DNA of 23,932 nucleotides from Leptospirales bacterium (GTDB taxonomy: Bacteria > Spirochaetota > Leptospiria > Turneriellales > JAOUFE01). This document shows positions 1 through 23,932 of the stretch, piece after piece; the stretch's first letter is position 1, and every line of letters begins with the position of its first letter. Location of the stretch: assembly GCA_040326155.1 (NCBI GenBank), contig JBEQLE010000068.1:1-23932 (forward strand), read 5' to 3'. The position numbers were made by a program, and so were the translations under genes. Below the pieces are notes generated by a model that was given only the letters and a program-made list of their open reading frames with translations, was not told the DNA's origin and ran no database searches.

Positions 1-2
1 CT

Positions 3-344
3 GCTTCAACAACGCCAGCGGCAACAGCACCAGCCGCCGCAACATCAGAACCCGCGCCTCCCGAACCTAAAGCTGTAGCCGAACCTACTCCGGAACCAGC
101 ACCTGCACCAGCACCTTCAACAGAAGACGAAGCTGACGGCGAAGATGAGATCGTTTTGCTTGACGACGAAGAAGATGAAGAGATCATTATAAGTGACGAT
201 GAAGAAGAGGTGGAGATGCCTGAAACGGCTGATACTGGTTCTGCTCCGGTCGTAGCTACCGAAGACGAAGACGATGACGATGTTTTAGATGTTTTTCAAG
301 ATGACGAAGATGATGATTTGCTTGTTGTCGAAGATGACAAGTAA
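3..344 (+). CDS. 3' part of a protein with a Pro/Ala linker and a highly acidic, probably disordered C-terminal tail; ZapB-like by position only (5' end outside the window)
   Basis: The frame is open from nt 3 to TAA 342-344: ASTTPAATAPAAATSEPAPPEPKAVAEPTPEPAPAPAPSTEDEADGEDEIVLLDDEEDEEIIISDDEE...DLLVVEDDK. The 62-aa ORF in the track is only its tail. It ends 14 nt before zapA. Confidence 0.7.
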   Translation, partial: ASTTPAATAPAAATSEPAPPEPKAVAEPTPEPAPAPAPSTEDEADGEDEIVLLDDEEDEEIIISDDEEEVEMPETADTGSAPVVATEDEDDDDVLDVFQDDEDDDLLVVEDDK

Positions 345-358
345 ACTGAGTAAAAATA

Positions 359-667
359 GTGAGCGACAGCGAAGATATAGCTAAAATTCGGGTAACCATA
401 ATGGGTCGCGAGTATACATTACGCGGCGACCTTAACCCTGAATATATGGAAACGCTGGCCAAACGAGTAAATGATAAAATTGAAGACTTGAGAAGTGTCG
501 CCTCTGGAGTAGATGCATTGCAGCTTGCAATATTAGCCGCTTTGAATTTTGCCGACGAGGCAGAGCAATTAACCGGCGGGCAAAGCCCGACAGAGTTGGG
601 AGATATTGAAGAAAAAACCCGCAGGTTAATTTCGATGCTTGAAAAAGGAATCGTAGGCGACGTTTAA
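359..667 (+). CDS. zapA: Cell division protein ZapA
   Basis: 102 aa, GTG start. 'IRVTIMGREYTL', 'YMETLAKRVNDKI' and 'LAILAALNFADE' match the ZapA family pattern. Confidence 0.9.
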   Translation: MSDSEDIAKIRVTIMGREYTLRGDLNPEYMETLAKRVNDKIEDLRSVASGVDALQLAILAALNFADEAEQLTGGQSPTELGDIEEKTRRLISMLEKGIVGDV

Positions 668-3600
668 AAGAGCAGATTTGCTGAAAAGCCCAATTGGTAA
701 GAAAATACCTTTTGCATAATTTTCTCAGAAGCCGGGTTTCTGTGTATATCGTATACCAGAATTACAGAAAATAGACCATTTACGTTTTGGTGTAGATTTA
801 TATCGAACAGCTGGTTCATTATAAATTGATCAAGAGCCCTTCGATCGAGTAGGCTGCGAAGTTCATAATCGAAACGATTAAAGTCGGCAGAAAGACCGAT
901 ATTGTACTTCGGATTATGATCGAGTTTCATTTTCAACTTTTTCGTAATAAACTTTTTTAAACCCGGTAATTCTGTAAAATATTCTATACCATAATGATAT
1001 GTATAATCGATACGGTTCATTAGATAATTTAACGAATTCGAAATCGCATCATACATCTCACGATCTTCAATGGAACCTTGACGACGTATAAATGAATAAT
1101 GTTTATAGCTATGTCGGCCCATCGAAAAAGAGAGGGCAACACCATTTATAATTTTCTTTTTGTCGAACCATGTATAATTCAACGTTGTTTCTGGTGAAAT
1201 AATTGTCTCTTCAATATTTTCTGTTATATGTTTAAGAATATCATGATTAAAACCAATAGACCAATGCGAGCTGCTTTTTCCTTTATAAGTCCATGGCCAG
1301 ATTTTCATCAACTTGTTCATGTCCATGGTGCTAATGAATGAATATCCTAAGTCAAGATTTTGAATAGGCGTTCCATAAAGATTTTCCCGAAAAGCTATAT
1401 GGGCAATTCTTCCAATCGTTTGAAGCGTAACAGGTTTTGAAATTATCCAGCGGCTTGAGAACGAAATATTTTCTTTTAAAAATAGAGAATTGTTATATCT
1501 TTGGAATAGATCATTCGAATCGTTTTTTCCATCTACGGGGTTGTATTGCGAATTATATATATAGTCGCGACCCCGGGAATAATTTCTTTTGGAATTTTGC
1601 GGGCTTGTTAAAAAATACCAGAAGGGATACCGGAATAGATTGAAAGTACGGTCGGTAAGCAGAGGGGAAATTCGGTTAAACCCAAAACGATCTTGCGTTA
1701 AAGAAGACATCTTTGTAAAGGGAACACCTTTTTCTTCCAGAATAATTTCCCGGTCAAAATACAATAAAGATGATTCAAGAAACGAAATCTTTTTAAGAAC
1801 TTTTTCATGTAAGGGAAGGTAGAATGTGAATTTACTTAAGGTCGAGGGCTGCTTTAACCGTTGAAAGTTATCTTTAAGAACAAAGTCTTGTCGATCGTAA
1901 AAATTATCTTCTTTATAAACGAATGTCCAGGTTAAGATTGGAGCAAAAACCAGTAACTTCTTAAAAAATAAATTCAGCTTCATTTGAGTCAAACGGTTTT
2001 CATAACGAAAATTATCTGGCTCTGAAAAAAATGGTGTATAAAAAGATGAACTCGGTGTTGTCATATTTGCTTCATCGGTAAAGTTTTTCGAAACTAACCG
2101 CGACTGGGAATAAGATATAAAAGGTGTAAGTTTAAAAAATTTTCCAGAAAGGTTAAGCAGCGCCGAGCCGGTATCATTTTGCGTTTTCGCCTCATTTTGA
2201 TACTGCATTTTCTTTATATTATTTGTTTCGTGAATTCTTTTTTGCGCATTCACCTCCATGGACGCACCAGCATGTAATTCATAGTCGAGTTTTAATTTTC
2301 CAATTGGAATTTCAGTTTTTTGTAAAATTAGGTGAGGAGTATACTGTCGTTGAATATTACGATTGTATACTACAGTATCAGATGAGGAAGCATTTAAAAA
2401 TGTATCACTATAGTATCCGGTATTACTGAATTCATAGGATGCAATTACATTGGGTATAAATTTGTTTTTCGTTATAAAAGCATGGTTGGTATTGTGGTAA
2501 GTTTTTGTTCGTAACGCTGCTACACCATCTTCTGTTGATGTCACGTAAGGAGTGTCCGTTACATTCTGTCCATAAGTGTAACTGGCTTGCCAGAATGGAA
2601 GGACCCGCGTCGCTAAAGTGAAACGCTCTTCTTCTTCCATTTGCGAGAGATCATTATCACCGATGGAACGAAATTGATAGTTCTTTTTTCTCTTGTAATA
2701 TCCGGCTTGAAAGTTACCAAGAATTGGTTTTCCGTCGGCGGTTTTAATAAGAGGTTCTGTTATTCTAATACTGGAAGAGTATAAATAGGCATAATCAGAA
2801 ATAAGTTCTGGGTCCGATACAAATATATCATTTATCCAGCTTTCTCCTGTAAAAGATCCGGTTTCGGCAGGGTCTTTTTTTAAACCCACAGCCATGTAAT
2901 TTACCTGGCGCAAGTCTGGTTTACCGACTACAGAGTCTGGCTTTGACAATGCAAAACTGATACGATCCCATTCGGTTTTAAAGACAGGGTAGGTGTATTC
3001 ATAATAGTCGTTCTCGCTGCTTCCGACACGCAAGACCAGATAACCCAGCGAAGAATTATAATCACGATGGTTTACCCATAATTGAATAAGTCTATAATGT
3101 GAAATATCGAATTTTCCGGTAAAATTTCTGGTGGCGAACGCTGATTCATAAGTGGAGTCGAGGTTGTATTCCAGCTTTAATGTGCCCTCTAGTGTGTAAT
3201 GCAACTCTTCGATGGTTTTGGGACCGTGCAGGAGTTCATAACCTGCTGTCTTTTGAAGTAAGAACGACTCCTTGTAATACTCATCTTTATTGCTTTTGGT
3301 GTTAATGATAGAGGTACGAAGTACGCTTAAATCTGTTAATGAAGATTCGGTACTATCTAACCATTTTTTGGCATATTTGTTTCGCCATAAAGAACTTCCA
3401 AATTTAATACCATCCACCAACAATTTACCCTGACCTGCTTCGGCGCCGACGTTGGGTGCCACAATCAACCTCATGTTTTCAACATTGCGTAAAACACTTT
3501 TCTGGGAGGCGGTAAGATTTGACGGGTCAAAATAAAACCTTATTTTTGTCCAATCGCCAGGGTAGACTTTGTTGTCTGCGCCGGTGTCCATTGTAATATA

Positions 3601-6504
3601 CAATTGAGAAGGTTCGATACGAATGGCCCTTTCAGAAAGGTCCAGGCTTCCATTTTTATTTATATCTTCAGAATTTAAAATGCCGTTACCGATGGTGGAA
3701 GGGAAACCTGAAATATCGGGACCTCTGCCTACGTTTGTATTTGCCCCGGAGCACCCACTGGGCGAGTGTGCGTACCCGCGATCTTCTGTATTACCCGTAG
3801 CTCTCGCATAATCGATTACTCCATTTTTTTCTCCGTTGTCCCAGTTTTCGCCGGAGTCTAATATGTTATTATAATTCGTGTCGCCGTTTATATGGTCGAG
3901 CCCAATGTCTTCACTGTCCCAGATGTCGTCGTCATCTGCATCTTCCTTTAAACTGCCTACATCGAGCACTATATTGACACCGCTGGCTAAATTTCCATCA
4001 TTTATTAAGAGAACGCTGAATTCAACATATTCAACATAGGAAAAATCGCGCCCTGGTTTCGCAAAAGAATCGCTCATGGCAGAAACAAAAGGAGTGGTAT
4101 TTACCGGAGCCGCGCCGAAGTTGAAATCGAAAACCAGAGAGGTCTGTTTTCCCGTTTTACTGGTATCGACTTGTTTATTATACAAATGACCTTCTGCAAC
4201 ATTATAAGGACCGGCGACTTTAGAATAGGCGGGTGTCGCTTTTGCGCCAGCAGAAAAACTGAGTAACCCGCGCAGATAATTTTTCGGATCAAAATAGTGT
4301 TTATAATAAAGCGGAGCCCGGTTGCATTGTGTATAAGCCGATGCAGGAGGCAAAGAACCCGGAACCCAATACCCGGCAATTAAATTTGCATGGATAGACT
4401 CTTCGGAAGATTCCATGTCATCAATAATGGCGCGACCTTTCGTGTTCATATTATAATAACTTCGCGCATATTCCCCATAGGCTTCGAATTCTACCGGCAC
4501 TCGACTGTCAGACTTTGGGTTTAAAGCATGAACCAGCCGGGTCATACTTTTCTCATCCATAGAAATTCGAACGTCTCCGGCAGCTATGAACGTACTTCCC
4601 GGTTCTTCTCCTACATAGGGTGAGGCGTCAGGAAATATTTCACTTTCGTAAAAAACGGACCCGCCAAAGGTAAGATTTTCATTTGGATGATACTCAGTTC
4701 TACCGCCAACAATATAACTTTGTTCTCCTGCGCCAAAAGGTAAATAGTCATATTGTATTTCAATCTGAGTGGCTTCAGTAATTAAGGGGTTATCCGGGTT
4801 TAAAAACTGAAAGTAACCCGTTTGATAATCGATAGAATATAAAGCACGATCAACGGGCATACGATTTACTCGAACAGATTCACTCATAGGAACAATATTC
4901 ATATGCGAGAGCTGGAAACTTCGAATTTTACCTTCGAATTCAAGTTGTAAATACACATTGGAGTTTTCAGATATATATGGCGAGTGAGTCTCATTGTAAA
5001 TAGTGCGAACCAAATCGTCGGAGTATACATAACTTTTAGAAATATCTTTTTGTGAACGAAAAGGCTCTCTCTCTGAAAAATAAATAAAACCTTTCTGGTA
5101 ATCCACCTGATAAGCCGCTGAAAACTGAGAGCCATAATCTTCGAGATTTTTTGTAACAAAATTCATCTGAAACGTATGCTGATCGATATCCTCAACGCCG
5201 AGATTATACACACCTCTTATTTCATAAACGTCAAGGTTAACAACTCCGTCCGGTATAAACTCCTGGTCATCGGAACCTGTAAAAGAGGCCACCCCATCAT
5301 ATAAAATATCTTCGTGCATTTCATTTGCATATCTCAGGAAAGTCTCAATTTTATTATTCGATATTCGCGCACTGGGGTCTGTCGTAGTCGTCGACCCGTT
5401 ATTTCTGGTGTAGCGAACGAAAACCTTTGCTCCCGGTGGAAGAGGCTGTATAAACTTTATTCTGCCGGTTTTAAATTGTACGGTATATTCTCGGGTCTGC
5501 CTCATTTTATGGAAGTTTCCCAGGGTGTTTCCGGAAACAGTTTTTACAAACGCTTTTCGACTTGTATCGTTGGCAGGGTTACGATCATCCATATAAACTT
5601 CAAGAGAGCGCGGGTCTATAGAAACAGAACGAACGGTATATTGTGTGGAAGGACTCGTGAAAATATTTAAAGCGGATGAGTCTCCTCTTGTGTAAACCTG
5701 AGCTGATAAAGAAGACGGCGCCGAACTTAGATTGTCATAGTATAAAAATGGTTCTAACTGGTAAAATTTTCTGGCAGCGTATTCATAATCTGGTTTATAT
5801 AAAGTCTGGTTGCGGCGGTAACCATGAAAGGTCTCTAGATGGTGAACACTTTCAGCAACCGAACCAACAGTTTCAAACTCCCATTTTTTATGTTTCAGTT
5901 TTATATCGACGCCAAGCGCGGAGTAAGCGGAGCTATCGGGAAATACCAATTCGGAGGAGTTGATATTTAAATTTATTTTACCAAACGTAATTTCTTGAAC
6001 GAATTTGTCTTTGTCTTTTGATCTATATTGAATTGTTACTTCGTTATTATTGTAGGTGTCGTTTTGGTCATAATCGATATCAAAAAATACCTGTTCATCG
6101 ACCTCTCCGGATAGTTTAATTTTCATGTCCATGCCCGGTGCCAGACCTTCCAATATGGCGTTAGAACCGGGTACGGAGTATGCGTTCATTTGATCTTTTT
6201 TACCCAGAAAATGGGAGCGTCCATAAGAAAACGATAGATTATTTCCACCGTAAATTTTTATTTTACTTTCATCACTTCTATATTCTGAATTATTCTTATT
6301 TTCTTCTTTTTCGTTGTACTCTTTTTCTTCTTCGTCAAATTCACCTGGTTCAGGGTATACCAGCTCTTTTTCAGGCTGAAGAACAGATTCATTCCATAGA
6401 GCGGGTTCACTTTCTTTTTGTATTCCTGTTAAAGCATAGGTTACTACCGAATACGTTGTAATCGAAAAAATTAAAAAGTATTTCCAGGGGCTGAGTGAAA
6501 TCAT
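664..6504 (-). CDS. sprA: Very large outer-membrane beta-barrel protein, homologue of the SprA/Sov T9SS translocon
   Basis: 1946 aa with an N-terminal signal peptide and a C-terminal beta-signal ending in Phe (YQLGFSANLLF). SprA-like blocks occur in order: KLSGEV..DIDYDQN..EVTIQY..VQEITFGKINL; NIVPMSESVRV..YSIDYQTG; GEYA..AIIDDMESSE; NRAPLYY; DFSYVEYVEF; DVGSLKED..EDIGLD; SEDINKNGSLD; DISHYRLIQLW..LRVGSSENDYYEY..GKPDL..WINDIFVSD. The motif comparison is from memory of Bacteroidota SprA; no search was run. Confidence 0.7.
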   Translation of the reverse strand: MISLSPWKYFLIFSITTYSVVTYALTGIQKESEPALWNESVLQPEKELVYPEPGEFDEEEKEYNEKEENKNNSEYRSDESKIKIYGGNNLSFSYGRSHFLGKKDQMNAYSVPGSNAILEGLAPGMDMKIKLSGEVDEQVFFDIDYDQNDTYNNNEVTIQYRSKDKDKFVQEITFGKINLNINSSELVFPDSSAYSALGVDIKLKHKKWEFETVGSVAESVHHLETFHGYRRNQTLYKPDYEYAARKFYQLEPFLYYDNLSSAPSSLSAQVYTRGDSSALNIFTSPSTQYTVRSVSIDPRSLEVYMDDRNPANDTSRKAFVKTVSGNTLGNFHKMRQTREYTVQFKTGRIKFIQPLPPGAKVFVRYTRNNGSTTTTDPSARISNNKIETFLRYANEMHEDILYDGVASFTGSDDQEFIPDGVVNLDVYEIRGVYNLGVEDIDQHTFQMNFVTKNLEDYGSQFSAAYQVDYQKGFIYFSEREPFRSQKDISKSYVYSDDLVRTIYNETHSPYISENSNVYLQLEFEGKIRSFQLSHMNIVPMSESVRVNRMPVDRALYSIDYQTGYFQFLNPDNPLITEATQIEIQYDYLPFGAGEQSYIVGGRTEYHPNENLTFGGSVFYESEIFPDASPYVGEEPGSTFIAAGDVRISMDEKSMTRLVHALNPKSDSRVPVEFEAYGEYARSYYNMNTKGRAIIDDMESSEESIHANLIAGYWVPGSLPPASAYTQCNRAPLYYKHYFDPKNYLRGLLSFSAGAKATPAYSKVAGPYNVAEGHLYNKQVDTSKTGKQTSLVFDFNFGAAPVNTTPFVSAMSDSFAKPGRDFSYVEYVEFSVLLINDGNLASGVNIVLDVGSLKEDADDDDIWDSEDIGLDHINGDTNYNNILDSGENWDNGEKNGVIDYARATGNTEDRGYAHSPSGCSGANTNVGRGPDISGFPSTIGNGILNSEDINKNGSLDLSERAIRIEPSQLYITMDTGADNKVYPGDWTKIRFYFDPSNLTASQKSVLRNVENMRLIVAPNVGAEAGQGKLLVDGIKFGSSLWRNKYAKKWLDSTESSLTDLSVLRTSIINTKSNKDEYYKESFLLQKTAGYELLHGPKTIEELHYTLEGTLKLEYNLDSTYESAFATRNFTGKFDISHYRLIQLWVNHRDYNSSLGYLVLRVGSSENDYYEYTYPVFKTEWDRISFALSKPDSVVGKPDLRQVNYMAVGLKKDPAETGSFTGESWINDIFVSDPELISDYAYLYSSSIRITEPLIKTADGKPILGNFQAGYYKRKKNYQFRSIGDNDLSQMEEEERFTLATRVLPFWQASYTYGQNVTDTPYVTSTEDGVAALRTKTYHNTNHAFITKNKFIPNVIASYEFSNTGYYSDTFLNASSSDTVVYNRNIQRQYTPHLILQKTEIPIGKLKLDYELHAGASMEVNAQKRIHETNNIKKMQYQNEAKTQNDTGSALLNLSGKFFKLTPFISYSQSRLVSKNFTDEANMTTPSSSFYTPFFSEPDNFRYENRLTQMKLNLFFKKLLVFAPILTWTFVYKEDNFYDRQDFVLKDNFQRLKQPSTLSKFTFYLPLHEKVLKKISFLESSLLYFDREIILEEKGVPFTKMSSLTQDRFGFNRISPLLTDRTFNLFRYPFWYFLTSPQNSKRNYSRGRDYIYNSQYNPVDGKNDSNDLFQRYNNSLFLKENISFSSRWIISKPVTLQTIGRIAHIAFRENLYGTPIQNLDLGYSFISTMDMNKLMKIWPWTYKGKSSSHWSIGFNHDILKHITENIEETIISPETTLNYTWFDKKKIINGVALSFSMGRHSYKHYSFIRRQGSIEDREMYDAISNSLNYLMNRIDYTYHYGIEYFTELPGLKKFITKKLKMKLDHNPKYNIGLSADFNRFDYELRSLLDRRALDQFIMNQLFDINLHQNVNGLFSVILVYDIHRNPASEKIMQKVFSYQLGFSANLLF

Positions 6505-6530
6505 TTTGTTCTATTTTTGTGTGAAAAAGC

Positions 6531-6546
6531 TATTGAAGATTCAATA
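6531..6546. promoter_or_regulatory. Inverted repeat TATTGAA-GA-TTCAATA between divergent genes; possible operator
   Basis: Perfect 7-bp arms, next to an ATTATAAT that gives a TATAAT box on both strands (6546-6553). Confidence 0.3.
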
Positions 6547-6653
6547 TTATAATTGGGGCGGTCCAATCAAGGGTTTTATCGAAAAATAAGATCGATATTA
6601 TGCTTGTCTGTGCCAAAATAGAATGATATATGACGGTTGACTGGAGGATTTCT

Positions 6654-7247
6654 ATGAATAAAAAAAGAAAATTGAGCATCATTGTTTTAACCGGGTTCAT
6701 GATTATTGCTGGCAATCTTTTTGCCAGGAATGGCGGGCTTTCGGTGTTAAAAAAAGATATATCGAATTTGCACGAAGATATTGTTGCAGTCTTGAAAAAA
6801 CTGAAAAAGGATGAAGATGGTACTCTTAAAATTCACCTTGGCGGAGGGCTTCATACCTCTCTGGGTGGGCGACAACGGTATGTTTTTGAAGAGACAGCAA
6901 ATATAGACTTTTCCGGTTCAGCAATGACTAGAATAGAATTTTTCTATACCCACACGAGCGAAAAAAACATGGATGATACAGTTTCCGTCACATATGTTAA
7001 CGAAAAGCCTTCGGATGAAGAGTTTGCCAGTTTAACACTGACCTACGAAGCCACTTTGGAAAAAGACGCAATATTTAAATTTAGCGAAGTTGATGAGAAA
7101 TATCAATATAAAATTCTAGTTGGGTACCGCGATAAACTCGACAGCCTTTCGCGAGCGTTGGGAGTTTATTATGAAAACTATATTGCACGCGAAAATGCCG
7201 GGTTGGGTAAAGTACTTGAGGTTGGTAAAGAACAAGAGAATAATTAA
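6654..7247 (+). CDS. Secreted or periplasmic hypothetical protein (197 aa)
   Basis: GGAGG precedes ATG 6654, a better start than 6630. Sec signal peptide MNKKRKLSIIVLTGFMIIAGNLFA. No recognisable domain. Confidence 0.8.
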   Translation: MNKKRKLSIIVLTGFMIIAGNLFARNGGLSVLKKDISNLHEDIVAVLKKLKKDEDGTLKIHLGGGLHTSLGGRQRYVFEETANIDFSGSAMTRIEFFYTHTSEKNMDDTVSVTYVNEKPSDEEFASLTLTYEATLEKDAIFKFSEVDEKYQYKILVGYRDKLDSLSRALGVYYENYIARENAGLGKVLEVGKEQENN

Positions 7248-7570
7248 TCATCAAGCGGGACGATTCGGCGTTTACTCCTGCGAAAATCAATAGATTCAGA
7301 TTCGGCTCGTAATGTCTCTTCGAGTGTTACGGGTTGAGCTGCGTTTAGACATCCTTCATTTGGATAAAAATCCGCCTTTTTCTCACGGTAAGTATGTAAT
7401 TTTTGATAATTCCAAGTGCGATCTTCTGTTATAAATTCGCTCGAAACATAATGAGTTCCGTTAATAAAATGACCTTCAAGCGGTTGACATTGTTCTAATT
7501 CGGTGTTTAACTTACCGCAAGAACCAGTCAGTCCAATGATAATAACCCAGGCGTAAATGTTTTTATACAT
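7244..7570 (-). CDS. Small putative lipoprotein
   Basis: 108 aa. MYKNIYAWVIIIGLTGS-C18 resembles a spirochaetal lipobox. Two further Cys could form a disulfide. Confidence 0.65.
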   Translation of the reverse strand: MYKNIYAWVIIIGLTGSCGKLNTELEQCQPLEGHFINGTHYVSSEFITEDRTWNYQKLHTYREKKADFYPNEGCLNAAQPVTLEETLRAESESIDFRRSKRRIVPLDD

Positions 7571-7660
7571 AGTACTATATTATCGTAAATTATGGTTCTA
7601 TACTAAAAAAAATGTATTATAAGTGACAAACGGGCTTAATTATTAGTTTTGGAAGGGTAT

Positions 7661-10120
7661 ATGCTTGGTAAACGCACAAAATTAGAAAAAATACTTTGTT
7701 TTGAAAAGTCTCTGGTCTCCTTGTTTCTGGCAATCGCCTTATTTGGAGGAGGGCTGTTAGGGGTAATTTTATATAAAGTTGAATCTCGTGATCATATCCA
7801 AAAGCTAGCCTCGTTTCGTCCAAATCTTCCTACCCGCTTGTATGATATTAATGGCAAACTTATTGCTGAACTTTTTCAACATAAAAGAAAACTGGTTAAG
7901 TTTCAAGATATTCCGCGATCTGTGGTGATTGCTCTTTTAGCCGTAGAAGATAGCAAGTTTTACGACCACTTTGGCGTCGACTTTATGGGTATTGTAAGAG
8001 CTATGATAGAAAATATCAAAGCCGGAAAAATTGTTCAGGGTGGGTCTACCATTACCCAGCAGCTGGTGAAGGGGCTTTTTACAAAAGGTGAAAAGAAATT
8101 AACCCGAAAAGTATCAGAGGCAATTTTAGCGCTCGAAGTAGAAAGAAAGTTTTCTAAAGATGAAATACTCGAAATGTATTTTAACCAGATTTACTATGGG
8201 CATGGGGCCTATGGAATCGCCAGTGCGGCTAGATTTTATTTCGATAAAGATGTCTCCGAGTTAAATATTATGGAAGGTTCTATATTAGCCGCTTTGCCAA
8301 AATCTCCGCATACGTTTTCTCCTATTCGTAATTTTCATAAAGCCTATAAAAGAAATCGGGTTGTGTTAAACAGACTGGTTGAGCTTAAATATATAACCCA
8401 AGAAGAGTCCGATAGAATGTATGCCACATTCTGGCCTGAATACTGGAAAAGAATTGTATTGATTCCGCCATCTGCAAATATTTTTGGTCAAAAATCGAAT
8501 AAAGCACCGTATTTTACGGAGCATGTTCGACAACGACTTGAAAAACGCTATGGTGACGAAAAGTTGTATGGACTCGGGTTACAAGTCTATACTACGTTAA
8601 ATCTGGATCACCAGGAGGCGGCTGAGAAAGCGCTTCTGCCAAAACTGGAAGCTCAAGATCGTACAGCCAGATATTATAACGTTTCTGTCGGTGGAATGGA
8701 CAGAGAAATGCTCGATTTCTACAATCAACTGCGTATGATTTTGCCATTGTCGGGTGTGGTGCGTAAGTACTCTTTAAAAGCTGATTTCAGGCAAAAATTT
8801 AAACTACGAATGAATGATGGCTTCGATCTTCTCAGCATGAATGTTCCCGCTGATAAAATCAACAAATACGCTGTTGAATTTTCCCGGGACTCACGAGAAT
8901 TTAAGAATAATATAGTAGTGCAAGGTGCATTTATTTCAATGGAACCTGCCACGGGTAGAATTACCGCCATGATCGGAGGTCGGGAATTTAAAGCCTCCGA
9001 CCAGTTTAACCGAGCCGTCTCTGCCAGAAGGCAACCAGGAAGCGCTTTTAAACCTTTTGTGTACGGGGCCGCTTTAGAAGACAGGGCCGTCCATTATTCC
9101 AGTGGTTTTTTAGACGCGCCTATTATGAATCTTGAAAGTGATGGCAGCATGTGGGCACCGACAAACTACTTTGATGAATATCGAGGTTACGTTTTATTGC
9201 ATCGCGCTCTGGCTATGTCCTTAAATCTGGTTTCCGTTCAGGTTTATGACAGAATTGGTCCCGGTAAAGTGATTGATTTTGCCAGCAGGTTGATGAAAGT
9301 TCCGGCAAACCGTTTTCAGCCCAATCCTTCGTTGGCGCTTGGTTCATCTGAAGTGACTCCTCTTGAACTAATGTTAGGTTTTTCTGTTGTTGCAAATGGT
9401 GGAAAAGATCTTATTCCTCATACTATTCGGTACGTTACCGACCGAGATGGTAATGTAATTTATGATAAAGAAGCTGAAATTGCATTTGAGTTAAACGAGA
9501 AGCTGAAAAAAGATGAATTACAGTTAATTGAACCTTCCATTGCTTATATTTTACAGGAAATGCTGATTGGAGTAGCCACTCGCGGAACCGCCGTTTGGGG
9601 TATAAAACGTGAAGCCCATTATTATGGTCCGGCAGCAGGTAAAACTGGTACAACAAGCGCCTGGAACGACGCCTGGTTTGCAGGTTATAACGGAGAAATT
9701 ACCGCAGTTGTCTGGATGGGTCTGGACAATGGCAGTATGACTCTTGGCCGTCACCAATCTGGGGGATCTTTATGCACGCCGGTTTGGGGTGAGTTTATGC
9801 GCAGCATTTATAAAGACTCCGGTAAACAATCGCCCAAGATCGATCGAACCCGCCCCGGAGATGTACGTGTTGTTGGCGTGTGCAATGTAATGGGTAAATA
9901 TGCCAATCCCGAATGTCCCGATAAATTTCCAATGACCCGTTCTTATTTTCCACCACCACGCAAAGTCGGCGGCGAAAGGCAAGCTGTAAGCGAAGGGTAT
10001 TGCGATTGTAATTATGAAAAGACCAGAGGTATACTAGATTACGTCCAGGAAGATGCAAAACTCAGTGACGAAGATTTAGGAAAAACCAAAAATTATCGAA
10101 GTAACTTCGGGAATGAATAG
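7661..10120 (+). CDS. mrcA: Class A penicillin-binding protein 1A (transglycosylase/transpeptidase)
   Basis: N-terminal TM helix. GT51 motifs EDSKFYDHFG, GGSTITQQLVK and RKVSE. Transpeptidase motifs SAFK (SxxK), SLN (SxN) and KTG. GGAAGG precedes ATG 7661. Confidence 0.93.
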   Translation: MLGKRTKLEKILCFEKSLVSLFLAIALFGGGLLGVILYKVESRDHIQKLASFRPNLPTRLYDINGKLIAELFQHKRKLVKFQDIPRSVVIALLAVEDSKFYDHFGVDFMGIVRAMIENIKAGKIVQGGSTITQQLVKGLFTKGEKKLTRKVSEAILALEVERKFSKDEILEMYFNQIYYGHGAYGIASAARFYFDKDVSELNIMEGSILAALPKSPHTFSPIRNFHKAYKRNRVVLNRLVELKYITQEESDRMYATFWPEYWKRIVLIPPSANIFGQKSNKAPYFTEHVRQRLEKRYGDEKLYGLGLQVYTTLNLDHQEAAEKALLPKLEAQDRTARYYNVSVGGMDREMLDFYNQLRMILPLSGVVRKYSLKADFRQKFKLRMNDGFDLLSMNVPADKINKYAVEFSRDSREFKNNIVVQGAFISMEPATGRITAMIGGREFKASDQFNRAVSARRQPGSAFKPFVYGAALEDRAVHYSSGFLDAPIMNLESDGSMWAPTNYFDEYRGYVLLHRALAMSLNLVSVQVYDRIGPGKVIDFASRLMKVPANRFQPNPSLALGSSEVTPLELMLGFSVVANGGKDLIPHTIRYVTDRDGNVIYDKEAEIAFELNEKLKKDELQLIEPSIAYILQEMLIGVATRGTAVWGIKREAHYYGPAAGKTGTTSAWNDAWFAGYNGEITAVVWMGLDNGSMTLGRHQSGGSLCTPVWGEFMRSIYKDSGKQSPKIDRTRPGDVRVVGVCNVMGKYANPECPDKFPMTRSYFPPPRKVGGERQAVSEGYCDCNYEKTRGILDYVQEDAKLSDEDLGKTKNYRSNFGNE

Positions 10121-10128
10121 AGCTCTGC

Positions 10129-11220
10129 ATGGGTTTTTTGTATAAACTAATACGCCCACTTGTTTTCAGAATTGACCCTGAATTAACACACAAAATGGCA
10201 GTTACATCTTTACGATGCAAAACCAGAATTCTACCTGGCAAGGTAAAATCTACACCCAAACTTCAAAAAACCATTTTTGGTAAAAGAATAGCTAACCCGA
10301 TCGCCCTGGCTGCCGGATACGATAAAAATGGGGTTTTAATCGACAGTTTACCGGGTCTTGGTTTTTCTTATGGGGAAATTGGCACTTTTACAAAAAAAGA
10401 ACAAATGGGAAACCCTGGTAAACGAATTTTTCGTTACCCAAAGGAGAATGCCATTTTTAACCGTATGGGTTTTAATAACCCCGGTATTGAAAAAGGTTTG
10501 GAAAATATTCTATTATCTAAAAATAAGGACGTTCCTTTTGCCATAAGCATCGGTAAATCGAAAGAGACGAAGCCTGCTGAGGCAGTTAAAGACTACCTTG
10601 AAATTGTTACTAAAATAAATGCCATGCAGGCGAAATCTAAAGACAAAATACTCTATATTGCCATTAACATCTCCTCGCCGAACACACCAGGTCTTCGCGA
10701 GCTGCAAAAAGCTGGAGCCCTCCAATCGTTGCTGGGCGATATTCGCGCTGCGACAGAGTGTTCCCTGGTGGTAAAATTTGCTCCCGATTTTTCCAGTAAA
10801 AAAGATTTTCGAGTGGCAGTAGAAAAAGCTCTGAAATCGGGTGTGGACGGGTTTATCGTTACAAACACATCCACCGATTACTCTTTGTTGAACTCGCTTC
10901 CAGAATCTGTGTCGAAGCTGGGTGGGGGTATTTCCGGCGAACCTATAAAAGCAAAGTCCATCGATTATTTAAAACAGATTATCGATATTGTGGGTAATGA
11001 TGTTCCGGTTATTTCATCAGGTGGTATAATGACCCCGGAAGATGCCTGGCAGCGTCTGTTGCTGGGGGCCGACCTGGTGCAACTTTATTCCGGAATTATA
11101 TATTATGGTCCCAACCTTGCCAAAGATTGTAATACGTATATTGCACGCCAAATGGAAAAGTTTGGACTTACCGATTTAGATAATGTAAAATATTATAGAG
11201 ACGATTTATTAAAAGAGTAA
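10129..11220 (+). CDS. pyrD: Quinone-dependent dihydroorotate dehydrogenase (class 2)
   Basis: DPELTH, LAAGYDKNG, NRMGFNNPG, NISSPNTPGLR (catalytic Ser), VTNT, GGISG and GADLVQLYSG. Confidence 0.96.
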   Translation: MGFLYKLIRPLVFRIDPELTHKMAVTSLRCKTRILPGKVKSTPKLQKTIFGKRIANPIALAAGYDKNGVLIDSLPGLGFSYGEIGTFTKKEQMGNPGKRIFRYPKENAIFNRMGFNNPGIEKGLENILLSKNKDVPFAISIGKSKETKPAEAVKDYLEIVTKINAMQAKSKDKILYIAINISSPNTPGLRELQKAGALQSLLGDIRAATECSLVVKFAPDFSSKKDFRVAVEKALKSGVDGFIVTNTSTDYSLLNSLPESVSKLGGGISGEPIKAKSIDYLKQIIDIVGNDVPVISSGGIMTPEDAWQRLLLGADLVQLYSGIIYYGPNLAKDCNTYIARQMEKFGLTDLDNVKYYRDDLLKE

Positions 11221-11228
11221 AACCCGAT

Positions 11229-11255
11229 TAAGAATCGAGCTGGAAACGTCGAAAA
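11229..11255 (+). promoter_or_regulatory. Candidate sigma28 (FliA) promoter for the 11272 gene
   Basis: TAAG-N15-GTCGAAAA versus consensus TAAA-N15-GCCGATAA: correct spacing, 3 mismatches, intergenic. Confidence 0.35.
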
Positions 11256-11271
11256 TGAGTCCAGAGACAAC

Positions 11272-11931
11272 ATGAAGATACAAATTACGCCTTTTCGAAA
11301 ACTCATAACTTTTTCTGCCGTTGCCATTCTCACTCTGGCTATTGCGCCTAAAGTGAAAGCCCAGATGGGCGAACAGGGAAAATTATTTGAAACTTTGCCA
11401 TCTACCGTAATTGCTTTTCCTTTTGGAATAGAAGATTATAAGAATAAAATTATGGAAGTTGGTGACTATTACATCTGGTCTTCCAAAAAACTCGAATCGT
11501 GGGCAGATTCTCAAGGGTATAAAATTACGACAGATAGTCCTGCCGGCGGGTATCAGTATAATCGAGGAATGGTTTTTTTCTCCCCGGGGTTAACCTTTCT
11601 ATTGAAAAAGCATGTCAACCAGCGGGCCACCGACCGAAATTCCGGTTGGACTCTGGTTTTAGATATGGGCATTATTCGCAAGAAAACTCTTTTAGAAACT
11701 CAGAATATCAATAATCTCGGTTATGAAAATATTCTTCGATATGAAATCTTTATCGACGGCATTTTTTACAGGAAAATAGAAATCGGATACGACCGTAACG
11801 TAAAATCGCCTATTCGCGTATATATACCGTACATCCGTGACGATGCAGGAGATGTAACTGTAGAATTAAGGCTTAAAAATCATCCGAAAAATTTCGGAAT
11901 TCTATACGATGCGTTTTTAGAGCTGAATTAG
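11272..11931 (+). CDS. Secreted hypothetical protein with a beta-rich C-terminal domain
   Basis: 219 aa. The signal peptide ends VKA|Q. Beta-strand pattern (YEIFIDG, IRVYIP, VTVELRL, LYDAFLE). Confidence 0.8.
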   Translation: MKIQITPFRKLITFSAVAILTLAIAPKVKAQMGEQGKLFETLPSTVIAFPFGIEDYKNKIMEVGDYYIWSSKKLESWADSQGYKITTDSPAGGYQYNRGMVFFSPGLTFLLKKHVNQRATDRNSGWTLVLDMGIIRKKTLLETQNINNLGYENILRYEIFIDGIFYRKIEIGYDRNVKSPIRVYIPYIRDDAGDVTVELRLKNHPKNFGILYDAFLELN

Positions 11932-11947
11932 AGCTTTTTTGATTTAA

Positions 11948-12160
11948 TTAGCCAGCCGCTTGAGTATCTTCTTTTGCTTTTCTCACTTTTGGCATTACAA
12001 TTAATTTACCTTTGTAATGTCCGCATGAGGCGCAAACACGGTGAGACACACCATAGGATCCACAATTCGGGCAGGGTCTTAAGTTCGGTTTACCTAGTGC
12101 ATGATGTGCACGGCGAGAACGCTTTCGCGCTTTGGATGTTTTTCTTTTTGGGACTGGCAT
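11948..12160 (-). CDS. rpmF: 50S ribosomal protein L32 (zinc-binding C+ form)
   Basis: [19 protein letters not shown]...CPNCG...[12 protein letters not shown]. Confidence 0.97.
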
Positions 12161-12168
12161 AGTTCGGT

Positions 12169-12197
12169 ACTTTTATTTTTATGAGACGATCTGTCAA
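12169..12197 (-). promoter_or_regulatory. Candidate sigma70 promoter of rpmF, probably giving a leaderless or very short-leader mRNA
   Basis: TTGACA (12197-12192), then 16/17 nt, then TAAAAG/AAAAGT, then 8-9 nt to ATG. No Shine-Dalgarno sequence. Confidence 0.5.
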
Positions 12198-12204
12198 TCT
12201 TTGC

Positions 12205-12831
12205 TTACAAGTTAAGAATATCCAAAAGTTGATTTATTTGCTGGTTTTTAAAGGCGTGGGAAGTACGGTTTACAATCAACCTTGCGTGACTTTCCAGAAT
12301 TGTTTCACCCTGTAATAGCTTATTTTCTTTGAGTGTCTGGCCTGTAGAAACAAGATCGACAATAACATCAGAAAGTCCTGTTAAGGGAGCAATTTCTATG
12401 GAGCCATAAAGCTCAATAATGCGGGCATGATACCCTTTTTCAAAAAAGAACTTAGAAGTCAGCTTCGGATACTTGGAAGCTACTTTTATGTTTCTTTTTT
12501 TCTTCCATCCTTCGTCATTTTCGGGGTAAGCTACGCATAGTTTGCAATGGCCGAAAGGGAGGTCTCCCGGAATGAGCACGTCAAAATCATGTTCCGCCAG
12601 CAGGTCATAACCGATAATACCGGCGTCACAGCTGCCTTGTTCTACATAGGTGCCCACATCTTTGGAACGTACCAGTAAAAATTCATAGTTCGTTTCTGGG
12701 TCTGAAAACATTAATTTCCTTGAATTTGGAAATGTTTTCATCGTAACAAGCTCGTGTTTGTACAAATAAGCCAGGCTCTCTTCGCTCATTCTCCCTTTGG
12801 GAAGCGCAACTCTGAAAGTGTCTTTTTTCAT
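12205..12831 (-). CDS. hisG: ATP phosphoribosyltransferase, short form (HisZ-dependent)
   Basis: 208 aa. VALPKGR, VRSKDVGTYVE, GIIGYDLL, ASKYP and LYGSIEIAPLTGLSDVIVDLVSTGQTLKENKL. The C-terminal regulatory domain is absent. Confidence 0.96.
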   Translation of the reverse strand: MKKDTFRVALPKGRMSEESLAYLYKHELVTMKTFPNSRKLMFSDPETNYEFLLVRSKDVGTYVEQGSCDAGIIGYDLLAEHDFDVLIPGDLPFGHCKLCVAYPENDEGWKKKRNIKVASKYPKLTSKFFFEKGYHARIIELYGSIEIAPLTGLSDVIVDLVSTGQTLKENKLLQGETILESHARLIVNRTSHAFKNQQINQLLDILNL

Positions 12832-12836
12832 TAATC

Positions 12837-13643
12837 TTAATTTGCGTTTTCTGGTATGGCCGAGGCTGCGCTTTGTTTCATAGAAACAAGTAGCAAGTAT
12901 TTTTTTGCGGCCTCTAAATATACGCTTGATTTAAAATTGTCGATAATATTAACGAGTAGATTTTTTGATTTCTCATAATCTTTTTTATAATAATAAATTC
13001 TAGCTAAATGGAACATGGCAATATCTTCTTTTTCCACAGGTTTAAGGTACCTTTTGACCCTCTCATATTGCTGAATCGATTTATCCAGGTCACTTCCAGA
13101 TTCATTGTAATAGGCGGAAAAAAACAGTGTAAATGCCGCCAGTCCGTCATTACTTACAGAGCCGGAATAACTTTCCAGTGAATTTGCAGTGTGTTCATCG
13201 TCTCCGAGTTCAATATAGATTAATGCTGATAAGAAACATCCACCATTGGCAAATTTAGTTTTAAAAGTTTTATTGCAAAGTGCGTCCGACTTTTCTGCCA
13301 GTTTTTGCAGACTTTCATTTTTTGTATCGGCAGTTACTTTAGAAATTTTGTCAAATTCATCTAATAATTCGTAAAACTTTTTGTTGTGGCTATCACGAGC
13401 CATAGAAATGACAAAAATAGATAATATTAAAAGTACAAATGCAGAAGAAACGCCAATAATAATCTGTTTGCCTATATTAGCATTCGATTGAAACCAGTGC
13501 TTTAAAGAGATCAACCAGTTTTCTATTATATTTCTTTCGATTTCTACAATATCTTTTGAGACAGTATGAATGCCATATTTTGAGTCTTGGTCTTTCTTTT
13601 TACGCGAACGTGTGCCTTTTCGCTTACTTGATTCTTCTTTCAT
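12837..13643 (-). CDS. Membrane-anchored TPR protein (YfgM-like)
   Basis: Basic N-terminus, one TM helix (IIIGVSSAFVLLILSIFVISM) and TPR-like helices (AMFHLARIYYYKKDYEKSKNLL). Overlaps the hisD stop (ATGA). Confidence 0.75.
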   Translation of the reverse strand: MKEESSKRKGTRSRKKKDQDSKYGIHTVSKDIVEIERNIIENWLISLKHWFQSNANIGKQIIIGVSSAFVLLILSIFVISMARDSHNKKFYELLDEFDKISKVTADTKNESLQKLAEKSDALCNKTFKTKFANGGCFLSALIYIELGDDEHTANSLESYSGSVSNDGLAAFTLFFSAYYNESGSDLDKSIQQYERVKRYLKPVEKEDIAMFHLARIYYYKKDYEKSKNLLVNIIDNFKSSVYLEAAKKYLLLVSMKQSAASAIPENAN

Positions 13644-15010
13644 GCTTCCAGGTCTAATATTCCATCCGTCTTGACAACTTTTTTATCAGAATTTTCAAAT
13701 CGGGCCAAAACTGAATAACCGTGCTCGTCAAATAGTCCTTCTTCCTTGCTCATAATTGTAATTGGGTCTTTGGAAGCCTCCAGTCCCTCCCGACTGACGT
13801 ATTGGTAGGTAATTCGACGAAAAAAAGTATGAACGCTTACTCCCGATGAAAACCGTGCGCCGCGATTGGTTGGTAAAATGTGGTTTGTCCCTGAAAAGTA
13901 ATCGCCGACGGCGACAGGGGCGTGTGGGCCGACAAATACACTGCCAGCAGCTGTTATTTTGGATAATATAGTCTCGTCTTCTTTGGTTTGAATTTCAAGG
14001 TGTTCTGGAGCGTATAGATTAGAAAATTCGATTGCCTCTTCTAAAGAATCGACAACAAGTATTCTTCCGTTTCTCTCCATTGCTTCGGATGTAATTTTTC
14101 GTCTTTCATTTCGTGACTGCAAAGCTTTTTCAATATGCTCTACAGTCTCGTTCGCGCTTTTTATAGAAGTTGTAAGTAAAATAGCAGATGCATTCTCATC
14201 ATGTTCTGCCTGTGCAAGTAGGTCATGGGCTAAATAAGCCGGGTTAGCTGTTTCATCTGAAATAATAAGCACTTCGGATGGACCCGCAAACGAATCAATA
14301 CCACATAGATTATTCGAAAAAACAAAGTTTTTAGCTGCGGCGACAAATACATTACCAGGCCCATAGATAAAATCTACCGGTTGAACTTCTTCTTCTGGTA
14401 TGCCATAAGCCATGCCAATTACCGCCTGAGCACCGCCAGCTTGTACAATACGATCTGCTCCGGCCATATGGGCAATCGCTTGTACAACCTCGGGGGTTTT
14501 TCCTGTTGCCGGGTCAGGTGGAGAGATGATCGTTATATCTTTTACACCTGCAATTTTTGCGGGTATTATTCCCATTAGTACACTCGATGGATAGCGGGCT
14601 TTACCACCGGGAACATAGAGAGCAACGCGGTCAAAAGGGACAAATTTCAGCCCAAGTTTGTTCGCTCCAACTTGCGTTTCAAGTGGGACAGGAATTTGTT
14701 GCTTATGAAATTCAGTTATATTTTCAGCCGCTGAAGCAAAAGCGGCTATTACTTCAGGTCTCTCTTTATTTAACTTGTTGTAGATGTTTTTTAGATCGTC
14801 TTGAGTTAAAACTAACGGGTCGGGGCGGGTTTTATCCCATTTCTCGGTATATTTTAATATTTTTTCTTTGGTTTGTTCGCGAAGATCTGCCGCAAGCGGT
14901 TCGATTACCTCAGACATGACTTTACCTAATTCAAGAGAGGACCGATATATAATTGCTTTCTTTTCTTCATTGTCAATATTACTCAAATAGTCTATTTGTA
15001 TTTTACCCAT
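13640..15010 (-). CDS. hisD: Histidinol dehydrogenase
   Basis: YVPGG..YPSSVLM, GGAQA, GPGNVFV, AGPSE, AQAEHD, APEHLE and GDYFSGTNHILPT. Confidence 0.97.
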   Translation of the reverse strand: MGKIQIDYLSNIDNEEKKAIIYRSSLELGKVMSEVIEPLAADLREQTKEKILKYTEKWDKTRPDPLVLTQDDLKNIYNKLNKERPEVIAAFASAAENITEFHKQQIPVPLETQVGANKLGLKFVPFDRVALYVPGGKARYPSSVLMGIIPAKIAGVKDITIISPPDPATGKTPEVVQAIAHMAGADRIVQAGGAQAVIGMAYGIPEEEVQPVDFIYGPGNVFVAAAKNFVFSNNLCGIDSFAGPSEVLIISDETANPAYLAHDLLAQAEHDENASAILLTTSIKSANETVEHIEKALQSRNERRKITSEAMERNGRILVVDSLEEAIEFSNLYAPEHLEIQTKEDETILSKITAAGSVFVGPHAPVAVGDYFSGTNHILPTNRGARFSSGVSVHTFFRRITYQYVSREGLEASKDPITIMSKEEGLFDEHGYSVLARFENSDKKVVKTDGILDLEA

Positions 15011-15139
15011 AGGGCAGTTTCGGATTTTTTAACAATTTGCAAAGCTTTTTGATTTTTCCTGTATTCCTGTTGACATTACATCTTCGGTCCACGGCATATC
15101 AAATAACCCAATGGGGATATTAAAAATAGAGGTGATGAT

Positions 15140-15727
15140 ATGATACAAGTAGGACAAAAAGCTCCCGAGTTTAAAGCGGACGCAGTAGTAGGAAAAGGTT
15201 TTAAAGAAGTTTCTTTATCGGATTATAAAGGTAAATATGTGGTATTGTTTTTTTATCCACTGGACTTTACTTTTGTATGCCCGACAGAAATTACTGCATT
15301 TTCAGACAAAGCTGCAGAATTTGAAAAAATTAATGCTCAAATTATCGGTGCAAGCGTAGATAGTAAGTTTAGTCACCTTGCATGGGTAGAGCAACCTAGA
15401 AGCGAAGGCGGTTTAGGCGATATTAACTTTCCACTCGTAGCTGATTTAACAAAAGAAATTTCACGTAGTTACAATGTATTAATTGAAGAAGTTGGAATTG
15501 CTCTACGCGGTGTATTTATTATCGATCCGGATGGCGTATTAAAAGTTCAAATGGTGAATAATAACAGTATTGGCCGTAATGTTGATGAAGTTTTACGACT
15601 GGTACAAGCTGACATATTTGTTTCAACACACGATGGGGAAGTTTGTCCTGCAAACTGGACTCCCGGTGGTGACTCTATGCATGCTGACGTTGATAAATCA
15701 AAAGAGTACTTTAAGTCTCACAGTTAA
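15140..15727 (+). CDS. ahpC: Typical 2-Cys peroxiredoxin (AhpC/Prx1)
   Basis: [13 protein letters not shown] (peroxidatic Cys), GEVCPANW (resolving Cys), GGLG and C-terminal YF. SD AGAGGTG. Confidence 0.95.
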
Positions 15728-15736
15728 TTTCAGGGT

Positions 15737-15763
15737 GGGGGCGGGAAACCGCCCCTGTTTATT
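15737..15763 (+). terminator. Intrinsic terminator-like hairpin after ahpC
   Basis: GGGGCGG-GAAA-CCGCCCC stem-loop (15738-15755) with a GNRA loop, followed by TGTTTATT, 10 nt after the stop. Confidence 0.7.
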
Positions 15764-16906
15764 ATGAAAATCGGTTTTGACGCCAAGAGAGTTTTTTTCA
15801 ATGAAACCGGCCTCGGAAATTATAGCCGTACATTGGTTCACAGTCTCTGTTCGTTATTTCCTGAAAATGAATACCTGTTGTTTACTCCCCCCGTCGGAAA
15901 AAGGAAATCGCCAGAGAGACTAAAAGAATTTCAAAATCTTCCAGTTGTAACTATAAAAACCGGACAAAACTGGTTTTTGAAAAAAATGCATCCGCTTTGG
16001 CGGACTTTTTTTATTCAAAAACAGGTTAAAAACCTTGACATCGATATTTATCATGGATTGTCCCATGAATTGCCTGTTGGTTTGCAAAAATTAAATGTAA
16101 AAACCATCGTGACGATACACGATCTTATTTTTTTAAAATTCCCACAATGGTATAGTGCAATGGATGTCTGGACGCATTCGCGCAAAGCAAAATATGCATG
16201 TGAAGCCAGTGATACCATTGTAGCCATAAGCGAAAATAGTAAAAAAGATATTATACATTATTTCGGAATAAACCCTGAAAAAATTCAGGTTATTTACCAG
16301 GCGGTGAACCCTGTGTTTGAAAAAATCGTAGGCAAAACGCAGGTAAAAAAAGTAAAAGAAATTTATAACCTGCCCGAAAAATATATTATTTACGTAGGTT
16401 CTTTTAATTCGAGAAAAAATCTAAACATGCTGGTAAGCGCATTTTCTTTCATTCAAAACCGCAATACCACTCTCGTACTTCTTGGAAAAGGCCCGAAGGT
16501 TAAAAAAGAACTTCTTGAAATTATTGAAGAAAAACAAATAGATAAAAAAGTAATATTTTTAGAAGATGTTCCCACCCGGCATCTACCCGCACTTTACCGA
16601 GGAGCTGAATTTTCAGTTTATCCATCTCTTTATGAAGGCTTTGGTATACCCGTTATTGAATCTTTGTTTCAGAATACTCCGGTACTGCTTTCAAAAGGGG
16701 CTGCTCTGGAAGAGGCGGCGGGTCCGGGGGGTTTTTATACGGATGTTACTAATCCGTATAAGTTTGCGAAGGCCATCGACTTGTTACTTTCTAATCAGAA
16801 AAAATGCAGACAACTGGCCAGTGCAGGCAAAGTCCATGTCAGTAAATTTTCACAAAAATTCGCTGCTACGGCCATGATGAATCTATATAAGAAAACGCTT
16901 ACCTGA
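15764..16906 (+). CDS. Glycosyltransferase family 4 (GT-B)
   Basis: TGLGNYS, VTIHDLIF, IVAISENSKKDI, YVGSFNSRKN and YPSLYEGFGIPVIES (E-x7-E). Confidence 0.92.
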   Translation: MKIGFDAKRVFFNETGLGNYSRTLVHSLCSLFPENEYLLFTPPVGKRKSPERLKEFQNLPVVTIKTGQNWFLKKMHPLWRTFFIQKQVKNLDIDIYHGLSHELPVGLQKLNVKTIVTIHDLIFLKFPQWYSAMDVWTHSRKAKYACEASDTIVAISENSKKDIIHYFGINPEKIQVIYQAVNPVFEKIVGKTQVKKVKEIYNLPEKYIIYVGSFNSRKNLNMLVSAFSFIQNRNTTLVLLGKGPKVKKELLEIIEEKQIDKKVIFLEDVPTRHLPALYRGAEFSVYPSLYEGFGIPVIESLFQNTPVLLSKGAALEEAAGPGGFYTDVTNPYKFAKAIDLLLSNQKKCRQLASAGKVHVSKFSQKFAATAMMNLYKKTLT

Positions 16907-19364
16907 TTTCTATATCATATGGTAGAATAAAGAAAATATTTTCATTTTGAAGTCTCTCAAATCTACCAAGAATTCGGGCCGGAGCTTTTAAAAACTCTGG
17001 AATTAATATAGAAGTTTTTTGCGCTAAAAAATTCAACCCCGGTTTGGTATTTTGGGAAAACAGTATCACTTCCATGTTTTCTCGTTTTAAATTGGCTTTT
17101 TCACGAGCAAGTTCAAGCGCCAGAGCCAGCCCGCCGATCTTGTCGACCATTCCCAGTTTTTTAGCTTCGTCTCCGGTATAAACACGACCCTGCGCATTCT
17201 CAGCAATTTCCTCTCTGGTAAGAGAAGTACGTGAGACTTCTACGCGGTCAAGAAAAAGTTCATAGAACTCTTGCATTTGTTCGGTAAACATCTCTCGTTC
17301 GGCTTTGCTGAAGACTTCTCGTTCTGAAAAAACGGCTGAGTTCTTATGTGTTTTTACAATGGCTTTATTCACGCCGAGTTTTTTATACAACTCTTCCAGG
17401 CTGAATTTTCCAAAAAATACTCCAATGGAACCAGTAACGGTGGTGTGGTTTGAAACTATTTCACTGCCGCCAACTGCAATATAATAACCGCCAGAAGCAG
17501 CCACGTTACCAAGTGAAATAATCACAGGTTTTACTTTTTGTAACATCCGTATCTCTTTCCAGATAATATCCGAAGCGAGTCCCGACCCACCGGGAGAATT
17601 GATTCGAATAACAACGCCTCGAATACGCGGGTTCAGGCGAAGATGTCGCAGAACTTTAATTGTTGATTCTGACGAAATTAATGTACCATTGATTAAGGAA
17701 GGCGTACCGGCTTCTCCCCCGACAATTTGCCCTTCCAGGGTTAAGATTGCAATAGCCGGTTTTGCTCCCCAATGATCATCGTAAAATTTAGTTTTAGCGT
17801 AAACCTGCATGGGAATTTCCCACTCTCGATTGGACTCGGGATTTTTGGACAACTTATTTTTAAATTCGGAGTAGTATTGAATGTTATCGATTAGACCCAG
17901 CTCCAGAGATTTTTTTGGCGTGAAAAAGCCTTTGTTAAAAATTTCATCGAGTTTGTCCGCATCAATTTTTTTTCGTCCGGAAACAATTGCTCTTTTAAGC
18001 TCATCCATGATACTATTTAAAAGAGCTATCGTCTGTTCTTTTTCATACTTGTCCATCTCCGTATTCCTAAACATATCCGGCGCGCTTTTATAATTTCCAA
18101 TGGAAATAAAGTCCGCTTTAATACCAACCTTATCTAATAATCCTTTTATGTAAAACATCTCGGCAGCCAAACCGTTTAGTTCGATCATACCGGCAGGAGG
18201 TATGCTGATTGTATCTGCCGAAGTGGTAATGTAATATTCTATATCGGTGCAATGTTCCAGAAAAGCGTGAACAGGTTTATTCGATACCTGTTTATACTTT
18301 TCAATAGCATGGTGAATCTCTTCAGCCTGGGCCCAACCTCCGCGAAAGTTTCCGCCTCGTATAATAATTCCTTTTATCTGAATATCTTTAGCGGCGATCT
18401 CTATGGAGTTTAAAATTTCGAAAAATGCCGCATTTTCTTGTACAAATGGTAGTGACTTTCTTTTTGATTCCGGTAAAGGAGTACTCAGGTCAATAACCAG
18501 ATATTGTTTTATGGGCTCAAAGGAACTCCTAAAGCGCTCTTGCCCGACAAGCATACCTACGCCAAATCGGTTTCCAGTTACATCTGAAGCAGAGCCTTGA
18601 AGTGACAGCTGTGTTATATTCTGAGTATATTTAATTCCAAAAAAATAATCGGTAAAATCGAGAGAACCGCCAAATACCGTCAGACTGTTGAAAGGAACAA
18701 ATTCCATGTAGTATCTTTTCTCTAGTTTCTTTTTAAAGTCCCATTGAAAAGAGTACAGATCTACAGCCAGAGTCAGTCGATCGGTAAAAACGGGCAGGGG
18801 ACGAATAGCAATTCCAATGTCCATACGGGGTTTCAATTTCTCGTTCAAATAGGTGGGTAAATTGATACCACGTTCGACAAGTCCAATCGAAAGATGCTTA
18901 AAAGGTCGAAAAATAAGTCCTATATTCCATTCTGAATAGTCTTTCAATAATTTAGTATTTGTGCTATACCAGCTGTAGGTTGTCCCAAAACTTATTATTT
19001 TATTTCCGTCAAAGCCGGTACCAACTGTATAACGACGTAGTTTAATATTGACATCAGTCTCTCGCCACTGGCTCGAAAAACCGAATCCAAAAACATTAAA
19101 GAACAAAACATTGTCATAGACTTTTTTTTCTAAATTTTCTCCATAGAAATATCCCATTTGCAGTGGATGACTACCCAGCCCCGCAGGGTTGTAGTACATA
19201 CTGGTAATATCATCTGCCGTAGCGGCAGATTCGTATGGAAGGTTGGGGTTATTTAAGAAGTCATTCGTTTGGCCAATTTGAGCAGGGGTAATAACAGGAA
19301 TTGATGAAGTAAAAGGGATGATAGATACAATGGTAGCGGCTATAAAAAATAGATAATGTCTCAT
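16899..19364 (-). CDS. sppA: Signal peptide peptidase SppA (tandem S49 domains) with an N-terminal PorV/FadL-like beta-barrel extension
   Basis: 821 aa. Catalytic Lys motif IGNYKSA and Ser motif NVAASGGYY, plus RINSPGGS, TGSIGV and GRVYTG. Residues about 45-275 are amphipathic beta-strands beginning with ADDITSMYYNPAGL. Confidence 0.9.
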   Translation of the reverse strand: MRHYLFFIAATIVSIIPFTSSIPVITPAQIGQTNDFLNNPNLPYESAATADDITSMYYNPAGLGSHPLQMGYFYGENLEKKVYDNVLFFNVFGFGFSSQWRETDVNIKLRRYTVGTGFDGNKIISFGTTYSWYSTNTKLLKDYSEWNIGLIFRPFKHLSIGLVERGINLPTYLNEKLKPRMDIGIAIRPLPVFTDRLTLAVDLYSFQWDFKKKLEKRYYMEFVPFNSLTVFGGSLDFTDYFFGIKYTQNITQLSLQGSASDVTGNRFGVGMLVGQERFRSSFEPIKQYLVIDLSTPLPESKRKSLPFVQENAAFFEILNSIEIAAKDIQIKGIIIRGGNFRGGWAQAEEIHHAIEKYKQVSNKPVHAFLEHCTDIEYYITTSADTISIPPAGMIELNGLAAEMFYIKGLLDKVGIKADFISIGNYKSAPDMFRNTEMDKYEKEQTIALLNSIMDELKRAIVSGRKKIDADKLDEIFNKGFFTPKKSLELGLIDNIQYYSEFKNKLSKNPESNREWEIPMQVYAKTKFYDDHWGAKPAIAILTLEGQIVGGEAGTPSLINGTLISSESTIKVLRHLRLNPRIRGVVIRINSPGGSGLASDIIWKEIRMLQKVKPVIISLGNVAASGGYYIAVGGSEIVSNHTTVTGSIGVFFGKFSLEELYKKLGVNKAIVKTHKNSAVFSEREVFSKAEREMFTEQMQEFYELFLDRVEVSRTSLTREEIAENAQGRVYTGDEAKKLGMVDKIGGLALALELAREKANLKRENMEVILFSQNTKPGLNFLAQKTSILIPEFLKAPARILGRFERLQNENIFFILPYDIEIR

Positions 19365-19370
19365 AATCCT

Positions 19371-19398
19371 GTATTACAACCAATGTTTGTAGTGTCAA
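19371..19398 (-). promoter_or_regulatory. Candidate sigma70 promoter of sppA (leaderless type)
   Basis: TTGACA (19398-19393)-N16-TAATAC (19376-19371)-N6-ATG. Confidence 0.45.
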
Positions 19399-19424
19399 AT
19401 CGGATTTTAAGCAAAAAGAGTCGT

Positions 19425-20387
19425 TTATTGCTGCCCTGATTCAAAAGAAGGCAAGACGCCATGGTCGCCATTTGCATTTGTTGTGGAGGGAGCGGTGTTG
19501 CCGTTGGGCGTAGTTAATTTCTTTGTAGGCAAATTACGAAAATTCCCATACAAATCTTGCGGCGTTATGTAGATCGTAGCCTGTGGGTTAATTTTTTCAA
19601 TTTTATAGTACTCTAAAATTGCCGGGTTATCTTTTATTAGTTGTGAAAATTTTTCAGCTTTATCTATGTCGGCCTGATTCAATAAGTTTGTTTCGAATAA
19701 TCGTGATTGTGTTACAATATTTTGAATAACAGAATCTTTTTCAGCCTGAATGATGAGGTTAATGTCTTTTACCTGATTCGCATATCTCTCTTTATCGGGA
19801 GATTCGAGTTGAATTACTTCATACCGAACAAATTTTAAATTTAAACCAGGAAAGATATCGTTCCAGGATGTTTCTACGCCCCGGTTTTGAATAAAATACG
19901 TTCTTAAATAAGCATCCGTTTCATCGATTGAATTTCCAGAGTTTAATCCATCGAGCATTACAGTTTGAAGATGAAGTTTCAATATCTCTTCTATGTGTTT
20001 TGTATACCTATTGATATCCTCATCAAACAGCCGCCAGAAAAAATCTATCGATGAATCTGTTAATTCAAATTGAACTTTAATACTTATGTGATAAGCATAT
20101 TTTTCGGGCTCTGTTAAATACTCTGAATATGGCAAATAATAGACATAGGAGACTGTAACTGGAGGCGGAGCCATGTCTAATGTATAAAGCTTCCATTTTT
20201 TGGGGACAAAACCAGTCCAATTCCAATGGTAGCCGGGTTTCAGATAGGGTTTTTGAAGGCCGGATGTTTTATCAACTAATAAAATTACACTTCCTGCAGG
20301 CGCTACAATAATATTGAGCATACCTACAGTTGCAAAGGCCGCAATAGCCAAAATTCTAAAAAAGTTCTGAAATATTTTATTGATCAT
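19425..20387 (-). CDS. Membrane-anchored protein, divergent SPFH/band-7 (HflK/C-like) candidate
   Basis: N-terminal TM helix, then 'LKPGYHWNW' resembling the SPFH 'PGxH' motif, a helical C-terminal region and a low-complexity tail. An alternative TTG start lies at 20396. Confidence 0.55.
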   Translation of the reverse strand: MINKIFQNFFRILAIAAFATVGMLNIIVAPAGSVILLVDKTSGLQKPYLKPGYHWNWTGFVPKKWKLYTLDMAPPPVTVSYVYYLPYSEYLTEPEKYAYHISIKVQFELTDSSIDFFWRLFDEDINRYTKHIEEILKLHLQTVMLDGLNSGNSIDETDAYLRTYFIQNRGVETSWNDIFPGLNLKFVRYEVIQLESPDKERYANQVKDINLIIQAEKDSVIQNIVTQSRLFETNLLNQADIDKAEKFSQLIKDNPAILEYYKIEKINPQATIYITPQDLYGNFRNLPTKKLTTPNGNTAPSTTNANGDHGVLPSFESGQQ

Positions 20388-20399
20388 AGTGATCAAGGT

Positions 20400-20642
20400 T
20401 TATTCTTCAGGGGTTTCGCTATCCTGGGGGTTTAACCGAATAGGTTTTTCAGGAATAATAGTAGTAATAGCGTGTTTATAAATCATACTTTGTTTCCCTT
20501 CATGTTCAATTATGATCGTATAATTATCGAAACTAATAACTTTCCCTTTTAACGGCACTCCATTACTCAGGTATATTGTAATTGTTTGTTTTTCTTTTCG
20601 GGATTGGTTCAATATGAAATCTTGTATGTTATTTTTTACCAT
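20400..20642 (-). CDS. hfq: RNA chaperone Hfq
   Basis: 80 aa from ATG 20642 (GGAG upstream): [41 protein letters not shown], the Sm1/Sm2 motifs. Follows miaA. Confidence 0.95.
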
Positions 20643-20665
20643 CAGTGGGCTCCAATTCTTTGTAT

Positions 20666-21646
20666 TTATTTTTTTGTTTTTACAGAGGCAATTTCTGTAA
20701 GTATATCGGATATTTGAAAAACCAGACAAGTCTGGTCAATTCTTTTTAATCTTTTTTCACCCCTAAACCAAGTTATTTGTCGTTTTGCAAAATTTCTTGT
20801 ATATTGCGATATTTTTTCTATTGCTTTTTTGTCTAATTCCACATTCCAGTCTTGAATGGCTGTCCCGGTTTCTTTTAATATATCAAAAATTTCTTTGTAA
20901 CCGATGGAGGTTAAAGCAGGGGTGTTTTCATTGTATCCACGGGAAATTAACTCTCTAATTTCATCTATTAAACCTTGCCCGAACATGAGTTGAGTTCGTT
21001 CGTTGATTCTCTCGTAAAGTATCTCTCTAGGGTAATCAAGCCAGAAGGATTTGAAATTATATTCATTAAATATACCGCCAACAGGCTTGTAGGAAGATAG
21101 AGGTTTTCCGGTACTCAAGCTGACACTTAAGGCTCGCCTGAGTCGGTAAAGGTCGTTAGAGGAAATTCTCTGAAATGATTCGGGATCTACCGTTTTCAAC
21201 TTGTCTAGCACTTCTTCAGGGTTCATACTTTCGACATCATCTGTAATGGATTTGTCAATTTCTGGAATTTGGGGAAGTCCGTCCCATAGGGCCTTAATAT
21301 AAAAAAAAGTTCCGCCAACTATTACCGGAATTTTTCCACGTTCGATAATATCTTGAATTACTTTTTGTGACTCTTTTAAATACCTTCCGGCAGAAAAGGT
21401 TTCGGTAGGTTGTATAAACGAAAAAAGGTGATGCTTAAATCTGGCCAGTTCTTCGTCGGAAGGCAGCGCTGTTCCTATTTTCAACTGGCTATAGATTTGC
21501 CTGGAGTCAGCATTTACTACTTCGATCGGAGACGATGAGTCGAGTGAGTAGATGGATTTGCTTTTTCCGGAGGCTGTTGCCCCTGTAATTAAAATTACGG
21601 GGGATTTAGGCTCAACTTTGTTTGTGTTTTTCAATAATTTCTTCAA
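20666..21646 (-). CDS. miaA: tRNA dimethylallyltransferase
   Basis: [28 protein letters not shown] and [10 protein letters not shown]. The start is uncertain (TTG 21646 or 21634, both overlapping gmk). Confidence 0.95.
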
Positions 21647-22163
21647 TTTTGCCTACCGTTATTGCTACTTCATCATTTACAATATGGTAGTCATAATCGT
21701 CTTTATACTTTATCTCTTCGCTGGCAAGTTCAAGACGTTCTTGTATTTGTGCTAAGTTTTCAGTTGCCCGTCCAATTAAACGCTCTTTTAGCTCCTGGAG
21801 GGAAGGGGGAGTTAAAAAAACAAGTATTGCTTCGGGGTCATTTTTTTTTACCTGCAAGGCGCCTTGCACATCGATATCTAATACGGCAATTTTATGAATT
21901 TTTTTAATTCTTTCAATTTCATTTAAAGAGGTTCCGTAATAATTTTCCAGGACGGGAGCCCACTCTAGAAAATCTCTATTTTGAATCATTTGTATGAACT
22001 CTAGCCGAGAAACATAGTAGTAATCTACTCCATCTTGTTCTTTGTTTCGTACAGGACGTGTTGTAGTCGAGATTGCGTGAACTACATCACTTCTGAGCTC
22101 TTTCAAAGCTCTAATAATCGTATTTTTCCCAGTCCCTGAGGGCGCAGACAGTATAAGTATCAT
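21612..22163 (-). CDS. gmk: Guanylate kinase
   Basis: SAPSGTGKNT P-loop, STTTRPVR..DGVDYYY, YYGT, LDIDVQGA and FLTPPS. Confidence 0.96.
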   Translation of the reverse strand: MILILSAPSGTGKNTIIRALKELRSDVVHAISTTTRPVRNKEQDGVDYYYVSRLEFIQMIQNRDFLEWAPVLENYYGTSLNEIERIKKIHKIAVLDIDVQGALQVKKNDPEAILVFLTPPSLQELKERLIGRATENLAQIQERLELASEEIKYKDDYDYHIVNDEVAITVGKIEEIIEKHKQS

Positions 22164-22214
22164 TTTCCTTGTTCATAATGCATAATCAGGTAACAATACG
22201 TCATGTATTTTTCT

Positions 22215-22241
22215 TAAAATAGTGTGAAAATTTGCCGATAT
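22215..22241 (+). promoter_or_regulatory. sigma28 (FliA/SigD)-type promoter upstream of clpB
   Basis: TAAA (22215-18)-N15-GCCGATAT (22234-41), matching the SigD/FliA consensus TAAA-N15-GCCGATA(A/T). Confidence 0.65.
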
Positions 22242-22258
22242 TGAAAAAAATGCATAAT

Positions 22259-22285
22259 ATAGCACTCTGTGGTTCAGAGTGCTAG
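22259..22285 (+). promoter_or_regulatory. CIRCE element (HrcA operator) upstream of clpB
   Basis: aTAGCACTC-tgtggttca-GAGTGCTAg versus consensus TTAGCACTC-N9-GAGTGCTAA: 16/18 match with an exact 9-nt spacer, 30 nt before the clpB ATG. Confidence 0.92.
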
Positions 22286-22315
22286 CCTTGAAGGTCGGAA
22301 ATACCGGAGTATAAT

Positions 22316-23932
22316 ATGAATAGTGAAAAAATGACTACAAAAGTAAGAGAAGCGCTGGAGGATGCAAGAAATTCAGCTTTTGAAAAAAAACACGTAGAAG
22401 TGACGCCAGAACATGTCATGCTAAGTATATTTAAAGATCGTGAAGGTGTTCCCGGTAAAATAGCTGAAATTATAACCGGGAATTCAAATACAATTATTGA
22501 AATTTTTTCTAATTTATTAGACAAAATACCTACAGTCAGTGGAGACGTAGAATACGGAAAGAATTTTAGTTCTCAATTTGCGACGCTTTATCGAGAATCG
22601 CAACAAGAACAAAAAAAGATGGGCGATGAGTTTGTTTCTTTAGAACATATAATGTTAGCATATTTGCATGGCAAGTATTCACAAAACGAGAATCTTCGTA
22701 AGGCCAGCCTGACAATTGAATCTGTTCAGCCGTATTTAAAGAAAATTCGAGGCAGCCAAAAAGTCAAAGACGATAATCCAGAAGCAAAATACGACGCTTT
22801 AAATAAATATGGGAAAAACCTGAACGATCTTGCCAGAAAGGGGAAACTCGACCCGGTCATCGGGCGTGATGAAGAAATTCGCCGATGTATTCAAATACTC
22901 TCTAGAAGAACAAAAAATAACCCCATGCTGGTCGGGGATCCTGGCGTTGGTAAAACTGCAATAGTCGAAGGTTTGGCCGGTAGAATTATTGAGCGAGATG
23001 TACCGGATGCTATTGTAGATAAAGAGATTATTGTGCTGGATATGGGAGCCTTAATTGCCGGGGCTAAGTACAGGGGTGAATTCGAAGATCGCTTAAAAGC
23101 GGTGTTAAAAGAGGTGGTATCTGCGGATGGTCGAATTATACTTTTTGTTGATGAAATACACACCGTGGTGGGGGCAGGGGCGGCTGAAGGTGCTATGGAC
23201 GCTGCCAACCTCTTGAAACCGGCCTTAGCCAGAGGTGAATTACACTTAATTGGCGCAACAACTCAGAATGAATTTCAAAAATACATTGAAAAAGATTCCG
23301 CTTTAGAAAGGAGGTTTCAAAGAGTTGTCATTCAAGAACCCGGTATAGAAGATTCCATAACCATATTACGAGGATTGCGTGAAAAATACGAAATTCATCA
23401 TGGTATAAGAATTAAAGATGCGTCGATTATTGCGGCGGTTCGTTTGTCCGATCGATATATTTCTGATCGTCGACTTCCAGATAAAGCGGTCGACTTGATT
23501 GATGAGGCGTGTTCCCGATTGAGAATTGAACTTGGCTCTTTACCCGCAGAAATGGATTCCATTGATAGAAAAATACGCTCTCTGGAAATTGAAGAGGCGG
23601 CTCTAAAAAGAGAGAATGATAAAACCTCGAAATCAAGATTACCGGGCGTAAAAAATGAAATTGCCTCTTTAAAAGAAAAATTCTCAGCAATGAAAATAAG
23701 CCTCGATGAAGAGAAAAATTCAATCTCAGGGATGGCTTCTATAAAAGAGGAACTGGAAAAATTAAAAATTGAAGCGGCGGGTTATGAAAGAGAAGGTAAA
23801 CTCGATCAAGTCGCTGAAATAAATTATGGTAAAATACCCACCCTGCAAAAACAGATGGAAGAGCTACAAAACAAGCTTTCTTTGAAGCAACAAGGTTCCA
23901 GAATGCTGAAAGAAGAAGTAACCGAAGAAGAT
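22316..23932 (+). CDS. clpB: Chaperone/disaggregase ClpB, 3'-truncated by the window edge
   Basis: Absent from the ORF track because there is no stop in the window. GGAG precedes ATG 22316. [14 protein letters not shown]..., [13 protein letters not shown], Walker [22 protein letters not shown], Walker [23 protein letters not shown], and the long coiled-coil M domain ending [18 protein letters not shown]. Confidence 0.96.

Follow-up and report, generated by a model that had tools for sequence, protein, structure and literature searches.

The window, a 23,932-nucleotide stretch of a contig from a Leptospirales bacterium, carries at 664..6504 (minus strand) a gene for a SprA-like giant outer-membrane protein (P0001) that starts with ATG, encodes 1946 aa, and contains zero internal stops. 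The original prediction had taken this open reading frame to be a homologue of SprA and of Sov, the latter being the outer-membrane translocon of the T9SS (type 9 secretion system) in Porphyromonas gingivalis and the counterpart of SprA, with no decay or mobile-element context. The frame is indeed intact, the GC content is even along the window (0.34-0.46 per kb), and no mobile-element genes were seen there. Codons 1-27 (6424..6504, minus strand; MISLSPWKYFLIFSITTYSVVTYALTG) include a hydrophobic stretch at residues about 8-25, and relatives of P0001 also possess a single hydrophobic segment at the start; the earlier claim of a signal peptide holds for the hydrophobic stretch, which we infer to be a Sec signal. 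The protein ends in ...SANLLF, with the terminal Phe that had been remarked upon, and the final residue among 38 extracted relatives is F in 33, I in 4, and L in 1. All six motif blocks quoted earlier are found in the translation (DIDYDQN...VQEITFGKINL, YSIDYQTG, IIDDMESS, SEDINKN, RVGSSENDYYEY, and WINDIFVSD).

The two SprA family models that had been proposed for comparison gave different outcomes. TIGR04189 matched P0001 with an E value of 9.8e-39 and 132.5 bits, which falls short of the curated cut-off of 200 bits, whereas a Pfam scan of the protein yielded zero matches, SprA_N (PF14349) included. When a profile of 21 family sequences was compared to the PDB, it identified the solved Flavobacterium johnsoniae SprA (6h3i_A/6h3j_A, E 1.5e-26) in three collinear stretches that include at least five of the six quoted motifs, in SprA order. 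The SprA counterparts in that alignment read ...nanYDtqs...iqkveVGnvsm, YSVDYQLG, VDDFEGS, vEDINRDn, and IRFGNDfTQNFYQvE; the SprA strings given in the original prediction were thus near the real ones. Alignment of the P0001 family with 10 canonical SprAs by hhalign gave a probability of 100 and an E value of 1.7e-69 over 1098 columns at 19% identity. In all three comparisons (TIGR04189, family profile, and hhalign) the similarity is far beyond chance. A six-frame HMM search of the host genome located three blocks, all on the minus strand: block 1 (5740..6258, model positions 90-261, E 8.1e-9), which contains DIDYDQN...VQEITFGKINL and corresponds to SprA residues 167-287 in the family-profile alignment; the best-conserved block (4339..5127, model positions 521-791, E 9.2e-25), which contains YSIDYQTG and pairs P0001 residues 461-721 with TIGR04189 profile positions 522-790 and with SprA 609-1046 in the family-profile alignment; and block 3 (2785..2934, model positions 1392-1442, E 0.0017), which contains WINDIFVSD and falls inside the span aligned by hhalign.

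The protein was modeled with AlphaFold in two overlapping parts. Residues 70-1240 (2785..6297, minus strand; model m1d07264e2b92, pLDDT 81.6, pTM 0.58) were predicted to form N-terminal strands with inserted, cap-type domains, and residues 1180-1946 (667..2967, minus strand; model m09a395592c8c, pLDDT 85.7, pTM 0.77) to form a C-terminal beta-barrel part of about 26 long strands that ends in the ...NLLF beta-signal. The four best Foldseek matches of both partial models were SprA chains (E 2.3e-46 to 2.3e-31 and TMq 0.43-0.49 for the N-terminal model; E 1.6e-8 to 5.9e-6 and TMq 0.44-0.46 for the C-terminal model), and the first match of the N-terminal model after these chains had an E value of 2.9e-7 and a TMq of 0.08. 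VIA-align superimposed the C-terminal model onto 6h3i_A with Z 13.3 and an rmsd of 7.1 Å for 559 residues, pairing model positions 55-767 collinearly with SprA 1515-2401. Ordered by Z, SprA came at rank 27, behind TonB-dependent transporters and further barrels with values of up to 16.3, whose alignments are shorter than that of SprA and have rmsd values of 13-14 Å. HMMER detected no similarity to SprA in the C-terminal barrel part (residues 1180-1946). Taken together, the profiles and predicted folds identify P0001 as a remote, very divergent but true SprA/Sov homologue along its whole length, as had been proposed; the basis is sequence profiles plus fold for the N-terminal two thirds and predicted fold only for the C-terminal barrel of ∼26 strands.

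Adjacent to this gene, a divergent gene at 6630..7247 (plus strand) encodes a 205-aa secreted protein of no assigned family (P0008), with a homologue beside the SprA-like gene in five of eight related loci, and 7244..7570 (minus strand) encodes a putative lipoprotein of 108 aa (...LTGSC; P0009), with a homologue nearby in seven of the eight. Pfam and NCBIfam scans of P0008 and P0009 returned zero matches, and the two are conserved neighbours within the order only. The other neighbours of the SprA-like gene are housekeeping genes of the envelope and of division. In 7/26 loci the gene immediately upstream, in the same orientation, encodes an M23 peptidase. A gene for a penicillin-binding protein of class A (transglycosylase and transpeptidase domains) is immediately upstream in one locus and is separated by one gene in both the window and a Turneriellaceae MAG locus (L009), and in one locus the gene immediately upstream encodes an Omp85 protein. 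The gene for ZapA lies downstream and convergent in the window and in 3/26 loci (6/8 in the set of related loci), and MlaD and LolA genes occur in the vicinity. No gld/por genes were found among the window ORFs, in agreement with the original prediction. This setting among the M23 peptidase, penicillin-binding protein, Omp85, ZapA, MlaD, and LolA genes would suit a barrel with another job, such as envelope biogenesis or the uptake or release of large substrates, as would the lack of any gene for a PorV-like barrel or a protein with a T9SS-type C-terminal domain (CTD) within about 7 kb in all 26 loci examined. To our knowledge, however, sprA in Bacteroidota is likewise not clustered with cargo genes, which counts against that reading.

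The host had been described as spirochaete-like and outside Bacteroidota, an assignment corroborated by the titles of the eight related loci and by synteny with the Turneriellaceae MAG: homologues of 13 of the 20 window ORFs of at least 70 aa are present in L009, with order conserved. Of the 401 genomes sampled in the phylum, 138 gave SprA-like matches, as did 80 of 153 genera, so the gene is not special to its own genome. Named relatives of P0001 belong to Turneriellaceae, Leptospiraceae, and Spirochaetia MAGs, the best matches coming from genomes of the same order and the next from other families. Frames without interruption have lengths of about 1,780-2,050 aa, most of the shorter frames being located at contig ends; among the matches listed, all but one are in stop-free frames, the exception (G391) having one TGA. 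A TIGR04189 scan of 29 proteins of the family gave no match in five and 38-174 bits in 24, none reaching the cut-off. The gene is a member of a spirochaete-wide family missed by the curated SprA models, not an oddity of one genome. These properties bear on a foreign origin, whether through recent acquisition from an FCB bacterium by horizontal transfer or through mis-binning of the contig. An excerpt of PMC13721041 describes the T9SS for Bacteroidota and their allies only, and one related locus is titled 'Caldithrix sp.', both of which would fit such an origin; the label is probably wrong, because the gene order of that locus nearly equals that of a Turneriella-titled locus. Given the synteny with L009, the even composition across the window, a family that tracks the phylum with same-order genomes matching best, and the identity to canonical SprA of just 19% over aligned columns, we consider a foreign gene very improbable.

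An HMM constructed from 13 spirochaete CTDs gave C-terminal-domain matches in the host genome only to P0129 (E 2.8e-11) and P0130 (E 4.5e-9). P0130, a CTD-only protein of 130 aa, forms a conserved two-gene unit with a PorV-like barrel of 341 aa (C105:18041-19463) on a contig other than that of the window; the barrel ORF, 5 bp downstream of P0130, was matched over its full length (E 1.9e-14) by an HMM from five spirochaete PorV-like proteins. Relatives of this barrel were found in 22/36 genomes, a CTD-only ORF is directly upstream in 14 of 16 retrieved loci, and the pair is conserved across families, with CTD-only members of 116-154 aa that include a signal peptide and lack a passenger domain. 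P0129 (253 aa, CTD-like; C81:29814-30575) is encoded just upstream of a protein of 1208 aa that has TPR repeats and a weakly PorV-like N-terminus, possibly a PorV-like/TPR fusion. Scores on curated models were low: 20.7 bits for the barrel on NF033709 (PorV/PorQ family; cut-off 90), and 22.3 and 19.1 bits for P0129 and P0130 on TIGR04183 (CTD; cut-off 23 bits), with FlgD Ig models scoring both about as well. The best curated match of P0130 was the CTD region of PorZ, at 35.3 bits. When the barrel and P0130 were modeled as a complex, the score was 0.91 versus 0.00 for the best control (partner pLDDT 90, contact agreement at least 92%), where the mark is reached by 116/157 solved pairs and 2/215 mismatched pairs. 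In the predicted complex, the conserved motifs of the CTD lie against the barrel; this pass may reflect likeness, because a similar complex of PorV with a CTD has been solved and appears as PDB title 8GL6.

Across the phylum, NF033709 exceeded its curated cut-off in 102 of the 401 genomes, 98 of which carry the SprA-like gene, and in 4/263 genomes scored without that gene, two of these four later yielding SprA-like fragments. The SprA-like family thus co-occurs almost perfectly with PorV/PorQ-family barrels, in counts taken over related and therefore non-independent genomes. Among 36 selected genomes that carry the SprA-like gene, TIGR04183 exceeded its cut-off in 26 (53 matches in G004, 39 in G034, and 26 in G046), and 16 of the 18 sampled genomes with at least five matches carry the SprA-like gene, or 17 after the later fragment search. 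CTD genes often adjoin PorV-like genes, and several lineages have tens of such CTD-tagged genes. At E ≤1e-4, 60 of the 138 SprA-like-positive genomes lacked a TIGR04183 match and 34 SprA-like-negative genomes had one. PorV/PorQ-type barrels are not tied solely to the SprA-like pore, since 36/50 genomes of one family (f19) have sub-cut-off matches and zero SprA-like genes, and since the NF033709 model also exceeds its cut-off in Bacteroides thetaiotaomicron. A genome of the same order (G399; complete single contig, 99% complete) possesses the CTD-plus-barrel pair and lacks the SprA-like gene, and the host itself has just two tiny CTD proteins; both observations again favor a SprA-like barrel with a different task, the CTD and PorV-like proteins then forming a separate system with the same phylogenetic range. 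Against this stand the near-complete co-occurrence with the PorV/PorQ family, the SprA-like gene of 17/18 CTD-rich genomes, and the sole experimentally known role of the SprA fold, protein translocation with PorV (PDB titles), so that we regard separate functions as unlikely.

The remaining T9SS components were sought by genome-wide searches. Models for GldL, GldM, GldN, and the PorV equivalog had no match in the host genome (94.7% complete), where the GldK search retrieved only FGE-sulfatase-type matches of 30-42 bits; these are generic, because the Bacillus subtilis, Caulobacter, and Methanosarcina controls match too. Two independent GldM models gave 0/36 genomes over cut-off (best 23.8 and 22.3 bits), and GldL and GldN each gave 0/18, genomes that possess 26-53 CTD genes being no exception; the GldL, GldM, and GldN models exceeded their cut-offs in no genome and no control, so these negatives have no positive control. 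PorU was over cut-off in 0/36 genomes, with matches almost all to its own CTD, and its catalytic part was matched in 2/36 genomes, the host not among them. The genome-wide survey suggested earlier thus returned a PorV-like barrel and CTD proteins, and not GldL/M/N, PorU, or the PorV equivalog. Conceivably, P0001 acts as translocon in a complete T9SS whose GldL/M motor, GldK/N ring, and PorU/Z attachment components are present but too divergent for Bacteroidota-trained models. In spirochaetes, the SprA, PorV, and CTD components are themselves mostly under curated cut-offs, and the motor could be likewise; the GldL/GldM/GldN searches were silent everywhere, and weak matches exist for GldK in the host and for GldL (17-24 bits) in 3/18 genomes. 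The null results for GldM, GldL, and GldN in sets that included CTD-rich genomes, the generic nature of the GldK-type matches, and the scarcity of the PorU catalytic part argue otherwise, and we judge a complete system somewhat less likely still than separate functions.

The reading that we favor, and hold to be moderately probable, is that the product of 664-6504 is the outer-membrane pore in a pared-down, type-9-like export route of spirochaetes with motor and sortase undetected. A minimal route of this kind, as originally suggested, gains support from the CTD/barrel pair of the host, the conservation of that pair, and the PorV/PorQ co-occurrence in the 401 genomes, the absence of a motor being a result without a positive control. 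In such a route, Sec-exported proteins with an Ig-like CTD would fold in the periplasm and then enter the SprA-like barrel; the PorV-like barrel would grip the CTD and take the cargo over via the side of the SprA-like barrel, and the cargo would afterwards be set free or kept on the cell surface. Export would proceed without the GldKLMN/PorKLMN motor-ring and the PorU sortase, perhaps energized by another proton-motive-force transducer or by binding and folding outside. With just two short CTD proteins, the recognisable load in the host genome is very small, so the main task of the pore may be to install barrel-plus-CTD pairs, or it may carry cargo with an unrecognised signal. If this reading is true, reduced T9SS-type export seems to occur beyond the bacterial group to which textbooks assign the T9SS.

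Compared with SprA of F. johnsoniae (6H3I, 6H3J, 8GL6, and 8GL8), P0001 differs in its spirochaete host, in a genome where GldKLMN, PorU, and the PorV equivalog were undetected, in its identity of about 15% in structural alignments, and in scoring below the TIGR04189 cut-off without a SprA_N match. It was correctly noted to be shorter, with 1946 aa versus 2403 aa (∼455 residues fewer, roughly 200 of these from the C-terminal barrel part), but this length is not unusual: the 'Cell surface protein SprA' entries of Zixibacteria, Calditrichaeota, and Gemmatimonadota MAGs (P0005-P0007 and relatives), the closest non-spirochaete relatives found (E 2.6e-21 to 3.1e-5), have about 1,900-2,140 aa, and the NCBI-named SprAs of Zixibacteria and Calditrichaeota, at about 1,900-2,060 aa, pass the TIGR04189 cut-off. 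These MAG proteins score 480-715 bits, mostly with PF14349, versus at most 174 bits for the spirochaete family, a clear gap with no continuum in sequence scores. P0001 and F. johnsoniae SprA have in common a giant single chain in the outer membrane with collinear sequence blocks, a predicted multi-domain N-terminal fold and many-stranded C-terminal barrel, and co-occurrence with PorV-type barrels and CTD-tagged proteins. In the T9SS, PorV pairs with the CTD of cargo or PorU, PorQ pairs with that of PorZ, and type B CTD proteins pair with PorP/SprF-like barrels encoded alongside. Unlike these, the spirochaete CTD proteins of the pair are CTD-only and the barrel of the host is far under the PorV/PorQ cut-off; as in these, the CTD gene abuts a PorV-like barrel gene, both in the host genome and in 14/16 related loci.

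The SprA-like gene (664..6504, minus strand) starts with ATG, encodes 1946 residues with no stop within the frame, and yields a protein with one N-terminal hydrophobic stretch (a putative Sec signal) and the C-terminus ...SANLLF. The motif blocks quoted in the original prediction, which called the protein a homologue of SprA/Sov, the T9SS outer-membrane translocon, were all present in the translation. No clear Shine-Dalgarno sequence was seen before the ATG, and neither promoter-like sites (23, compared to 22.2 in shuffled sequences) nor terminator-like sites (4, compared to 5.6) were in excess around the gene. The NCBIfam equivalog TIGR04189 matched the protein in five collinear stretches (132.5 bits, E 9.8e-39), but the score was under the curated cut-off of 200, and a Pfam scan gave 0 families at E ≤ 1, SprA_N (PF14349) included. 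The proposed HMMER comparison with SprA family models thus succeeded for TIGR04189 below its cut-off and failed for SprA_N, a domain carried by only 12-20% of the members in the nearest ESM Atlas clusters. Solved SprA was not found in the PDB by single-sequence phmmer or by a 4-sequence profile. A 21-sequence full-length family profile reached Flavobacterium johnsoniae SprA (6h3i_A/6h3j_A, 2403 aa) with E 1.5e-26, profile positions 146-268, 496-891, and 974-1271 aligning collinearly to SprA 167-287, 609-1046, and 1159-1524. Use of hhalign to compare the family alignment with 10 canonical SprAs (named Zixibacteria, Calditrichaeota, Gemmatimonadota, and others) gave a probability of 100, E 1.7e-69, and 19% identity over 1098 columns. 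The protein is a remote SprA relative.

A search with a profile of the last 767 residues revealed no similarity to SprA at the sequence level; therefore, the chain was folded as two overlapping parts (1180-1946 and 70-1240), using 38-sequence alignments. The model of 1180-1946 (pLDDT 85.7, pTM 0.77) contained ∼26 long strands, and its four best Foldseek matches were SprA chains (E 1.6e-8 to 5.9e-6, TMq 0.44-0.46), followed by TonB-dependent transporters at TMq 0.22-0.29. VIA-align superposed residues 55-767 of this model on SprA 1515-2401 (559 residues, rmsd 7.1 Å, Z 13.3); when ranked by Z, SprA came after 26 other barrels (up to 16.3) with shorter alignments and rmsd of 12-14 Å, and since SprA was not ranked first we used VIA-align solely for the collinear range. 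The four best Foldseek matches of the 70-1240 model (pLDDT 81.6, ∼13 candidate strands in the N-terminal part) were again SprA chains (E 2.3e-46 to 2.3e-31, TMq 0.43-0.49), with the fifth match at E 2.9e-7 and TMq 0.08. The structural comparison suggested earlier therefore returned SprA for each half, and the partial models are predicted to have the SprA arrangement of N-terminal strands with inserted cap domains followed by a C-terminal many-stranded barrel. Sequence profiles for the N-terminal two thirds and the best Foldseek matches of both parts thus give good support to homology along the whole chain.

The window is an entire 23.9-kb contig (C136) and belongs to a 4.26-Mb assembly of 171 contigs that is 94.7% complete. 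A pattern scan of species-representative genomes recovered 8 loci with full-length relatives (27-39% identical), labelled Turneriellaceae, Turneriella parva, Leptospiraceae (2), Spirochaetia (2), Spirochaetes, and a "Caldithrix sp." metagenome-assembled genome. Homologues of 13 of the 20 window ORFs of at least 70 aa occur in conserved order in the Turneriellaceae locus, and thus the host is a spirochaete, as the original prediction had proposed from the neighbouring genes, and belongs to the same order as Turneriella. GC content is even along the window, and contamination or recent transfer is an unlikely source of the gene. At the "Caldithrix sp." locus (L013), the SprA-like gene is 35% identical; this organism label is probably wrong, because the gene order is almost that of a Turneriella-labelled locus (L014).

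Across the phylum, SprA-like matches at E ≤ 1e-5 were found in 138 of 401 genomes and 80 of 153 genera, and almost every match fell in an open frame of ∼1,780-2,050 aa. Many families carry the gene in nearly every genome. It was found in 0/75 genomes (3.4-4.7 Mb) of f5, a family of the same class that is presumably the Leptospira family, in 0/50 genomes of family f19, and in 1/38 of family f17.

The other genes of the window are housekeeping genes. They include a ZapB-like fragment and ZapA, which are convergent to the pore gene with a stop overlapping its end, a class A penicillin-binding protein, dihydroorotate dehydrogenase, HisG, a TPR protein, HisD, a peroxiredoxin, a GT4 glycosyltransferase, SppA, Hfq, MiaA, Gmk, and ClpB. 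We compared 26 context loci, made up of the window, 5 of the 8 pattern-scan loci, and 20 loci fetched for family spread; none had a CTD (T9SS C-terminal sorting domain) gene or a PorV-like gene beside the pore gene. In seven loci drawn from several families (L016, L055, L056, L058, L060, L061, and L062), an M23 peptidase gene (∼320-410 aa) precedes the pore gene on the same strand at a distance of 44-192 bp, and four more loci have such a gene nearby. The peptidase and pore genes may form an operon that would connect the pore with remodelling of the cell wall. A DHH phosphoesterase gene is convergent downstream in 6/26 loci, and a class A penicillin-binding protein and an Omp85 protein each lie directly upstream in one locus. 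Loci of the window's own order have ZapA/ZapB downstream and two small secreted proteins upstream. In the window, the latter are a 205-aa protein (6630-7247, plus strand; beside the pore gene in 5/8 loci of the wider lineage) and a 108-aa putative lipoprotein (7244-7570, minus strand; 7/8 loci), both without a family match, which could be accessory parts or mere synteny. This context speaks for a housekeeping envelope gene, and it is the main support for the alternative that the barrel does something other than T9SS-like export.

In the window's own genome, an HMM built from 13 spirochaete CTDs matched only two proteins as C-terminal domains: P0129 (253 aa, contig C81:29814-30575, minus strand, E 2.8e-11) and P0130 (130 aa, C105:19071-19463, minus strand, E 4.5e-9). 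The HMM also matched an Ig domain inside a 900-aa protein of the OmpA type. Both CTD-like proteins have signal peptides and the common CTD motifs PNPF, IYD..G, W.G...G..V..GxY, and K....R. The type A CTD model TIGR04183 gave two matches of 19 bits in the genome scan, and it scored P0129 and P0130 at 22.3 and 19.1 bits, respectively, just under the 23-bit cut-off; FlgD Ig models scored them about as well. The CTD region of PorZ gave 35.3 bits for P0130, and that of PorU gave 24.1 bits for P0129. When the C-terminal 110 residues of 3,469 crude ORFs from this genome were clustered de novo by BLAST, no shared sorting tail emerged; the clusters consisted of ordinary signalling and enzyme domains plus a single unexplained family of paralogues. 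Nine paralogous proteins of ∼1,440-1,550 aa (one truncated at a contig end) share signal-like N-terminal segments and the C-terminus ...NNFFxSPL(I/V/L)ERNYx(I/V)(K/R)xRL.. (C103:9984-14294; C117:9841-14448; C139:711-5138 and 5154-9578; C147:6409-11067; C59:1-1776; C77:49439-53944 and 53962-58452; C94:90122-94765); they include two tandem pairs, and Pfam gave no match for the one tested.

P0130 is paired with a 341-aa PorV-like barrel (C105:18041-19066, minus strand) that starts 5 bp after it on the same strand and ends in ...LNFVF. An HMM from 5 spirochaete PorV-like proteins matched this barrel over its full length (E 1.9e-14), and the PorV/PorQ family model NF033709 (cut-off 90) gave 20.7 bits, compared to 32.5 bits for a third FadL/PorV-like barrel (P0131, 424 aa) that matched at its N-terminus only. 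Relatives of the 341-aa barrel occur in 22/36 genomes, and a CTD-only ORF (116-154 aa including the signal peptide) lies directly upstream in 14 of the 16 loci retrieved; one of the misses is at a contig end and the other lacks a match. A profile of the small CTD-only proteins retrieved 308 proteins at E ≤ 1e-5. Among the 120 of these that were listed, all taxon-labelled names are spirochaetal (one is labelled only "[bacterium]"), and the names read "T9SS type A sorting domain-containing protein," "FlgD immunoglobulin-like domain containing protein," or "hypothetical protein"; therefore, public annotation already hints at T9SS-type tails in spirochaete metagenome-assembled genomes. The predicted complex of the barrel (22-341) with P0130 (32-130) scored 0.91 in three runs, compared to 0.00 for the best of three controls, with a partner pLDDT of 90 and contacts agreeing by ≥92%. 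The score mark used is reached by 116/157 solved pairs and 2/215 mismatched pairs. A structure of PorV with a bound CTD is known (8GL6), and this pass may therefore reflect no more than likeness to that complex. Divergent from the pair and just upstream of P0130 are five genes (C105:19633-24713, plus strand; locus L088, 2634-7711), three of which are paralogues of ∼355-370 aa with beta-signal-like ends (...IKF/...GKF) and weak LpoB/CsgG-type matches; this cluster may be another outer-membrane module.

The second CTD protein, P0129, is followed 18 bp downstream by the gene of a 1208-aa TPR protein (C81:26170-29796, minus strand; locus L087, 674-4297). Its first 300 residues gave a weak near-full-length PorV/PorQ match (22.8 bits) and show a PorV-type N-terminal motif read by eye; many TPR repeats follow. 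The custom PorV-like HMMs gave no match to this protein, which may combine a PorV-like barrel with an extended periplasmic arm, a suggestion that we offer as a lead only.

For a wider view, 36 of the 138 positive genomes were chosen for family spread and completeness and searched for GldM, PorU, CTDs, and PorV. TIGR04183 matched in 33/36 genomes at E ≤ 0.01 and in 26/36 over the 23-bit cut-off, with 53, 39, and 26 matches in genomes G004, G034, and G046, respectively. The PorV equivalog NF033710 was over its cut-off in 0/36 genomes; its sub-cut-off matches numbered 39, 36, and 30 in the same three genomes, were to ORFs of ∼300-330 aa, and often adjoined a CTD-bearing ORF. The C-termini of the cargo ORFs resemble classic type A CTDs (...G(V/I/L)Y......K..(V/I/L)x(K/R)). 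Giant CTD genes were also observed: two loci (L082, G016:C1:1436000-1449000, and L083, G191:C8:9000-26000) contain tandem genes of ∼2,200-2,600 aa with type A CTDs at the end, and in L083 they precede the gene of a PorV-like barrel of 545 aa that has a C-terminal extension; ORFs of 2,550-2,650 aa with CTDs are found in at least 9 genomes.

Co-occurrence was counted over the same 401 genome handles for the SprA-like, CTD, and PorV/PorQ searches, with the proviso that related genomes are not independent. CTDs (E ≤ 1e-4) were present in 78 genomes with the SprA-like gene and 34 without it, and absent from 60 genomes with it and 229 without. Among the 18 genomes with at least 5 CTD matches, 16 carry the pore gene; one exception (G079) holds an SprA-like fragment found by a more sensitive profile, and the other (G017, 73% complete) had no pore-gene match in the initial scan. 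NF033709 matched 188/401 genomes at E ≤ 1e-10 and 102/401 over its cut-off; the pore gene is present in 98 of these 102, and the other four (4/263 genomes lacking the pore gene) comprise two with SprA-like fragments and two with none (94% and 89% complete). Sub-cut-off PorV/PorQ matches were found in 36 of the 50 genomes of f19, none of which has the pore gene. NF033709 is over its cut-off in Bacteroides thetaiotaomicron too, an organism that is not known to have a T9SS. A counter-example within the window's order is a 99% complete, single-contig genome (G399) with a CTD-plus-barrel pair (L092, G399:C1:1425659-1429687), in which no SprA-like gene was found, the 21-sequence profile included.

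The original prediction asked for a genome-wide search for motor parts. In the window's genome, GldM, GldL, GldN, and the PorV equivalog (NF033710) all had no match. Three weak GldK matches (30-42 bits, cut-off 350) of the FGE-sulfatase type were rejected as generic because the Bacillus subtilis, Caulobacter, and Methanosarcina controls match too. GldM (TIGR03517; Pfam GldM_1st) was over cut-off in 0/36 genomes, and GldL and GldN were each over cut-off in 0/18 (10 of the 36 plus 8 CTD-rich genomes from the phylum sample); these negatives have no positive control, since no genome and no control matched. The PorU sortase (NF033707, cut-off 420 bits) was over cut-off in 0/36 genomes. Almost all its matches fall within the CTD of PorU itself (model positions 950-1095), as do the two listed of three in the window's genome (961-1086, 17.7 bits; 991-1081, 23.2 bits), and the catalytic part is touched in only 2/36 genomes. 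The evidence leans towards absence of the GldL/GldM motor and the GldK/GldN ring.

Taken together, the gene appears to encode the pore for a T9SS-like route across the outer membrane that uses PorV-type barrels and CTD tags and apparently dispenses with the motor, ring, and sortase of Bacteroidota. The minimal export route imagined in the original prediction thus gains the PorV-like/CTD pairs and the co-occurrence, and its motor-less character is drawn from searches with no positive control. The data establish the homology, its spread through the phylum, the co-occurrence, and the gene pairs; from these we infer that in spirochaetes the SprA-like pore would transport proteins and hand them over to the PorV-like barrel, with an energy source other than the Bacteroidota motor. 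Because the window's own genome shows minimal cargo, its CTD-only protein and the adjoining barrel may be a permanent component of the machine instead of something that it carries. A more far-reaching proposal, which we hold tentatively and at somewhat less than even confidence, is that Spirochaetota carry an old, vertically inherited SprA/PorV/CTD pathway without GldKLMN, that the T9SS outer-membrane core is older and more widespread than the Bacteroidota system with the motor a later addition, and that the CTD-only protein and its barrel form a fixed subunit (plug or adaptor), not cargo.

Protein export across the spirochaete outer membrane is a poorly understood step, for which the SprA-like family would offer a candidate route. 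A spirochaete-wide SprA family, with PorV-type barrels and CTD genes and no detectable motor or sortase, would widen the range of the T9SS, and natural "motor-less" translocons would let the minimal requirements of transport be tested. Passages of a 2026 review call the T9SS restricted to one phylum and pose as an open question how the energy of the inner-membrane motor reaches the SprA pore (PMC13721041). The available text of the TXSScan paper reports no T9SS in spirochaetes, the T9SS mentioned in PMC12483993 belongs to a Bacteroidales symbiont, and a preprint notes the UniProt label "PorV/PorQ family" on a Brachyspira barrel (10.1101/2025.01.03.631275). Full-text searches turned up no publication that deals with SprA or a T9SS in spirochaetes.

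Homologues from an entire phylum escape the curated models TIGR04189 and SprA_N, and public records mostly call them hypothetical proteins. In an NCBIfam scan of 25 of the 38 family proteins, 20 matched TIGR04189 at 38-174 bits and 5 had no match; three further spirochaete relatives gave 78-115 bits, so that the cut-off was reached by 0/28 spirochaete proteins scanned besides that of the window. The original prediction had described the protein as shorter than canonical SprA, which holds against the F. johnsoniae protein (1946 compared to 2403 aa), but a chain of around 1,950 aa is in itself unremarkable. SprAs of the Zixibacteria and Gemmatimonadota type (1,983-2,142 aa) score 480-715 bits on TIGR04189, whereas the spirochaete proteins scanned stay below 200; because of this difference, the profile scores mark the spirochaete proteins as a separate, unrecognised SprA subfamily.
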